64,000 nt of DNA from an uncultured SAR86 cluster bacterium (lineage in GTDB: Bacteria; Pseudomonadota; Gammaproteobacteria; Magnimaribacterales; AG-339-G14). The notes beneath the pieces are model-generated. The model did no database searches. It had not been told where the DNA came from and saw only the letters and a program-made list of their open reading frames with translations. The translations under genes were made by a program, and so were the position numbers. Positions 1-64,000 of the stretch are shown piece after piece (positions within the stretch are counted from its first letter, which is position 1; each line of letters begins with the position of its first letter). The stretch spans positions 13,180 through 77,179 of the forward strand of contig CABXSA010000001.1 in assembly GCA_902514765.1 (NCBI GenBank), given 5' to 3'.

Positions 1-273
1 TCAAGAGTTAGATCAGAAAAAGTTTTTGGAATTTTTTTTCTTTTTAACAATGCTCTCACCATGGCAAACGCAAGCTTTCACATTGGCATTTCAACAGCGC
101 AAAATATTTTTAGCCCGGGAATGGTAAGCTCCTTGTTCTTCTACATTCCGCTTTTTGTATATGCGATTTTATTCAATAGAGAAAACGGGCTTTCAAACAA
201 ACCAATTATTGCAATCAGCCTCTATGGGTTCATAGGACACTATCTGCTTATCTGGCTAGTTAATATTTTTTAA
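1..273 (+). CDS. C-terminal fragment of a membrane protein; the ORF is open to the left window edge
   Basis: The frame of the 61..273 ORF stays open back to nt 1 (SRVRSEKVFGIFFLFNNALT precedes the first Met). Hydrophobic helices are present. No family recognised. Confidence 0.35.
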   Translation, partial: SRVRSEKVFGIFFLFNNALTMANASFHIGISTAQNIFSPGMVSSLFFYIPLFVYAILFNRENGLSNKPIIAISLYGFIGHYLLIWLVNIF

Positions 274-1308
274 CTAATCTCCAGTAAAGGCAGCAATACT
301 TCTTGCCGTTTCCAAGCTAATTTCCGGACAAGAGAGCACCATGGTATCTGTCCCATGAATGGTTCCAGAAAGCACCCTGCATTGAGCTTCAACGTTTGCT
401 CTTCTGAGCAATCTATAAAAATTTATACCTTCATCTCTTAAAGGGTCACACTCGTTAACGCTTATAAAAGTTTTAGGTAAGTCCTTTACGTCTTCCTCTT
501 TAGCAAAGCCTGGCCAAGCAAGAGGATTGCGCTTTTCCCATTCTTCAATACCATAAACCACAGCGCCATGATCGTTATGTAAATCAAGCATAATGCCGTT
601 ATTTTCTGTAGAAGAGGGGTTTTCGGGTAGGGGCCAAATACCAGCTATGTAAGGACATAAAGCATAAAGACCTTTAACTTCATTTGATCTACCTGCTTGA
701 GATAATTTCATTCCTGTTGCAATAGTTAAATTTCCCCCGCCACTTTCTCCAGAAATTACGATTCTTTCTGGATCGATATTAAGATTCTTTGCTTCAGTTT
801 TAATGTAATCAAAACCTGAAACGCAGTCATTTAAGCCCGCTGGAAAAGGTGCTACTTCTGAGGCTGAAGATGGCACTCTTGCATTTCTAAAATCTACCAT
901 TATTACTGAAACATTTTGATGAGCAATCAATCTGCCGAAGGCTTGGTATAGCTTATAAAAACAAGAACCGATCTCCATGCCGCCTCCATGTATATAGTAA
1001 ACACAAGGCAAAACTTCTTGATTATCAGGTCGAATGTTTAAAAGTTTTATTTTATTACCATCTGGTTGCGATACGATTTCAATGGTTTCATTTTTAAGGC
1101 CATCTGATGAAATTGCTTCATCTAATCTAGGATCATTGAAAACAGCCTCATACATCATAAGTTCCATTTGCCCCTCTTCTGTATTTGCCTTGGCAAGCAT
1201 TTCTTCTCTGGAAGAGCTTTCAACCAATACCTCTGGAAAGTTTATATCTTTAAATTGTTCTTTGATTCTTGGATCTATTCTTGGATCTTCAGTTATTTTA
1301 TTAGTCAT
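274..1308 (-). CDS. alpha/beta-hydrolase esterase/lipase, hormone-sensitive-lipase (family IV) type
   Basis: HGGG oxyanion motif (YYIHGGGM), GxSxG nucleophile elbow (GESGGG), DPLRDEG and C-terminal GTIHGT. GGAG-type SD upstream. Confidence 0.8.
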   Translation of the reverse strand: MTNKITEDPRIDPRIKEQFKDINFPEVLVESSSREEMLAKANTEEGQMELMMYEAVFNDPRLDEAISSDGLKNETIEIVSQPDGNKIKLLNIRPDNQEVLPCVYYIHGGGMEIGSCFYKLYQAFGRLIAHQNVSVIMVDFRNARVPSSASEVAPFPAGLNDCVSGFDYIKTEAKNLNIDPERIVISGESGGGNLTIATGMKLSQAGRSNEVKGLYALCPYIAGIWPLPENPSSTENNGIMLDLHNDHGAVVYGIEEWEKRNPLAWPGFAKEEDVKDLPKTFISVNECDPLRDEGINFYRLLRRANVEAQCRVLSGTIHGTDTMVLSCPEISLETARSIAAFTGD

Positions 1309-1394
1309 TTTTTCTCCAAAATTGAATTTATAATATCTTTACAATAGAAATATAATAAAAATTTAACACTTTTTTAGAAGCAGGAGGTCTAAAA

Positions 1395-2414
1395 ATGTCA
1401 TATAAAAAACCAAAACTCGATAGCAAGCATTATCAAGATCTTTATAATGCTTTGCCTTCTTTAGAAGGCAAGACAATTGGAATAACAGGAACTACTTCTG
1501 GTACCGGTTTTGTAGCTGCAAGTACATGTGGGAAGCTAGGCGCGAATGTTATTTTGCTTAATAGATCTTCCGAAAGATCTAAAAAAGCTTATGCGGAACT
1601 AATTCAAGAAACTCCAAATGCGAATTTCATTCAAATTGAATGTGACTTGCAAAGTTTTGACTCAGTAAGAAAAGCAGCCGAGGAAATAACTGAGGTTTGT
1701 TCTGATGGATTGGATGTAATTTGTAATAATGCCGGAGTTATGGCTCTAGAAGACCTTCCCACAGAAGATGGATTTGATGTCCAAATACAAACTAATCATC
1801 TTTCGCATTTTCTTTTAGTTAAGTTAGTTTTTCCTCTATTAAAAAAAGCTGCGAGTCTTAGAGAAGAAGCAAGAATCGTAAATCATTCTAGTATTGCGAG
1901 AAAACAACCTAAAAAAGTCTTGGAATCTAAGTATCTTGAAAAAAATGGCGGAAACTTAGGTGGAAATGGTTCAAGTATCTTTTTTGGCGGAGCTAGGTGG
2001 CTCAGATATAATCAATCTAAGCTTGCAAATGCAGCTTTTACTGCCTGTCTTCATGAGAAATTACAAGCTGTAGATTCAAAAATTAAAGCTATGGTTGCTC
2101 ATCCTGGATTAGCTGAAACAGACCTTCAAAGCACAACGGTAAAAGATGGAGGCATGGGCAGATGGATCACTGAGCAAATGATGAAGGCAGGACAATCCAG
2201 AGAAGATGGAGCTCTGGGAATTCTTAGATGCATCGCAGATCCTGAAATTATGTCAGGACAATTTGTTGGTCCTGGAATGGGAGGAATGTTTACTGCTATG
2301 AAAGGAAGAGCAGAAAGCTTTCCTTTAGAAGAATTTTACGACAATAGATTTACTAAAGATTTACTTTGGAAGAAAAGTTGTGAGGCAATTAAAGAAGACT
2401 TTGAAATATCATGA
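1395..2414 (+). CDS. short-chain dehydrogenase/reductase (SDR)
   Basis: TGxxxGxG (GITGTTSGTGF), NNAG and YxxxK (YNQSKLA). AGGAGG SD at about 1381. Confidence 0.8.
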   Translation: MSYKKPKLDSKHYQDLYNALPSLEGKTIGITGTTSGTGFVAASTCGKLGANVILLNRSSERSKKAYAELIQETPNANFIQIECDLQSFDSVRKAAEEITEVCSDGLDVICNNAGVMALEDLPTEDGFDVQIQTNHLSHFLLVKLVFPLLKKAASLREEARIVNHSSIARKQPKKVLESKYLEKNGGNLGGNGSSIFFGGARWLRYNQSKLANAAFTACLHEKLQAVDSKIKAMVAHPGLAETDLQSTTVKDGGMGRWITEQMMKAGQSREDGALGILRCIADPEIMSGQFVGPGMGGMFTAMKGRAESFPLEEFYDNRFTKDLLWKKSCEAIKEDFEIS

Positions 2415-3571
2415 AAGTTTTGGTTTTAGGAGGTAGCGGTGGCATGGGAAGATTTGCTTCCTCGGCAGTCAGTTCTATAGATGGAATTGATTCTATAACT
2501 ATCGCTGATATAAACGAAACTGCTGCTTCTGATTATGCTAAATCCTTTAACGATGACAGGATTACTGGGATAGGTCTAAATGTTTTAGACAAAGATTCTC
2601 TTAGAAAAGTTACAGCTTCCACAGACGTAGTTCTTAATCTCACAGGACCATTTTTTAAGCTTGCTTACTCAATCTTAGAGATTGCGTTGGAGCAAAATTG
2701 TCATTATTTAGATATATGTGATGATTGGGAGCCAACTGAAAAAATGTTTTCCCTAAATAAATTAGCTGAGGAAAAAAACAAGATTGCTATTTTGGGATTA
2801 GGAGCCAGTCCAGGCATAACTAATATGCTTGCTTTAAAAGCTATGAACGAGTTGGATAAAGTTTCAAATGTTTATACAGGCTGGGATGTCTCTGGGGCAA
2901 AGCCAGAAGAAGAAAGTTCTCAAACGGGAGCCAATGCTGCAATGGAGCATGGTATTGAGCAGATGATAGGACAAGTTAAAGTTTATATGAATAAAAAATT
3001 TAAAATGGTAAGGCCCTTAACAAGAGTAAATGTTCAATATCCTCAGTTAGGTAAATTTAAAGCAAGTATTTTCGGTCATCCTGAAGCAATAACTTTCCCC
3101 CATCACTATCCAGACATTTCAACAAGCTTGAATTTAATGCATGGTAACGAATTAGTTAATGTTTTTGTCTTCAAAATGATTAGATTCCTCATTGAAATAA
3201 AGCTGCTCTCAAAGAGTCAAGCAGCAAATATATTGGAACAACTTGAAAGAAATAAGGTGAATAAGCCCAAGGATATTTTAAATTCCCTGCCTGAAGTTTA
3301 TGGAATGGCTCAGGGTTTGAAAAACGAAACTGAAACTATTGTTGCTGTTACGCTAGATGGTTTCGAAGAAAATATGTCTATGGGCGCAGCAACTGGCTAT
3401 CCATTGGCGTGCGGATTGAAAATGTTACTTGAGAAAAAGATTGCTAAATTTGGAGTATTAGCTCCTGAAGCATGTGGGCTAGATCCCGATAACTTCTTTG
3501 ATGAATTAAGTGGTTTTCTGGGAGATGATGCTCAAATTAAGACAATAGTAACTCAAGAAGCAATCAACTAG
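2411..3571 (+). CDS. saccharopine-dehydrogenase-like NAD(P)-binding protein
   Basis: N-terminal Rossmann motif MKVLVLGGSGGMGR. ATGA overlap with the upstream SDR. The length and layout resemble the saccharopine dehydrogenase family; the family call is from memory. Confidence 0.55.
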   Translation: MKVLVLGGSGGMGRFASSAVSSIDGIDSITIADINETAASDYAKSFNDDRITGIGLNVLDKDSLRKVTASTDVVLNLTGPFFKLAYSILEIALEQNCHYLDICDDWEPTEKMFSLNKLAEEKNKIAILGLGASPGITNMLALKAMNELDKVSNVYTGWDVSGAKPEEESSQTGANAAMEHGIEQMIGQVKVYMNKKFKMVRPLTRVNVQYPQLGKFKASIFGHPEAITFPHHYPDISTSLNLMHGNELVNVFVFKMIRFLIEIKLLSKSQAANILEQLERNKVNKPKDILNSLPEVYGMAQGLKNETETIVAVTLDGFEENMSMGAATGYPLACGLKMLLEKKIAKFGVLAPEACGLDPDNFFDELSGFLGDDAQIKTIVTQEAIN

Positions 3572-3575
3572 ATTT

Positions 3576-4013
3576 TTACAACCAGCGTCTTACCTTTCCT
3601 TTATAAGTTAAATAATCTTCTCCGAAAGTCTCTTCCATCTGCACCTCTTCTTTAAGAACAAACATATTCCTAACGATAAAGAAAAAGATAACTAGGAAAA
3701 TAACATTTAAAGGATTATTCAAAATCAACATCAAACCCAGTAAAAAAGAATTCATCCCTACATACATGGGATTCCTTGTGTATTTATAAAAACCCTCTTT
3801 AATTAAAGTAGTAGACTCACTAAAAGGTACAACACCGGTCTTCGCTCTTATAAATCTTGCAATTGAATTGAAAGCCAATAAAAAACCGAGTCCAATTAAG
3901 CCAAGTCCAATAATAATAAGAGGCAAAGTTTGAGGTGAAGATTCTCTAAAGAACCAAGTGACGAGCATGCATAAAGAAAGAACCAATAAATAGTGTGGTG
4001 GGTAAAATTTCAT
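3576..4013 (-). CDS. membrane methyltransferase of the isoprenylcysteine carboxyl / phospholipid methyltransferase family
   Basis: Multi-TM protein with the YTRNPMYVG motif typical of ICMT/PEMT-like enzymes. Confidence 0.6.
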   Translation of the reverse strand: MKFYPPHYLLVLSLCMLVTWFFRESSPQTLPLIIIGLGLIGLGFLLAFNSIARFIRAKTGVVPFSESTTLIKEGFYKYTRNPMYVGMNSFLLGLMLILNNPLNVIFLVIFFFIVRNMFVLKEEVQMEETFGEDYLTYKGKVRRWL

Positions 4014-4094
4014 AATTACATTGTAATATTATTAGAATTTAAATCACTATCCTCTTTCATAAACTAATTTATTTTGAGTTAATAATCGCCACTT

Positions 4095-4211
4095 ATGGAA
4101 AATCCTACATTCTTGGCCAACGTATTCTTCTTTACGTTCTCATTTGTGTGGTTTATCTTTGTAGCCGTCGGAAGTCATATGTTCCGAAGGTATTACAAAG
4201 ATAAAAAATGA
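4095..4211 (+). CDS. candidate 38-aa single-TM small protein, stop overlapping the glk start (ATGA)
   Basis: ATG ORF MENPTFLANVFFFTFSFVWFIFVAVGSHMFRRYYKDKK. Its TGA overlaps the glk ATG at 4208. No clear SD. Too short for the ORF track. Confidence 0.25.
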   Translation: MENPTFLANVFFFTFSFVWFIFVAVGSHMFRRYYKDKK

Positions 4212-5119
4212 AAAACGCACTTCTAATTGATCTTGGTGGAACAAATATTAGATATGCATCTTTCATAGAAAATACCTTATCCAGAATATCAAAAGAAAAA
4301 ATTTCTGATAAAGATTTCATTGCTTTTCTTACAAAATTATTAGAAAAAGAAAAGAATGAAATTGATTATTTAGTTATCGCTGCAGCTGGTCCTAATAATC
4401 AGGATTCTATAAATCTCACGAATAGAGATTTGTTAATTGATGCCAACGAAATAAAAACTAAGCTTAACGTAAAAGACTGCTTACTCTTAAATGATTGGGA
4501 AGCTGTAGCTCAGTCTTTGAGTGAAATAAATAAGGAATGTTTTTTGCCCATTAAAAGAGGAGCTGCCTCTAACGAGAATATTTTGTTAATAGGTCCAGGA
4601 ACTGGTCTGGGAGTGACACTAATTATTAACGGTCGAATTATTCCTACTGAATATGGAAATATTTTAAGTTCGACAAAAGTCATGTTAAAAAATTTTGGTA
4701 TAGAAAATAGAAGTGAATTTAACTCTCTCGAAAATATTTTGAGCGGACCTGGAATTCAAAGACTCTACGAAGCAAAATTTAATCAAAAAATTACTTCTGA
4801 AGAAATAATAAGCTTTGCTTTGAAAGGTAAGGATGAAGAGCTTTTTATAATAGATAATTTTCTTAAGACTCTTATCTCAATTATCAATGATTTGGTTTTA
4901 TCATTTTCATGTGAAAGAGTAATTTTTGGAGGATCAATTTTGAATTCACTTAAGCCAATTTTGTTAGCCGACAAAACTCTCAAGAATTTTATCTCTGAAA
5001 TGAATCCGAAATATTCACGCTTGATAGAAAAGGTGCAGGTCGACCTGCTTACCGAGATCGAGCCAGGAATTTTAGGTTGTTTAGCTTATTTAAAAACCCA
5101 AATACATCCTAACTCTTAG
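4208..5119 (+). CDS. glk: glucokinase
   Basis: LLIDLGGTNIRYA phosphate-1 motif and GPGTGLGV. The size is close to bacterial Glk. Confidence 0.7.
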   Translation: MKNALLIDLGGTNIRYASFIENTLSRISKEKISDKDFIAFLTKLLEKEKNEIDYLVIAAAGPNNQDSINLTNRDLLIDANEIKTKLNVKDCLLLNDWEAVAQSLSEINKECFLPIKRGAASNENILLIGPGTGLGVTLIINGRIIPTEYGNILSSTKVMLKNFGIENRSEFNSLENILSGPGIQRLYEAKFNQKITSEEIISFALKGKDEELFIIDNFLKTLISIINDLVLSFSCERVIFGGSILNSLKPILLADKTLKNFISEMNPKYSRLIEKVQVDLLTEIEPGILGCLAYLKTQIHPNS

Positions 5120-5909
5120 GAACTTCTGCTGAAATATAGTACCTGGGCTCTTGGCAATTTGAGATCATATTCCAATTATTTTCAACTTCAGGATTAAGCT
5201 TTTGCCACTCAGCATCAAAAGCCAGCCTTGCCTCTTCAGATTGATAAAAATTTCCCCAAAAGAAGTCTACTTCTTCCGATTCGTAGTCGGGACCTAAAAT
5301 GACGTAACTAAAAGGCCCAGGAAGGGAATTAGTGTTTTCTAAAAACATCTCTAGTTGGTCGATTACTTCCCTTAAATCAGCTCCTTTTTTTCCCTCCTTA
5401 TACAGGCATTGATAATATTCAGAAACAAAACTGCTAGATTCAAACTCGCCTAGAGTATCGTTTGCCCTTGCAATGTAAGCATCAAAAGAAAATTTCTTAT
5501 CTCCATCACACGAAAGGATATCTGCCGTGTTTTCTGACCAAGCTGTAACATTTTCATTTGAATTCCAGTTTTCCCATGCAGCTTCTGCATCAGCCTTTGT
5601 ATTCCAAATCAATTGCCAAAAGCCGTCTTGTTCATCATCGGGTAATCTTTCAACATGTTGAATTCCATAAGCAGAAACCAATGGTGAATTAACTTCTACC
5701 AGCAAGTCCTGCCACTGAGGCAAAACGTTATTTCTAAAATTTTCAGCTGTATAGTAAACCCCCTCCTGACAAGGAACATATTCCATATAGAACATTTGAG
5801 GATATGCGTCAGAACCAAGATTAGAAAATGAAACTTCAATTTCATCTCCACTTGAACTGCAAGCAAGCATTGTTAAAAGAAGAGAAAAAGTTAAAACTAA
5901 ATTTTTCAT
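5109..5909 (-). CDS. lipoprotein of unknown function with two internally duplicated ~100-aa halves
   Basis: Lipobox LLTMLAC. Halves: EYVPC...FWQLIWNTKADAEAAWENW...ILSC versus EYYQC...FFWGNFYQSEEARLAFDAEW...ISNC. Lies 3 nt downstream of 5913..6662. Confidence 0.6.
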   Translation of the reverse strand: MKNLVLTFSLLLTMLACSSSGDEIEVSFSNLGSDAYPQMFYMEYVPCQEGVYYTAENFRNNVLPQWQDLLVEVNSPLVSAYGIQHVERLPDDEQDGFWQLIWNTKADAEAAWENWNSNENVTAWSENTADILSCDGDKKFSFDAYIARANDTLGEFESSSFVSEYYQCLYKEGKKGADLREVIDQLEMFLENTNSLPGPFSYVILGPDYESEEVDFFWGNFYQSEEARLAFDAEWQKLNPEVENNWNMISNCQEPRYYISAEVPKS

Positions 5910-5912
5910 ATT

Positions 5913-6662
5913 TTATTCAACAAAATCCTGAAGAGTTAGAGCTGAATCATAGACCCTGATATTTCTAACTATTTCTCTTTCATGCCACTCGGCTAATTTA
6001 TCCATTTTTTTATCAAAAGGGGAAACTCCTTGGTCTCTTGAGGCTGAGTCTTCCCAAGCTTCCATTTCAGCTAAAGATTCATAACCTACTGTAAAGAGAT
6101 GAGTTTGCATACCGCCTCCAGCCGTTCTCTCGGATAATCCAAATTGTCCTGGAAATGAATCTTGAATATCTTCATTCAGTTCTTCTGTAGCCTCTAAGAT
6201 GTCCTGCACATTTGATGGTTTTGTTCTGAACGGATAAACAGCCCAAACTGTATCTTTGTTAGAAGGTGTTCCATACGTTTTAATAAATGTATTTATACGA
6301 CTTCCTTTGCTTTTTGAATTTGCATTCAAAACAGAAAAATACATAGAAACCTCTTGATTATTTGGATCGCTAAGTTTTGCCATCCAAATTTCATGTTCTG
6401 CAAGACTAGGTTGCAGCACAGCAAATGAGTGAGTCTCCTCAACTTTGCCACTCGCAATATATGCATTTAAATGCAAAGAACCTTTGAAATTATTTTTCAC
6501 AAAATCTGATGACATAAATTTATCTGTTGCAGCTACAATCTTTGCAGCATCTTGAGGACTATCTACTTTAATTAAATATTCTATCCAAGTAGGCGATGCA
6601 AAACTTAAAGAAGAAGCAAGAAACATCGATATAAAAAAAATTTTTTTCATTTTTCTCTCCAT
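5913..6662 (-). CDS. secreted protein of unknown function with two internally duplicated halves
   Basis: Signal peptide MKKIFFISMFLASSLSFA. Repeat THSFAVLQPSLAEHEIWMAKL versus THLFTVGYESLAEMEAWEDSA. GGAGA SD. Confidence 0.6.
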   Translation of the reverse strand: MERKMKKIFFISMFLASSLSFASPTWIEYLIKVDSPQDAAKIVAATDKFMSSDFVKNNFKGSLHLNAYIASGKVEETHSFAVLQPSLAEHEIWMAKLSDPNNQEVSMYFSVLNANSKSKGSRINTFIKTYGTPSNKDTVWAVYPFRTKPSNVQDILEATEELNEDIQDSFPGQFGLSERTAGGGMQTHLFTVGYESLAEMEAWEDSASRDQGVSPFDKKMDKLAEWHEREIVRNIRVYDSALTLQDFVE

Positions 6663-6702
6663 AAAATTTCTTCCATTACTATAACAAAGTTATAATATTT
6701 GA

Positions 6703-7218
6703 GTGATAGCTAGGTTAATTGTTTTAGTTCTACTCACATCATGTGCGTCAGGCTTTGTTGTCAAAGTAGACACAGATGATTCTTTTTCTGCTGCAAAATA
6801 TAAAGATTTTCAAATTTTTATGCCTGATCCTTTCAGAGTTGAATCTGATGAAGAAGAAAATCCTATTAGAATAAATAGAATTGCAAAAGCCTTAGCTTCT
6901 TCTCTAGTTCAACTTGGATTGGACCAGAATGATAAATCCCCTTTGAAGATAAGCTTTTCTGTAAAAGAAAAGGAAAGATACAAACAAATAAATTCTTCTC
7001 ATTTTTTCTATGGATTTCGCAATGATCCTTTTTCTTATAGATTTTATGCAAATGATTTCCCGCCGATAAACTATTTGTCTGTGAAATTTTTTGATCAAGA
7101 TTTAAATAGAGTTGTTTGGTATGCAAATATGAGGATTAACTCAACTTCTCTTGATGATCAAAACTTGGCTAATGAAATTATTGCTCAAATGCTTTCGAAA
7201 TATCCTGGGAGTTCATAA
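6703..7218 (+). CDS. lipoprotein, DUF4136-like
   Basis: GTG start. Lipobox LLTSCASG followed by a V.VDTDDSF...YKDF pattern that I associate with DUF4136. The family call is from memory. Confidence 0.5.
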   Translation: MIARLIVLVLLTSCASGFVVKVDTDDSFSAAKYKDFQIFMPDPFRVESDEEENPIRINRIAKALASSLVQLGLDQNDKSPLKISFSVKEKERYKQINSSHFFYGFRNDPFSYRFYANDFPPINYLSVKFFDQDLNRVVWYANMRINSTSLDDQNLANEIIAQMLSKYPGSS

Positions 7219-7229
7219 TTGCCCTCCTA

Positions 7230-7248
7230 TAGTGCATTTATTGCACTA
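7230..7248. promoter_or_regulatory. 19-bp palindrome TAGTGCA-TTTAT-TGCACTA upstream of amtB
   Basis: Perfect 7-bp arms. Lies 68 nt upstream of the amtB ATG and 12 nt after the stop of the preceding gene. No T-run follows. Confidence 0.3.
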
Positions 7249-7315
7249 ATTTAGACTTATAGAACAAAATTCTTTTTGCTAAAGTTTATTTTCTACATAT
7301 TAAGGGGAATATTTT

Positions 7316-8527
7316 ATGGATACTGGTAACACCGCCTGGATTTTAACGTCCACAGCTTTAGTTTTATTTATGACTTTACCTGGATTGGCACTTTTTTATG
7401 CCGGCCTTGTAAGAGCAAGTAACATTCTTTCTGTTTTAATGCACTGTTTTACCATTGCGTGCATTAGCTCAATTGCTTGGTTAGTAATTGCTTACAGTAT
7501 TGCTTTCAGTGGGAATGGTGCATATGTTGGAGATTTAGGTAATCTCTTTTTAGCCAATCTTTCAAGAGATAGCATGTCTGGTGATATTCCTGAAAGTGTA
7601 TTTTTTATGTTCCAGATGACGTTTGCAATCATCACTCCCGCCTTAATAGTTGGAGCGTATCCTGAAAGAATCAAATTTAGTTTTGTAGCTGTCTTTTCAT
7701 TATTGTGGGTAATTTTAATTTATGCGCCAGTCGTACATTGGATTTGGGCAGAAGGTGGCTGGCTTTACGAAATGGGAGTTAGAGATTTTGCCGGTGGATT
7801 GGTAGTGCATCTTACTGCTGGAATAACTGCCTTAGTGATAGCCTTCTTTTTAGGTCCCAGGGATGGCTTTCCAAACTCTGTACAGCCTCCTCATAATCCT
7901 GGGCTTACAATGATGGGTGCTTGTATGCTATGGGTAGGTTGGTTTGGCTTCAACGGCGGAAGCGCATTAGCTGCAAATAGTGATGCCGGTATGGCAATTC
8001 TTGTTACTCACATTTCTGCTGCTACAGCGACTATTGTCTGGATCATCATTGAAAAGGTTAAATTCGGTAAATCTTCTTTGGTTGGAGCAGTTACAGGTTG
8101 TATTGCTGGTTTAGCTTCCATTACTCCAGCCAGTGGTTCAGTAGGTCCAATGGGTGGGTTGATTATTGGTTTGATTTCCGGAGGAGTTTGTTACTACATG
8201 GTCAATATCGTTAAAGAAACCTTTAATATTGATGATTCTTTAGATGTATTCGCTGTTCATGGTATTGGCGGACTGTTAGGAATTTTACTAATTCCATTTT
8301 TGACAGCGGAGAGCTATGGTGGCATTGGATACGACGAAGGATCAAGTTTCAGTGATCTCATGACAACACAGGCAATTGGAGCAGTAAGCGTCGGTTTATT
8401 TACCTTGGTTGGTTCAGTAATTTTATTACTCATTACTAGATCTATATTTGGACTGAGAGTTTCTGATGATTCTCAAGAGGAAGGTTTGGATGTTGCTGAG
8501 CATGGTCAATCAGGATACAAACTATAG
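7316..8527 (+). CDS. amtB: ammonium transporter
   Basis: About 11 TM helices. Signatures: WFGFNGGS and DVFAVHGIGG. Confidence 0.9.
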   Translation: MDTGNTAWILTSTALVLFMTLPGLALFYAGLVRASNILSVLMHCFTIACISSIAWLVIAYSIAFSGNGAYVGDLGNLFLANLSRDSMSGDIPESVFFMFQMTFAIITPALIVGAYPERIKFSFVAVFSLLWVILIYAPVVHWIWAEGGWLYEMGVRDFAGGLVVHLTAGITALVIAFFLGPRDGFPNSVQPPHNPGLTMMGACMLWVGWFGFNGGSALAANSDAGMAILVTHISAATATIVWIIIEKVKFGKSSLVGAVTGCIAGLASITPASGSVGPMGGLIIGLISGGVCYYMVNIVKETFNIDDSLDVFAVHGIGGLLGILLIPFLTAESYGGIGYDEGSSFSDLMTTQAIGAVSVGLFTLVGSVILLLITRSIFGLRVSDDSQEEGLDVAEHGQSGYKL

Positions 8528-8543
8528 ACGTATATAATCTGGG

Positions 8544-8768
8544 ATGAGCTCTGGGATATTTATTCTAGGTGGAATAACCTTCTTAACAGCTTTTGTGCTT
8601 TTTAAAATCAGTGCTTTTATATTTTTATTACAAGATATCAAAGAAGGAAAAGAAAGGTCTTGGCTGAAGCTTTTTCAAGTGTTTGTTGTCGATCTAATAA
8701 TTCTAATCTCTGGTGTTATTGGAACGGGTATACTTTTCATGACTCTGTTAAAAATGGCTCATGGATAA
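8544..8768 (+). CDS. small 2-TM membrane protein, unknown function
   Basis: ORF with two hydrophobic helices directly after amtB. Confidence 0.4.
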   Translation: MSSGIFILGGITFLTAFVLFKISAFIFLLQDIKEGKERSWLKLFQVFVVDLIILISGVIGTGILFMTLLKMAHG

Positions 8769-9185
8769 ATGCAAACTAAAATTGCCCTTGGTTATTTAGG
8801 CTTTCTTCCTTTTGCAATTCTCACAATCCTGCCCTGGATTTTTGGAGAAACGTACGAAGAGATTTCTTTTCAACTGTTAGTTGTATATGGAGGGATTATA
8901 ATTTCTTTTTTATCAGGAATCATATGGGGAATTAATTCAACAAATCAAAAGAATCTAGTTTTAGCAATTATATTTTCTCTTTTAGGATTTGGAGCTATTT
9001 TATTGGCTTGGATAAATCTCATTTATGCAATGATATTATTATTTTTCTTATTTTCTCTTTTCTATCTCTTAGAGTCCAAAATTAATCCTCAATTTTCTAA
9101 TCCAGACTACTTAAAACTCAGAAAAAACCTCACTTCTGGAGTCTGTGGCTGTTATATGTTTTCAATTGTTATTCTGATTTATTAA
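8769..9185 (+). CDS. membrane protein, DUF3429-like
   Basis: Four TM helices. The N-terminal LGYLGFLPF motif recalls DUF3429. Abuts the previous ORF (TAA ATG). Confidence 0.45.
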   Translation: MQTKIALGYLGFLPFAILTILPWIFGETYEEISFQLLVVYGGIIISFLSGIIWGINSTNQKNLVLAIIFSLLGFGAILLAWINLIYAMILLFFLFSLFYLLESKINPQFSNPDYLKLRKNLTSGVCGCYMFSIVILIY

Positions 9186-9195
9186 ACTTAAAAAT

Positions 9196-10242
9196 ATGAA
9201 GTGGTCTAAAGAAGAAGCAAACAGCTGGTATAAAGAACAGCCGTGGTTAGTTGGTTGTAACTTTTTACCAAGTTCTGCAATCAATCAAATGGAAATGTTT
9301 CAAGAAGATACTTTTGATGAAGAAACTATTGAAAGAGAACTAGATTGGGCAAAAGATCTCGGATTCAATTCTTTAAGGGTTTATCTGCATGATTTGCTTT
9401 GGTCTGAGAAAGATAAGTTCAAAAGAACTTTTGACAGATTTTTAGATATTTGTGAAAAAAGGAAAATTAAACCAATTATTGTGCTCTTTGATGACTGTCA
9501 CCGGCCCTATCCAAAACTTGGCAAACAACCTTTGCCAGTAAGAGGAGTTCACAACTCTGGGTGGAAACAAAGCCCTGGTATGGAATTGGTCAATCAAGTA
9601 GATGAGGAAAAAATTGATACAAAGGAATTAAACAGATTAAAAGAATTTGTCCAAGGTGTTCTCAAAGACTATTCAAATGACGAAAGAATTTTGATGTGGG
9701 ATATTTACAACGAACCTGGCCAATTTGGTATCGGCGATAAAGCTCTTAAATTACTTCGATATGCTTGGGAATGGGCTTATGAAATTAGGCCTTCTCAACC
9801 TTTAACTGCTTGTTTGGATGGCGCCATAGGCGATGAAATCTTAAAACTTAATGGTGAACGTTCAGATGTAATAACCTTTCATACTTATGAAGCAGAGAAA
9901 TTGGAACCGACAATCGAAAGGCTAAAAGGATTTGGAAGGCCTTTGTTGTGTACCGAGTATATGGCAAGAGAATTTGGCACTACTTTTGAATTCTCACTTC
10001 CTATCTTTAAAAAAGAAAATGTCGGTTGTTACAACTGGGGTTTTACCGCGGGTAAAAGTCAAACTCATTTTGGCTGGTCAACAATTTTGGAGCTTCAAGA
10101 AAAAAAGAAGAAAGGTGAATTTTTAAATGAGGGAGATGAGTTGCCAGAACCTAAAGAGTGGTTTCATGACATATTTAGAATTGATGGTTCTCCTTATGAC
10201 AAGAAAGAAATAGAATTTATAATTAAAATTCTAAAAGAATAA
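9196..10242 (+). CDS. glycoside hydrolase, clan GH-A (GH5-like), no signal peptide
   Basis: (beta/alpha)8-type motifs: NEP acid/base (WDIYNEPG) and a candidate nucleophile Glu in LLCTEYMA. Confidence 0.6.
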   Translation: MKWSKEEANSWYKEQPWLVGCNFLPSSAINQMEMFQEDTFDEETIERELDWAKDLGFNSLRVYLHDLLWSEKDKFKRTFDRFLDICEKRKIKPIIVLFDDCHRPYPKLGKQPLPVRGVHNSGWKQSPGMELVNQVDEEKIDTKELNRLKEFVQGVLKDYSNDERILMWDIYNEPGQFGIGDKALKLLRYAWEWAYEIRPSQPLTACLDGAIGDEILKLNGERSDVITFHTYEAEKLEPTIERLKGFGRPLLCTEYMAREFGTTFEFSLPIFKKENVGCYNWGFTAGKSQTHFGWSTILELQEKKKKGEFLNEGDELPEPKEWFHDIFRIDGSPYDKKEIEFIIKILKE

Positions 10243-10270
10243 AAAAAGGCGGGATTTCCCGCCTTTTTTA
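10243..10270. terminator. bidirectional rho-independent terminator
   Basis: A-run, GGCGGG (10248-10253), loop ATTT, CCCGCC (10258-10263), T-run. Sits between convergent genes. Confidence 0.75.
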
Positions 10271-10283
10271 TTTATAAAAGTTA

Positions 10284-10970
10284 CTATCTCGCGTAATTGA
10301 CTTCGCAATTCATGATAAATCCTCTTTTCAAATATCTTAATTTTTGAATTTGATTGGTAAGACTTTGTCCCCAATTTTCATTTCTGCTATCTAAAAAGGC
10401 TCCTAATCTTTGTGGTGTGGGTCCTTGAATAACAACCATCATCTGGCCGGTGTAATCTCCTGTATTAATCTGATATGCCTCCAGAGTTATATCCTCAAAA
10501 CCATTGGCCTGTGCTAAAGCTTGGTACTCAGATATTGCATTTAAATATGCGGCAGGATTTTTGGTTTTTACGTTTATATTATAGTTCGCAAAAGTTTGTC
10601 CTGTTTCGAATGAGCCTGAAGCTTCTGTTAAAACTGAATAATGGTCTACCTCTCTTATTGTTCTTTTACTGGCTATTTTTGAAATTTCTCTAATGTAAAC
10701 AGGATCTACTGTGTTACCGCCGATAGAGTCAGCATGATTTTCAAATAGAGACCAGTAATACATATCTCCAAATTCTTCTGCGCCATAACCTGGCTGGCAA
10801 ACGCCTGAAGATACTACGTTGTTAATTTCTGCAAGAGCTTTTCCACTTCCTCTAGCCCATTCCATATATGCAACTGGATCAGATGTATTAATTGTAAACA
10901 CAGACATTGCAGGTGCTGCAAATCCTACGCCACTGATGGCGAGAATAGCGCTTAAAAATATTTTTTTCAT
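10284..10970 (-). CDS. secreted protein of unknown function, two-half architecture like 5913..6662
   Basis: Signal peptide MKKIFLSAILAISGVGFAAPA. Halves begin FTINTSDPVAYMEWARGSGKALAE and NINVKTKNPAAYLNAISEYQALAQ. GGAGA SD. Confidence 0.55.
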   Translation of the reverse strand: MKKIFLSAILAISGVGFAAPAMSVFTINTSDPVAYMEWARGSGKALAEINNVVSSGVCQPGYGAEEFGDMYYWSLFENHADSIGGNTVDPVYIREISKIASKRTIREVDHYSVLTEASGSFETGQTFANYNINVKTKNPAAYLNAISEYQALAQANGFEDITLEAYQINTGDYTGQMMVVIQGPTPQRLGAFLDSRNENWGQSLTNQIQKLRYLKRGFIMNCEVNYAR

Positions 10971-11003
10971 TTTTTTCTCCTAAAAAATTGAATATTTAAT
11001 ATA

Positions 11004-12176
11004 TCAAGGCTTCGAAAAGTTTTCTACTGCCCTCCAAACTCTCAATAAGTTTCCTCCAAAAATTTTTTTAATTTCTTCGTGGGTATAATTTCTCTTTAAT
11101 AATTCTTCAATTAAATTTGGATAAGTTGAAGTATCTTCCAAGCCAACAGGAAAATTCCGCCAGCCATCGTAATCGGAACCTATTCCAACGTGATCAATAC
11201 CAACTAAATTTTTTACTCTGTCTATATGATCAGCAACATCCTGAACGGTGACAACAAGTTTTGGATATTTTTTCTTTTCGGCAATAAATTCGGAGCCGAA
11301 ACAAATTTGAATAACGCCTTCATTTTTAGCTAATTCTCGTAACATGTCATCTGACACATTTCTCTCAAAGCCTGGCACAAAGTGTCTTAGTGAGCTATGA
11401 GAAGCTATAACTGGAGTTTTAGTTAAGCGTAAAACTTCATAAAAGGCAGCATCAGATACGTGACTTATATCTATCATTACTCCTTGGTTGTTCATTTCAG
11501 CAACTACCTCTCTTCCAAAAGGGCTTAAGCCACCCCAATTTTTATTCTCGTCATAAGAAGAGTCTGAAATATGATTGCTTTTCGAATGAGCTAAAGTAAT
11601 GTAATTGATACCCATGTCAGAAAATAATTTTATATTTGAAAGCTTGCTTTCGATTGGAGCGCCATTTTCCATACCATATACAACCTGCATAACCTCTTTA
11701 TCATTTGTAATTTCTTCAGGGGATTTTACTAATCTAAATTTATCGGGATTTTTATTCATGATGTCTTCAAGAATCTGAATAATTTCTTCAGCCATTTTAA
11801 AGGCTGTACCTTTTTCTTCTGCAGAAGGTGGGGTAAAGATAACAAAAAAAGGTACATTTAGCCCTCCACTTACTGCTCTATCGAAGTCAAAATGCAGGGA
11901 AGAAGCTTTTGTAATATCTTCATATGATCCATTTTTATCCTGCTGTATGTAAAGTTGAATAGGTGTATCCAGATGAGTATCAATAATTAAAATTTCTTGT
12001 GCTAATTCTTGTGCAAGGTCTTTAATTTCATCTCTTTCTCTTTTTCTGTCCATTAGCTTTCTTGCTTTCATGACATCTTGAAGACGTACTTGATAGTTTT
12101 TGTCCTGACTTTCAGAAAAAGCTAAAGGGGAAATAAATATAAAAGTGATTAGAGTTAAAAATGTTACGATTCTCAT
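11004..12176 (-). CDS. membrane/renal-type dipeptidase (peptidase M19) with signal peptide
   Basis: IDTHLDTP, GSDYDG and HSS..H motifs. N-terminal signal sequence. Confidence 0.85.
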   Translation of the reverse strand: MRIVTFLTLITFIFISPLAFSESQDKNYQVRLQDVMKARKLMDRKRERDEIKDLAQELAQEILIIDTHLDTPIQLYIQQDKNGSYEDITKASSLHFDFDRAVSGGLNVPFFVIFTPPSAEEKGTAFKMAEEIIQILEDIMNKNPDKFRLVKSPEEITNDKEVMQVVYGMENGAPIESKLSNIKLFSDMGINYITLAHSKSNHISDSSYDENKNWGGLSPFGREVVAEMNNQGVMIDISHVSDAAFYEVLRLTKTPVIASHSSLRHFVPGFERNVSDDMLRELAKNEGVIQICFGSEFIAEKKKYPKLVVTVQDVADHIDRVKNLVGIDHVGIGSDYDGWRNFPVGLEDTSTYPNLIEELLKRNYTHEEIKKIFGGNLLRVWRAVENFSKP

Positions 12177-13921
12177 GGCAGCCTTATTTTATCTACCATC
12201 TGCTCTACTTCAATTGGTGGTTTAGCAGTTAAAGCAGAAACGAAAACAGCAATTATAAAATTCACAAACATGCCTAGAAAACCAATTCCTTCAGGAGAGA
12301 TACCAAAAAGCCAATTTTCAGGATTATTCAATTCTGGAGATAAGAATTTGAAGAAGATGATATAACTAGAAGTAAATAACAAACCGCCTAACATGCCAAA
12401 AACAGCACCTTCTTTGTTTAATCTCTTAAAAAAGATACCTAAAAATATTGCAGGAAATATTGTGGAGGCTGCCAAGCCAAATGCGAAGGCGACAACTTGC
12501 GCTACAAAGCCTGGGGGATAGATTCCAAAAAGTCCCGCTATGAAAATTGCAATTGCTGCCGAACACCTTGCATAAAACAGCTCTTGTTTTTCATTGATTT
12601 TGGGCATGAAAGTTTTCTTTAATAAATCATGAGATATGGATGAAGATATTACTAAAAGCAAACCAGCTGCTGTAGATAAGGCAGCAGCTAACCCTCCAGC
12701 AGCTACTAACGCCATTACCCATGCAGGTAATTTTGCAATCTCAGGATTTGCTAACACCATGATGTCTTGATCGATGTAAACTTCATTATCATTATCTTTG
12801 GTACTAGGATTTTTTATTTCCCGCTCTCCTTGTGACCCTCTTGAGTCGAGAAAATCTGGACGGCCCTCTTCAAATGCTTTGCCCGCTGAATAATTTATTA
12901 ATCCGTCTTCATTTTTATCCTTCCAAGCAATTAGACCTATATTCTCCCAATTTTTAAACCAATCTGGTGAATCTAGGTAGTTTTTTTCTTGAATGGATTC
13001 AATAAAGTTTACCCTTGAGAAAGCAGCTACCGCAGGTGCAGTTGTATACAAGATAGCAATACATATCAAAGCATATCCGGCTGACTTCCTGGCATCACTG
13101 ACTTTTGGCACAGTGAAAAATCTAACAATTACATGAGGCAATCCAGCGGTACCGAACATCAAAGCAGCAGTGATACAGAAAATATCAATATTTGACTTGG
13201 TGCTTTGTGTATATGCATTGAAACCTAAATCTATAGAAAGTTGATCTAATTTATCTAATAGATAAGTGGAACTATTTACTAAAGTATCTCCAAAACCTAA
13301 CTGAGGTATGGGATTTCCGGTTATCAAAATTGAAATGAATATTGCGGGTACTAGGTAGGCAAAAATCATCACACAATATTGAGCAACTTGTGTATAGGTA
13401 ATCCCTTTCATTCCGCCAAGTACTGCGTAGAAAAAAACTACAATCATTCCGATGATAACTCCAATGTTTATTTCCACTTCCAAAAATCTTGAAAAGACTA
13501 TTCCAACCCCTCTCATTTGTCCTGCAACATACGTAAAAGAAATGAAAATTAAGCAAAGTACTGCGACAAGACGAGCTGTTTTTGAGTAGTAACGTGTGCC
13601 TATGAAATCTGGAACAGTATATTGGCCAAATTTTCTTAAGTAAGGCGCTAGCAATAAAGCCAATAAAACATATCCTCCAGTCCAGCCCATCAAATATACT
13701 GCTCCATCTTTCCCGAGAAAAGAAATCAGCCCTGCCATGGAAATAAAAGATGATGCTGACATCCAATCGGCTGCAGTCGCCATTCCATTTGCAACCGGGT
13801 TAACACCCTTCCCAGCAACATAAAAATCGTTAGTAGATTCTGCTCGCGACCAAATAGCAATGCCGATATAGAGCATAAAAGAAAGTCCTACAAAAAGATA
13901 AGTTAATGCTTGAGCGCTCAA
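12173..13921 (-). CDS. sodium:solute symporter family transporter (VC_2705 / ActP-like subgroup)
   Basis: About 13 TM helices with SSF-type sequence. Coupled to an upstream DUF4212 small subunit. 4-nt overlaps on both sides. Confidence 0.85.
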   Translation of the reverse strand: MSAQALTYLFVGLSFMLYIGIAIWSRAESTNDFYVAGKGVNPVANGMATAADWMSASSFISMAGLISFLGKDGAVYLMGWTGGYVLLALLLAPYLRKFGQYTVPDFIGTRYYSKTARLVAVLCLIFISFTYVAGQMRGVGIVFSRFLEVEINIGVIIGMIVVFFYAVLGGMKGITYTQVAQYCVMIFAYLVPAIFISILITGNPIPQLGFGDTLVNSSTYLLDKLDQLSIDLGFNAYTQSTKSNIDIFCITAALMFGTAGLPHVIVRFFTVPKVSDARKSAGYALICIAILYTTAPAVAAFSRVNFIESIQEKNYLDSPDWFKNWENIGLIAWKDKNEDGLINYSAGKAFEEGRPDFLDSRGSQGEREIKNPSTKDNDNEVYIDQDIMVLANPEIAKLPAWVMALVAAGGLAAALSTAAGLLLVISSSISHDLLKKTFMPKINEKQELFYARCSAAIAIFIAGLFGIYPPGFVAQVVAFAFGLAASTIFPAIFLGIFFKRLNKEGAVFGMLGGLLFTSSYIIFFKFLSPELNNPENWLFGISPEGIGFLGMFVNFIIAVFVSALTAKPPIEVEQMVDKIRLP

Positions 13922-14175
13922 CTTTTATCCTCTTTATTATCTTTCAATTTTTTTTCAATGCGATTCATGGCAAAAACATAAACAAAAATAAGAATCACAA
14001 AACCGTAAATACTCCCTTGCTGAGCGAACCAAAATCCTAATTTAAATCCACCTATTGAAAATTGATCTAAAAAATCTGAGAGAACTATTCCAAATCCAAA
14101 CCAAATCATAAGCCAGATGGATAAGAGAATAATTAACAGCCTTATATTTGCTTTCCAATACTCTTTGTCAGTCAT
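13918..14175 (-). CDS. DUF4212 putative solute:sodium symporter small subunit
   Basis: GGFKLGFWFAQQGSIYGFVILIFVY matches the DUF4212 signature as I recall it. Overlaps the symporter start. Confidence 0.7.
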   Translation of the reverse strand: MTDKEYWKANIRLLIILLSIWLMIWFGFGIVLSDFLDQFSIGGFKLGFWFAQQGSIYGFVILIFVYVFAMNRIEKKLKDNKEDKS

Positions 14176-14251
14176 ATATTTTTTAAAATTACTTTATGGG
14201 TTATTCTAGATTAAATAAAAAATTTTTTTTTAAACTTATTATTGATTAGAT

Positions 14252-15295
14252 ATGGAAAATAAAGAAACAGTATTAGTAACAGGTGGTTCAGGATTTATTG
14301 GCTCTCATTGCATTATTCAACTTGCAGCAGCAGGGTATAACGTGAAAGCGACAGTGAGAGATTTATCGAGAACCAATAAACTAAACCAAATACTATTAAC
14401 TGGTTTAGAAAAACATGAGGGAAAATCAGATCTTTTAGTTGATTGGCAAGTGGCGAATTTGTCATCTGACGAAGGCTGGGATGAAGCAGTCAAAGGATGT
14501 GATTATGTTTTGCATGTTGCATCTCCAATTGGTATGGAGTTACCTAAAAATGAAGATGAAATGGTGAAGCCTGCTGTTGAAGGAACACTTAGAGTTCTTA
14601 AAGCTGCTTCGAAAGCAGGGGTTAAAAGAGTAGTTATTACCTCTTCTGTTGCTGCAATTATGTATGGTACAGATAAACAAGGTGTATTTGATGAAGAGGA
14701 TTGGACTAATCCAGAAAGCAAAACAACAAATGTTTATGCCAAGTCAAAAACTTTAGCTGAACAGGCTGCTTGGGATTTTATGAAACAAGATACTTCTGGC
14801 ATGGAACTTTCTACAGTTTTGCCGGCAATGGTTTTCGGCCCAATTTTAGAGGAAGACTTTGGTGTTAGTGTGGGTGCAATTTTAGATATGATGAATGGTA
14901 AATATCCAATTGTTCCAAATTGGGACATGGGCGTTGTTGACGTAAGAGATGTGGCCGCACTTGAATTATTAGCGATGACTAAACCTGAGGCAGCGGGCAA
15001 AAGATTTGTTTGCTCATCAGAAAACATGTTCATGAAAGATCAAAATGAGTACCTCTCGGAACTCTTTCCAGAATCTGCTTCCAAAATTCCAAACAGAGTA
15101 GCGCCTAATTGGCTTATTAAGTTTCTAGCACTTTTCCTGCCCGCTTTGAAAATGATTGCTGAAGGCTTAGGCAAAGAAAGAAGCATGGATTCTTCACAAG
15201 CAAGAAATTTATTAGGCTGGAATCCAAGATCCGCTAAAGAGGCTGTAAAATCTGCCGCTGAAAGTGCCAAAGAATTTGGCTTAATAAAAGACTAA
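14252..15295 (+). CDS. NAD-dependent epimerase/dehydratase family, aldehyde (cinnamoyl-CoA/dihydroflavonol) reductase-like
   Basis: VLVTGGSGFIGSH Rossmann motif and YAKSK catalytic YxxxK. Confidence 0.75.
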   Translation: MENKETVLVTGGSGFIGSHCIIQLAAAGYNVKATVRDLSRTNKLNQILLTGLEKHEGKSDLLVDWQVANLSSDEGWDEAVKGCDYVLHVASPIGMELPKNEDEMVKPAVEGTLRVLKAASKAGVKRVVITSSVAAIMYGTDKQGVFDEEDWTNPESKTTNVYAKSKTLAEQAAWDFMKQDTSGMELSTVLPAMVFGPILEEDFGVSVGAILDMMNGKYPIVPNWDMGVVDVRDVAALELLAMTKPEAAGKRFVCSSENMFMKDQNEYLSELFPESASKIPNRVAPNWLIKFLALFLPALKMIAEGLGKERSMDSSQARNLLGWNPRSAKEAVKSAAESAKEFGLIKD

Positions 15296-16089
15296 GTTTT
15301 CTTATTTACAAAAAACTGTCTATCGGGATTATTGGCCTCTTCTTTATCAGAAAAAGGCGGATAACGAACTGCGCCATTAGGAGCATACTGCAAAATGTAA
15401 GATTTTCTGGTTAAGTCTGTTTTGTTTGGTCCTGTGCAATGCGGGGTCAAAGAAGAAAAGACTACAATATCTCCTGCTTTTGCTGGAACTGGTATAGCAT
15501 CAGAATCATCAAGTTTTATTCTGTAGCCTATTTCAGTGACATCATGCTTAAGCGTTCCCATTTTGTGTAATTTTGGAATAACCCATGGACAGCCATTGGT
15601 TTCATCGGTATCGGTTAAAGGTATCCAACAAGTTAAGTAAGCTTGAGGATAAACAAAAGTGTAACCATTGTCTTGATGCCAGGGAAAATCTTCTTGTGTA
15701 TCTGCTTTCTTATATACTGCTTGATCCCAATACAATCTTACGTCTCCACCGATTAAATCATGACACAAGCCTTTAAAAACTTGATGACTCGCAAAAGATT
15801 TTAAGAAGCTTGAATATAAGACTAAATGAGTGGTAAATGTAATATCGTCCGCTCTTGAAATTAAAAACTTCCCATCCTTATATTGGCGAAGATCTTCTGT
15901 CACTTTTTCTTCAAAAGGATCTATCTCATTTAATACTTGATCGATTTCTTCCTTTGAAAACACACCCTTTAGAAGAAAAAAGCCTTGTTCGTCATATTGC
16001 TTAACTTCTGCTTCAGAAAGATAGCTAAATGGAGGGGTTTTTTTCTTCCAAGAAAAAGATTTATTTCTTTCGTGTAGTTCCAGCTTCAT
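15292..16089 (-). CDS. phytanoyl-CoA dioxygenase (PhyH) family Fe(II)/2-oxoglutarate oxygenase
   Basis: HxD in WHQDNGY and distal His in TPHCTGPN. PhyH-like N-terminus (YDEQGFFLLKGVF). Confidence 0.7.
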   Translation of the reverse strand: MKLELHERNKSFSWKKKTPPFSYLSEAEVKQYDEQGFFLLKGVFSKEEIDQVLNEIDPFEEKVTEDLRQYKDGKFLISRADDITFTTHLVLYSSFLKSFASHQVFKGLCHDLIGGDVRLYWDQAVYKKADTQEDFPWHQDNGYTFVYPQAYLTCWIPLTDTDETNGCPWVIPKLHKMGTLKHDVTEIGYRIKLDDSDAIPVPAKAGDIVVFSSLTPHCTGPNKTDLTRKSYILQYAPNGAVRYPPFSDKEEANNPDRQFFVNKKT

Positions 16090-16093
16090 GTCA

Positions 16094-16270
16094 TTAATTA
16101 AAAGAATTTTCTAAGACCCAAAACTCCTCAAAATAATCTCCTGATTTTGGTCGCTCTTTATAAAGAGAGGTGTAATATCCGCCAAAAACTTTCCCATCTT
16201 GGATATCAGACTTAGGTCTTGGGTCCCCAATTTCAAAAGGCTTGCCTGTATCGGGATTTAATCTCTTCAC
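16094..16270 (-). CDS. candidate 58-aa protein (GTG start) filling the gap between the sulfatase-like gene and PhyH
   Basis: Open frame MKRLNPDTGKPFEIGDPRPKSDIQDGKVFGGYYTSLYKERPKSGDYFEEFWVLENSFN. Begins 10 nt after the upstream stop and ends 4 nt before the PhyH ATG. No ATG, no SD. Confidence 0.3.
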   Translation of the reverse strand: MKRLNPDTGKPFEIGDPRPKSDIQDGKVFGGYYTSLYKERPKSGDYFEEFWVLENSFN

Positions 16271-16280
16271 GAAAGTATTA

Positions 16281-17999
16281 TCAGCTATTCAAAGATTCAA
16301 GGTCAAAACAAGAAAAGAATTTTCTTACTTCATCTGAGTTATTCATTACAACCAAAGCTTCTTCTTCAACTTCAGATAAAGTTTTTTTCATGCTCAAAAG
16401 GTCATACCAAGTATCAGAAGATAAGCTTAAAGAAGGACTACCTTCAGATTCTTTATCAATTACTGCTATAGAGTTTCTAATTGAATAAAAAATGTTTTCA
16501 TCATCAGAAAAATTAAATTCTAAAGTTTGAGTGTAAGCATCTGCTTTTTCTGGAATCAACAGGACTCTCAATAACTTTAATGAGTCTATAGGAGAGCGTC
16601 TCGCTAATTCTCTTTTATTGAAACGATGCTTCCTGAAACGACTTAAATTTAAAGACTCATCCAGCTCTAGAGCTCTGGTTATGCACCAATTCCTTATATT
16701 TGCCGCTGAGGTAGAATAAGCCACCCCTCTAAGCGCAGTAGCTAAACGTTTACGATCTTCAGGCTCTCCAGCATCTGCAATACCTTGAGTATTATAATTT
16801 GAGCGAACCAGCCATGAAGAAAGCTCTATCGCCCAACGAAAATCCTCTGCTTCCAAAGAGGAATCAATAATTTCTCTTACTTTTTCAATTCCACCAAAGC
16901 CCTCTATTAGGCGTACAGACCTTTCAGGAGAAGGCACTGGGAAAAGATTTGCCTCATCCTCATCAAACCATCCAAAAAGACCAGAGTAGATTTGTCTAAC
17001 ATGGTGCTCTACGACACCATATAACTGTTGCGTAGTGTAATGCTCTTGAAAATGTCTTGGAAGTTTGATTGTACTAATAGCCTCATTTAGAGTAAGCCCC
17101 TTATTGGCGCATCTCACAGTTTGGTCCCACAAAAATTGCAAAGTATCTCGATAATTTATAATTATTTTTTTTATTTCTTCTTGTCCTGAAAATGGTGGGC
17201 CGTGAGCACTTATTAAATCTTCTGCTTCAAGTTCAGCTAGTTGATCCAAGCCTTTCATCATAATTCTAGGGTCTCGATATTCTTCTCCTCTAATAGCAAA
17301 AACATTGAATAAAACCGGCCACAGAAGATTGTTTATGGCTAGCTTCAAATCAGGGAACCAAATTGTAATGGAATCGGTCGCATCAGATGGGGCTGGAAAA
17401 AATTCTACTTTCAAACCAGCTATTTTTGCTTTTGTCGGCTCAATGAAAGTATGTTTTGGTGGAATATAGCCATTCGTGAAAGGAGCATGTTCAGGGTTTC
17501 GAAAAAAATTTCCGAGCCCCAAATTAACAATGCCGTCAGGTCCTTCTTGGGGCATGGAAGTCGCAAACTGGTGAGCCAACCCTCTCGTTACTCTAGGCGC
17601 AACCTCTCCACCAAATCTATCTAAGTTAGCTTGAATACCATCATGTCCCCAAATTGCTAAATTTTTATTTTCATCAACAAGTGTTTGGGTACCGCCTACA
17701 TAGTGAAAATGGGTATAAATGCATGCAACAACTGGAGCTTGAGTTTTTTTTCTTACCTCCTTTAAGGCTGCAGCCATCTCCTGATTACTTTCTCCGGTAT
17801 CTATGCAAATTAAACCTTCAGGTCCTTCTACGAAAGATTGGTTGGAAAGACCATTGCCAATTAAAGACCAGGCATTATTGCCTACTTTATAAAGCTTTTT
17901 TTCTAAACGTTTGCTATGTTCCAGGGTTGTCGGATGCGCCAATTGACCCTTTGGGCCTATTTGAGTAACTCCTGGCTTGAAAGAATCTTCTAAGTTCAT
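16281..17999 (-). CDS. metallo-beta-lactamase-fold alkyl/aryl-sulfatase-like protein with SCP2-like C-terminal domain and a degenerate metal motif
   Basis: Overall similarity to the SdsA1/Bds1 layout: MBL core, dimerisation region NYRDTLQFLWDQTVRCANKGLTLNEA, SCP2-like tail. The HxHxDH site reads THFHYVGG. Confidence 0.65.
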   Translation of the reverse strand: MNLEDSFKPGVTQIGPKGQLAHPTTLEHSKRLEKKLYKVGNNAWSLIGNGLSNQSFVEGPEGLICIDTGESNQEMAAALKEVRKKTQAPVVACIYTHFHYVGGTQTLVDENKNLAIWGHDGIQANLDRFGGEVAPRVTRGLAHQFATSMPQEGPDGIVNLGLGNFFRNPEHAPFTNGYIPPKHTFIEPTKAKIAGLKVEFFPAPSDATDSITIWFPDLKLAINNLLWPVLFNVFAIRGEEYRDPRIMMKGLDQLAELEAEDLISAHGPPFSGQEEIKKIIINYRDTLQFLWDQTVRCANKGLTLNEAISTIKLPRHFQEHYTTQQLYGVVEHHVRQIYSGLFGWFDEDEANLFPVPSPERSVRLIEGFGGIEKVREIIDSSLEAEDFRWAIELSSWLVRSNYNTQGIADAGEPEDRKRLATALRGVAYSTSAANIRNWCITRALELDESLNLSRFRKHRFNKRELARRSPIDSLKLLRVLLIPEKADAYTQTLEFNFSDDENIFYSIRNSIAVIDKESEGSPSLSLSSDTWYDLLSMKKTLSEVEEEALVVMNNSDEVRKFFSCFDLESLNS

Positions 18000-18008
18000 A
18001 AAAAATCC

Positions 18009-19910
18009 TTATTGTTTATTACTTTTTGACTTAGATGAGCAGCTTGGTGGAAGATTAATTGTTGGATTTTGATCAAAAAAACCAACTGGGATTAGATGAA
18101 ATCCGCAATACTCTACAGGCATTACAGGCCAGTCTTCTGGTCGGGGTAAATGGGTTACCCCAAAAGTAAGCCATGTCACCAAGTCGCATTCACTTATGTT
18201 TCTGTCTTGTGCCGTAATCTCTTCTAAGCCGCCCTCTCCAGAGTGCATCACCGTATGTCTGCCGCCTCCGCATCTCTCTTCGTTTTGAAACGGAGTTGCC
18301 CAAATATTATATTTCGCAAATGCAGCTCTTTTTCCTGGCGGAGAGTTAGGATTAGATAAAAGGGTTGGTGTATTACCATAAAGAATTTTATAGGCTGTTG
18401 GTAAACCAACTTTATTTAGCTTACTGGGATTCACAACTTTCCATGTGCGGCTTTTTTCTGGAGCAATATTCCTTTGAGCCTCACTCTCTTTTTTTAAATG
18501 CGATGAAACAGCTTGAAATTGGGTTCCTTCTGGATTCGTATTATTTATTGGTAAGGGCTCAACGTTTGTTTCGTATAACTGATTCTCACCATCATCCAGA
18601 TCCCAATCAATTCTTACATTGAATAGATGTTGGTGAATTGGTGACGCTAATTCTGGAGAGATTTTAAAATCTTGTCCTGATTTATGAATATCTGCATGAT
18701 ATGCGCTTATTCCAACTACACCTGTAAGTTTTATCTCTAATTGAATCGTGCCATCTAAATATAAATACCAAAATATGCCATAGTCATAGTTTCCTATAGT
18801 TGCAAAAGAACTAACTACAAGACGACGAGACCGCCTTACCTCGTTGTAACCCATTTGAGTAGCATCATTATGTTTCCATTGCACCCCAAAATCTTCTTCA
18901 TGAATACATATTGCATTTTCAATTGTTTCGACGGAACCATCAAAAGCTAGCTTGTGAGCGTCCAAATAATATATCTCACCTAGACAGTCGCAGCCCAAAG
19001 TTAAGGAATTTGTCATTGTCCCAAATCCATATTCGGTGCCATCATGAACTGCTTTCCACCAATGCATTGGATCAGATGAGCCATAAGGCACTACCATGTC
19101 TGACAAACCTGCGCGGTAAAAAATTGGTCTGTCATTTAAAGAAACTTGATGTAAGGCTAAACCTTCAATAGGATCAATGGAAGCTCTTAGCTGCCAGCCT
19201 TCCCAAGAAATTAAGTTATCTTTAACTGAAAATCCAACACCTTCGGGTTGAGTGATGGCGATTTCTTTTGGGCTTTCTCTTAATGTCTCTTGACCGTCTT
19301 TGTCATATCTAGCGGAAGCCTCGGGAACTTTCACTACCCCATGATCTTCAATTTCGACGACTTTTTTTTCTGTGAGGTCAACATGAGCAATCAAGCCTTG
19401 AATGGGTCTTGCATAAGCATTATCCTTTTCACTATCTTTTAGAAAAGAGATTGCTCTTAGAGCTCTATTGCCACTTTTTATATTCTTGTTTACGAAACCT
19501 CCACCTGGCCAGGGATCTATTTGTACAAGACTCAATTCTTTTATACCTCTTTTTTCTAAAGCCTTTTGATAATTTTCATCTCCCATAGTTAGCTCAATCG
19601 CCCCAAAAATTTCAGATAAAGTGTAAGTTGGTCCTGCTTTGTTAGAAATTTTTTTCTCAGTTAAAAGTTCTTTTTTTGAAATATTAATTTCTGCTTCAAA
19701 ACCATTGGATTTTTTATCTACCCCAACGATTTTTACAATCTTTTCTAGATTGCTATTCTCTTTGAGAGACTTTTTATCTGGCTCGTTTAAAGAAATATAA
19801 CTAAAAGAAGAGTGTTCATGCTCTTTATTACTTTTTTTGAGAATAGAAACTGCGTCACTTATTTCGGATGCGCTGAGGATACTTAAAGGATGATTACTAT
19901 TTTCAGTCAT
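18009..19910 (-). CDS. copper-containing primary amine oxidase (topaquinone enzyme)
   Basis: TPQ consensus NYDY (ATIGNYDYG) and Cu ligands HQH (SPIHQHLF). About 630 aa. No signal peptide. Confidence 0.9.
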   Translation of the reverse strand: MTENSNHPLSILSASEISDAVSILKKSNKEHEHSSFSYISLNEPDKKSLKENSNLEKIVKIVGVDKKSNGFEAEINISKKELLTEKKISNKAGPTYTLSEIFGAIELTMGDENYQKALEKRGIKELSLVQIDPWPGGGFVNKNIKSGNRALRAISFLKDSEKDNAYARPIQGLIAHVDLTEKKVVEIEDHGVVKVPEASARYDKDGQETLRESPKEIAITQPEGVGFSVKDNLISWEGWQLRASIDPIEGLALHQVSLNDRPIFYRAGLSDMVVPYGSSDPMHWWKAVHDGTEYGFGTMTNSLTLGCDCLGEIYYLDAHKLAFDGSVETIENAICIHEEDFGVQWKHNDATQMGYNEVRRSRRLVVSSFATIGNYDYGIFWYLYLDGTIQLEIKLTGVVGISAYHADIHKSGQDFKISPELASPIHQHLFNVRIDWDLDDGENQLYETNVEPLPINNTNPEGTQFQAVSSHLKKESEAQRNIAPEKSRTWKVVNPSKLNKVGLPTAYKILYGNTPTLLSNPNSPPGKRAAFAKYNIWATPFQNEERCGGGRHTVMHSGEGGLEEITAQDRNISECDLVTWLTFGVTHLPRPEDWPVMPVEYCGFHLIPVGFFDQNPTINLPPSCSSKSKSNKQ

Positions 19911-19944
19911 ACTTGAAGTATATAAGATTAAATATGCTCAAAAA

Positions 19945-20256
19945 TTATTTCTTCTTTTTATTTAATTCGTAAGCTTTAGATTTTTTAGGAAAAGAGCCTT
20001 TAACGATTGTGGCACGCTTTAAGATTTCATCATATTTTGTACAAGTGAATTCTCTAAACTTCATATAGTCTCTTAACATATCTTTCAAATTAAAACTGAT
20101 TGGAGACCTGTAGATAAGAAAACATGCATCAAACTCCGTTAAGTCTTTGAATTGTATAGTTTTAATTTCGGCTGGTTTGGAAGTTTTTTCTTGTGGAAAT
20201 ATCAAAAGAGAACTCAACAAAAGTACAGCTGGAAAAATTATTTTTTTAAGAAGCAT
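19945..20256 (-). CDS. small secreted protein, unknown function
   Basis: Signal peptide MLLKKIIFPAVLLLSSLLIF, two Cys, K-rich tail. Lies 34 nt upstream of the amine oxidase. Confidence 0.45.
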   Translation of the reverse strand: MLLKKIIFPAVLLLSSLLIFPQEKTSKPAEIKTIQFKDLTEFDACFLIYRSPISFNLKDMLRDYMKFREFTCTKYDEILKRATIVKGSFPKKSKAYELNKKKK

Positions 20257-20505
20257 TAATTATCACAAATCTTTTTTTAATAATTCTAAATTAGTAGCCA
20301 TATCAGTCAATAATAGCTAATCTTAATTATATGGATAGAAATGAACGGTTAGGCCGATCAATCCATGCAAGAAAAAGAAGGGCTCGTTTGAAGAAAACGC
20401 TCTCGCAAAGAAGCGACAATTTATATGCCCATCTTGATAGGTTGAGAGATAAAAAAAGAAAATTTCATATAAGACATCCTTTGGTCTATTAGAGAAGCTA
20501 ATGGC

Positions 20506-21363
20506 TTAAGTTTTATATTTTTTGATCGCACTCTTAAGAGGCTCTAGGTGCATGGAAAGATTTGGTCCGAATACCTCTTCAATGTCTCCGTTTTCCCTTT
20601 CTCCATAAAAGTCTAAGATGCATTTTTGGTAACTTTTTCTACTTTTTAATAATTCCCAATAAATTTTTACATTTGGCAGTTCTTCTATCTCTAGAATCTT
20701 TTCAAGTCTTACGTCTGTGAGCCTGTGAAAGCAGCACATTAAATTTATATCTATGTGTGAAAATTTTCCTAAAAAGTAAGGACTAGAGTTTTCTAATTGT
20801 TTTTCAATATCTAGTAGGCTTTTGGCCAGCACTTTGTAGCATCTGACTGCAACTGGCTTTTGAATATTGAAAAATTTCATGACTAAAAAAAAGCGCCCTC
20901 TTTCTCTCAAGGGGTGTTTCCAAAAGACTTTAATGGCTTGAAAAATAGATAAGTATTTTTTTACCATGAAATTTATAAGAATTAACGAGAAAGGTGGTAT
21001 TGCAGTGCCTAAAGTTTTCCCTAAAGGAACGCCATCAGTTAGAGTAGTATCGTCTACCCAAGTATTAAGCTTTTCTTGGTCTACATCTGCTGGCCATAAA
21101 TCCATATCGTTTTCACCAGAAATAGAATTTAGTTTTTTAATAATGTTTGTACTTTCCGTGACTATTTCTCCATCCAAGTCTAATGAAGGCACAACACCTT
21201 TTGGATTTATTGCGAGATATTCTGGGGAAAGATTCTCGGCCTCAGGATATTGATCACAAAGTTTTATAAGGTTGCTTTCATAGGAAAGGCCTTTTTCTTC
21301 CATGGCAACACGAGCCATTTGGCTACACAAAGACCATTTAGCGTGATACAGCTTTAATTTCAT
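20506..21363 (-). CDS. glutathione S-transferase family protein (PcpC / GDAP1-like subgroup)
   Basis: Thioredoxin-fold N-terminus LYHAKWSLCSQMARVAMEEKG resembles the S-x-C-S active-site region of tetrachlorohydroquinone dehalogenase-type GSTs (from memory). VVPSL cis-Pro loop. Confidence 0.6.
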   Translation of the reverse strand: MKLKLYHAKWSLCSQMARVAMEEKGLSYESNLIKLCDQYPEAENLSPEYLAINPKGVVPSLDLDGEIVTESTNIIKKLNSISGENDMDLWPADVDQEKLNTWVDDTTLTDGVPLGKTLGTAIPPFSLILINFMVKKYLSIFQAIKVFWKHPLRERGRFFLVMKFFNIQKPVAVRCYKVLAKSLLDIEKQLENSSPYFLGKFSHIDINLMCCFHRLTDVRLEKILEIEELPNVKIYWELLKSRKSYQKCILDFYGERENGDIEEVFGPNLSMHLEPLKSAIKKYKT

Positions 21364-22151
21364 TGGAAATCATCTGGGAAATATTCCTTTAGGTTTTCCC
21401 TTACTAGTTTGGTCCAAATTTTATAGCCCTTTTGATTCATATGAAGCAAGTCTTCTGTATAAAGTTCGGGTCTAGGTTTTTCGTCAGCAGATAACATTGG
21501 TGGAGAAACATCAACGAAAACCAATTTGGTTTCTTTATTAGCTAAATTTCTGACCGATTCGTTCCATTTTTGCTGTCTGGGTCTTTGATCAAATCTGCTT
21601 GGAGAAGGTTGAATGCTTATGGCAAAAACCATGGTTTTTGGAAGTCTTTCTTTCACAGAATTGAAGAAGATTTCAAATTCAGCAAAAACATCTTCAGGCG
21701 CATTCCAACCATTAATGTCATTGGAGCCGCAAAAAAACACAATTGCTTTTGGTTTATAAGGAAAAACTATCTTATCTTTGTGGCGATTTATATGTTTAGT
21801 ATGAGCGCCGCCAAAACCTCGATTAATAATATTTAGCGGGCTCATGTCTTCTTCCAAAGATTGCCAAAGTCTAATCGAAGAGCTTCCTATAAATAAAAAT
21901 CCATTAGTTGGGGGGAATGCGATCTTATCTTGCTTAACAAATTCTTCAATATCTTCATCGAAACCATCTAGCTTGTTGTAACTTCGAATTCTCTTAACCC
22001 AGTATTTAATTTCTTCGTCATTAAGTTCATACCCAAGAGCTTTGGCTCCCTCTTTTACTCGGTATTCCCAATATTTTTCATATGCAAACCAGCCTCCCAG
22101 AATGAGAATGAATAAAAAACCAATTATGTAAAACGAGGCTCTTTTAGTCAT
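21360..22151 (-). CDS. membrane-anchored SGNH/GDSL-family hydrolase
   Basis: N-terminal TM helix. Blocks I (FIGSSS), II (GFGG), III (GSND) and V (DLLHMN). ATGA overlap with the GST-like gene. Confidence 0.65.
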   Translation of the reverse strand: MTKRASFYIIGFLFILILGGWFAYEKYWEYRVKEGAKALGYELNDEEIKYWVKRIRSYNKLDGFDEDIEEFVKQDKIAFPPTNGFLFIGSSSIRLWQSLEEDMSPLNIINRGFGGAHTKHINRHKDKIVFPYKPKAIVFFCGSNDINGWNAPEDVFAEFEIFFNSVKERLPKTMVFAISIQPSPSRFDQRPRQQKWNESVRNLANKETKLVFVDVSPPMLSADEKPRPELYTEDLLHMNQKGYKIWTKLVRENLKEYFPDDFQ

Positions 22152-22206
22152 GCTGCTATTTATATGCTTAAATAATTACAAATGCTATCAAAAAAATTAA
22201 AAATCG

Positions 22207-22587
22207 ATGTTAGATAAAGTTTTTCTTTTTATATTCGGTATCGAATGGTTAGGTTTTGGGGTTATAGGACTTTTCTTTCCAGAGATTATTTCAAATTGGA
22301 TTGGCATCAATCAAACTTCAGACTTTTATTTAAGCGAAACACGCGCCTGGTATTCTTTTTTTACTATCCTAGGCATGATGTCTCTGATAAGTATTTATCG
22401 CATAAGGCTAAGGAAAAAAGTCTATCTAACTTTCTGCATTCTTATGGGGAGTTTTTTGATAGGAAGAACCATAAGTTTTTTACTTGATAGTAGTTTAGGA
22501 ACCGGAACGGCTATAACGTTTGTTAATGAATTTGTGGTATTCGTAATTTCTTACTGGCGTTATACCAAAAGAGACTTTATTTTCTGA
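22207..22587 (+). CDS. 4-TM membrane protein, unknown function
   Basis: Hydrophobic ORF. Its stop overlaps the start of the next gene. Confidence 0.4.
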   Translation: MLDKVFLFIFGIEWLGFGVIGLFFPEIISNWIGINQTSDFYLSETRAWYSFFTILGMMSLISIYRIRLRKKVYLTFCILMGSFLIGRTISFLLDSSLGTGTAITFVNEFVVFVISYWRYTKRDFIF

Positions 22588-24245
22588 TGAAAGTATTATT
22601 GGCCTTTGCTTTAATGATAACTTTTTTAAGCTGTTCTTCTTCCAAATCATCTGAAGTAATTGAAACCTCGTTGGGAAAAATTCAGGGTTTTCAAACGGAT
22701 CAGGTAAATTTTTTTTTAGGTATTCCATATGCTGAAGCCCCAATAGGCGATTTACGTTGGCAGCCTCCTAAACCAGTTGAAGCCTGGGACGGCTTAAAGA
22801 GTGCTGAAAAATTAGGCCCTTCTTGCATGCAGCCAACTAATATTGGGAACTCAGCTTTCTTGGACCTATTGTTGGACGGTTATGGTTTAGCATGGTATGA
22901 AAAACTTCTGATAAAGTTTTTTGCTTTTTTTGCTCCAACTCTCACTACAAGTGATTTTTCTGAGGATTGTTTGTTTTTAAACATAATTTCGCCGAAAGAG
23001 GCCAAGAACTTGCCTGTGATGTTCTGGATTCATGGAGGGGCTGGAAGATTTGGTTCAGGGGGAGACAGTATCTACTTAACTTCAAAATTTGCCGAGAAAG
23101 ATGTCATTCTTGTAACTATAAATTATCGTTTAGGATCACTAGGATGGTTTGCTCATCCTGCATTATCAGCTGAATCAGTGAATGGTGTTTCAGGGAACTA
23201 TGCGTCGTTAGATCAAATAGAAGCTCTCAAATGGGTTAAAAAAAATATTTCTAATTTTGGCGGAGATCCTAATAATGTCACTATTTTTGGTGAGTCAGCT
23301 GGGGGTCAAGCAGTAGGTACACTCTTATCCAGCCCTTTATCAAAGGGATTGTTTCATAAAGCAATTTCTCAAAGTGGCTCTGGTATTTTAGGCACTCGTT
23401 CGTTAAGAGATAATTCTAGAAACAGATCTGCAGAAAATATTGGTTTAGAGCTAGCAGAATATTTTAGAGTTGGAAATGATGAAAAAACTCTTGCGAAACT
23501 TAGAAATATTCCAGCTAGAGACTTTATACAAATTTCTAATCCTGAAAAGGACGCTGAGCTTATAAGTAATGTGACTCAGAATGTTGATGGGTATGTCTTT
23601 CCTTTTAGGTTTCATGATGCTTATCGAAATGGGTTTTCTCATAATGTACCTTACATAACAGGCTTCAATGCAAATGAAGGAACAACATTAGTTCCGTTAA
23701 TATTTCCCGAGCCTATTTTTAAAGAATCTTTCAGTAAAGAAAATTGGCTTAAAGAATTTTGGGAAATTTTGTTAGATGGCTTTTCAGGTGAAGTTCCTGA
23801 AATTTTGGCATCTTACATAGAATCCATGGATGGAACTTCCTACAATGCTGCTACACAAGTCTGGGGAGATATTTGGTTTGGAGGTCCTGCATATTATTCG
23901 GCCCAAAAAAGAAGTGATGATGGGTTAACTACCTATCTATATTTCTTTGAGAGATCGGTTCCTTCTGAAAAACAAACCATTGGAGCTACTCATGCACTTG
24001 AACTAGCTTATATCTTTGGAAGCTTTTTTCCTTTTGTAGCTCGAGATGATTGGGATGATAAATTAAGCGAAATAATGCTCAATGATTGGACAGATTTTGC
24101 AAAAACAGGTGTCCCGCATAAATCATGGCCCAAATTTTCTTCATCAAATCCAATTGCGAGAATATATGGAGATACTGTTTATGAGGATAAATTAAGAGAA
24201 CGAGAAGTCTTTGAGGCTCTAGCGGATTATTTTGATAAATTTTAA
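22587..24245 (+). CDS. type-B carboxylesterase/lipase, lipoprotein
   Basis: Lipobox FLSCSSS, EDCLFLNI, and nucleophile elbow FGESAGG. Confidence 0.85.
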   Translation: MKVLLAFALMITFLSCSSSKSSEVIETSLGKIQGFQTDQVNFFLGIPYAEAPIGDLRWQPPKPVEAWDGLKSAEKLGPSCMQPTNIGNSAFLDLLLDGYGLAWYEKLLIKFFAFFAPTLTTSDFSEDCLFLNIISPKEAKNLPVMFWIHGGAGRFGSGGDSIYLTSKFAEKDVILVTINYRLGSLGWFAHPALSAESVNGVSGNYASLDQIEALKWVKKNISNFGGDPNNVTIFGESAGGQAVGTLLSSPLSKGLFHKAISQSGSGILGTRSLRDNSRNRSAENIGLELAEYFRVGNDEKTLAKLRNIPARDFIQISNPEKDAELISNVTQNVDGYVFPFRFHDAYRNGFSHNVPYITGFNANEGTTLVPLIFPEPIFKESFSKENWLKEFWEILLDGFSGEVPEILASYIESMDGTSYNAATQVWGDIWFGGPAYYSAQKRSDDGLTTYLYFFERSVPSEKQTIGATHALELAYIFGSFFPFVARDDWDDKLSEIMLNDWTDFAKTGVPHKSWPKFSSSNPIARIYGDTVYEDKLREREVFEALADYFDKF

Positions 24246-25180
24246 AGGTTCTTCTTAAAAAATTCTAAAGCATCTTTTTGGGATTGTCGTCTTATGGACC
24301 AATCACCTCCCGTACTAGCTCCAAAGTTGATTTCACCTGACTCGAAAATCTTTAGCCTATCCTCAGGTTGGTTCATTACCAGTATTTCACCTGAGTCGGT
24401 TTCATAAGTCATGTTGCCATTTTTTGCAACAGTACAAAATTTTTCAGAAACGGCTATAGCATCAGGCCAGTGAGTTACAGGATTGATAGAATCAAAACTA
24501 TGCTCTCCTCCCGGATATGAAATAACTGAGCTGTTCCCGCCAGAAGCATTGATGATTTCTGACATTTCATGAACTAAAACTGCAGGAGTATAATTATCGC
24601 TTTCTCCTACAAGATTAAGAATTGGTCCTGCATTCCATCTATTTTCTTCAGGTTTGATATAAGTAGCTGGATAAAAAGGTAAACAACACTTAAATCTCTC
24701 TCCATTAGGAGATAATTTTTCAGCCAATGGTTCCCAAAAAGAATAAAAGCTTACAGTTCCACCTAAACTCCAGCCAGTGATGCCAATTCTTGATGAATCT
24801 ATATCAGGATGTCTAGAGATAATTTTAAGTGCTTCAAAAGTGTCAGCCATCATCATGGCTGCTGTTACGGACATTTGATCTTCAACAGTAGAGGCAACTC
24901 CTCGAGAGTCAAAACTATGAACCCTAAATATTGCAAAACCTGCTTCCAGGAAATTTAGGATATGTTCGTGGTGATGTCCCGCCCAATTATCACTTCCATG
25001 AACACAAAATATTACAGGATAAGGTCCTGTGCCATTTTCCGGAAAAATTAACCAGCCCTGAGCATCAATTTCGGGAGCTTTGTCTAATTCATTTAAAATA
25101 TGATAAAACTCGAATGGGCTTGAAGATTTATACTCCAGATACCCTTGTTGGCCACTTTTTAACTCTATAGTTTCATTCAT
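24242..25180 (-). CDS. alpha/beta hydrolase, dienelactone-hydrolase-like
   Basis: GxSxG (GWSLGG) and C-terminal GGEHSF His region. Confidence 0.6.
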   Translation of the reverse strand: MNETIELKSGQQGYLEYKSSSPFEFYHILNELDKAPEIDAQGWLIFPENGTGPYPVIFCVHGSDNWAGHHHEHILNFLEAGFAIFRVHSFDSRGVASTVEDQMSVTAAMMMADTFEALKIISRHPDIDSSRIGITGWSLGGTVSFYSFWEPLAEKLSPNGERFKCCLPFYPATYIKPEENRWNAGPILNLVGESDNYTPAVLVHEMSEIINASGGNSSVISYPGGEHSFDSINPVTHWPDAIAVSEKFCTVAKNGNMTYETDSGEILVMNQPEDRLKIFESGEINFGASTGGDWSIRRQSQKDALEFFKKNL

Positions 25181-25279
25181 TATAAAATAAGAATAATTCT
25201 CAACTCTCTTGAGAAGTATGAAAGAAGTTTGGCATAATAATCTACCTTTTGATAACTAATTTTTTAAACTGGAAGAGAT

Positions 25280-26803
25280 TTGAACGTTAACCTGCCCATT
25301 GACCAACTTATAAAGATTGCAGTCGATAATAAAGAAGGAGTTATAGCAAGCAATGGAGCTTTAGTTGTTACAACTGGCAAAAGGACCGGCAGAAGTCCTG
25401 CAGACAAATTCATAGTCGATGATGCAATTACTCATGATGAGGTTAACTGGAATAATGATAGCCAACCCATAGAGCCTGAAAAATTTTCCAAACTTTGGCT
25501 GGAATCAGAAGAGTACATCAAAGGAAAAAATATTTTCACCGCTGAAATGCATGTAGGTGCTAGTGAGAAACACTATCAACCAGTTCACGTTGAAAATGAA
25601 TTAGCCTGGCATAATATTTTTTGCCAAAGCTTGTTTATTAAGCCAAATTCATTCAATTCTGCTAATAAAGACGTCTGGACTTTAAGATCTTTGCCAAACT
25701 TCAAATGTAAACCTGAAGTGCATGGAACAAATTCTGATGGAGCCATCATGGTTAATTTCAGTGAAAAGAAAGTTCTAATTTTAGGAATTGCTTACGCTGG
25801 AGAAATGAAAAAATCTATGTTCGGTGTGATGAATTTTATTTTGCCAGATGCTGACGTTTTGCCAATGCATTGTGCGGCTAATGCTGGAGAAGATGGTGAT
25901 GTCTCTTTATTTTTTGGTCTATCCGGAACTGGTAAAACTACTCTTTCAGCTGACCCAGAGCGATGGCTAATTGGGGATGATGAACATGGTTGGGGCAATG
26001 GCATAGTTTTCAATATTGAAGGAGGCTGCTATGCCAAGACAGTAGATTTGTCTCAAAAAAATGAACCTGTCATATGGAATGCTATTAAACATGGGTCTGT
26101 AGTTGAAAACGTTATCTTCAACCCTGCTTCATTAGAAATTGATTACACCGATCAAACGCTTACAGAAAATACTCGTGCGGTCTATCCTTTGAGTCATGTT
26201 GAACAACATCTGGAAAAAAATTATGGTGGTGAGCCACAAAATATAATATTTCTTACCTGTGATTTAACGGGTGTGATGCCGCCAGTTTCAATTTTATCCA
26301 AAGAAGCTGCGGCATATCATTTCCTTAGCGGTTATACAGCTAAAGTAGGTTCGACAGAATTAGGATCTTCGTCTGAAATAGACTCCACTTTTTCAAATTG
26401 TTATGGTGCACCCTTTTTTCCAAGGCCTGCAAAGGTATATGCAGAACTGCTTATGAAAAGGATAGAAGAATTCGGCAGTAAGATTTTCATTGTTAATTCT
26501 GGCTGGACAGGCGGTCCTTATGGAGTTGGTAAGCGTTTTGATATTCCTGTAACTAGAGCAGTTATAAAAGCAATACAGGATGGTTCAATAAACGATGCAG
26601 AAACAGAAAAACTGGACATCATGAATGTAGAAGTTCCTACGAAACTAAATGATGTTGATACAAAACTATTAAATCCATCTGAAACTTGGTCCAGTAAGGA
26701 AGATTATGATATCGCTGCTAAAGAATTAGCAGCCAAATTTAAAGAAAACATAGATAAGTTCGATATTTCAGATGAAATTAGACAGGCTGGTCCAATTATC
26801 TAA
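25280..26803 (+). CDS. pckA: phosphoenolpyruvate carboxykinase (ATP)
   Basis: Kinase-1a [11 protein letters not shown] and [13 protein letters not shown] start. Confidence 0.9.
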
Positions 26804-26811
26804 AAAATTTT

Positions 26812-28362
26812 ATGACAAGGTCTTTGGGAGAGGCCTTATCGCTTCTAGCAGATAAGGGTGATATTAACCTAGAAAATTCAATTTCTCGTGGAATTGAAAA
26901 GGAATCCCTTCGAGTGTCGAACGATAAAACTATTTCAAAAGCAAACCACCCTCCTTCTTTGGGATCAGCTCTTACAAATAAATACATCACAACTGATTTT
27001 TCTGAAGCTCTTTTAGAACTGATTACGCCAACTCATTCTTCAATAGAAAATGTTCTGAAGAATCTAGATGAAATATGTAAATTTGCTGTTGAAGAGACGC
27101 CCGATATTATTTGGCCAAGTAGTATTCCTTGCAAAATAGATAACGAAGACTCCATTAGACTAGCTGATTATGGGCCTTCAAATTCTGGCCTTCTTAAAAC
27201 TTTATACAGATCAGGATTGAGTTACCGGTATGGCTCAATGATGCAAACGGTCTCTGGTATTCATTATAATTTTTCCTTCAATGATAAGCTCTTTGAAAGC
27301 TTAAGGGGAAAAGAAGACCTCCAAAGTTTTAAGAATAATTCTTATCTGAGTCTGATTAGAAATTTTAGGCGCAACGCTTGGATGATCTTATACCTATTTG
27401 GATCAAGCCCAGTAGTACCAAAAACTTTCATCACTGATAGGAAAAATTTCCTTGAAGAATTAAATAAAGAAGACTTATTTTTAGAGTTCGCAACTTGCTT
27501 AAGAATGAGTGAATTGGGCTATATGTCTAAAGCACAAGATAATCTTTACATTGCTTATAACGATATTGATGAGTATTTGAAAGACTTGAAAAATGCTTTG
27601 ACAAAAGAACACAAAAGATACGGTGAAGTAGGCATCATTAAGGACGGCAAAAGAATACAAATAAATACTTCCATTATTCAAATTGAAAATGAATACTACA
27701 GCTCCATTCGGCCTAAAAGAGTGACTCCGACAGGTGAACGACCTATTAATATTTTAAGAAATGAAGGCATAGATTATGTGGAAATTAGAGCGTTAGATAA
27801 TAATTCTTTTTTGCCGACCGGCATTGATGAAGATACTAGTTATTTTTTAGAAGCATATCTTATAGGTTGTTTTTTTGGTGAAGATAAAAAATCCACTAAG
27901 AACGAAATAAAAGAACTTTTGGTAAATTGGGAAAAGGTTGTTAAAGAAGGAAGAAATCCAAATCTTAAACTGTTGAAAAACAAAGAAGAAATAACTATTA
28001 AGGATTCAGGTATGCAAGTAATAGACTACTTAAGAGATATCTTTGTGAAAATGCCTCCTGAAATGAATGACTATGTAAAAAAAATTATGAAATCTTTGGA
28101 TATACAAGAAAAGAAATTGGACGATGCTTCGCTTACACCTTCCGGGCGAATTGTTTCTGAATTACGAAATAAAGATAAAACTTGGGAGGAACTAAATTTA
28201 GAATTAGCAGGAGAACATTCAAAATCTCTCAAAAGGATTGAAACGAACTTAAATTATCTTTCAAATGAAGCTAAAAGGTCCTTAGAAAAATTCAAGGAGT
28301 TAGGAAGGAACGATGAGGAAGATTTTGAGGTTTACCTTGATAAATTTGTGAACGATATATAA
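26812..28362 (+). CDS. gshA: glutamate--cysteine ligase (proteobacterial type)
   Basis: RGIEKESLRV and the overall GshA-like sequence and length. Confidence 0.85.
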   Translation: MTRSLGEALSLLADKGDINLENSISRGIEKESLRVSNDKTISKANHPPSLGSALTNKYITTDFSEALLELITPTHSSIENVLKNLDEICKFAVEETPDIIWPSSIPCKIDNEDSIRLADYGPSNSGLLKTLYRSGLSYRYGSMMQTVSGIHYNFSFNDKLFESLRGKEDLQSFKNNSYLSLIRNFRRNAWMILYLFGSSPVVPKTFITDRKNFLEELNKEDLFLEFATCLRMSELGYMSKAQDNLYIAYNDIDEYLKDLKNALTKEHKRYGEVGIIKDGKRIQINTSIIQIENEYYSSIRPKRVTPTGERPINILRNEGIDYVEIRALDNNSFLPTGIDEDTSYFLEAYLIGCFFGEDKKSTKNEIKELLVNWEKVVKEGRNPNLKLLKNKEEITIKDSGMQVIDYLRDIFVKMPPEMNDYVKKIMKSLDIQEKKLDDASLTPSGRIVSELRNKDKTWEELNLELAGEHSKSLKRIETNLNYLSNEAKRSLEKFKELGRNDEEDFEVYLDKFVNDI

Positions 28363-28407
28363 GGTTTTATTCTATTTAAAAATAATTAATTTAGTATTAG
28401 GAGAAGT

Positions 28408-29379
28408 ATGAAAGCATATGTTTGTAGAGAATTTGGTCCAGTGGATTCACACAAGGTAGAAGAAATAGAAGACCCCAGAGCAGAACCAGGGATGGTTGTG
28501 GTTGATGTCAAAGCTGCTGGAGTGAGTTTTCCAGATGTCTTAATCGTGCAAGGAAAATATCAGTTTCAACCGCCCTTTCCTTTCTCTCCAGGTGGTGAAA
28601 TTGCAGGAGTAATTTCTGAAGTTGGCGAAGGTGTTGCTGATTGGAAAGAAGGAGATCGAGTAATTGCGATGGTTGGTAACGGTGGGATAGCAGAAAAGAC
28701 ATCTGCTTTTGCATCAACTTTGATGCCTCTACCTGATTCGATGGATTTCAAAGATGGAGCTGCTTTTCCTCTGAATTATGGAACGACTTACTATGCTTTA
28801 AAGCAAAGAGGAGAATTAAAGAAAGGCGAGACGCTTTTAGTAACTGGTGCAGGAGGCGGAGTCGGCACGACTGCCATAGAAATTGGCAAAGCAATGGGTG
28901 CAAGAGTTATTGCTGCTGCTAGTAATCAAGAGAAATTGGATATCGCTAAGAGATTGGGTGCTGATGAAGTGGTGAACTATGGCGATGGCGAGCTTAAAGA
29001 AAAAGTAAAAGAATTAACCGATGGCTTGGGTGCGGACGTAATCTACGATGCTGTAGGTGGTGACATCTTTTTACAGTGCATGAGATGTGTTAATTGGAAA
29101 GGAAGAGTATTAGTCATTGGTTTTCCTGCAGGGATTCCTAAAGTGCCAACCAACCTAGCTCTTCTAAAAGGCTGTTCAATTGTTGGTGTTTTCTGGGGAA
29201 GTTTTACTGGTAGAGAGCCTGAAGAGAACGCTAAAAACTTTGAAGAATTATTCACCTTACATAGTGAAGGTAAGCTGAAACCAGAAATTACGAAAAGCTA
29301 TTCTTTAGATGAGGCTGTTGAAGCTATTAAATCTTTAGAGGATAGAACAGCAACTGGAAAAGTCGTAATTGAGATATAA
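28408..29379 (+). CDS. NADPH:quinone oxidoreductase / zeta-crystallin-type medium-chain dehydrogenase
   Basis: MDR fold with VTGAGGGVGTTAIEIGK nucleotide motif. No structural-Zn Cys cluster. Confidence 0.8.
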   Translation: MKAYVCREFGPVDSHKVEEIEDPRAEPGMVVVDVKAAGVSFPDVLIVQGKYQFQPPFPFSPGGEIAGVISEVGEGVADWKEGDRVIAMVGNGGIAEKTSAFASTLMPLPDSMDFKDGAAFPLNYGTTYYALKQRGELKKGETLLVTGAGGGVGTTAIEIGKAMGARVIAAASNQEKLDIAKRLGADEVVNYGDGELKEKVKELTDGLGADVIYDAVGGDIFLQCMRCVNWKGRVLVIGFPAGIPKVPTNLALLKGCSIVGVFWGSFTGREPEENAKNFEELFTLHSEGKLKPEITKSYSLDEAVEAIKSLEDRTATGKVVIEI

Positions 29380-29380
29380 A

Positions 29381-29409
29381 AAAAGAGGAGGCTGGCCTCC
29401 TCTTTTTTT
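29381..29409. terminator. bidirectional rho-independent terminator
   Basis: A-run, GAGGAGGC (29385-29392) pairing with GCCTCCTC (29395-29402), T-run 29403-29409. Sits between convergent genes. Confidence 0.75.
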
Positions 29410-29418
29410 GTAATTTCT

Positions 29419-29823
29419 TTAAGCCTTAGTCCAAATTCTGCCAAATATCATTACTGTGATGACAAGCCACCATCCTGTATTGACGGGATTAGCAGTAAAT
29501 ATATTCATTCCAGCTTCAGGAGAGCCTACATTGTAAGCATCTACGAAAGCTTGAGAAAAGGCACTTATAGATTCTAGTTGCGAAAGTGCATAAGCAGTCC
29601 CCTCTAGAATATTAAAAAGCACAGCTCCTGTAAAAAGACCATTGAAGATAATGCCTAATGAAAATAAAGAAACAAGAGTTTTATTCAAAACTCCAGAGTC
29701 TTCGGCTCTGATTTGGTTCGCGGCTCTGAATGCAACCCATAATAAAAATGCAATTCCTGCAAAATATATTGCATTAGAAATTAGACCACTGTTCATATTT
29801 GACCAGATTTGATATTCATCCAT
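29419..29823 (-). CDS. 3-TM membrane protein of unknown function (paralog A)
   Basis: Shares FLLW..FRA, AY.LSQL.S.SA..Q.FVD and FG.IWT blocks with the adjacent ORF. GGAGAAAAAAA SD. Confidence 0.55.
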   Translation of the reverse strand: MDEYQIWSNMNSGLISNAIYFAGIAFLLWVAFRAANQIRAEDSGVLNKTLVSLFSLGIIFNGLFTGAVLFNILEGTAYALSQLESISAFSQAFVDAYNVGSPEAGMNIFTANPVNTGWWLVITVMIFGRIWTKA

Positions 29824-29886
29824 TTTTTTCTCCTTTTAAAAAATTAATAATGTTAAAAATAAGACTCTCTTGCCTTATGTATTTTT

Positions 29887-30300
29887 TTATTCCTTAGGAG
29901 CTGGAGCTGTCCAGATTCCAAAAAATAAAGCAATTGTTATACCTATCCAAAAAACCAAGCTTACTGGGTCAGATGGTATCAATCCTCCATCAACATACCC
30001 AGAAGCCCCGGCCTGATCAACAAATCTCTGCCCACCGGCACTAAGCGAATCTAATTGTGACAAGCTGTAAGCCCAATTATTAAAAGCAGCTGAGAAACTA
30101 TTCCAATTTCCTAAATTGAAAAGTAAAACTGCTCCTGATATGGCTGTTGAAAGAATTTTTTGTATTAAGTTAGAACCTCTTTCATGCGCAAGAGTGTTGG
30201 CTCTAAACATCATCCACAATAAAAAAAGCATAGCTATTGTAAAAACTGCCTGACCAACCAAACCCATTAGAAAGTTTTGATTTATTTCAAATTCAGTCAT
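29887..30300 (-). CDS. 3-TM membrane protein of unknown function (paralog B)
   Basis: Tandem paralog of 29419..29823 with the same SD context. Confidence 0.55.
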   Translation of the reverse strand: MTEFEINQNFLMGLVGQAVFTIAMLFLLWMMFRANTLAHERGSNLIQKILSTAISGAVLLFNLGNWNSFSAAFNNWAYSLSQLDSLSAGGQRFVDQAGASGYVDGGLIPSDPVSLVFWIGITIALFFGIWTAPAPKE

Positions 30301-30323
30301 TTTTTTTCTCCCAAAAAATAAAT

Positions 30324-30340
30324 ATGAGAATTATTCTCAT
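30324..30340. promoter_or_regulatory. 17-bp palindrome ATGAGAAT-T-ATTCTCAT (Fur-family 7-1-7-like box, or a weak terminator of the cox assembly operon)
   Basis: Perfect 8-bp arms. The core TGAGAATtATTCTCA has one mismatch per arm to TGATAATnATTATCA. Lies 24-40 nt upstream of paralog B. On the minus strand it is followed by a T-rich run. Confidence 0.3.
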
Positions 30341-30386
30341 CTAGAACTATATCTAATTTTAACGTTTTATGAAATATAAATAATTT

Positions 30387-31025
30387 TTAATTGAAAGAAA
30401 CTATACTTTCAAGAACTTCTGCCATTTTTTCTGGAGTGTGTGGCGACTTAAAGAACCCAAAATAGTTCCCATTTGGATCAATAACTGCAAGATTCATGCT
30501 ATGGTCCATATCATAATTCGAAGTATCAGAACCTACCACTGGGACAAAAGGCAGGGTTAAATCTGTAGCTAGCTTGTAGATAACTTCGATGTCTCCAGTA
30601 ATTCCAGTAAAGGATGGATTGAAGGCTTCTACATATTCTTTTATTTTTTCTGGTGTATCACGATCTGGGTCAACAGATATCATTCTAAAATTTACTTTTG
30701 AGGATACTTCTTCTGACAGATTACTATTGGCCATTGCCATTTTTTTCATCGTCATAGGGCACATATCTGGGCATGAAGCGAAACCTAAAAATAATACATC
30801 CCAAGAGCCAATTAAATCATTATTTGAAAACTCAGTATCGCCTTTAATTAGTTTGAAATTATTGATTTGTCTGGTCCTAACTAATTTATAAAATCCTATT
30901 TGTTTGTAGTCTTCAGCAGTAAGCTCTTTTGGCGTTATAGTTGAGTAAACGAAAAGACCTGCAACCATTGATACTATGAGAAGGCAGGAGGCTACGGTTA
31001 TTCTGATGGATTTATTATTACTCAT
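30387..31025 (-). CDS. SCO1/SenC copper chaperone
   Basis: N-terminal TM helix, CPDMCP (CxxxC) and conserved His (DHS). Confidence 0.85.
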   Translation of the reverse strand: MSNNKSIRITVASCLLIVSMVAGLFVYSTITPKELTAEDYKQIGFYKLVRTRQINNFKLIKGDTEFSNNDLIGSWDVLFLGFASCPDMCPMTMKKMAMANSNLSEEVSSKVNFRMISVDPDRDTPEKIKEYVEAFNPSFTGITGDIEVIYKLATDLTLPFVPVVGSDTSNYDMDHSMNLAVIDPNGNYFGFFKSPHTPEKMAEVLESIVSFN

Positions 31026-31921
31026 AGTTGGATTGGGATTAATTTATCAAGGGCCATGCAAATAAACAATATTGTTAAAAAAGCAATAGAGTAAAGAAAA
31101 AGTGGCAAAGCCAATCTGTTGCTTTTATCAAAAATCAGCGCAACTGCAAGACCAATGAAGGCAGTATTTAAGATTGCAGCAGAAAAGAAATAGAATCCTC
31201 CAAGATAGCCGGTTGCAAAAGGAAATATTGAGATCACAGCTAACAAGACTGAGTAAAGTACAATTTGTAATTTTGTATACTCGATTCCTTTGATAACTGG
31301 CATCATTGGAATGCTTGCTGCAACGTAGTCTTCTTTCCTGTTAATAGACAGAGCCCAAAAATGAGGCGGCGTCCATATAAAAATAATTAAGACCATCAAT
31401 AGCGGCAAAGCATCAATAGAGTTGGTAATAGCCGTCCAACCTAGAAGTGGGGGCATTGCGCCGGCAATACCACCAATAACAATATTTTGCGTGCCAGCAA
31501 ACTTAAGTATTTTTGTATAAAAGAAAGAATAAAAAGCCCAAGTAAACAAGGTCAAGGAGAGAGTCAAAATATTATTAAATATTAATAAAAATGCCGTTCC
31601 TGAGGCTAACAATAATCCAGAAAATACTTTTGCGTTTGTAGTAGAAATTTCTCCTTTAACTAGGGGTCTGTTCATAGTTCTTGCCATCTTACTATCAATT
31701 TCAACATCTAAAATTTGGTTGATAACTGCGCTGGAGGAGGCAATTAAAGCTATACCAAAAAGACCGAAGATAACTTTTGATAAATCTCCAGCAAAACCAT
31801 CTGCTAAAAACATTGCAGTTGCTGCAGTCAAAACCAGTAAATAAATTATGGAAGGTTTTGTAAGCTTTAAGTATCCAGATATTGGAAACTTTTGAGATTG
31901 AGAAATTGCTTCAGTATTCAC
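31022..31921 (-). CDS. cyoE: protoheme IX farnesyltransferase (heme O synthase)
   Basis: UbiA-fold polytopic protein. COX10/CtaB-like motifs (D..ID..M.RT..RPL). Confidence 0.9.
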   Translation of the reverse strand: MNTEAISQSQKFPISGYLKLTKPSIIYLLVLTAATAMFLADGFAGDLSKVIFGLFGIALIASSSAVINQILDVEIDSKMARTMNRPLVKGEISTTNAKVFSGLLLASGTAFLLIFNNILTLSLTLFTWAFYSFFYTKILKFAGTQNIVIGGIAGAMPPLLGWTAITNSIDALPLLMVLIIFIWTPPHFWALSINRKEDYVAASIPMMPVIKGIEYTKLQIVLYSVLLAVISIFPFATGYLGGFYFFSAAILNTAFIGLAVALIFDKSNRLALPLFLYSIAFLTILFICMALDKLIPIQL

Positions 31922-32906
31922 GAGACCTTAACCTAGCATACGATAATCCCAACAATAGGAAAAGAGCTCCAAGATTATGTGCAATCGCAACGTAAAGCGG
32001 AAGTCTATAAATAATGTTTGAGATCCCTAAGGCAAGTTGAAAAAAAAGCAAGCCACCAATTAGGCCAGAAACAAAATAGTTTTTTTCTTTTGCGAATAAA
32101 TACGCCAGAAATAAAAAATACAAAGTCACAATTAATGCGCCAAACCTGTGAACAAGGTGAATTGCCACCCTTGATTGGTGATCTAATTGACCACCTAAAT
32201 AGTCGGGCCCAATTCTTTGGGCAAAGTTTAACCCTTTGACATAATCAGCATCTGGAAGAATTTGTCCTTTGCATAGAGGAAAATCAGAACAGGCTAAGGC
32301 AGCGTAATTTGAACTAAGCCATACTCCCATAATGATTTGAGCAATCAGAATTGGGAAAGCAACATTAAGGACTCTTAGAGTATTTTTAGATACTGAAAAA
32401 TAATTTACATTTTCTAAATTTATTTCTTTTAATTTCAAATACGTCAGAAAGATTAGAGTTGTAGTAGCAAACCCGCCGAGCAGGTGAGCAGTTACAACCT
32501 GAGGCCATAATTTTAAACTTACTGTGAAATATCCAAGCAATGATTGAAACAAAACCAAAGTACTCATAGTAGCGGTAATTTTTACAATGAAGGAATTCCT
32601 TGGTTTTGAAAAAACTGCAAAAAGGAAAAGTCCAATGATAAGCAAGCCAAGTGACCCGGCAAAATATCTATGAACTACTTCTGGAACTGCTTTTGCTATT
32701 TCAAATTTTCTTTCAGGATAAAGTTCATTTGCCAGCGAAATTTCAGATTCTGACATTGGCCATATAGCAAAGCCATAACAGCCAGGCCAATCTGGGCAGC
32801 CTAATCCTGCGTCTACAAGCCTTGTCCAAGCACCCAACCCAACTACAGTGAAAGCCAGAAATATACCTAACAAAGCAATCAATTGAATTTTCTTTAAATT
32901 AACCAA
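31911..32906 (-). CDS. ctaA: heme A synthase (COX15/CtaA)
   Basis: 8-TM protein with GLGCPDWPGC and conserved His in TM helices (HR, HL). Confidence 0.85.
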   Translation of the reverse strand: MVNLKKIQLIALLGIFLAFTVVGLGAWTRLVDAGLGCPDWPGCYGFAIWPMSESEISLANELYPERKFEIAKAVPEVVHRYFAGSLGLLIIGLFLFAVFSKPRNSFIVKITATMSTLVLFQSLLGYFTVSLKLWPQVVTAHLLGGFATTTLIFLTYLKLKEINLENVNYFSVSKNTLRVLNVAFPILIAQIIMGVWLSSNYAALACSDFPLCKGQILPDADYVKGLNFAQRIGPDYLGGQLDHQSRVAIHLVHRFGALIVTLYFLFLAYLFAKEKNYFVSGLIGGLLFFQLALGISNIIYRLPLYVAIAHNLGALFLLLGLSYARLRSREY

Positions 32907-33480
32907 TTTTTGATGCCCTTAATAATTTTTTTATGTCAGATAAGATTTTTTTGGGATCAATATCGCCTTGATAGGACAAGATGATATTCCCGAGCGGATC
33001 TGCTAAAAGAAAGCCTGGTTGAATGAAAGGGTTTATACCCGCATCACTCATTTTTTGTCTTAATAAATTTAAATTTTTAGCAGATATTGCGGTTAAATTT
33101 GTTTCACTCTGAAATAGTTTTTTTACTTTTTCCTGAGTCTTAGAGGATGCGACATAAAAACGCTTAACTCTATCTTTTTCTCTTCCAATTGCAGTGTTAA
33201 TTTGCCTAGAAAAATAAAAAGCCTCTAAACAGTCTTCATTACATCGATCGTCTAAAAAATGAATAATCATCCATTTTCTTTCCATTGAATCAATATTTAA
33301 AGGCTGATAATTCAGCTCTAGCTCTAAACTACCTAGATCAACCGGAGGATCTATCATTGTCCCATAATTAACTGTTGCTTTCGGGCCAAGTCCCGCGTAA
33401 TACCAAAATGTAGATAAGGAAATTACCAAAAAAGGAGTTCCAAAGATTATCAGCGCCAAAAAAAAGCCTTTGTTTTTCAT
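32899..33480 (-). CDS. membrane-anchored SCO/thioredoxin-like protein of the cox assembly cluster
   Basis: N-terminal TM helix, CNEDC (CxxxC) and LADPLGNIILSY resembling the SCO1 YL.DP.G strand. Same position as the hypothetical gene between surf1 and cox15 in Pseudomonas (from memory). Confidence 0.5.
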   Translation of the reverse strand: MKNKGFFLALIIFGTPFLVISLSTFWYYAGLGPKATVNYGTMIDPPVDLGSLELELNYQPLNIDSMERKWMIIHFLDDRCNEDCLEAFYFSRQINTAIGREKDRVKRFYVASSKTQEKVKKLFQSETNLTAISAKNLNLLRQKMSDAGINPFIQPGFLLADPLGNIILSYQGDIDPKKILSDIKKLLRASKIG

Positions 33481-34169
33481 GTTGCTTTCCTCTTTCTAAA
33501 TAAATAAAGGCCGCCAAACAAAACAACCAAGGCTAAAGCAAACCACTGAATAGCATAGCCAAAATGTCTGGTTGATTTTAATGAAGTTGGCTGCCAGATT
33601 GGCTCAAAACTTAGGTTAGATAAAGCCGATAGTTCAAACACATATGGCATAAGCTTTTTTCCACTTAATTCTTCCATTAGATCTTTATCCATTCCTTGAA
33701 TTATGAAATTTTCACCAAATTTTTTAGCTTGGTCTTCAAGTACAAAGTCTTTTGTAAAAGGTCTTATCATTCCATCTAGTTTTAAATTTTTTTTTGGCAA
33801 AGAGAGCTCTGGCAAAGAATCCCTTTTTTCAGATTCTATCCAGCCCCTTGAAACGAGAATTTTTTCTTTACTTTCTAAAGTAAATGAATTGAAAACCACG
33901 TAGCCAGGTTTGCCATTAAAAGTTTTATTATCCACAAAAAAAGTTTTTTTACCGAAAACTCCCGAAATTTGTATATTCCTATAATATAAATTTTGATTCA
34001 GTTCTCCGGGATTTGTTTCTACTGGAAGAGATTGTCTTTCTGAAAAGGCATTTTCTAATGCTTTTTTGGCATAGCCTCTGTCAATTTGCCAAACGCCAAG
34101 AGATAATGCTCCAACGAAAACGAGAACGAAAATAAAAATAATTAAATATTTAGAAAAGTTCATACTCAA
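33477..34169 (-). CDS. SURF1 family cytochrome oxidase assembly protein
   Basis: Two terminal TM helices. RGW and HFGYAIQWF motifs. TTG at 34169 or ATG at 34163 as start. Confidence 0.8.
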   Translation of the reverse strand: MSMNFSKYLIIFIFVLVFVGALSLGVWQIDRGYAKKALENAFSERQSLPVETNPGELNQNLYYRNIQISGVFGKKTFFVDNKTFNGKPGYVVFNSFTLESKEKILVSRGWIESEKRDSLPELSLPKKNLKLDGMIRPFTKDFVLEDQAKKFGENFIIQGMDKDLMEELSGKKLMPYVFELSALSNLSFEPIWQPTSLKSTRHFGYAIQWFALALVVLFGGLYLFRKRKAT

Positions 34170-34375
34170 TGCTTAAATTTATAATCGCTGTTCTTGCCCT
34201 AGCAATGTTGGTGAGTCTTTTTTCGAGTGCATTTTTCTTACTAAAGGATAAAGGTAATACAGTGAGAGCTTTTTACAGTTTGAGAGTAAGAGTGACAATA
34301 GCGATGCTTCTCTTACTAACTATCGGATATGGATTGTTCACGGGACAATTAGGTATCAATTCCCCTTGGGGTTAG
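34169..34375 (+). CDS. twin-TM small protein, DUF2909-like, on the opposite strand inside the cox cluster
   Basis: MLKFIIAVLALAMLVSLFSSAFFLLKDKG...LRVRVTIAMLLLL resembles DUF2909 proteins found in cox clusters (from memory). Exactly fills the coxC-surf1 gap. Confidence 0.5.
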   Translation: MLKFIIAVLALAMLVSLFSSAFFLLKDKGNTVRAFYSLRVRVTIAMLLLLTIGYGLFTGQLGINSPWG

Positions 34376-35274
34376 AATACATAAACGACCAAAACGAGTA
34401 GTATCCAAACTACATCTACAAAGTGCCAATACCATGAACCGGCAGCAAGCCCAAAGTGGTCATGTTCAGAAAAAGCTCCATTAAATCCTCTAATTGTCAT
34501 GATGGTTAGAATTATTGCTCCAAGACATACATGAAAACCATGAAATCCTGTTAACAAAAAGAACGTAGTCCCATAAATTCCAGCGCCAAGTGTTAAACCC
34601 ATATGAGCGTATGCTTCGTAATATTCCAGCCCTTGCAAAAATACAAAGATAAAGCCTAGAGAAATTGTTACGACCATCCAACTTTTGAAAGATGTCCTGT
34701 TGCCTTTTTTTAGTGCTGATTCGGCTAATGCTATCGTTCCACTTGAAGTCACCAGACAAAGCGTATTCCAAAAGGGTAACCAAGTGTGAAGTTTTGAAAT
34801 CCCTGGTATGTTCATATTTTTATATGCTCCGGGAAAGTTTTCACTATCTGGAGTTTCCATAACCGGCCAGGTCGATTCAAAGGCAGGCCAAAGAATATTT
34901 GTGATTCCTTTCTCGCCATCGCCTCCAAGCCAAGGGACTGCAAAGAGCCGCACGTATCCTAGAGCTAAGAAGAATGCAAAGAAAAACATGACTTCGGAAA
35001 ATATGAACCACGCCATCCCATGAACAAAAGATCTATTTAACTGATCGCTATAAAGTTTTTGATTGTTCTCGCTGATTACATTACTGAACCAGACAAACAT
35101 TACGCCCCAAATTACAGCGAAAGAGGCCATGAGTAACAGATAAGAATTTGAGCTTTCCTTACCTAAATCATTAATTGTTCCGCCTGCTCCTAAAACAAAG
35201 AGCAAAAGTCCAAAAGCCATAAAAATAGGCAACTTACTACTGTCTGGAACGTAATAAGAAGATTCAGAACTCAT
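34372..35274 (-). CDS. coxC: cytochrome c oxidase subunit III
   Basis: 7-TM protein with typical GFHGFHV and WYWHFVDVVW motifs. Confidence 0.9.
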   Translation of the reverse strand: MSSESSYYVPDSSKLPIFMAFGLLLFVLGAGGTINDLGKESSNSYLLLMASFAVIWGVMFVWFSNVISENNQKLYSDQLNRSFVHGMAWFIFSEVMFFFAFFLALGYVRLFAVPWLGGDGEKGITNILWPAFESTWPVMETPDSENFPGAYKNMNIPGISKLHTWLPFWNTLCLVTSSGTIALAESALKKGNRTSFKSWMVVTISLGFIFVFLQGLEYYEAYAHMGLTLGAGIYGTTFFLLTGFHGFHVCLGAIILTIMTIRGFNGAFSEHDHFGLAAGSWYWHFVDVVWILLVLVVYVF

Positions 35275-35278
35275 CGTA

Positions 35279-35815
35279 TTAATTGCTAGCTTGTTTTTGT
35301 ACCAAGTCTTTTGTTATATCGAAAAGAGTATAGCCCAAAGCTAGAGAAGAAATATCTTTCGGTAAGTCTGGATCTATCACAAACTTTAACGGAATCGTTA
35401 TACTTTCTCCTGGCTCTAAAAATTGTTGCTCGAAACAGAAACACTCCGTCTTGTGGAAATACTGAGCTCCCTTTCCAGGAGAGACGCTAGGAATTGCTTG
35501 TGCAATCATTGGCTTATTCGTAGTATTTGTAAAAACATAGTTCAAAAGGTTTTGCTCCCCAGTCTTAACTCTCATTTGAGATTTTAAAGAATCAAAAACC
35601 CAAGGCATATCATCATTGTTGGTTGTAGTAAAAATTATTTTAATTTCTCTGTTGCCGACATTTTCGTATTCCGAAAACGTTGGGCCTGTGACTTTTCCAT
35701 TTAGTCCAGTTATTTCGCAAAAAACGTCGTATAGAGGCACTAATGCAAAGCCAAATAAAAACATTCCTACTGTTGCAAGAAACAGTTTGGAAACACTTTT
35801 TCTAATGCTGGACAT
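35279..35815 (-). CDS. ctaG: cytochrome c oxidase assembly protein CtaG/Cox11
   Basis: N-terminal TM helix and CFCF copper motif (HKTECFCFEQQ). Confidence 0.9.
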   Translation of the reverse strand: MSSIRKSVSKLFLATVGMFLFGFALVPLYDVFCEITGLNGKVTGPTFSEYENVGNREIKIIFTTTNNDDMPWVFDSLKSQMRVKTGEQNLLNYVFTNTTNKPMIAQAIPSVSPGKGAQYFHKTECFCFEQQFLEPGESITIPLKFVIDPDLPKDISSLALGYTLFDITKDLVQKQASN

Positions 35816-35817
35816 TT

Positions 35818-37422
35818 TTAAGCTTTGGCCTCTCCTGACTCCAAATTAGGAGGTGTTTCGAAGGTGTGATAAGCAGGCGGAGAATCTAGAGTCCATTCAA
35901 GACCTTTGGCTCCTTCCCAAACTTGTCCGGTAGCTTTCTTGCCGTAGAAAATTGCTTTGAGTACCACGTATAAAAAGAGTAATTGCGACAAACCAAATAG
36001 GAACGCCCCGACACTTACGATCATGTTGTAATCCGCAAATTGCATAGCGTAGTCTGGAATTCTTCTTGGCATTCCAGCTAAGCCAACAAAATGCATCGGG
36101 AAGAAAGTTAAGTTCACTGAAACAAAGGAAAGCCAAAAGTGCGTTTTACCCATGGATTCGTCGTACATGTAACCCGTCCACTTCGGAAGCCAGTAATAAA
36201 CTCCGGCAATGATAGAAAACAAAGCTCCTGGAACTAAAACATAGTGAAAGTGAGCGACTACAAAGTAGGTATCGTGATATTGGAAATCAGCAGGAGCAAT
36301 GGCAAGCATGATTCCTGAGAGTCCTCCAATGGTGAAAAGCGCTACAAAGGCAATGGCAAACAACATAGGTGTTTCAAAAGTTAGTGAGCCTTTGAACATT
36401 GTTGATAGCCAATTGAATACTTTAACTCCTGTTGGAATTGCAATTAACATTGTCGAATACATGAAAAACAATTCACCTGCAATTGGCATTCCAACCGTGA
36501 ACATGTGGTGAGCCCAAACTACAAATGACAACAATGCGATTGAGGCGATTGCATAAACCATAGATTCATATCCGAAAATAGGCTTTCTTGAGAAAGTTTC
36601 GATAATGTGAGACACAATTCCGAAAGCAGGCAAAATCATTATGTAAACTTCAGGGTGTCCAAAAAACCAGAAAACATGTTGGAATAAAACAGGGTCTCCC
36701 CCTCCTCCGGCTTTGAAGAAACTCGTTCCAAAGTGTATATCCATAAGCATCATGGTTACGGCACCAGCAAGAACTGGCATTACCGCGATCAAAAGGTAAG
36801 CAGTGATCAGCCAAGTCCAGACAAAGAGCGGCATTTTCATTAAAGTCATGCCAGGAGCTCTCATATTTAAAATGGTAGTAATAACGTTAATTGAACCCAT
36901 AATGGAGGAAGCGCCCATAATGTGCACTGCAAAAATAAAGTAAGTTACTGTGGGTGGCGCATACTCTGTTGAGAGTGGTGCGTAGAAAGTCCATCCAAAG
37001 TTTGGAGCACCGCCTTCCATAAAGAAAGTAGCTATCAGAACACCAAAAGCTGCAGGCAATATCCAAAAACTTAAATTGTTTAATCTAGGTAAAGCCATGT
37101 CTGGAGCACCAATTTGCATTGGTACCAGCCAATTTGCGAAGCCAACAAAAGCTGGCATGATGACACCAAATACCATGATCAATCCATGATTGGTAACCAT
37201 CTGGTTATAGAACTCGGGAGAAACAATTTGACTGCCTGGTTCAAAGAGCTCAGCTCTGATGACCATAGCCATTGCTCCGCCAATAAATAACATGATGAAA
37301 CTGAACCAAAGGTACAAAGAACCTATGTCTTTATGGTTGGTAGTAAATAACCAACGGCTTATTCCTTTAGCTGGACCATGGTGATGGTGGTCGTCGTGAT
37401 GTCCTTCTATTACTGCGCTCAT
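35818..37422 (-). CDS. coxA: cytochrome c oxidase subunit I
   Basis: Heme-copper oxidase signatures WFFGHPEVY, HHMF and VAHFHYV. Confidence 0.95.
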   Translation of the reverse strand: MSAVIEGHHDDHHHHGPAKGISRWLFTTNHKDIGSLYLWFSFIMLFIGGAMAMVIRAELFEPGSQIVSPEFYNQMVTNHGLIMVFGVIMPAFVGFANWLVPMQIGAPDMALPRLNNLSFWILPAAFGVLIATFFMEGGAPNFGWTFYAPLSTEYAPPTVTYFIFAVHIMGASSIMGSINVITTILNMRAPGMTLMKMPLFVWTWLITAYLLIAVMPVLAGAVTMMLMDIHFGTSFFKAGGGGDPVLFQHVFWFFGHPEVYIMILPAFGIVSHIIETFSRKPIFGYESMVYAIASIALLSFVVWAHHMFTVGMPIAGELFFMYSTMLIAIPTGVKVFNWLSTMFKGSLTFETPMLFAIAFVALFTIGGLSGIMLAIAPADFQYHDTYFVVAHFHYVLVPGALFSIIAGVYYWLPKWTGYMYDESMGKTHFWLSFVSVNLTFFPMHFVGLAGMPRRIPDYAMQFADYNMIVSVGAFLFGLSQLLFLYVVLKAIFYGKKATGQVWEGAKGLEWTLDSPPAYHTFETPPNLESGEAKA

Positions 37423-37440
37423 ATTTTACAGCTCCTTCTT

Positions 37441-38574
37441 TTATAATTTGTTATTTTTATAATCTAAAATTTCTTTAGGCACGACAATTTCGCCGTCACC
37501 TCCAGCATCATTGCCCCATGCCTTTCGGGTATAGGTAATAACTGCTGCGATCTCTACTTCGGTAAGTTGTTCTGCATAAGATTGCATTGCTGCGCCTTGA
37601 ACTCCTTCCATTAAAATTTCTACCTGCCTGCCTTTGTCGTTCATGACAATCTCACTTCCAGCTAAAGCTGGGAATACCGGTGGAATTCCTGCCCCATTTA
37701 CTTGATGACAAGCGACACAGTTTTTTAAGTAAACCTCTTCTCCAATAGCAAAAAGCTCATCTGTTTCCCAGAGCTTCTCTGTAAGCAAAGCTTGTTGAGC
37801 TTTCAAATCTCTTTTGCCTTGAATGAAATCTTTGTAATCTGAATCTGAAACTGCCTTTACAACAATTGGCATGTAACCGTGATAAACACCACATAATTCG
37901 GTACATTGCCCGCGATAAACTCCCGGCTCATCAACGAATGTCCAGGCTGTGTTTATAAATCCAGGAATGGCATCTTGTTTAACGGCAAAGTCTGGTACCC
38001 ACCAAGAATGAATAACGTCATTTGCAGTAATTAAAAATCTTACTCTTTTGTTCACAGGAATTACGAGAGGCTCATCAACTTCTAAAAGATAAGTTTCTGT
38101 TTTAGGAGCTATGTTGTTTCTGGCGTCCAAAGATGTTTTTAAATTACTGAAAAAACTTACTTCGTCTTCCATGTATTCGTATTGCCATTTCCACTGATGT
38201 CCAGTGATCAGTATGTTAATGTCCCCTTCTTCATCGTCGTATGCTTTTATCATGGTTGAAGTCGCAGGAATTGCCATACCCACTAGAATCAAAGCGAACA
38301 AAATTGTCCAAGTTAGTTCTAGTTTTGGATTGTCATCAAAGTCAGCAGGCTCCACACCCTCTTTCTTACGGTATTTAATGATAAGAAAAATCATGAAGCC
38401 CAAAACCAATGTACCAATGACGACACAAATCCAAAAAATGGTCATGTGTAAGCCAAAGATTTCTTGGGCAATAGCGTTAACGCCAGGGGTCATATTGATA
38501 TCATCCCAGGCCGAAAAAGACAGAGGCGCTAAGAACAATGCCGTGAGGCACAGAGTAAGTTTTTTCAAATACAT
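37441..38574 (-). CDS. coxB: cytochrome c oxidase subunit II with C-terminal cytochrome c domain
   Basis: CuA site HSWWVP...CTELCGVYHGYM and heme-binding CVACH. Confidence 0.95.
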   Translation of the reverse strand: MYLKKLTLCLTALFLAPLSFSAWDDINMTPGVNAIAQEIFGLHMTIFWICVVIGTLVLGFMIFLIIKYRKKEGVEPADFDDNPKLELTWTILFALILVGMAIPATSTMIKAYDDEEGDINILITGHQWKWQYEYMEDEVSFFSNLKTSLDARNNIAPKTETYLLEVDEPLVIPVNKRVRFLITANDVIHSWWVPDFAVKQDAIPGFINTAWTFVDEPGVYRGQCTELCGVYHGYMPIVVKAVSDSDYKDFIQGKRDLKAQQALLTEKLWETDELFAIGEEVYLKNCVACHQVNGAGIPPVFPALAGSEIVMNDKGRQVEILMEGVQGAAMQSYAEQLTEVEIAAVITYTRKAWGNDAGGDGEIVVPKEILDYKNNKL

Positions 38575-38627
38575 CTCAAAAAAAATTTTTTTGGGCGTTA
38601 CGTGAAAAGATTATATATGAATAAGCC

Positions 38628-39476
38628 TTAATCAATAGGCTTTTCAAGCAATCTAGAAGTATCTGGAATAAGATTAGTCCATAATCTAAAAGACTCTGCG
38701 CCCTGCTCAACCAGCATACCCCAGCCATCCGATACTTTTTGAGCTCCACCTGCTAAGGCCTCCTGCATAAAGACTGTATTTTCAACAGAATAAAAGAGAT
38801 CGTAAGCGAGCTTTGTGCCTGAGAATAAGGCTTTTGGCAGACCTATGGATTCTCCAGCTTTTGTTGAAACTGAAGTTGAGTTAATAATCAAATCATAAGA
38901 ACCGGATAGCAGAAAGTCATCTGAAAGACCGCCAGCTTCAAATGTTAAGTTTTTTTTCCTAAAATTAACCTCTATTCCTAAATCTTTTTTTAAAGAAAAA
39001 GCTTTGCTCTCGGTTCTATTAGCTATTTTCAGCTTCGAAGGATTTCTTTCAAGGATGGAAGGAATAATTCCGCGCGCAGCTCCTCCAGCACCTAAAATCA
39101 ATATTTTCTTATCTTCTAAAGAGACTTTTAGATTTTCTTCTAGATCTTTGATTAGACCAAAACCATCGGTACAGTCTGCAAATATCTTTTCGTCTTTCGC
39201 GTAAATGACATTGCATGCTGAGGCAAGCCTGGCCTGATCAGAAATTTCATCTGCATAATTTAAAGCTGCTTCTTTTAGCGGGAGTGTTATAGAAACGCCT
39301 TTTCCGCCATCCTTAAAAAAGTCAGACAGCCATGTTTCTAAAGTTTCTGGTGTAACTTCATCTTTTCTAAATTCAATTTTTACATCAAATTGATTAGCAA
39401 AGTCTTGATGAATCTCAGGAGACTTTGAATGACCAATTGGCTTACCTATTACGGCGAATTTCAATTTCTTATCCAT
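38628..39476 (-). CDS. aroE: shikimate dehydrogenase
   Basis: GKPIGHSKSP and GAGGAARG motifs. Confidence 0.9.
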   Translation of the reverse strand: MDKKLKFAVIGKPIGHSKSPEIHQDFANQFDVKIEFRKDEVTPETLETWLSDFFKDGGKGVSITLPLKEAALNYADEISDQARLASACNVIYAKDEKIFADCTDGFGLIKDLEENLKVSLEDKKILILGAGGAARGIIPSILERNPSKLKIANRTESKAFSLKKDLGIEVNFRKKNLTFEAGGLSDDFLLSGSYDLIINSTSVSTKAGESIGLPKALFSGTKLAYDLFYSVENTVFMQEALAGGAQKVSDGWGMLVEQGAESFRLWTNLIPDTSRLLEKPID

Positions 39477-39964
39477 TCATCAGTTATTAAATTTTGTATT
39501 GGAGTAGGTTTGTCTGACCCGCCAAGCTCTCCTTCTAATATAGATACCTCATCTCCAAATAAGTTTCTAACTTCATCAGCATTTTTTGCTGGAGGTTCTG
39601 ATGAAATATTCGCTGAAGTGGATGTTATAACACTATCTAACTTTTCAGAGAGCTCAATAATTGAAGGATGAACGCTTTGCCTCAGAGCCACAAAGTCGCT
39701 GTTACCTTTTATCCAAAGGGGAACATTATCATTTGCTGGAACCAGCCAAGTATGAGCACCAGGCCATTTACTTTTTGTTTTGTTTATCAGATCTTCAGAC
39801 AAGTGTGATAAGTAGGCTTCAAAATGGGAAAAATGTCCTGAAACCAAAATTAAGCCTTTGTCTAAGGTTCTTTGTTTAAGGAAACAAATTTTTTTTACAT
39901 CTTCTTCTGAATCAGGCAAACAGCCTAAACCCCAAACTCCCTCTGTTGGGTATGCGTAGATCAT
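39461..39964 (-). CDS. tsaC: L-threonylcarbamoyladenylate synthase type 1 (YrdC/TsaC), short N-terminus
   Basis: YPTEGVWGLGC and TSANISS motifs. The ORF starts only 4 residues before YPTE, with the purE stop 13 nt upstream. Confidence 0.8.
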   Translation of the reverse strand: MIYAYPTEGVWGLGCLPDSEEDVKKICFLKQRTLDKGLILVSGHFSHFEAYLSHLSEDLINKTKSKWPGAHTWLVPANDNVPLWIKGNSDFVALRQSVHPSIIELSEKLDSVITSTSANISSEPPAKNADEVRNLFGDEVSILEGELGGSDKPTPIQNLITDEWIRN

Positions 39965-39977
39965 TTTTCTTGATAAT

Positions 39978-40463
39978 TTAGCTTTGAAGATCCTCGTTTT
40001 CCTTTTTTAAAGCCTCTTTTTGCTCCTCTCTGAGGTTTTTAACCTTTTCAGCGAGTTCCTCGTTGCCTGTGGATAACATTTGTGCAGCTAAATATCCTGC
40101 ATTTATTGCTCCTGCCTTACCAATAGCAACCGTTGCTACTGGAACGCCTTTAGGCATTTGCACCGTAGATAAAAGAGCATCAAAGCCGTTCAATGGGCCG
40201 CCGTCTCCAGGAACTCCTATTACTGGCAGCGTGGTTTTGGAGGCAACATTTCCTGCCAAGTGAGCAGCCAAACCTGCAATGCCGATAAAAACTCTAACTC
40301 CATCTGCTATAGCTTCATCTATATGAGCATGCAATAGCTCTGGCGTTCTGTGCGCACTTAAAATATTTATTGTGTATGGAACGTCTAGTGTATCGAGAAT
40401 TTCTCCAGCAGCTTTTGCTAAATCTAAATCTGATTTTGAACCCATGACAATTGAAACTTTCAT
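39978..40463 (-). CDS. purE: N5-carboxyaminoimidazole ribonucleotide mutase
   Basis: VSIVMGSKSDL, SAHRTP and GAAHLAG-type motifs. Confidence 0.9.
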   Translation of the reverse strand: MKVSIVMGSKSDLDLAKAAGEILDTLDVPYTINILSAHRTPELLHAHIDEAIADGVRVFIGIAGLAAHLAGNVASKTTLPVIGVPGDGGPLNGFDALLSTVQMPKGVPVATVAIGKAGAINAGYLAAQMLSTGNEELAEKVKNLREEQKEALKKENEDLQS

Positions 40464-40524
40464 TTTTGATCTCCTTAACTAAAATGTTATTTTACAGATG
40501 ATAAAAATAAATTGAATAACAATC

Positions 40525-41022
40525 GTGGCAGTTAGAAAGATTTTAAAATTTCCTGATCAAGATTTGCGTGTTAAAGCTAAGCCCGTTAAAACTTTTGATG
40601 AAGAGTTGATAGCCTTGACGGATGATATGTTCGAAACCATGCATTCAGTAAATGGCATTGGGCTAGCTGCAACTCAAATTGGCGTTGCTAAACAAATTGC
40701 TGTAATCGACATCAGTCCAGAAAAAAATGAACCTTTAGTAATTATCAATCCTGAAATTCAAATTTTAGACCCTTCTAAAATGGAAGATTACGACGAAGGC
40801 TGTTTAAGTGTCCCAGGTTTTTTTGAGAAAATTTCTAGACCATCAGATATTAAACTCTGTTATCAGGATTTAAGTGGAAAAAAACAAGAAATTAAACCTG
40901 AAGGACTTTTGACCAAAGTTGTCCAACATGAACTTGATCATCTCAATGGTCGATTATTCGTTGATCATATTTCTGAACTTAAAAGAAGAAGAATCCGAAA
41001 TAAAATTGTCAAACAGAAATAA
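40525..41022 (+). CDS. def: peptide deformylase
   Basis: GIGLAATQIG, EGCLS and QHELDH. GTG start. Confidence 0.95.
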   Translation: MAVRKILKFPDQDLRVKAKPVKTFDEELIALTDDMFETMHSVNGIGLAATQIGVAKQIAVIDISPEKNEPLVIINPEIQILDPSKMEDYDEGCLSVPGFFEKISRPSDIKLCYQDLSGKKQEIKPEGLLTKVVQHELDHLNGRLFVDHISELKRRRIRNKIVKQK

Positions 41023-41954
41023 TGAATATCTTATTTGCTGCCACACCTAAGATTGCTCTTAAAACTCTAGAAACGATCTATGAATCAAAACACGATTTAG
41101 TTGGAGTGATTTGTGCAGAAGAAAAGCGTTCGGGCAGAGGATTAAAATTTGTTAAAAGTCCAATCAGAGTTTTTGCAGAAGAAAAAAAAATTAAAATCTT
41201 TTCATACAATGAAATCAAAGATAGAAAATTCAGACCTGCCTTGGAAAAATTCAATATTGATCTTCTTCTTGTCTTTGCTTTTGGACACATCATTAGTGAA
41301 GATCTTTTGAATGTGGCAAAACATGGAAGCTTTAACATTCACACATCTTTACTACCTAAGTATAGAGGTGCAGCCCCAATACAAAGAAGCATAATTAACT
41401 GCGACCGAGAAACAGGAATTACATTCATGAAAATGGATGCCGGTCTTGATACGGGTCCAATTGTAAATAGCGTAAAAGTTCCTATTGAAGAAGGGATGAA
41501 TACCGAAGATTTAGAGGAAATCATGAGCAATGTTTCATCTAGGAATATTTTACAAACTATTGATTCTATTGAGGAAAATACATTTTCTCTTACAGAACAA
41601 AATGAAAATGAATCTTCTTATGCTCCTAAAGTAACCAAAGACGAAGCTAGAATAGATTGGACACAATCAGCGGAAGAAATAGTTGGCAAAATTAACGGTC
41701 TTTGTCCTAACCCTTGTGCATTTTCAGAATATAAAGGTGAACGAATTATTATTCACCGTGCAAAAATAAATGCCCTGCCCGCTTCGAATCCCGGAACAGT
41801 TATCAAGGCTGATAAAAACGAAATTTTAGTCTCTGGAATAGATCAGTGTGTCGAAATTAAAGAACTTGCCAGGCAGAATAAAAAACGAATGGCATACAAA
41901 AGTTTCTTCAATGGATCAAAAGATTTTTTTAACTCCTATGAGAGCTTTAAATAG
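41022..41954 (+). CDS. fmt: methionyl-tRNA formyltransferase
   Basis: HTSLLPKYRGAAPIQ and synteny after def. Confidence 0.95.
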   Translation: MNILFAATPKIALKTLETIYESKHDLVGVICAEEKRSGRGLKFVKSPIRVFAEEKKIKIFSYNEIKDRKFRPALEKFNIDLLLVFAFGHIISEDLLNVAKHGSFNIHTSLLPKYRGAAPIQRSIINCDRETGITFMKMDAGLDTGPIVNSVKVPIEEGMNTEDLEEIMSNVSSRNILQTIDSIEENTFSLTEQNENESSYAPKVTKDEARIDWTQSAEEIVGKINGLCPNPCAFSEYKGERIIIHRAKINALPASNPGTVIKADKNEILVSGIDQCVEIKELARQNKKRMAYKSFFNGSKDFFNSYESFK

Positions 41955-41965
41955 TCATAATCAAA

Positions 41966-41995
41966 TTCACAATATTATTTTTCTGAGAGTATAAT
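41966..41995 (+). promoter_or_regulatory. candidate sigma70 promoter of trkA
   Basis: TTCACA (41966-41971), 18-nt spacer, TATAAT (41990-41995). GGAG SD at 42003 and TTG start at 42013. AT-rich background makes chance matches likely. Confidence 0.3.
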
Positions 41996-42012
41996 TTTTA
42001 TTGGAGCAATAA

Positions 42013-43377
42013 TTGAACATCTTAATTTTAGGTGCCGGACAAGTTGGATCAGAATTGACCGAAATTCTATCTGAGGATGGGCACAGTATAACTCTCGTCG
42101 ATCTTAACGAAGAAAAACTTGAAAAAGAGTCAGAACAACATGATATAAAAATTGTGTGTGGAAATTGTTGCTATCCACAAACTCTCGAAGACGCAAATAT
42201 TCAAGATACAGAATTGGCTATTGCCATGACCGAATATGATGAAGTTAATTTGGTTGCCTGTCAGATGATTAAACATCTCAATAAGAAAACTAGAACCATG
42301 GCTAGAATTAGAGCTAGAGAATATCTTAAAGGCAAGGGTAGTCAGATTTTTGAAAATGGAGAATATTCGATTGACGTTTTGATTTCGCCAGAAACTCTTA
42401 TCACCGAATACATTTCAAAATTGGTCCAGCTTCCAGGAGCTCTTCAGGTTTTAGATTTTGGTGGCGGGCGAGCTTCTATGGTGAGTGTAAAAGCTGTTGA
42501 AGGAGCCCCAATTACTGGTCACAAAGTTTCAGAACTAAGAGAGCACATTCCTAATGCAGATGCTAGGGTTGCGGCTATCTATCGAGAAGAAGAGATTATT
42601 ATTCCAAGTGGAGAGGATTATATAAAAGATGGAGATGAAGTTTTCTTTATCTCTGCTAAAGGAGATATAAAGAAAGTAATGTCTGAAATTAGGCCAAGAG
42701 ATTCTAAATACAAGAATATAATGATTGCAGGTGGCGGAAAGATTGGCAGAAGATTAGCAAAGATCCTTGAAGATAAATTTAGCGTTGTGAAAATTATTGA
42801 AAAAAGTAGAAAAAGAGGAGATTACCTATCTGAAAATTTAGATTCTGCTTTAGTCCTCAATGGCGATTCAACTGATGAAGATTTACTAATAGAAGAAGGC
42901 ATAGAATCGATCGATATGTTTTGTGCAGTCACTGATAGTGATGAAGCAAATGTTATGTCTTCCTTATTAGCAAAAAAACTTGGAGCCAAAAAAGTGCTTT
43001 CTTTAATGAATAAACAATCTTTTTTAGATCTGATTCATCAAGGTGAAGTAGACATTACTGTAATTCCAAATGAGATTACAATTGGGGTTGTTCTGAAAAA
43101 CATAACAAAAGCAAAGATTGAAAGAGCTCACACCTTTAAAAAAGGTAAATCTGAGGCCTTAGAGCTCATAGCAAGCCCTGAAACAACTCCTAGGATCATT
43201 GGTCAAGAAATAGATGACATTAAGCTACCAAATGGCTGTACCATAAGTGCTGTAATTCGTGAAAAAGAAGTTAAAATCGCTCATCATGATCTTAAAATTC
43301 ACGAAGATGACCATATAATTATCTTCTTATCTGATAAAAAACTTTTTCCAGCTTTAGAAACAAGTTTAATGAGTTAA
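42013..43377 (+). CDS. trkA: Trk potassium uptake system NAD-binding subunit
   Basis: Two RCK/Rossmann repeats (ILILGAGQVG, IMIAGGGKIG). Confidence 0.9.
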   Translation: MNILILGAGQVGSELTEILSEDGHSITLVDLNEEKLEKESEQHDIKIVCGNCCYPQTLEDANIQDTELAIAMTEYDEVNLVACQMIKHLNKKTRTMARIRAREYLKGKGSQIFENGEYSIDVLISPETLITEYISKLVQLPGALQVLDFGGGRASMVSVKAVEGAPITGHKVSELREHIPNADARVAAIYREEEIIIPSGEDYIKDGDEVFFISAKGDIKKVMSEIRPRDSKYKNIMIAGGGKIGRRLAKILEDKFSVVKIIEKSRKRGDYLSENLDSALVLNGDSTDEDLLIEEGIESIDMFCAVTDSDEANVMSSLLAKKLGAKKVLSLMNKQSFLDLIHQGEVDITVIPNEITIGVVLKNITKAKIERAHTFKKGKSEALELIASPETTPRIIGQEIDDIKLPNGCTISAVIREKEVKIAHHDLKIHEDDHIIIFLSDKKLFPALETSLMS

Positions 43378-43408
43378 GAAGAAATTAAGTGCTATTTAAG
43401 AAATTTTA

Positions 43409-44860
43409 ATGAAGTTTAGGTTAATTTCTAGGGTTTTGGGAATAGGTTTGATCGCCTTTTCTTTTTTACAGCTTACACCGATTATAGTTTCTATTATCTA
43501 TAGCGAAGAGAATATTACAGCTTTTGCCTATTCCTTTCTTGTAACCCTCGTGTTTGGCTTGTTTCTATATTTGGTTAATTTTGAAAAGAAATATGAAGGG
43601 ATAAGAGTTAAAGAAGGTTTTTTGTTAACTGTTCTGCTTTGGTTATTTTTTACTATTTTTGCAACTTTACCATTTATACTTGGGGCTAAGAGTGATTTAT
43701 CAATAGTAAGTGCTTACTTTGAAGCTACCTCAGGTTTAACTACTACAGGTGCAACAATATTTTCTGATCTTTCAGGGGAATATTACTCTATTTTGTTTTA
43801 TAGAGGCTTGCTCCAATGGATTGGTGGTCTTGGTATTATCGTATTGGCTATTGCCCTTATGCCTCTTTTGGGAGTTGGTGGAATGCAGCTATATAGGGGT
43901 GAAACACAAGGACCTATAAATCAAAGCAAATTAAGGCCGAAAATTGCTGAAACTGCTATGGTCTTGGTGTACATATATCTCATTCTTACTTTGCTTTGTT
44001 TCCTGTCCTACTTCATAGCTGGAATGGAATATTTCGACGCAGTAGTTCACTCTTTTACTACGATTGCAATTGGCGGCTTTTCTAATTACAACGAGAGTTT
44101 TGCTTTCTTCAACAACAACACAATTTATCTTTTGGCTGTTGTTTTTATGTTCATTTCAGGTATAAGTTTTTCTCTTCATTACCTTTCTTTTTCAAATTTT
44201 AAATTATTCAACTATTTAAAAGATCCTGAATTTGGGTTTTATTGGAAAATGCTTTTTCTTGCTTTTGTTCTTTTCTTAATAACTATCTGGTTAAGCAGCT
44301 CTGAAATTTCTTCTAGTGTAATTGTATCTTCCTTATTTACTGTCACTTCTTTTGCGACAACTACTGGGTTTACTGTTTTGGATCATACTTTGTTTCCGAC
44401 ATACCTCCCACAAATGCTAATTTTTATCGGCATGATAGGGGCTTGTGCAGGATCAACTGCAGGAGGTTTTAAAGCGATAAGAGGTTTGGTACTTTTGAAT
44501 CATGCTAGAAGAGAGCTTAAAAAACTTATACACCCAAATCTTGTCTTACCCTTAAAAATTGGCGGAAAGAAAATTAACAGTGAAGTTGCAGATTCAGTTT
44601 GGGGATTTTTAACTGTTTACTTGATTACTTTCTTAGTTGGATCTTTTATCTTAATGGGGCAGGGGATAGATACAGAAACTGCTTTTTCAGCAATAGCGGC
44701 GTGTCTAAATAATTTAGGTCCAGGACTCGGTGAAGTAGCTTATAATTACGCAGGAATGGATGCGTTTACGAAAGTTCTTTTGGCTTTCGTAATGATACTT
44801 GGAAGATTAGAAATCTATACTTTGTTGGTATTATTTACAGCATTCTTTTGGAAAGAATAG
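43409..44860 (+). CDS. trkH: Trk potassium uptake system membrane subunit
   Basis: About 480-aa polytopic protein with repeated TTGF/GG selectivity-like loops (SGLTTTGAT, TTTGF). Follows trkA. Confidence 0.9.
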   Translation: MKFRLISRVLGIGLIAFSFLQLTPIIVSIIYSEENITAFAYSFLVTLVFGLFLYLVNFEKKYEGIRVKEGFLLTVLLWLFFTIFATLPFILGAKSDLSIVSAYFEATSGLTTTGATIFSDLSGEYYSILFYRGLLQWIGGLGIIVLAIALMPLLGVGGMQLYRGETQGPINQSKLRPKIAETAMVLVYIYLILTLLCFLSYFIAGMEYFDAVVHSFTTIAIGGFSNYNESFAFFNNNTIYLLAVVFMFISGISFSLHYLSFSNFKLFNYLKDPEFGFYWKMLFLAFVLFLITIWLSSSEISSSVIVSSLFTVTSFATTTGFTVLDHTLFPTYLPQMLIFIGMIGACAGSTAGGFKAIRGLVLLNHARRELKKLIHPNLVLPLKIGGKKINSEVADSVWGFLTVYLITFLVGSFILMGQGIDTETAFSAIAACLNNLGPGLGEVAYNYAGMDAFTKVLLAFVMILGRLEIYTLLVLFTAFFWKE

Positions 44861-44889
44861 TAAGTACTTACTTCTAATAAGATACAAGC

Positions 44890-46251
44890 ATGGCTGAAAA
44901 TAAAATGGATAAAATTGTCTCTCTTTGTAAGAGAAGAGGCTTCATTTTTCAAACTGCAGAGATATATGGAGGAATGCAGGGCGTTTATGATTATGGACCT
45001 CTTGGTGTTGAACTTGCCAACAATATTAAACGAGCTTGGTGGGAATCTATGATTTACCAAAGAGATGATATAGAAGGCTTGGATTCTTCAATTTTGGGCA
45101 GCCAAAAAATCTTTGCGCAATCAGGTCATGAAGACACTTTTACTGACCCTTTAATTGATTGCAAAGATTGTAAATTCAGAATGCGAGCAGATACTTTAGA
45201 TGAAATGAAGTGTCCAAATTGCGGGTCAACAAATTTAACTGAGCCTAGAGACTTTAATCTGATGTTTAAAACTAATATTGGGCCAGTAGACGATGGCTCT
45301 TCCATTGCCTATCTTCGTCCAGAAACAGCTCAGCATATTTTTATTAATTTTAAGAATGTTTTAGACAGCACTTCTAGAACCCTACCTTTTGGGATTGCCC
45401 AAATTGGAAAAGCGTTTAGAAATGAAATAACAGCCAGAAATTTTATCTTTCGAAAAAGAGAATTTGAGCAAATGGAAATGGAGTATTTTGTAGAGCCGAA
45501 AGATGATGAAAAATTTCATGAATATTGGATTAAAGAAAGAGTGAAATGGTGGATGGATCAAGGTTTAAGTGAAGAAAATTTAGAAATTTTTAATGTCCCC
45601 AAAAAGGAATTATCCCATTACTCCAAGGCAACAGCAGATATTATGTATAAATTTCCTCATGGAACAGAAGAGCTGGAGGGGATTGCAAATAGAACGGATT
45701 TTGATTTAGGCTCTCATACCAAGTCTCAAAAAGAATTTAACATACAGGCTAAAACGAGGGAAAATAAGGCTTCAAAAGCGAAACTTGCCTTTCAGGATAA
45801 AATATCAAATAAATGGCTTGTACCATATGTTATTGAGCCAAGTGCTGGAGTCGAAAGGGCGTTTTTAGCTATTCTGAACGACGCATATAAGGAAGAAAAT
45901 CTTGAAAATGATTCAAAAAGGGTAGTATTGTCTTTGAAAAATCACCTATCTCCTATAAAAGTAGCTGTTATTCCCCTTAAAAAGAACGTAGACGCAATAG
46001 TAAAAGCTTCTGTAGAGATAAAAAATAGGCTCTTAAAACTGAATATTGGAAGAGTTGCAGTTGAAAATACTGGAAATATAGGAAAGAGTTATAGAAAACA
46101 TGATGAAATTGGTACTCCAATTTGTATAACAGTTGACTATGACACCATAGAAAAGAACAAAGTTACTTTTAGAGATAGAGATACTATGGAGCAAGAGGTA
46201 ATCGACTTAAGCGAAATAGATAAAAGCATTCTAAAGTTATTTAAAGGTTAA
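44890..46251 (+). CDS. glyQS: glycine--tRNA ligase, homodimeric alpha2 type
   Basis: N-terminus [34 protein letters not shown] and class II motifs ([21 protein letters not shown]). CxxC-x13-CxxC insertion. Confidence 0.9.
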
Positions 46252-46253
46252 GA

Positions 46254-46793
46254 ATGTCAGACCAGAAGTACATTATTCTCGATAGAGATGGCGTTATTAA
46301 CGTTGATCTCTTTGATTATGTTACAAAGCCAGCAGATTTTAAATTCGAGGATGGAAGCCTAAAAGCATTATCTATGTTATCTAACAATAATTTTAAAATT
46401 ATTGTTGCAACAAATCAGGCCTGCATAAGCCTCGGCATAGCTTCTAAAGATCAAATAGATAACGTAAATTCTCACATGAAACAAAAAGTTAGAGAACACG
46501 GATCAGATATTATTCATATAGAAGTTTGTCCCCATAGACCTGAAGATGATTGTGAATGCAGAAAACCAAAAACCGGTCTTTTGCTCCAAGCAGAAAAAGC
46601 TCTAGGTATTAATCTTAAAGGTAGTTATTTTGTTGGAGATAAATTTTCTGATGTTCAGTGTGCTCTTGCTCATGAATGCAAACCTTTATTGGTTAAAACT
46701 GGTTATGGAGAGATCACGTTGAAAAATCATGATACTTCTCAAGCCCAAGTTTTTGAAAATCTATTGTCAGCAACAAAATTTATCTGTCAATGA
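46254..46793 (+). CDS. gmhB: D-glycero-beta-D-manno-heptose-1,7-bisphosphate 7-phosphatase (HAD)
   Basis: DRDGVIN and Zn motif CPHRPEDDCECRKPKTG. Confidence 0.85.
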   Translation: MSDQKYIILDRDGVINVDLFDYVTKPADFKFEDGSLKALSMLSNNNFKIIVATNQACISLGIASKDQIDNVNSHMKQKVREHGSDIIHIEVCPHRPEDDCECRKPKTGLLLQAEKALGINLKGSYFVGDKFSDVQCALAHECKPLLVKTGYGEITLKNHDTSQAQVFENLLSATKFICQ

Positions 46794-47500
46794 TTTCATA
46801 TGTAAGATCTTTTCTTTTTTATGTGATTTTAGGAATTTCTTTAATCATCATATCTTTAACCTTTCCGGCTTGTATTTTTATTGATAGAAAATTCAGACAG
46901 AAAATTATTCTTTCCTGGGTTGCTTTCTTTCGTTGGTGGATAAGAATTTGTTGCGGAGTAAAGATTGTTTTTAAGGGAAATGTTGAGGTCATAAATTCTC
47001 CTAGAAAAAAAATCTTTTTTCCTAACCATCAAGGGTTTATAGAAACTTTGGTTTTGTATGAAAGATTTGTTCCTACAGCAACCATCCTGAAAGATGTTTT
47101 ATTATCATGGCCAATTATTGGCTGGGCTTTGAGACTGCTTAGTTCAATTCCAATTGATAGAGGTAAGGGCTCGGAAGCTGTAAAAAAGATTTTTTCTATG
47201 GGCAAGGAATTATTAGATTCTGGTTTTTCTTTAATCTATTATCCAGAAGGCACTAGAAGAAAACCGGGAGACCTTGGTATCTACAAAAAAACGGGTGCGG
47301 AATTAGCTTTGCAAACAGATAGTGAAATTATCCCTATAGTTCATAATGCAGGAGAATCTTGGTATGGGGGGGATTTTGTTATAACTCCCGGCGATGTAAT
47401 TTTTTTTATTGGAGACCCTATTCAGCCAACAGAAAACTCCTCTGAAACAACAAAAATAGTTAGAAACTGGACAGAAAATAAATATTCAGAACTTTTTTGA
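46790..47500 (+). CDS. plsC: 1-acyl-sn-glycerol-3-phosphate acyltransferase family
   Basis: N-terminal TM helix. The acyltransferase block NHQGFIE has HX4E instead of the usual HX4D. YPEGTR block also present. Confidence 0.75.
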   Translation: MISYVRSFLFYVILGISLIIISLTFPACIFIDRKFRQKIILSWVAFFRWWIRICCGVKIVFKGNVEVINSPRKKIFFPNHQGFIETLVLYERFVPTATILKDVLLSWPIIGWALRLLSSIPIDRGKGSEAVKKIFSMGKELLDSGFSLIYYPEGTRRKPGDLGIYKKTGAELALQTDSEIIPIVHNAGESWYGGDFVITPGDVIFFIGDPIQPTENSSETTKIVRNWTENKYSELF

Positions 47501-47501
47501 G

Positions 47502-49922
<2,421 letters not shown>

Positions 49923-50936
49923 TTATAAATCAATTACAAAATCAAACTCATATTTTTCTAAGTTTTCCAAAGAAGTTATAAATAATTGACAATCAACATC
50001 TTGAAGAAGACTTAGTGCTAAGTCCAAATTTTTTTCATCAAGCTCAGAAGGCAAGTCGTCTAGCAAGAAAATTGCTTTGTTTGGTCTAAGATCACTGTAA
50101 GCTTTAATAAAAAATAAATAAATCAATAAAATCAATAGCTTTTGTTCGCCTCTTGATAAAATATTTCCAGAATCTTGATTATTTATTTTAACGCTTAAAT
50201 CAGAAGTTTGTGGGCCTAAAGAAGTAAATCCCCTTGCCTGATCCTTAACATAAGATTCTCTTAACTCCTCTAATAAGTTATTTATCCAGCCTTTATCGTA
50301 AGTAATTGAGATCTCCTTGAACTTATCTTTTAGGTTTTCAGGTAGAGTCAAGGAATCTACAAAAGATGGAAAGCTTTTTAAGAAAGAATCTATAAACTGA
50401 AGCTTTTTTTTGGTTAATTTCTGAGACAAATCAATAAAGACTTTTGTCCAAGATTTAAGCTCAGAAGAAGAGCTTTTTTTCAGTGCTCTATTTCTTTGGG
50501 CGAGGGCTTTTTTAAACTTCAAATGATCTATCTTGTAATCGTGTTCCACGTGAAACATTAAGTAATCTATAAATGACCTTCTATTCTCCTTTGGCGCTTC
50601 CAACAGACTCAAAGAAAAATTATTGAGCACCAAAGGCAAAAAGTCGTTTTGAATATTTCCTGTTTTAGATTTTACAGATGATGATAAATCCTTTGTTAAA
50701 GAAAATTTTTCTCCATTTAAAATCGCGTCTACTTTAAAAAAATTTGATCCAAAATTAATCATTGCATTTGAAGAAGAAGTTCTGAAAGACTTTTTAGAAA
50801 GAATGAAAAAAATAGCCTCTAAAAAAGAAGACTTCCCTGCCCCATTTTTTCCAATAATTAAATTCTTTTTCGAAAGATCAAAGGAAGAGTTTTTAAAAGA
50901 TCTGAAATTGTTTAAATTTATTTTTGATAGAGGCAT
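49923..50936 (-). CDS. recF: DNA replication and repair protein RecF
   Basis: Walker A GKNGAGKSS, signature SRGEQK and Walker B LLDD. Synteny with dnaN-recF-gyrB. Confidence 0.85.
   Translation of the reverse strand: MPLSKINLNNFRSFKNSSFDLSKKNLIIGKNGAGKSSFLEAIFFILSKKSFRTSSSNAMINFGSNFFKVDAILNGEKFSLTKDLSSSVKSKTGNIQNDFLPLVLNNFSLSLLEAPKENRRSFIDYLMFHVEHDYKIDHLKFKKALAQRNRALKKSSSSELKSWTKVFIDLSQKLTKKKLQFIDSFLKSFPSFVDSLTLPENLKDKFKEISITYDKGWINNLLEELRESYVKDQARGFTSLGPQTSDLSVKINNQDSGNILSRGEQKLLILLIYLFFIKAYSDLRPNKAIFLLDDLPSELDEKNLDLALSLLQDVDCQLFITSLENLEKYEFDFVIDL
50542..50557. promoter_or_regulatory. parS centromere-like site inside recF
   Basis: TGTTCCACGTGAAACA is 15/16 to both TGTTTCACGTGAAACA and TGTTCCACGTGGAACA. 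parA and parB lie about 9 kb away. Confidence 0.6.
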
Positions 50937-50940
50937 TTCA

Positions 50941-52041
50941 TCATAACCTCATCGGCATGATTACATGTACTAAATCATCACTAGAAGAATTTTTAACTAA
51001 GCAGGAATTTTCCGAGCCAAAAAAAACAAATTCAATATCATCTCCTGGAAGGTAATTTAAAGATTCTTGAACATAATTTATGTTGAAGCCTATTTCAAAA
51101 TCTTGTCCAGAATAATCTACATCCAACTCTTCTTCTGCGCTTTCTTTGTTTGGATTATTAGCAAGAATTTTTAATTTGTCTTTGCTAAGTTCAAATTTTA
51201 CGCCTCTAAATTTTTCATTAGAAAGAACAGCTGATCTTGATAGTGCCGTAAGAATGGGTGACTTTGAAGTTTCAAGAGATTGCTCCTCCCCAGAAGGAAA
51301 GACTTTTTTATAATCTGGATAAGCTCCTTCAATTAATTTACTTATAAAAGTGAAATTTTCGGATTCTATTTTTAATTGAGAGTTGTTTGAAGAAAAAGAA
51401 AATTCCTCAGGAAATAAATTTAAAATTCTTTGTAACTCTAAAGCTGTAGATCTGGGAATGATTAATTTTTTATCTTCCAAATCTTCAGAATGTGAATAAG
51501 ACCCCCAGGCAAGTCTGTGACCATCAGTAGCAACCATATTTATTTTCTTTTGAGCAGTCTCAAATAATAATCCATTTAAATAATATCTAACATCTGCTGA
51601 TGCCATAGCAAAACTGGTACTTTCAAGGACCTTACCAAACTTATTTCCATCTAAAGCAATATTAAAATTGTGCTCCTCTAAATCCACGAATGGGAAATCC
51701 TGTACAGGCAATACTGCTAAGTCTGCTTGAAAACTTAATGCTGAAATTTCAAGTTGGTTATCGATAACTTCAAAATTTAACTCTGTATTATCTGGCACAG
51801 ATCTAATGAGCTCAAATAGTTTTCTAGCTGATACAGTTGTTTCTCCATCATCCGATATCGAGCAATCCGAAACAATAAGAGATAATTGTCTCTCTAAATC
51901 AGTAGCAACAATAGTTAAGTATCCATTATTAGCCTTTAATAAGACGTTAGAAAGTATTGGAATTGTTTGTCTTTTCTCAGCAATTGACGAACATAATGAA
52001 AGTTTATCCGCCAGATCTTCTTTTTTTGCTGAAAATTTCAT
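50941..52041 (-). CDS. dnaN: DNA polymerase III beta sliding clamp
   Basis: 366 aa, three-domain clamp-like sequence. Ends MPMRL. Synteny. Confidence 0.95.
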   Translation of the reverse strand: MKFSAKKEDLADKLSLCSSIAEKRQTIPILSNVLLKANNGYLTIVATDLERQLSLIVSDCSISDDGETTVSARKLFELIRSVPDNTELNFEVIDNQLEISALSFQADLAVLPVQDFPFVDLEEHNFNIALDGNKFGKVLESTSFAMASADVRYYLNGLLFETAQKKINMVATDGHRLAWGSYSHSEDLEDKKLIIPRSTALELQRILNLFPEEFSFSSNNSQLKIESENFTFISKLIEGAYPDYKKVFPSGEEQSLETSKSPILTALSRSAVLSNEKFRGVKFELSKDKLKILANNPNKESAEEELDVDYSGQDFEIGFNINYVQESLNYLPGDDIEFVFFGSENSCLVKNSSSDDLVHVIMPMRL

Positions 52042-53369
52042 GCTGTCAATGTCCTAATTAGTTTAGTGTAATCTTCAGCTATGTCAGCATCTTCTTCTCT
52101 GAGAGCAGTAATTCGTCTGCATGCGTGTAAAACAGTTGTGTGGTCCCTCCCGCCAAAGGAATCACCTATTTCTGGCAAGCTGTGATTAGTTAATTCTTTT
52201 GACAAACACATGGAAACTTGCCTAGGCCTTGCTAGAGAACGTGTTCTTTTACTAGATAAGAGATCAGAAACTCTTATGTTGTAGTATGCAGAGACAGTTT
52301 TTTGTATGTTTTCTATGCTTATTTGTCTTTGTTGAATAGCAAGTAAATCTTTTAGGGATTCTTTGATCAAATTTATATCAATTTCTCTATTTGTAAATTT
52401 AGCATTAGCGCCTACTCTTCTTAATGCCCCTTCAAGTTCTCTAACATTAGATCTAATTTTTTCTGCAATATAAAAAGCTGAATCTTCAGAAAGGTTTAAT
52501 TCCATTTCTGAAGCTTTAGTAAGCAAAATCGCAACTCTTGTCTCTAATTCAGGCGGCTCAATGCTTACTGGAAGGCCCCATCCAAGCCTGGATTTAAGCC
52601 TCTCTTCTAAACCATCTATTTCCTTGGGATATTTGTCACAAGTTAGGATCATTTGTTGACCGCCTTCAAGAAGTGTATTAAAAGTATGAAAAAGCTCTTC
52701 CTGAGATTGTTCTTTTCCAGCAAAAAATTGAATATCATCAATCAAAAGAGCATCAACAGACCTATAAAAATTCTTAAAATCGTTTATTGACCCTAGTTGT
52801 AAGCATTTGACCATATCGCTTACAAACCTTTCTGAGTGAACATAGACAATGTTATTAGACTTGTCCTGTTCTTTAAGCCTATTCCCAACGGCATGCATGA
52901 GATGAGTCTTCCCTAGTCCAACTCCGCCATATATAAACAGAGGATTATAAGCAGCATTCTCTGACTCTGAAACCTGTTTAGCAGCTGCTAGAGCTATGTT
53001 GTTAGATTTACCTTCAACAAATGTCTCAAAGGTGTAATCATCATTTAGAGTGTTCTCTTTGTTAAGAAAAAGACTTAAATTTTTATTATTTTCCTTACTA
53101 ATCAATGGTTTACGAAAAGATATGAGCTCATAAACGAGCGGCATGTCGGTTAAATCTTCTTTTAATAGGTGTTTTCTAATGATTTCGTCGTAATTTTCCC
53201 TTACATGCTCTTTTATGAAGGCGTTGGGAGCAAGTATAAAAAGATCTTTACTACCTGACGGGGATTTATTTATGGAAAACTCTAGAGGATTAATCCAAGC
53301 ATTAAATTCTTCTTTGGACATCTCCTTCTGAAGCGCTTTTTTACATTTTTTCCAAGATTTGATCATCAT
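52038..53369 (-). CDS. dnaA: chromosomal replication initiator DnaA
   Basis: AAA+ Walker A GGVGLGKTHL and C-terminal HTH (GGRDHTTVLHA). I place the start at ATG 53369 (or 53366, MMIKSWKKC...). The track's TTG at 53402 would read through a DnaA box. Confidence 0.95.
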   Translation of the reverse strand: MMIKSWKKCKKALQKEMSKEEFNAWINPLEFSINKSPSGSKDLFILAPNAFIKEHVRENYDEIIRKHLLKEDLTDMPLVYELISFRKPLISKENNKNLSLFLNKENTLNDDYTFETFVEGKSNNIALAAAKQVSESENAAYNPLFIYGGVGLGKTHLMHAVGNRLKEQDKSNNIVYVHSERFVSDMVKCLQLGSINDFKNFYRSVDALLIDDIQFFAGKEQSQEELFHTFNTLLEGGQQMILTCDKYPKEIDGLEERLKSRLGWGLPVSIEPPELETRVAILLTKASEMELNLSEDSAFYIAEKIRSNVRELEGALRRVGANAKFTNREIDINLIKESLKDLLAIQQRQISIENIQKTVSAYYNIRVSDLLSSKRTRSLARPRQVSMCLSKELTNHSLPEIGDSFGGRDHTTVLHACRRITALREEDADIAEDYTKLIRTLTA

Positions 53370-53392
53370 GACAGATAGAAAGATAATATACC

Positions 53393-53441
53393 TTATACAC
53401 AAAGTTATCCACAGGATATGCTATTAATTATCTGTGGATAA
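53393..53441. promoter_or_regulatory. cluster of three DnaA boxes in the dnaA-rpmH spacer
   Basis: TTATACACA (53393-53401), TTATCCACA (53405-53413) and inverted TGTGGATAA (53433-53441). Followed by a T-rich tract up to 53540. Confidence 0.75.
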
Positions 53442-53540
53442 CCTGTTAGCTTTTAGTTTTTCTTATTATTTTGTATTTATTTTTTCTTGCTTTTATCTTT
53501 TCTATCTATATTATTCCTTTGCTCAAACAAATCTTAATAA

Positions 53541-53675
53541 ATGAAAAGAACTTATCAACCCAGCAAAATTAAAAGAAAAAGAACTCATGGTTTCAGGGAG
53601 AGAAATTCTAGTGTTTCAGGCAAACAGGTTTTAAAAAGCAGAAGAAGCAAGGGAAGAAAGTCTCTTACAGTTTAA
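53541..53675 (+). CDS. rpmH: 50S ribosomal protein L34
   Basis: 44-aa [47 protein letters not shown]. Too short for the ORF track. Confidence 0.92.
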
Positions 53676-53676
53676 A

Positions 53677-54009
53677 TTGTCGTATAAGCCTTTAATAGGA
53701 AAGGACGACTTCGACGAAGTCTTTAGAAATTCCACTCAGAACGAAAGTTCAAAGAATTTTAGAGCTCTGATTTTAATAAACAACGACAGTTTTAAGCTAG
53801 GCATGATTCTTCCTAAAAAAAATATTAAACTTGCGGTTCACAGAAATTATTTAAAGAGAATTATTAGGAATTTATCTATCGATGTCTTTGCTGAATCTAA
53901 AGTATCATTGGTTGTAGTTTCAAAAAAAAGAATTTTAGATTTTAAAAGAGATATATTAAGGAGAGAAATTAAAACTCTGTTTTTGAATTTAACTGAAAGA
54001 ATTGAATGA
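53677..54009 (+). CDS. rnpA: ribonuclease P protein component
   Basis: RNR motif [16 protein letters not shown] start 1 nt after the rpmH stop. Confidence 0.85.
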
Positions 54010-54227
54010 AGAAAATAATTATATATTTAATTAAATTTTATCAGATTACATTAAGCCCATTGTTAGGTTCGAATTGCAGATTTCAACCGACATGCAGTCA
54101 ATACATGATAGAGGCTATTAACCATCATGGCATTCTAAGAGGTTTAAAACTAGGAATAAAAAGGATTTCTAAATGTCATCCCTTGGGCCCTAAAGGATAT
54201 GATCCTGTTCCGGAAAAGGAAGAATAA
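54006..54227 (+). CDS. yidD: membrane protein insertion efficiency factor
   Basis: [22 protein letters not shown] signature. Confidence 0.9.
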
Positions 54228-55867
54228 TGGAAAATTTTCAAAGATACTTTCTAATAGCTTGCGTGTTCATTATGAGCTATTTCCTAATTATCAGATGGGA
54301 TCCACCTTCTGAAAATCCATCTATAGTAAATACTAAAGATGAAGTAAGTACTTACTCACCAAAAGAAGACTTTGGTTTTATTGATGAAAGTATACAAAGT
54401 GAATCTGAAAAATTAAGTACAAATTACATATCAACTAGTTGTGCTTCAGACGTCGACTACGATATAGATTCCAACAATTGGAAAATTTCTGTTGACCTAA
54501 CAGATGGTTCTCTAAAAAGAGCTGAATTAAAAAAATATCCAGATGAAATAGGGACAAATAACAACAAGCTAATGTTCGATTCTTGCGGAAGAAATGAATA
54601 CTCACAATTATCTGGATTTGTATTTGAAGATAATGTTAATCAAGATTTTTCTTCCTTCAGGGTTGAAGATATTAAGAGAGGTTCAGATACAAATAGCTAT
54701 GCGTTTGTGAGGGAATCTGCTTCTCTTAAAGAATCAAAGATTATATCTTTTGAGCCCGAAAATTATTTTGTTCGGGTAAAACATATAATTAAAAACTTAT
54801 CTTCAGAAGTTATTAATTCTTCTTCATATTCAAAAATAGAAAGAAACTCTCTTAAGCCTCCTGGAACTGAAGGAGCGTTTTTCGGAGATCCTGCAAACTT
54901 TGCTTACCTTGGGCCTGTTTTTTCTACTGAGTCAGATAATTATCAAAAAGTTAATCTAGGAGAGCTAGAAGAAAACGATTTCAAAGAAAATTCTATTAAA
55001 GGGTGGACTGCATTTTTAGAACACTATTTCCTAACAGCGATTATTCCCGACCAAGAAAATATCAATGTTTTCGTAGGGAAAAAAAATAAAACAAACGAGA
55101 AGTTTTCGGTTGGAGTTGTTGGAAGGCCAATAGAGATTCAGCCGTATGAAGAGACTTCTTTTAGTTATTCACTATATTTTGGTCCAAAAGTTCAGTCAGA
55201 GTTATCCAAAGCCAACCAAGACCTTCCTTTGGCGGTAGATTATGGGTTTTTATATTGGATAGGACAGCCAATGTTTCTGGCTATGCAATTTTTCTTTGAT
55301 ATGGTTGGAAACTGGGGGTGGTCTATTGTTTTGGTTACTTTGCTAATTAAAGTCATTTTATGGCCTTTGTCTTACGTTTCATACAAATCCATGGGCAAAA
55401 TGAGACAAATTCAGCCTCAGCTTAAAGATATTCAAGAGAAACATTCTGGAGATCGCCAAGCTATGTCTCAAGCAATGATGAAGCTTTATAAGGATGAGAA
55501 AGTTAATCCAGCGCTTGGATGTTTGCCAATGTTGCTTCAAATGCCCTTTTTTCTTGCTTTTTACTGGGTTTTAATTGAAACCGTTGAGCTAAGATATGCT
55601 CCTTTTTTGATGTGGATCACCGATTTATCTTCAAGAGACCCGCTTTTTATATTGCCTATTCTCAATATTGGGGCCATGTGGGCTATGCAAATGCTTCAAC
55701 CGCAGCCCGCTGGGATAGACCCAATGCAAGCCAAGATATTTAAGTTCATGCCTTTAATTTTTGGCGTAATGTTTGCTTTTTTTCCTGCGGGCCTAGTTTT
55801 GTATTGGCTTATTAACTCTCTGGTGTCTGCAATACAAATGCTTATGCATTCTCCTAGAAGTGCTTAG
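54227..55867 (+). CDS. yidC: membrane protein insertase YidC
   Basis: N-terminal TM helix, large periplasmic domain and a conserved 5-TM core (PLSYVSYKSMGKM, GCLPMLLQMPFF). Confidence 0.95.
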   Translation: MENFQRYFLIACVFIMSYFLIIRWDPPSENPSIVNTKDEVSTYSPKEDFGFIDESIQSESEKLSTNYISTSCASDVDYDIDSNNWKISVDLTDGSLKRAELKKYPDEIGTNNNKLMFDSCGRNEYSQLSGFVFEDNVNQDFSSFRVEDIKRGSDTNSYAFVRESASLKESKIISFEPENYFVRVKHIIKNLSSEVINSSSYSKIERNSLKPPGTEGAFFGDPANFAYLGPVFSTESDNYQKVNLGELEENDFKENSIKGWTAFLEHYFLTAIIPDQENINVFVGKKNKTNEKFSVGVVGRPIEIQPYEETSFSYSLYFGPKVQSELSKANQDLPLAVDYGFLYWIGQPMFLAMQFFFDMVGNWGWSIVLVTLLIKVILWPLSYVSYKSMGKMRQIQPQLKDIQEKHSGDRQAMSQAMMKLYKDEKVNPALGCLPMLLQMPFFLAFYWVLIETVELRYAPFLMWITDLSSRDPLFILPILNIGAMWAMQMLQPQPAGIDPMQAKIFKFMPLIFGVMFAFFPAGLVLYWLINSLVSAIQMLMHSPRSA

Positions 55868-57161
55868 TGGAAAAGATACTATAGTAGCTTGTTCATCTCC
55901 GCCCGGAAGAGGAGCCATTTCTACAATAAGGCTTTCTGGCAACAATGCCCTTTCAATTATACAAAAAATTACAAAAAACAAGCTTAAAAAACAGATATCT
56001 GTAGTTAAATTTCCCTTAGATGCTGATTTAATTGAGAAGTGTGTACTTACTATCTTTAGATCTCCTAACTCTTACACCGGGGAAGATCTTGTAGAAATTT
56101 CAACACATGGAAACCCTTATATTGTGGAAAAAGTAATCAATAAGTGCCTAAAATCTGGGGCAAAAATAGCTAAACCAGGCGAATTTACTTTAAGGGCTTT
56201 TTTAAATAACAAACTTTCTCTTGACCAATCTGAGGCTGTGATAGAAATTATAAATGCAAATTCAAAGGCTTCTCTTAGGGCAGCACAGAACAGCCTGGAT
56301 GGCGGATTAAAGGCAAAAATATCAAAGATTCAAAACAGGTTAAGAGAAGCTAGGGTGCTAGTAGAAACACTAATTGACTTTGTAGATGAAGATATAAATA
56401 TTTATATCGAAGAAGTTGCACTGAAGATTGATGAATTTAAGAGTTTTTTTACGATTTTCAATGAGGATATGATAGCATATAGCTCAATTTCCAGTGATGT
56501 TAAGGTTGTTGTTATAGGGCCCCCAAACTCAGGAAAATCCACTCTAATTAACGCTATAATCGGTAAAAAAGTATCTATTGTTAACGAAAAACAAGGAACT
56601 ACTAGAGATGTAGTTACTTCTTCTTGTTTGATTGATGGAATAAGATTTGTTTTCAATGATACTGCCGGCATTAGAAAAACTTCAGACAAAATTGAAGAAG
56701 AAGGTATCAAATTATCAAAAAAAGCACTTAAGAAGGCTGATGTGGTGATTTACTTGGCTGATAATGAAAGTGACTTTAATAAATTACCTATTATAAAAAG
56801 TAAGAAAAACATTTTTGTACTTAATAAGATTGATCTTTGTAAAAAGAAAGCGCCGCGAGGAGGGTTTGCTATTTCTGCGAAAACTAAAAAAAACCTTAAA
56901 CTTCTAAAAAAGGCTCTTGCACAAAATTTTTTGAAACTAAACCAAGAAGAACTGTTATCAGTAAACATTAGACATTTAGATTTAATTAAGAAAGCGCGCA
57001 AGAATATAGCTTTAATTACTCCTGCCCTGATTAGTTCTAATTTAGAACTAGTAGCTGAAAATTTAAGGAACTGTGATGAGCTTTTGGGGGAAATTTATGA
57101 TCCAATTTCCTCTGATGACATGCTGGGAAAGATCTTCAATAAATTTTGTATTGGAAAATAA
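55860..57161 (+). CDS. mnmE: tRNA modification GTPase MnmE
   Basis: DTIVACSSPPGRGAIS, G1 GPPNSGKST and C-terminal FCIGK. GTG start. Confidence 0.95.
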   Translation: MLSGKDTIVACSSPPGRGAISTIRLSGNNALSIIQKITKNKLKKQISVVKFPLDADLIEKCVLTIFRSPNSYTGEDLVEISTHGNPYIVEKVINKCLKSGAKIAKPGEFTLRAFLNNKLSLDQSEAVIEIINANSKASLRAAQNSLDGGLKAKISKIQNRLREARVLVETLIDFVDEDINIYIEEVALKIDEFKSFFTIFNEDMIAYSSISSDVKVVVIGPPNSGKSTLINAIIGKKVSIVNEKQGTTRDVVTSSCLIDGIRFVFNDTAGIRKTSDKIEEEGIKLSKKALKKADVVIYLADNESDFNKLPIIKSKKNIFVLNKIDLCKKKAPRGGFAISAKTKKNLKLLKKALAQNFLKLNQEELLSVNIRHLDLIKKARKNIALITPALISSNLELVAENLRNCDELLGEIYDPISSDDMLGKIFNKFCIGK

Positions 57162-57397
57162 TGTTGTTGATAAGAATGTATAAATTGTTAAAAAGTTTGT
57201 GATTAAATTTTGGGCTAGTCTTTACTCACAGGTAATACACCTTTATTCTCAAATTGTATACAAGCTATCTAGATAGATGTCATTAGCTACGCTGCTTTTA
57301 GTCCCTCACATAATCCAGTTATCAACAGAATTCTAGATGCTCTATAACAATAACAATATAAACTAATTAATATAAATAATTTATATAATATTTATTA

Positions 57398-59251
57398 ATG
57401 AATGTGGATATCATCGTAATTGGTGGAGGGCATGCTGGATGTGAGGCTGCTTATGCTGCCTCTAGATTTAAAAAAGAAGTCTTGCTCGTCACTCATGATG
57501 TTTCTGCAATAGGGCAGATGTCGTGCAATCCTGCAATTGGAGGTTTAGGCAAAAGCCATCTTGTTAGAGAAATAGACGCTATGGGCGGTCTTATGGGAGC
57601 TTGTGCAGATAAGGCGGGTATTCATTTCAAAGTCTTAAATGCTTCTAAGGGACCAGCCGTTAGAGCTACAAGATCTCAGTCAGACAGGGTTTTGTATAGT
57701 CAATCAGTAAAGTCTTTAATTGATAGTAAGGACTTACTTACATCAATATCTGAAGAAGTTGTTGATATCGTAGTCATAGGGAATAAGGCCACTGGAGTAA
57801 AGTTAAAAAACGGAGAAATTATAAACGCAAAGAAAATAATTTTAACTGCTGGAACTTTTCTTAACGGCAAACTGTTCACTGGAGAAGAGGAAGAAGAAGG
57901 CGGAAGAAAGGAATCAAAATCGTCTAAGATACTAGCAAACTGTCTGAGGTCTTTAGATCTCGGAGACGCAAGACTAAAAACAGGCACTCCTCCCAGAATA
58001 CTCTCATCTTCAATAGATTTTTCAGCCCTGGAAGTTCAACCTGGAGATTCGCCAAGACCGTGCATGTCCTTCATAGGCTCGCCCGATATGCACCCGAAAC
58101 AAATGAACTGCTTCATCACACGAACCAACAAAAAAACACATGATTTTATAAGATCTGGACTTGATAGATCTCCAATGTTTTCAGGAAGAATTGATGGCGT
58201 AGGACCAAGATATTGTCCTTCAATTGAAGACAAGATCCATAGATTTGCTGACAAAGAATCGCACCAGATATTTATTGAGCCTGAAGGACTTACATCTAAT
58301 GAAGTTTATCCAAACGGTATATCAACAAGCATGCCGAGAGATATTCAAGAGAAAATGGTTAAAAGCATTTTAGGCTTTGAAAGGGCTAAAATCAGCCAAT
58401 TTGGATATGCCGTTGAATATGATTTTTTTGATCCAAGAAACCTTTCTCAAACCTTAGAGACGAAGAATATCGAGAATCTTTACTTTGCTGGACAAATAAA
58501 CGGCACAACTGGTTATGAAGAGGCAGCTGCGCAAGGTTTAGTGGCCGGAATAAACGCAGCGCTGAGTCTAGACGAAAAAGATCCTTGGATAGAGTCAAGG
58601 AGCAATAGTTACATAGGAGTATTGATAGATGATCTTATAACCCTAGGCACAAAAGAACCTTACAGGATGTTCACAAGCAGAGCAGAGCACAGGCTGCTTC
58701 TTAGGGAAGACAATGCCGACCAAAGAATGACGCCTTGTGCACATGCGTTGGGAATTATAAGTAACAAAAGGTGGGATATTTTTCAAAAGAAAATGAACAA
58801 GATAGACGTAGAAACACAAGCGCTTGAGAAAATAAAAATTGACCCTTCCTCATTCGGAGGAAAAAACAAATCAAAACAACCTGTTCTTTCCATTTTGAAG
58901 AGGCCAGAAGCAAAGCTAGAAGATATTTACAACCTGATAGAAAGACCTCTTCCAGAAAAAGGCGTACTTTTAGATATTGAGACTACAAAAAAATATGCTG
59001 GATATATTGAAAGACAAAATAAAGAAATAAAAAAAATAAAAAAATACGAAAACGCAAAAATTCCAAAAGAAATTATTTTTTCAGAAATAACAGGATTGTC
59101 TAATGAGGTAAAGCAAAAGCTGGAAAAGGTTTTGCCTAAAACCATAGCTCATGCTCAACGAATCCCTGGGATAACTCCTGCTGCGATTTCTCTATTACTA
59201 GTTCATATCAAAAAAGAAAAAAGCCCTCTCACAGAAAAAATTGGATCTTAA
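57398..59251 (+). CDS. mnmG: tRNA uridine 5-carboxymethylaminomethyl modification enzyme MnmG
   Basis: FAD motif [12 protein letters not shown]. GidA signatures throughout. Confidence 0.97.
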
Positions 59252-59837
59252 AAAATTGTTAGGTGCAACCAGCCTAAATCTATCTGAAACCCAAATCAGT
59301 CAGGCTGATAAATATATAAATCAAATTTTGAAATGGAATAGAACACGAAACTTAGTTTCTAGAAGCTTGAGAAAGAAGGACTTAGCAGAACATTTTTTAG
59401 ACTGCGCTCTTTTACAGAAACACCTTTTGCCTGGAGCGGTGATTGACTTGGGCTCAGGATCAGGCTTTCCAGGAATTTGTCTTGGAATCATAGACCCCGA
59501 CAGAGAGTTAACCTTAGTAGACTCAAATAGAAAAAAAACATCTTTTTTAATACATGTAAAAAACGAGCTTGGGCTAAATCTAGTATCAGTAAAGAACGTA
59601 AGGCTGGAGGATATAAACCAAATAAATGAAACAAATATAGTTTGCAGAGCATTCAAAGAACCGGCTGATCTTTTAAAAAGCTTAGAGAACAAGATCTCAA
59701 AGAAGAACAAAATAATTTTAATGGTTTCTGAGAAGGGAACCATATTCGCCCCTGGTTTTAATATTGGATATAAAGAGTCAGAAGCATCTAAAATTCTTGA
59801 AAAAAAAAGAGGTTTCTTGGAAATTCAGATGTCCTAA
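59241..59837 (+). CDS. rsmG: 16S rRNA m7G527 methyltransferase RsmG
   Basis: SAM motif [10 protein letters not shown] and KWN..NL N-terminus. TTG start overlapping the mnmG end. Confidence 0.85.
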
Positions 59838-59855
59838 AACTGCTATAGTAAGCTT

Positions 59856-60632
59856 GTGAAAATTCTTGTTGTGGCAAACCTTAAAGGCGGCGTAGGAAAA
59901 ACAACTACAACTTTAAATCTGGCTGCAAGCTTGGCAGCTGCAGGCAGAAAAATTCTCTTATTAGACATAGATTCACAAGCCAACCTAACCACCGGGCTCG
60001 GCGGAAAGAAAACATACGAAGAAACCACCGTCACCGACGCGCTGCTTGACGACGCTTCATTAGAAAGCCTAATTCAAAGAAAGCCTGATTTTAATTTTGA
60101 CGTAATTCCAGGCAGCCCAGACCTGATATCTGCAGAGCTAGAAATGGCAAGGGTTCCCGACCCAACTTCAATTTTGAAAGGAAAACTGAACTTATTGGCG
60201 CACAAATATGATTATTGCTTAATAGATAGCCCGCCATCACTGGGCATGTTGTCTGTTAGTGCTTTAAGAGCAGCGGATAAAATAATCATTCCGCTGCAAT
60301 GCGAGCACTTTTCAATTGAGGGCTTGGCTGCAATGCAGAGGACAATAACCGAAATAAATGAAGCTACGGGCAGCAACCTAAAGATTGATGGAATCTTAAG
60401 AACCATGTTTGATCAAGAAAAAGAAAGGGCTAGAGAAATATCTGAAAAGCTGGAAAAGTCTCTTTCTCAGCAGGTATTCAGCACCATTATCCCTAGATGT
60501 GACCTGCTTGCAGAAGCCCCATCTGAAGGAAAGCCAATTATGTACATTGATCCAGACGCCAAAGGAACCCTCGCTTACTTTGCGCTTGCTGGCGAGATAA
60601 TAATGAAGTTCGAGGATAAAAATGTCGCCTGA
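59856..60632 (+). CDS. parA: chromosome partitioning ATPase ParA (Soj)
   Basis: Deviant Walker A KGGVGKTT. GTG start. Confidence 0.9.
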   Translation: MKILVVANLKGGVGKTTTTLNLAASLAAAGRKILLLDIDSQANLTTGLGGKKTYEETTVTDALLDDASLESLIQRKPDFNFDVIPGSPDLISAELEMARVPDPTSILKGKLNLLAHKYDYCLIDSPPSLGMLSVSALRAADKIIIPLQCEHFSIEGLAAMQRTITEINEATGSNLKIDGILRTMFDQEKERAREISEKLEKSLSQQVFSTIIPRCDLLAEAPSEGKPIMYIDPDAKGTLAYFALAGEIIMKFEDKNVA

Positions 60633-61542
60633 AAAAAAGAAAAGAGGGCTTTCGGCTTTTTTATCGCCCGAGCAAGAAAAGAAAAAAAACAGAGGTATGG
60701 GCGCCTTTGTTAATTCTGAAGAGCCACTACTCACCAAAAAAACAGAGCCAACAAATAACCCCAATTTTGGGGTTACTCAAGCTGAAATAAGCAGCATTAA
60801 ACCAAGCAGGTTCCAAGCAAGAAAAAACATCTCTCTAGAAAACATTAAAGAACTATCCGACTCAATAAAGACACAAGGCGTAATCCAGCCTCTAATTGTC
60901 AGAAAGCTTGCTAAGGGATATGAGTTAGTTGCCGGAGAAAGAAGGCTTAGAGCGTCAAAACTTGCCGGCCTGAATACCGTTCCTGTTTTGGTAAGAGAAG
61001 ACTCCGAAGAATCAGCTTTGACTGTGGGCTTGATAGAGAACTTGCAAAGAGAGGACCTGAACCCGCTTGAAGAGGCGGAAGGAATTTTGAGACTACAAAG
61101 AGAATTTGGACTTACCCAACAAGCCATGGGAGAGGCATTGGGAAAATCAAGATCGGCTATTGCAAACTCTTTGAGGCTTTTGCAGCTCTCAAAAACAATT
61201 CAAAAAATGCTTTTTGATGGTCGAATAACCATGGGACATGCTAGAGCCTTGTTGCCCTTACCCCCGGCTTATCAAGAGCAAATAGGAAAAAAAATAATCT
61301 CTTCTGGTCTTTCTGTCAGGCAAGCCGAAAAACTAGTAAGCTCTTACTTAAACAAAAAAACTGGCCGAGCAAGAAGCTCTTCGAAAGACCCGAATATTGT
61401 GGCGCTAGAGAACTCTCTTAGCGACGCGGTTAATTCGCAAGTAATAATTTCTCATAAAAAGAATGGTAGCGGGAAAATCTCTTTTTCTTACAAAGATCTC
61501 GACCAGCTTGAGCAAATCATCAAGCCTTTTAAAAAAGAATAA
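60622..61542 (+). CDS. parB: chromosome partitioning protein ParB (Spo0J)
   Basis: ParB box GERRLRAS and HTH region QQAMGEALGKSRSAIANSLRLL. Confidence 0.9.
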   Translation: MSPEKKKRGLSAFLSPEQEKKKNRGMGAFVNSEEPLLTKKTEPTNNPNFGVTQAEISSIKPSRFQARKNISLENIKELSDSIKTQGVIQPLIVRKLAKGYELVAGERRLRASKLAGLNTVPVLVREDSEESALTVGLIENLQREDLNPLEEAEGILRLQREFGLTQQAMGEALGKSRSAIANSLRLLQLSKTIQKMLFDGRITMGHARALLPLPPAYQEQIGKKIISSGLSVRQAEKLVSSYLNKKTGRARSSSKDPNIVALENSLSDAVNSQVIISHKKNGSGKISFSYKDLDQLEQIIKPFKKE

Positions 61543-61566
61543 TGGCAAATAAATTGCATCTAAGCC

Positions 61567-62495
<929 letters not shown>

Positions 62496-62516
62496 CTCAA
62501 AAATTAGGAGACTAAT

Positions 62517-62744
62517 ATGGAAGTAGAAGTAGGTAGATTAATAGCAGGAGCACTGCTTACTGGTCTTGGCGCTTTAGGGGCCGGGGTAGGTATTGGAAGT
62601 CTAACTTCAAAATATATTGAAGCCGTGGCAAGACAGCCCGAGCTTCAAGGTCAATTGTTTGCACAGGTGCTTATTGCTCTTGGGCTAACGGATGCATTGC
62701 CAATTATTTCTTTGGCTGTAGGACTACTATTCTTGTTCACTTAA
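62517..62744 (+). CDS. atpE: F0F1 ATP synthase subunit c
   Basis: GxGxGxG helix, ARQPE loop, and carboxylate in LTDALPI. Confidence 0.95.
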   Translation: MEVEVGRLIAGALLTGLGALGAGVGIGSLTSKYIEAVARQPELQGQLFAQVLIALGLTDALPIISLAVGLLFLFT

Positions 62745-62748
62745 AAAC

Positions 62749-63219
62749 ATGAATATAAACGCAACTTTTTTTGCCGAGCTTCTAGCTTTTTGTATTTTTG
62801 TGTTCATTACATATAGATACATTTGGCCTAGCATGGAAAACCTTCTCGAGGATAGAAGAAAAGAAATATCTGATGGCCTTGAGGCTGCCAGTCAATCACA
62901 AAGAAAACTCGAAGAAGCAAATAAAGAGTCCGCAACGATATTAGATGGAGCCAAATCAGAAGCTTCTTCCCTTATCAACCAAGCAAACTCCAGAGCAGAT
63001 CAAATTGTAGATGAGGCAAAAGAACAGGCTGTGGAAGAAGCAAAGAAAATTAAGCTCTCAGCAGAAGCAGATATTGAGCAAAGTGCTAACAAAGCCAAAG
63101 ACGGTTTAAGGGATGAAGTCGCTGCCCTCGTTATTGCTGGCGCCCAAAAAATCTTAGACAAAGAGATAAATGCCAAAGCTAACAAAGACATCATCGACTC
63201 GCTGATCAAAAAGATTTAA
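62749..63219 (+). CDS. atpF: F0F1 ATP synthase subunit b
   Basis: MNINATFFAELLAFCIFV TM helix plus a long charged helix. Confidence 0.9.
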   Translation: MNINATFFAELLAFCIFVFITYRYIWPSMENLLEDRRKEISDGLEAASQSQRKLEEANKESATILDGAKSEASSLINQANSRADQIVDEAKEQAVEEAKKIKLSAEADIEQSANKAKDGLRDEVAALVIAGAQKILDKEINAKANKDIIDSLIKKI

Positions 63220-63755
63220 TGTCAGAAATCAAAACACAATCTAGACCGTATGCCGAAGCAGCCTTTGAAGTTGCCATAGCTGATGACGCTCTAGATGCCT
63301 GGACAGCAGATTTTTCATTGATAGAGCTTGCTCTTGAAGATCAAAAGATATCTCAACTAGTTGAGACTCCAAGCATTTCACAAAGCGAAAAAACAAATAT
63401 TTTTTGTGGTTTATTTAGAGGCGAAGTTCAAGATAAATTTGTAAATTTTCTATCTGTCGCAGGAAGCGCAAACAGATTGAGGCTTTTGACTGACATCAGC
63501 AAAAACTTTAAGGAACTAGTCGCAGAGGAAAAAAACCTAAAGAACATAACCGTTGCTTCTTCTTACAGAATTGATAAAGAACAATTGAAGCAAATCGAAG
63601 CAGCTCTGAAGAAAAGAATGAAAGCCGAAGTAAGCATTGTTACTGAAATAGACAAAAGCCTTATTGGCGGACTAAAAATTTCTTACGACGACCAAGTAAT
63701 TGATTTGTCGATAAAAAACAAACTAGAAAAGCTGAAAACTCAGCTTAGAACATAA
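63219..63755 (+). CDS. atpH: F0F1 ATP synthase subunit delta
   Basis: [12 protein letters not shown]-terminus and LIGG motif near the C-terminus. Operon position. Confidence 0.9.
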
Positions 63756-63765
63756 GAGGTTACAA

Positions 63766-64000
63766 ATGGAAGATTTAAACCCATCAGAAATTAGCAAGAT
63801 CATTAAAGATCGAATAAACAAACTAGATGTCTCAGCCGAGGAATCTAATGAAGGTACGATTGTATTTCTTGCTGACGGTATTGCTAGAGTTCATGGGCTC
63901 AGTGAAGCAATGTATGGAGAATTAATTGAGTTTCATAGCGGCGTTTTTGGAATGGCTCTTAACTTAGAGCGTGATTCTGTGGGGGTGGTAATTTTTGGAG
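63766..64000 (+). CDS. atpA: F0F1 ATP synthase subunit alpha, 5' part only (runs off the window)
   Basis: [17 protein letters not shown]...[17 protein letters not shown]...[23 protein letters not shown] at 63754. Confidence 0.9.

Follow-up and report, generated by a model that had tools for sequence, protein, structure and literature searches.

Two adjacent genes on the minus strand of the window (the whole stretch of 64,000 nucleotides that was analyzed) encode a new family of exported proteins with a known fold. Each mature product, here called A and B, is a single chain with a pair of homologous ferredoxin-like modules (about 105-115 aa apiece), an arrangement that amounts to a fused dimeric alpha+beta barrel (DABB) in B and probably also in A. 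Positions 5109-6650, from a genome of the SAR86 group (Magnimaribacterales), hold the two genes as one unit, in which B is predicted to be a Sec-exported soluble protein and A, encoded 3 nt downstream, a putative lipoprotein. Taken as a whole, the locus is best explained as an exported fused-DABB pair with a periplasmic binding or catalytic role, an explanation to which we assign nearly, but not quite, an even chance. The fold assignment, the link to the orphan structure 2PGC, a conserved T-H or Asp site at a hairpin, and the predicted Asp-Asp-His N-termini of the paralogs called D are new here and provide handles for biochemistry.

Both ORFs lie on the minus strand, within 5109-6650 or 5109-6662 depending on the start codon of B. 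The stop codon of B occupies 5913-5915 and the ATG of A 5907-5909, which leaves 3 nt between the genes. An earlier reading made from the DNA letters (the sequence-only reading) had reported two ORFs on one strand with this spacing; its coordinates were borne out, and the strand, which it did not give, is minus. Since the homologs of B begin at M5 and a GGAG is found just upstream of the ATG of M5, the true start of B is probably at 6650, giving a protein of 245 aa. A gene for a DUF4136 lipoprotein is transcribed divergently from B, and a scan of the DNA for promoters and terminators gave nothing useful. The features are as follows:

5913..6662, minus strand: gene B, secreted tandem-DABB protein; ORF of 249 aa, likely start M5 at 6650 (245 aa)
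6597..6650, minus strand: predicted Sec (SPase I) signal peptide of B, residues 5-22, MKKIFFISMFLASSLSFA followed by SPTW; read from the sequence, with the pattern recurring in relatives
6258..6593, minus strand: B module 1, residues 24-135, beta1-alpha1-beta2-beta3-alpha2-alpha3-beta4, from AF2 secondary structure and hhalign against module 2
6429..6434, minus strand: T77-H78 at the start of beta3 in B module 1, codons ACT CAC, from conservation
5916..6257, minus strand: B module 2, residues 136-249, same fold order as module 1, from AF2 and hhalign; weak ABM match at residues 145-207 (E 0.1)
6099..6104, minus strand: T187-H188 at the start of beta3 in B module 2, from conservation; aligned with T77-H78 when the halves are compared
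5109..5909, minus strand: gene A, lipoprotein of 266 aa with a tandem duplication of a Cys-pair module; ORF beginning 3 nt past the stop of B
5859..5909, minus strand: predicted lipoprotein signal peptide of A, residues 1-16, with lipobox Cys17 (M-L-A-C), from sequence and family conservation
5490..5804, minus strand: A module 1, residues 36-140, with C47, C134 and the invariant D95 and W98, from the hhalign register and conservation; AF2 confidence low, order of elements fitting
5112..5489, minus strand: A module 2, residues 141-266, with C168, C252 and D215; AF2 pLDDT 70-88, beta-alpha-beta-beta-alpha-alpha-beta, with Foldseek matches to 2IFX, 8S4E, 3BGU, SnoaB and 2PGC, and conservation
10284..10970, minus strand: gene C, third exported paralog, 228 aa with a signal peptide, from its profile match to the B superfamily and gene order in other loci

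The N-terminus of B reads MERKMKKIFFISMFLASSLSFA, followed after the predicted cleavage site by SPTW. The leader is of the Sec and not the Tat type. Its n-region and h-region recur in 71/71 relatives, as do small residues at positions -3 and -1, with A20 and A22 as the majority residues; the sequence-only reading had likewise assigned B a signal peptide. More broadly, the B family comprises 179 clusters at 50% identity (E <= 1e-3), and a hydrophobic N-terminal leader was present in all 76 of the 76 full-length representatives. Protein A begins with MKNLVLTFSLLLTMLAC17SSS, in which Cys17 is the predicted lipidation residue: an n-region and h-region lead into a lipobox of the form [A/G/S]-Cys (MKNLVLTFSLLLTMLA-C17). 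The lipobox had also been seen in the sequence-only reading, and every A-family member carries [A/S]-Cys after a hydrophobic stretch. Leader and lipobox also agree with the PROSITE pattern PS51257.

The internal duplication is evident from B itself. Its halves align with a Smith-Waterman score of 74, against 25.4 +/- 4.2 for shuffled sequences (z = 11.5), a score reached by 0/500 shuffles. Comparison of the halves with hhalign gave P = 4.9e-10 when a SAR86 alignment was used; basing it on 71 divergent relatives lowered this to P = 4.5e-28 (99.8%). The core of this alignment, THSFAVLQPSLAEHEIW against THLFTVGYESLAEMEAW, is the same motif pair that was originally quoted as evidence for a tandem repeat. 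For A, pairwise alignment of the halves was not significant (z = 1.5-2.4; score reached by 93/1000 shuffles), and the duplication was detected from profiles. In the register proposed earlier (EYVPC/EYYQC, DGFWQ/DFFWG, ILSC/ISNC), the A-family halves aligned with P = 0.006 over 95 columns, which became 3.3e-16 (98.7%) once the remote D paralogs were added to give a 62-sequence A+D alignment. In this alignment, cysteines 47, 134, 168, and 252 are conserved in 61-62 of the 62 sequences, in keeping with the conserved Cys pair per half described before, and each half of A probably carries one disulfide between beta1 and beta4 (C47-C134 and C168-C252).

The non-significant pairwise alignment of A is what could be said for a reading in which the repeats arise by chance or from the biased composition of an AT-rich genome, or in which the ORFs are not genes. 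Against this stand the profile-profile P-values for A+D (3e-16) and for the B superfamily, a confident two-module structural model of B, the invariant cysteine columns, and dozens to hundreds of conserved full-length homologs. The model and the P-values refute this reading, whose residual probability is negligible, and the exported tandem-DABB family is real and under constraint.

The AF2 model of B (pLDDT 83.7, pTM 0.77) contains two beta-alpha-beta-beta-alpha-alpha-beta units, and both modules show the beta1-alpha1-beta2-beta3-alpha2-beta4 topology of DABB proteins. Foldseek matched the model at full length to tandem DABB proteins, namely 2PGC, 3MCS and 3F44 ("putative monooxygenase"), 5F9P, and PenE (9KDP), over 218-244 columns, followed by Cld, HemQ, DyP, and SOR. 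In A, the same topology is seen in the C-terminal module, where residues of about 160-260 were modeled with confidence (pLDDT 70-88) and matched mostly single-domain DABB proteins at weak E-values (7e-3 to 0.1). Full-length matches of A reached a TM of only about 0.3-0.4. The N-terminal half was modeled at low confidence (pLDDT 30-48); we assign it a ferredoxin-like fold because it is homologous to the C-terminal half by hhalign. The proposal of an exported, ABM/Dabb-like fused pseudo-dimer, to be checked by Foldseek on AlphaFold models, is supported directly for B, with its confident model, full-length tandem matches, and weak Pfam matches on alpha+beta-barrel families, and in part for A, where support extends to the modeled C-terminal half and, through homology, to the N-terminal half.

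None of the proteins A, B, C, and D matched a Pfam or NCBIfam family at the curated cut-off, so that the earlier statement that no named family applies holds for the window proteins, whose matches all fell below these thresholds. The weak Pfam matches of the B family were all to alpha+beta-barrel families: ABM, Dabb, DUF6854, NIPSNAP, and DUF1330. For ABM (PF03992), B scored 13.2 bits (E 0.1) against a cut-off of 23.1, 2-4 relatives matched weakly, and A did not match. Every relative of B that was scanned remained below the 27-bit cut-off of DUF6854 (PF21614), the best being P0206 (18.3 bits, E 2e-4), while B of the window had no match at E <= 0.1; a fragment of 2PGC, in comparison, scores 82 bits. 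NIPSNAP (PF07978; cut-off 22.3 bits) did not match B of the window, although 10/71 B-superfamily relatives matched it over beta2-beta3-alpha2, and one distant relative, P0158, did so above the cut-off with 25 bits. NIPSNAP and DUF1330 (PF07045) are alpha+beta-barrel families like B, yet they are single-module and of unknown function in bacteria. Searches of PDB sequences with the A-family profile, C, and D gave matches at chance level only. The broad B profile matched an arabinofuranosidase (E 0.004); this partial match was rejected as spurious, the enzyme being absent from the structural matches of B.

The best match of B among solved structures was 2PGC (Foldseek E 1.5e-11, TM 0.71/0.84, rmsd 2.8 A, 220 columns). 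This protein, JCVI_PEP_1096685590403, is an ocean-metagenome (GOS) sequence of Pfam family DUF6854 and of unknown function, solved by structural genomics at JCSG as one of five structures from novel GOS families (PMC2557142). Like B, it is a single-chain, two-module alpha+beta barrel, and it comes from marine plankton. Sequence signals between the two are weak (E 0.18 PDB-wide, 2e-6 as a single comparison), the identity is 13%, and in place of the T-H of B, 2PGC carries G-N-Y in its second module. As 2PGC has no assigned function, the structural match transfers none to B.

Next come fused ABM-type cofactor-independent oxygenases (FN1347 [3MCS], 3F44, the anthrone-oxidase-like 5F9P, and PenE [9KDP]), which share the two-module, one-chain barrel (TMq 0.53-0.60, E 1e-9 to 1e-7). 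These are the highest-ranked solved matches of B whose names imply an activity, some of them only putative. The known fused ABM-type oxygenases work in the cytoplasm, in secondary metabolism; A and B, in contrast, have signals for export, and no ABM catalytic residues were identified in the comparison with B. Cld, HemQ, DyP-EfeB, and sulfur oxygenase reductase also consist of two fused ferredoxin-like domains, and some of these are exported, but they match at a TM of about 0.46-0.60 with a much higher rmsd (5-9 A) and without a sequence match. The C-terminal half of A resembles single-domain Dabb and methylmuconolactone isomerase-type barrels (2IFX, 8S4E, 3BGU, SP1, PeHNL, SnoaB; TMt 0.5-0.7 over about 105-115 columns, E 7e-3 to 0.1). 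Unlike these, A joins two modules in one chain, each with its own invariant Cys pair, and has a predicted lipid anchor; no Pfam match was found for it. Literature on 2PGC, DUF6854, the SAR86 isolate, and periplasmic ATCUN proteins yielded no functional study of the A/B family.

Among 26 B loci, nearly all from SAR86, B was directly followed by A or D wherever the contig continued. Gene C adjoins B or sits about 4 kb away, and in other SAR86 clades it lies directly upstream of B. The halves of C align as well (hhalign P 1.8e-4), the C family aligns with the B superfamily (P 7.7e-9, 95.8%), and three sequences, P0253, P0254, and P0264, were matched by both the B and the C profiles. B and C are homologs within a single, divergent group of exported tandem-DABB proteins, to which A probably belongs as a more remote member: A is connected to D by phmmer (E 1e-4 to 6e-8), and A+D aligned with the B superfamily over 139 collinear columns (hhalign P 2.2e-5, probability 76.6%). 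The A-to-B and B-to-C links are detectable only with broad alignments and were not significant with narrow ones. When the A family was used for another round of profile searching, by a method that needs shared exact words, neither D nor other distant relatives were recovered. In SAR86 the group has grown into gene arrays with the layout [D]n-C-B-[A or D]n (C-B-D-D in the cultured strain HIMB1674), and three to six paralogs stand next to one another in a genome. In eight other lineages, no conserved neighbor other than paralogs was found in the gene neighborhoods. A beta-lactamase-family gene, a Peptidase_C14 gene, and an HSP20 gene each occurred twice among the neighborhoods, too few to interpret.

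Conservation within the modules is concentrated at the beta2-beta3 hairpin and the start of beta3, where B carries the motif G-x4-T-H twice. Across 71 divergent relatives, H78 is invariant (71/71) and accompanied by T77 (66/71) and G72 (69/71) in module 1; in module 2, H188 is found in 66/71 and T187 in 49/71. A and D have an invariant Asp (D95 and D215) one position earlier, next to a Cys pair; when A is aligned to B by hhalign, D95-G96 fall on T77-H78. The T-H motif is absent from C of the window and from 2PGC, so this site is not universal.

We tentatively propose, with rather less than even confidence, that this hairpin is the site of a small-molecule-binding or cofactor-independent catalytic role in the periplasm. 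A and B would act in the periplasm in the manner of ABM-type DABB enzymes, and the putative functional site of each half would comprise the beta2-beta3 hairpin together with the first residues of beta3 (T-H in B, Asp in A and D). A would be tethered to a membrane by its lipid; if the E. coli rule applies, the Ser at +2 would make this the outer membrane. The strict adjacency of B to a following A or D suggests that A and B act together, possibly as a complex. As a guess, the substrates could be hydrophobic or aromatic compounds like those that SAR86 takes up. If the role proves to be ordinary binding of a ligand, what has been gained is a useful annotation and not a discovery.

The same residues could instead be ligands. 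In this alternative, which we consider unlikely, A and B would bind a metal or heme in the periplasm and serve as a metallochaperone, a buffer, or a metalloenzyme, using H78 and H188 in B and D95 and D215 in A, with an extra Asp-Asp-His site in the D paralogs. An X-X-His (ATCUN) N-terminus binds Cu(II) or Ni(II), and D paralogs of other SAR86 genomes have D-[D/G]-H directly after [A/S], exactly at the predicted signal-peptide cleavage site, in 20/25 cases, compared with 8/147 B-superfamily representatives and 0/265 unrelated ORFs. In A and B of the window, however, His is not the third residue of a free mature N-terminus: mature B starts with Ser-Pro-Thr-Trp, and A with Cys-Ser-Ser at its predicted lipidated Cys. 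The invariance of H78 and near-invariance of H188 fit ligands, as does the presence of the heme- or iron-binding tandem barrels Cld, HemQ, DyP, and SOR among the structural matches of B (TM about 0.5-0.6). One homolog of A lies beside a HupE/UreJ-type gene, a family of nickel/cobalt permeases, but that gene is convergent and the arrangement was observed in a single lineage only; no metal-homeostasis genes recurred in the neighborhoods examined. The leader of B, moreover, is not a Tat signal. In Cld/HemQ/DyP-type enzymes, the proximal His is on a helix of the C-terminal domain, and in known heme barrels generally the ligating His is on alpha1 or alpha2, or on beta2 in siroheme decarboxylase (PMC4835899), while the conserved His of B is at the start of beta3 in both modules. 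Even less probable is an extended version, in which the C-B-A/D arrays form a previously unrecognized periplasmic metal-handling or metal-dependent system: D would capture Cu(II) or Ni(II) through Asp-Asp-His, B would use its pseudo-symmetric His pair, and A would be the membrane-anchored member of the B-A pair. If true, the DABB fold would have acquired a new use, in a bacterium that is one of the ocean's most abundant.

A role for these barrels as non-catalytic scaffolds, adaptors, or chaperones of the envelope, with residues conserved for fold stability only, likewise seems improbable to us. The predicted lipoprotein nature of A, the divergent DUF4136 lipoprotein gene, the existence of arrays of diverging paralogs, and the variation of the putative site residues between them (His, Asp, or neither) would all suit such proteins. 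Yet residues with a purely structural role seldom behave like this single His, which stays invariant at about 15-30% identity and recurs in both halves, and no partner gene other than the paralogs themselves is conserved. SAR86 belongs to the most abundant groups of bacterioplankton, and its genomes are streamlined. That such genomes keep three to six of these paralogs speaks for a genuine function in the envelope, one for which no database has a name. The first SAR86 isolate is HIMB1674 (PMC11582366).

Gene A, which encodes a predicted lipoprotein, and gene B, which encodes a secreted protein, lie on the same strand, and 3 nt separate the B stop codon (5913-5915) from the ATG that opens A (5907-5909). 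No Pfam or NCBIfam model matched at cut-off the products of these genes, of gene C, a paralog of B in the same window, or of the remote A-related paralogs found in other SAR86 genomes (hereafter D). The A-B pair belongs to a new, unnamed family with a well-known fold, expanded in SAR86. The genes concerned are the following:

4208-5119, + strand, glucokinase gene, convergent to A, the 3' ends overlapping by 11 nt (5109-5119)
5109-5909, - strand, gene A, ORF of 266 aa
5913-6662, - strand, gene B, ORF of 249 aa
6703-7218, + strand, DUF4136 lipoprotein gene (E 9e-14, LTSC lipobox), divergent from B, ~40-50 nt apart
10284-10970, - strand, gene C, third exported protein, 228 aa, without Pfam match, paralog of B

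The ORF of B opens at 6662 (MERK...), and its second Met is where the homologues start: all B homologues in databases begin at codon five of B, and a GGAG lies upstream of that ATG, which makes 6650 the probable true start, with a product of 245 aa. From there, the N-terminus reads MKKIFFISMFLASSLSFA, a predicted standard Sec signal peptide, followed by SPTW. The N-terminus of A consists of MKNLVLTFSLLLTMLA followed by C17 and SSS. As every A-family sequence carries [A/S]-Cys behind a hydrophobic stretch, A is a predicted lipoprotein, which the Ser at position +2 after the lipid Cys would send to the outer membrane under the E. coli +2 rule.

The sequence-only reading had described A and B as adjacent exported proteins, each built from an internal tandem duplication, and the ORFs, the export signals, and the alignment of the halves bear this out. 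For B, the two halves scored 74 by Smith-Waterman, compared with 25.4 +/- 4.2 for shuffled sequences (z = 11.5), and profile-profile comparison gave P = 4.9e-10, or P = 4.5e-28 over 102 columns with 71 divergent relatives. The single sequence of A was insufficient (z = 1.5-2.4); the halves of the A-family profile aligned with P = 0.006 across 95 columns, in exactly the repeat register proposed earlier, and adding the D paralogs gave P = 3.3e-16. Judged by these alignments, we consider the internal duplications of A and B to be real. The internal repeat of C itself is weaker (P 1.8e-4).

AlphaFold2 modelled B with confidence (pLDDT 83.7, pTM 0.77), and the model shows the element order beta-alpha-beta-beta-alpha-alpha-beta two times. 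Its top Foldseek match in the PDB was 2PGC (E 1.5e-11, TM 0.71/0.84, rmsd 2.8 A), followed by the fused ABM-type proteins 3MCS, 3F44, 5F9P, and PenE, and, at lower TM, by Cld, HemQ, DyP, and sulfur oxygenase reductase. This model and its matches to 2PGC and ABM-type proteins support the earlier interpretation of ABM/Dabb-like modules forming a fused pseudo-dimer. The barrels of Cld and HemQ are pentamers, and the PDB entry of 2PGC contains five chains identical in sequence. For A, the overall model quality is low (pLDDT 53.7); residues ~160-260 (pLDDT 70-88) form beta-alpha-beta-beta-alpha-alpha-beta, and the homologous N-terminal half has the same element order in a low-confidence model. Most Foldseek matches of A were dimeric alpha+beta barrel (DABB) proteins (2IFX, 8S4E, 3BGU, SP1, PeHNL, SnoaB, 2PGC), with weak E-values. 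C47 and C168 lie within beta1, and C134 and C252 at the start of beta4; since these strands adjoin in this fold, one disulfide per A module is plausible.

Among the 71 B relatives, weak matches were found to DUF6854 (13/71), NIPSNAP (10/71, one above threshold), DUF1330 (3/71), ABM (2-4), and Dabb (2), which are mutually consistent, all being alpha+beta-barrel families. 2PGC itself falls in DUF6854, as a fragment of it scores 82 bits to that family. It belongs to a set of five structures determined for novel GOS families and carries no functional assignment (PMC2557142). The sub-threshold matches, together with this tie, place the window proteins as a predicted sister family of DUF6854 within the DABB superfamily, and by the same searches they fall in no characterised family.

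Close relatives form 90 clusters for B and 27-34 for A, all unnamed or 'hypothetical protein' from public assemblies, and the named sample sources are marine (Tara). Searched exhaustively with a profile, 1.84 billion representatives yielded no more than 179 clusters at E <= 1e-3. Every one of the 76 full-length representatives has an N-terminal hydrophobic leader, and their length is 215-302 aa, mostly ~225-255 aa; the names looked up were 'hypothetical protein' of marine Gammaproteobacteria or Pseudomonadales, plus a Saprospiraceae MAG. The C family is homologous to the B superfamily, aligning by hhalign at 95.8% (P 7.7e-9), and both profiles are matched by three representatives. A and D are akin (phmmer E 1e-4 to 6e-8), and their homology to the B superfamily is probable, not proven (hhalign 76.6%, P 2.2e-5, 139 collinear columns).

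Scanning a single genome for each species yielded 26 loci; nearly all carry SAR86 in their titles, and the cultured strain HIMB1674 is among them. ORF classification of these loci placed an A or D paralog directly downstream of B wherever the contig goes on, with a B-A gap of 1-3 nt in most genomes of the window's clade and a B-D gap of -4 to 38 nt. In the other clades, B is immediately preceded by C, which lies ~4 kb off in the window's clade. Rows reach up to five paralogs, ordered D-D-C-B-D or B-D-D-D. At two loci (L022:1640-2353 and L029:918-1631), the gene in the usual C slot matches B (E 1e-8 and 4e-8), not C, and may be intermediate between the two families. At L029:5977-6742 and L029:6744-7319 (MAG CM1_5m.P123), two overlapping ORFs take the place of an intact B homologue, and the A homologue is truncated; a frameshift or pseudogene would explain this, as would a misassembly. 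In another lineage (L037/L038:3147-5765), two unannotated same-strand genes (240 and 247 aa) precede the B relative P0286 (254 aa), which by gene size and strand looks like an independent array. B was also seen with A or C on short contigs binned as 'Flavobacteriales' (L019, CAXFAI010000048.1) and 'Terriglobia' (L026, JAKUNG010000077.1); with 81% and 51% identity to SAR86 genes, these are probably SAR86 DNA contaminating the bins.

The only residue invariant over the 71 divergent B relatives is H78, with G72 (69/71), T77 (66/71), and H188 (66/71) nearly so. The motif pair picked out earlier from the sequence corresponds to a G-x4-T-H at the beta2-beta3 hairpin/beta3 start of both B modules, and its conservation extends over these relatives. 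The 62 A and D sequences show complete or almost complete conservation of Cys 47, 134, 168, and 252, Asp 95 and 215, E43, W66, and W98. As hhalign places the invariant D95 of A over T77 of B (and G96 over H78), both families appear to hold a conserved polar residue at the same spot, with differing chemistry. The motif His is absent from C of the window and from 2PGC.

By analogy to ABM-type enzymes, this hairpin site would serve small-molecule binding or cofactor-independent catalysis, a role we propose tentatively because these enzymes are the highest-ranked solved matches with names implying an activity. A and B would reside in the periplasm, each half of A holding one disulfide, and B would work jointly with A or D. 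A metal or heme role for A and B is rather unlikely. The heme-ligating His of known alpha+beta barrels lies on helices or beta2 (PMC4835899), and the His position of B fits no known heme site. The D paralogs bear on the metal side of this alternative: in 20 of 25, the signal peptide ends in [A/S] before Asp-[Asp/Gly]-His (e.g., L005:6774-7532, L024:3733-4494, L031:7523-8275), compared with 8/147 B-superfamily representatives (P0198, P0203, P0234, P0250, P0251, P0260, P0265, P0270) and 0/265 unrelated ORFs. If cut at that site, mature D would start with X-X-His, the Cu(II)- or Ni(II)-binding ATCUN pattern. Neither A nor B of the window has such an N-terminus, and the ending in D is the basis for reading the SAR86 arrays, with low probability, as a periplasmic metal-handling system.

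A non-catalytic role in the envelope seems more doubtful still, and nothing in the gene neighbourhoods discriminates among it, the metal or heme role, and binding or catalysis. The genes flanking A-B in the window, which further include amtB, a DUF3429 membrane protein gene, and a GH5-like gene, give no functional hint, and a scan found no terminator-like site between the 3' ends of A and the glucokinase gene. The DUF4136 gene beside B was also detected in four close SAR86 genomes (L010, L012, L014, and L018).

Follow-up and report, generated by a model that had tools for sequence, protein, structure and literature searches.

Type III alkylsulfatases (SulfAtlas S3), such as SdsA1, SdsAP, Pisa1, and YjcS, have a three-domain architecture, a first metal site composed of His-x-His, a carboxylate (Asp in Pisa1) and a distal His, and a sulfate-binding loop with Asn, Arg, Gly, and Arg. 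The phenylethylamine oxidase of Arthrobacter globiformis (AGAO) and the NF008559 subfamily possess N2/N3 and catalytic domains, an NYDY motif for TPQ, a catalytic Asp, three His and no signal peptide. PhyH-family oxygenases, which include PhnY*-type phosphonate hydroxylases, EctD, and PHYHD1, match PF05721 and carry an HxD...H...R motif, and phage-type HNH/endonuclease VII (EndoVII) homing endonucleases carry N-terminal repeat arrays. An amine oxidase is reportedly associated, genetically or regulatorily, with a sulfate-ester enzyme in Klebsiella and other enterics; Murooka et al., cited in PMC4640556, are said to have described this linkage of tyramine oxidase and arylsulfatase in 1978. That system is said to comprise a periplasmic oxidase, a formylglycine arylsulfatase and an AraC-type regulator, whereas the sulfatase-like protein considered here has an MBL fold and a truncated site. 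As in the preliminary description of the locus, no described pathway with its gene set was found in the literature.

The window, which is the whole stretch of 64,000 nucleotides analyzed, appears to be ordinary chromosomal DNA from a SAR86 gammaproteobacterium. Five minus-strand ORFs follow one another in it, encoding a small exported protein (orf103), a copper amine oxidase (CuAO), an alkylsulfatase-fold protein (MBL), a 58-aa protein (orf58), and a PhyH oxygenase. The ORF list reproduced exactly the coordinates and the gaps of 34, 9, 10, and 4 nt reported for them, and the families assigned to the three enzymes were borne out by Pfam, NCBIfam and motifs. As the window is ~96% coding and its same-strand gaps have a median of 4 nt (41 of 50 are ≤34 nt), tight spacing is the norm there, and the spacing of the five genes is no closer than chance gives in this genome. 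A promoter-like site, TTGACT-16 nt-TAGAAT (20283..20310, minus strand; 10 of 12 consensus matches), lies within a 74-nt divergent gap, ~27 nt ahead of the point where orf103 starts; it is a bare consensus match, and because the scan overall showed no enrichment (25 sites found, 26 expected from shuffles), it is weak evidence. The gaps within the run are too small for transcription signals. The five genes are probably co-transcribed in the SAR86 bacterium, and transcription would start at a single promoter within this 74-nt gap. The single transcription unit proposed earlier is plausible on account of the promoter-like site and the absence of space for intergenic signals, but the spacing, which is uninformative in this genome, does not add to it.

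The 249-nt "gap" upstream of orf103 also holds a conserved, very basic 53-aa ORF (20331..20492, plus strand) that was overlooked in the preliminary description. It is divergent from orf103 and convergent on a GST gene. By tblastn it was present at full or nearly full length with 73–94% amino acid identity in 14 SAR86 loci, and in a 15th, at the end of the locus, with its first 24 residues only. It always adjoins the block in SAR86 relatives and remains beside orf103 even where a 430–457-aa gene is inserted next to the GST gene. It has no Pfam match and might be a small nucleic-acid-binding protein or regulator.

The oxidase gene (18009..19910, minus strand) encodes a 633-aa AGAO-type copper/TPQ primary-amine oxidase. 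The polypeptide matches Cu_amine_oxid (PF01179) at 5e-140, exceeds the NF008559 primary-amine oxidase cutoff (722 bits; cutoff 651) and is collinear with AGAO over its full length (3.4e-134), whose domain composition it shares. Judged by its motifs, NYDY at 374–377, the catalytic Asp308 in GCDCLG, H426-x-H428, and H587, the TPQ copper amine oxidase is complete. As it lacks a signal peptide, it is predicted to be cytoplasmic. Different from AGAO and the NF008559 subfamily, it has no feaB/FeaR-type aldehyde dehydrogenase or regulator as a genomic partner, and different from that of AGAO its host is a streamlined marine oligotroph. The enzyme would convert a primary amine R-CH2-NH2 and O2 into an aldehyde, NH4+, and H2O2, releasing nitrogen.

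The gene next to it (16281..17999, minus strand) encodes a 572-aa protein with an MBL domain, a dimerisation domain and an SCP2-like tail. Its Pfam matches are Alkyl_sulf_dimr at 2e-26, a weak Lactamase_B at 2.9e-5, and Alkyl_sulf_C at 1e-4, the last below the gathering score. The tail, which had been recognized earlier, is supported by the HMMER alignment to YjcS (7.5e-42), which extends to residue 566, and by an AlphaFold model that matches only type III alkylsulfatases over its full length. The identities to these alkylsulfatases are only 20–24%, and no signal peptide was found in the protein, whereas SdsAP has one of 41 aa (PMC5426288). When compared using the ligand set of SdsAP (PMC5426288), the protein retained H97, H99, D206, and H266 of the metal site as well as the Asn/Arg/Gly/Arg of the sulfate-binding loop. 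However, HxHxDH is reduced to HxH followed by a two-residue deletion, which removes the Asp-His pair of the two-zinc site (THFH--YVGG against YjcS), and the bridging Glu is replaced by Asn224. These changes recur without exception throughout alignment A1 and the 85 sequences of the family, and the protein falls outside S3 on both SulfAtlas criteria. It belongs to a separate marine subfamily, characterized by a truncated metal site.

The PhyH-family Fe(II)/2-oxoglutarate oxygenase (15292..16089, minus strand; 265 aa) matches PF05721 at 6e-33 with intact H138-x-D140, H217, and R228. Different from the known enzymes of its family, it scored far under every NCBIfam equivalog cutoff, the best being methylphosphonate hydroxylase at 67 bits against 500, it has no PhnZ-type HD partner, and it is optional in its locus. 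It reached at most 44 bits against solved structures. Among 15 related loci, it was present in 8 and absent from 7, scattered across the SAR86 subtree, as would suit an intact but dispensable oxygenase. Convergent on it is an extended-SDR carbonyl (aldehyde/ketone) reductase-like gene (14252..15295, plus strand), and the two coding regions share 4 nt, 15292–15295, which contain both stop codons, as originally described. The SDR has Epimerase and 3Beta_HSD Pfam matches and the motifs GGSGFIG (11–17) and YAKSK (162–166). Its nearest solved relatives, dihydroflavonol (DFR) and cinnamoyl-CoA (CCR) reductases, Gre2 methylglyoxal reductase and aldehyde reductase II, support the aldehyde-reductase-like character attributed to it. 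Of the 15 SAR86 loci extending to its position, 14 retain it and one, L016, lacks it; the enzyme could plausibly serve as an aldehyde sink.

Both small ORFs are real genes under purifying selection, with dN/dS values over 15 orthologous loci of 0.084 for orf58 and 0.098 for orf103, compared with 0.046–0.09 for the enzymes. The N-terminus of orf103 (19945..20256, minus strand; 103 aa) is hydrophobic and variable and in four loci includes a lipobox-like LVSC; its mature part is conserved, with two invariant Cys. These features fit an exported protein, with a signal peptide as previously suggested or, in some relatives, a lipoprotein. No Pfam or PHROG match was found for orf103, which occurs solely with the CuAO-MBL block and was detected neither in any non-SAR86 locus nor in the oxidase loci L090–L095.

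Translated from a GTG start, orf58 (16094..16270, minus strand; 58 aa) is a stand-alone single copy of a ~50-aa endonuclease repeat with the consensus KRxNPxTGKxF..GD.R....DG..F..Y....GYF.E.W. Its phmmer matches of 166–402 aa among 1.84 billion representatives hold 2–5 such stretches, with units 45–60% identical to orf58, and the C-termini of these relatives match phrog_3322 endonuclease, endonuclease VII, and HNH. Relatives are also encoded on 23 IMG/VR viral contigs. Different from the phage-type enzymes, orf58 has a single repeat and no nuclease domain and is kept as a 58-aa protein under selection. By homology, it is a homing-endonuclease repeat module and not a pathway enzyme, perhaps a domesticated or relic DNA-binding repeat. 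It is located at a site of variable cassette content; this junction would be recombination-prone, having gained and lost PhyH, a P19-like copper/iron protein, and a membrane ORF of 71 aa.

The sulfatase-like gene is 90–94% identical to those of SAR86 single-cell genomes. In a tblastn matrix over 89 loci, with the best 80 of its 489 genome relatives inspected, the oxidase lay ≤10 kb from it only in 14 SAR86 loci and was not found within that distance in ~66 others; two further SAR86 loci with both genes came from an oxidase-side search. In a neighbor-joining tree, the oxidase-linked sulfatase-like genes form one terminal SAR86 clade nested among sulfatase-linked lineages. Because this clade also retains the flanking GDSL, GST, SDR, DUF4212, SSF, and M19 genes, plain synteny explains the adjacency. 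Different from type III alkylsulfatases, the usual partner of the subfamily is a cytoplasmic PF00884 sulfatase of 774 aa that carries the motif CSPTR, encoded 10–110 nt downstream in almost all of ~50 of 75 non-SAR86 loci and extending to Acidimicrobiales and Dehalococcoidia; neither the window nor the SAR86 loci searched contain this formylglycine sulfatase. Moreover, the nearest outside relatives of the oxidase, the sulfatase-like protein, and PhyH belong to three different, unrelated operons. For instance, two oxidase relatives (64–66%) that were looked up have an alkaline phosphatase-aminotransferase-APH kinase-CuAO/amidase context, and two PhyH relatives (~57%) are both in TauD-amidohydrolase-(amidase)-PhyH operons. 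On balance, we consider orf103-CuAO-MBL-orf58-(PhyH) to be a probably co-transcribed, lineage-specific mosaic of scavenging enzymes, not an inherited or demonstrated pathway.

The orf103-CuAO-MBL-orf58 core was uninterrupted in 16 of 16 SAR86 loci despite saturated synonymous divergence (dS 1–2) and indels on both sides. An unbroken core with varying flanks is also what a functional unit would look like, and orf103, CuAO, and MBL, with or without orf58, could be a SAR86 innovation acting on one compound class, e.g., O-sulfated amines, whose sulfate ester would be removed before the amine is oxidized. The confinement of orf103 to the block, the retained sulfate loop and the partnership of the family with a true sulfatase elsewhere also point this way. 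However, this reading is rather unlikely: the adjacency arose once, inside a syntenic region, and counts as one event, the two families are paired in no other lineage among the best 80 of 489 relatives, no transporter or regulator candidate specific to the block was found, and the metal site is unlike that of every characterized alkylsulfatase.

It is improbable that all five genes, together with the SDR, constitute a dedicated pathway for catabolism of a hydrophobic primary amine, or of the head group of an amino- or sulfo-lipid, as a nitrogen source, as first proposed, and the window offers no good evidence for it. The genes are co-directional and tightly packed, the oxidase and PhyH are intact, an SCP2-like tail and an aldehyde-reductase-like neighbor are present, and the 90% clusters of the three enzymes are similar in metagenomic abundance (993, 867, and 749 member sequences). 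However, co-conservation in relatives, set beforehand as the test, largely fails, with the oxidase-sulfatase pairing in a single SAR86 subclade among the best 80 of 489 relatives; PhyH is missing in 7 of 15 loci and the SDR in one, orf58 is no enzyme, and the spacing is uninformative. Copper amine oxidases also require an alpha-CH2 amine, by which sphingoid or capnine-type bases are excluded. The "sulfo" element finds indirect support only outside SAR86, in the conserved formylglycine sulfatase. Half of the catalytic metal site is lacking in the sulfatase-like protein.

That the sulfatase-like protein is a non-catalytic pseudoenzyme, carrying a hydrophobic ligand through its SCP2-like tail for the formylglycine sulfatase elsewhere and another enzyme in SAR86, would accord with the lost Asp-His and Glu, the failed S3 assignment and the constant pairing with a real sulfatase, but is very doubtful given how very strongly the protein is conserved (column identities average 72%; dN/dS 0.055) and the invariant H97, H99, D206, and H266 with a family-specific invariant loop (132–171) around the former active site, which would rather be expected where catalysis still takes place, and given that mono-metal MBL-fold enzymes, such as B2 lactamases and ETHE1, are well known.

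Under the favored reading of a lineage-specific mosaic, the sulfatase-like gene would originally have had the Cys-type formylglycine sulfatase as its operon partner and would have come to adjoin the oxidase, without that sulfatase, in a SAR86 ancestor. With one His-His-Asp(+His) metal site kept and the second lost, its product may act on an anionic ester derived from a hydrophobic alcohol, either as a mononuclear hydrolase or as a binding partner. If it shares a substrate with the oxidase, an O-sulfated primary amine would, by analogy, be the best guess. The sulfatase-like subfamily is a more interesting lead than the idea of a five-gene pathway.

The six-frame ORF list reproduced the five minus-strand ORFs of the block, which are orf103 (19945–20256), a copper amine oxidase (18009–19910), a sulfatase-like protein (16281–17999), orf58 (16094–16270) and PhyH (15292–16089), separated by gaps of 34, 9, 10 and 4 nt, respectively. 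The three enzymes were also identified with Pfam and the oxidase in addition with NCBIfam, so that the ORFs, gaps and enzyme families of the preliminary description were all recovered. The plus-strand SDR gene (14252–15295) converges on PhyH, and their 4-nt overlap holds both stop codons. The sulfatase-like protein was 90–94% identical at the protein level to the products of genes in SAR86 single-cell genomes, which places the window in SAR86, a group of marine Gammaproteobacteria with streamlined genomes. When genes were called greedily across the whole window, the coding share was ~96%, neighbors on the same strand were separated by a median of 4 nt and by ≤34 nt in 41 of 50 cases, and even opposite-strand neighbors frequently overlapped. 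Given this coding share and median gap, tight packing is the background state in the window. It permits co-transcription and says nothing specific on shared function. Tight same-strand packing in streamlined genomes should thus be read with caution, as it does not indicate a pathway.

The 249-nt "gap" 5' of orf103 was occupied by the conserved orf53, which left a divergent region of 74 nt with a promoter-like TTGACT-16-TAGAAT inside it. As the promoter and terminator scan of positions 13800–22400 showed no enrichment relative to shuffled sequence overall, the start of the transcript is one that we infer: the 74-nt region with its promoter-like site would be a reasonable start for a transcript running from orf103 to PhyH. 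The sole "terminator" in the upstream gap was discounted because it falls within the conserved 53-aa ORF. GC content was flat across the block, and no credible Rfam match to the region was obtained at E ≤ 1. The tRNA scan of the window found none, and the window is thus without the signature of a tRNA-linked island.

The 633-aa oxidase matched PF01179 (5e-140), PF02728 and PF02727, which cover its N2/N3 and catalytic domains, and scored 722 bits against NF008559, above the cutoff of 651. Moreover, the NYDY and HQH motifs noted in the preliminary description were present: NYDY at residues 374–377 contains the TPQ precursor, Asp308 in GCDCLG is the catalytic base, and H426-x-H428 together with H587 are the copper ligands. 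The oxidase was also collinear with the Arthrobacter phenylethylamine oxidase AGAO (3.4e-134). Domains, curated cutoff and motifs therefore all identified it as a copper/TPQ amine oxidase, and it was without a signal peptide. The amine of sphingoid or capnine-type sulfonolipid bases sits on a secondary carbon, and from the mechanism of copper amine oxidases such bases were rejected as substrates for this reason.

A 77% identical oxidase from a SAR86 MAG (loci L093/L094 of the compared relatives) retained a block of orf95, the oxidase and the sulfatase-like gene, with a 71-aa membrane ORF and orf59 where the window has PhyH. Oxidases with identities of 64–66% were found in a different setting, either alkaline phosphatase, class III aminotransferase, APH/choline-kinase-like gene and oxidase, or amidase, oxidase and esterase, and no sulfatase-like gene was found at these loci. 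The first of these arrangements (L090–L092 and L095), in which the oxidase relatives lie behind the other three genes, resembles amino-alcohol kinase/phospho-lyase pairs. A pair of PhyH and HD-domain genes resembling PhnY*/PhnZ was located 7 kb upstream in the same loci, and these regions look like nutrient-scavenging regions.

The sulfatase-like protein, 572 aa in length, matched PF14863 (2e-26), and its matches to PF00753 (Lactamase_B) and PF14864 (Alkyl_sulf_C) were weak. It had the architecture of S3 alkylsulfatases, which consists of the MBL, dimerization and SCP2-like C-terminal domains. The AlphaFold model (pLDDT 78.6) matched over its full length only YjcS, SdsA1, Pisa1 and SdsAP (Foldseek E values of 1e-31 to 1e-27, identities of 20–24%), and this predicted structure confirmed the three domains, the SCP2-like tail among them. 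HMMER likewise gave full-length matches to these proteins alone. When aligned by HMMER to YjcS of E. coli (7.5e-42), the protein had THFH--YVGG in place of the THSHxDHxGG of alkylsulfatases, and this two-residue deletion takes out the Asp and the His. The ligands in SdsAP/SdsA1 are His192, His194 and Glu303 for one zinc, Asp196, His197 and His367 for the other, and the bridging Glu322 (PMC5426288). When residues were assigned from this ligand list together with its constant spacings (+19 and +45), the protein was found to retain H97, H99 and H266, to have D206 at the position of Glu303, where Pisa1 likewise has an Asp, and to have Asn224 instead of the bridging Glu. Both the HxHxDH motif and the binuclear zinc site (His, His, Glu/Asp; Asp, His, His; bridging Glu) are thus absent from the protein. 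A protein belongs to SulfAtlas family S3 if it shares ≥30% identity with SdsA1 across ~600 residues and has the HxHxDH pattern (PMC5066984). The protein was rejected as a member on both counts, as it lacks the pattern and its identities to SdsA1 and YjcS in the Foldseek alignments were below this value.

The altered metal site is a property of the whole family. The states of the site were invariant across an alignment of 20 family sequences with a mean column identity of 72%, and the HxH-only motif was found in 85 of the 85 family sequences examined. Judged from these residues, a canonical two-zinc alkylsulfatase is ruled out for this widespread and highly conserved marine subfamily annotated as "alkyl sulfatase". 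Of the sulfate loop, the best-conserved positions (Asn, Arg, Gly, Arg) were retained as N232, R237, G238 and R242, so that the protein may bind an anionic ester. We infer that the sulfatase-like protein would be a mononuclear enzyme with this binding capacity. A role as a non-catalytic carrier is less likely, given the extreme conservation around the site. Residues 132–171 of the protein were almost invariant family-wide, yet their AlphaFold pLDDT was below 50. The near-invariant positions of this stretch were P135, R136, R139, G140, Q144, F145, G153, D155, G156, N159, G161–G163, R167, N168 and H171, and the stretch may cover the active site as a lid specific to this family.

The dN/dS values of orf58 and orf103 were 0.084 and 0.098, respectively, across 15 orthologous loci, compared with 0.046–0.09 for the enzymes. 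These values ruled out that the two are spurious ORFs, and both are genuine genes. The N-terminus of orf103 was hydrophobic and variable, with two invariant cysteines in the protein and a lipobox-like LVSC in four loci, which fits the earlier suggestion of a secreted small protein. Divergent from orf103, orf53 (20331–20492, plus strand), an unannotated ORF, encodes an extremely basic protein of 53 aa (MDRNERLGRSIHARKRRARLKK...). It was 73–94% identical among related SAR86 loci, remained beside orf103 where other genes had been inserted and gave no Pfam match; it is possibly a small regulator or nucleic-acid-binding protein.

A full-library phmmer search revealed that the 58 residues of orf58 correspond to one unit of a repeat of ~50 aa. 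The repeat is found N-terminally in proteins of 166–402 aa, in two to five copies each, and orf58 aligned to tandem units in many of them. The C-termini of these proteins matched PHROG endonuclease, endonuclease VII and HNH families. In addition, an alignment-based scan identified 23 IMG/VR viral contigs encoding relatives, whereas a viral scan with a single repeat-endonuclease protein as the query gave no match. Of the two parts of an HNH/EndoVII homing endonuclease, the repeat module was present in orf58; the C-terminal nuclease domain was absent, as orf58 stops after one repeat and no nuclease-like sequence was found downstream in the window. The position of orf58 is also the exact site of cassette gain and loss. 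In our reading, orf58 is the DNA-binding module of a homing endonuclease, either domesticated or surviving as a relic, and is not a pathway component.

PhyH matched PF05721 (6e-33, 115 bits versus a cutoff of 22) and had intact motifs for a Fe(II)/2OG oxygenase, which included H138-x-D140, H217 and the 2OG-binding R228. Its scores against the equivalogs for PhnY*-type phosphonate hydroxylase and ectoine hydroxylase were 67 bits versus 500 and 35 versus 336, respectively, and no HD-domain gene that could be a PhnZ-type partner was found within the block. The scores and the absence of a PhnZ gene ruled out PhyH as a PhnY*. Two PhyH relatives looked up, with identities of ~57%, terminate operons of TauD, amidohydrolase, (amidase) and PhyH. 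In other marine Gammaproteobacteria (L096–L101), relatives at this level of identity are the last gene, in the order 72–74-aa ORF, TauD, amidohydrolase, (amidase) and PhyH, an uncharacterized cluster of two oxygenases and amidohydrolases. PhyH was present in 8 of the 15 loci of the SAR86 subclade, and its absences were scattered over the subtree with clean junctions. In four non-SAR86 loci (L001, L056, L058 and L069), PhyH-family genes adjoin the sulfatase-like gene. They were only ~25% identical to PhyH of the window and thus not orthologs, and an ancient partnership of PhyH with the sulfatase-like gene was rejected. A neighbor cluster first suspected to be PhyH proved to be a classical SDR.

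The sulfatase-like family comprised 1712 database matches. Scanning a single genome for each GTDB species gave 489 relatives, of which the best 80 were inspected with 10-kb flanks, and all window proteins were compared by tblastn with these 80 and the earlier loci. The HxH-only relatives were found in at least 489 species-level genomes of marine Gammaproteobacteria, Acidimicrobiia and Dehalococcoidia. Among the best 80 of the 489 and the earlier loci, the genes for the oxidase, orf103, orf58, GST, GDSL, SDR, DUF4212, SSF and M19 were found only in 14 SAR86 loci, whose sulfatase-like proteins were at least 79% identical to that of the window. By tblastn, the oxidase was absent from the ~66 loci of other lineages (K189A clade, Pseudomonadales, Azotimanducaceae, Acidimicrobiales and Dehalococcoidia). 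Neighbor clustering identified a different conserved partner, a 774-aa PF00884 sulfatase with a Cys-type CSPTR formylglycine motif and without a signal peptide. It was present in ~50 of 75 non-SAR86 loci, in almost all of those 10–110 nt downstream of the sulfatase-like gene, and in neither the window nor any SAR86 locus. The resulting two-gene unit (L002, L006 and L021–L087), which is strongly conserved and in which the HxH-only gene is followed by that for the predicted cytoplasmic formylglycine sulfatase, occurred in Gammaproteobacteria, Acidimicrobiales and Dehalococcoidia, and in one clade of the K189A type nitrile hydratase beta/alpha genes were upstream of it. In the neighbor-joining tree, the oxidase-linked genes formed one terminal clade nested among the sulfatase-linked lineages. 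Adjacency of the oxidase is therefore one derived event, confined to a terminal SAR86 clade and not recurring in independent lineages. As the relatives of each enzyme lie in other operons, each of the three enzymes has a "home" context of its own, unrelated to the other two.

Within the SAR86 subclade, orf53, orf103, the oxidase gene, the sulfatase-like gene and orf58 alone were constant. In seven loci, a P19-like PF10634 protein or the 71-aa membrane ORF was found between the sulfatase-like gene and orf58. The P19-like protein has 177 aa and a signal peptide (L009, 2085–2618; L013, L015 and L019, ~11722–12256). PF10634 is a copper-/iron-binding family (P19/"Fe2+ transport"), and its insertion beside a copper enzyme in these four SAR86 loci is suggestive. 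A gene of 430–457 aa with weak BSP/metallopeptidase-like similarity was inserted next to GST, between it and orf53, in three loci (L010, 6202–7494; L017, 6210–7499; L093, 6030–7403), and this point, at the flank of the block, is a second hot spot of indels. Locus L016 was without SDR. Just past SDR, a minus-strand run at 11004–14175 encodes a DUF4212 small subunit, a VC_2705-family Na+/solute symporter and an M19 dipeptidase with overlaps of 4 nt, and it was fully syntenic among the SAR86 relatives. An Amt ammonium transporter is encoded at 7316–8527.

The observation made in the preliminary description was thus confirmed and its interpretation partly supported. The block is most economically explained as a set of scavenging genes that is probably co-transcribed but evolutionarily mosaic. 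In such a set, the predicted cytoplasmic oxidase would release ammonium from a primary amine, the resulting aldehyde may be handled by the convergent DFR/Gre2-like reductase (SDR), the sulfatase-fold protein would carry out its own ester chemistry and PhyH would be accessory. A narrower unit of orf103, the oxidase and the sulfatase-like protein, acting on something like O-sulfated amines, is possible but less likely. Its core was unbroken in 16 loci, and tyramine oxidase is reportedly linked with arylsulfatase in enteric bacteria (Klebsiella; Murooka 1978, cited in PMC4640556), which would be a precedent; however, just one evolutionary event, within a syntenic region, supports this unit. The five-gene amine-lipid pathway proposed earlier is the least supported, as the pair of oxidase and sulfatase-like genes was found in only one SAR86 clade, PhyH was present in about half of the loci and the relatives lie elsewhere. 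Publications describing such a gene set were not found, in agreement with the earlier statement that no described pathway has it, and literature searches on SAR86 amine oxidase, on alkyl sulfatase/MBL with amine oxidase and on bacterioplankton copper amine oxidase gave no relevant description.

SAR86 bacteria rank with the most abundant heterotrophs of the surface ocean that are uncultured, and little is known of how they acquire nitrogen and carbon from dissolved organic matter. The predicted cytoplasmic copper amine oxidase makes primary amines a likely nitrogen source for this SAR86 subclade. The lead most worth following is the HxH-only alkylsulfatase-fold subfamily with its formylglycine sulfatase partner, and the subfamily is a testable target for sulfatase enzymology and for the correction of annotations. 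It is conceivable, and in our judgment rather unlikely, that the HxH-only proteins are a new class of mononuclear enzymes, normally working with the cytoplasmic 774-aa formylglycine sulfatase and with a chemistry unlike the sulfate-ester hydrolysis of the SdsA1 type, and that one SAR86 lineage recruited the gene and the exported 103-aa protein into a new oxidase operon as a route for aminated sulfate esters or related dissolved organic matter. If this were true, such a route would be a previously undescribed one.
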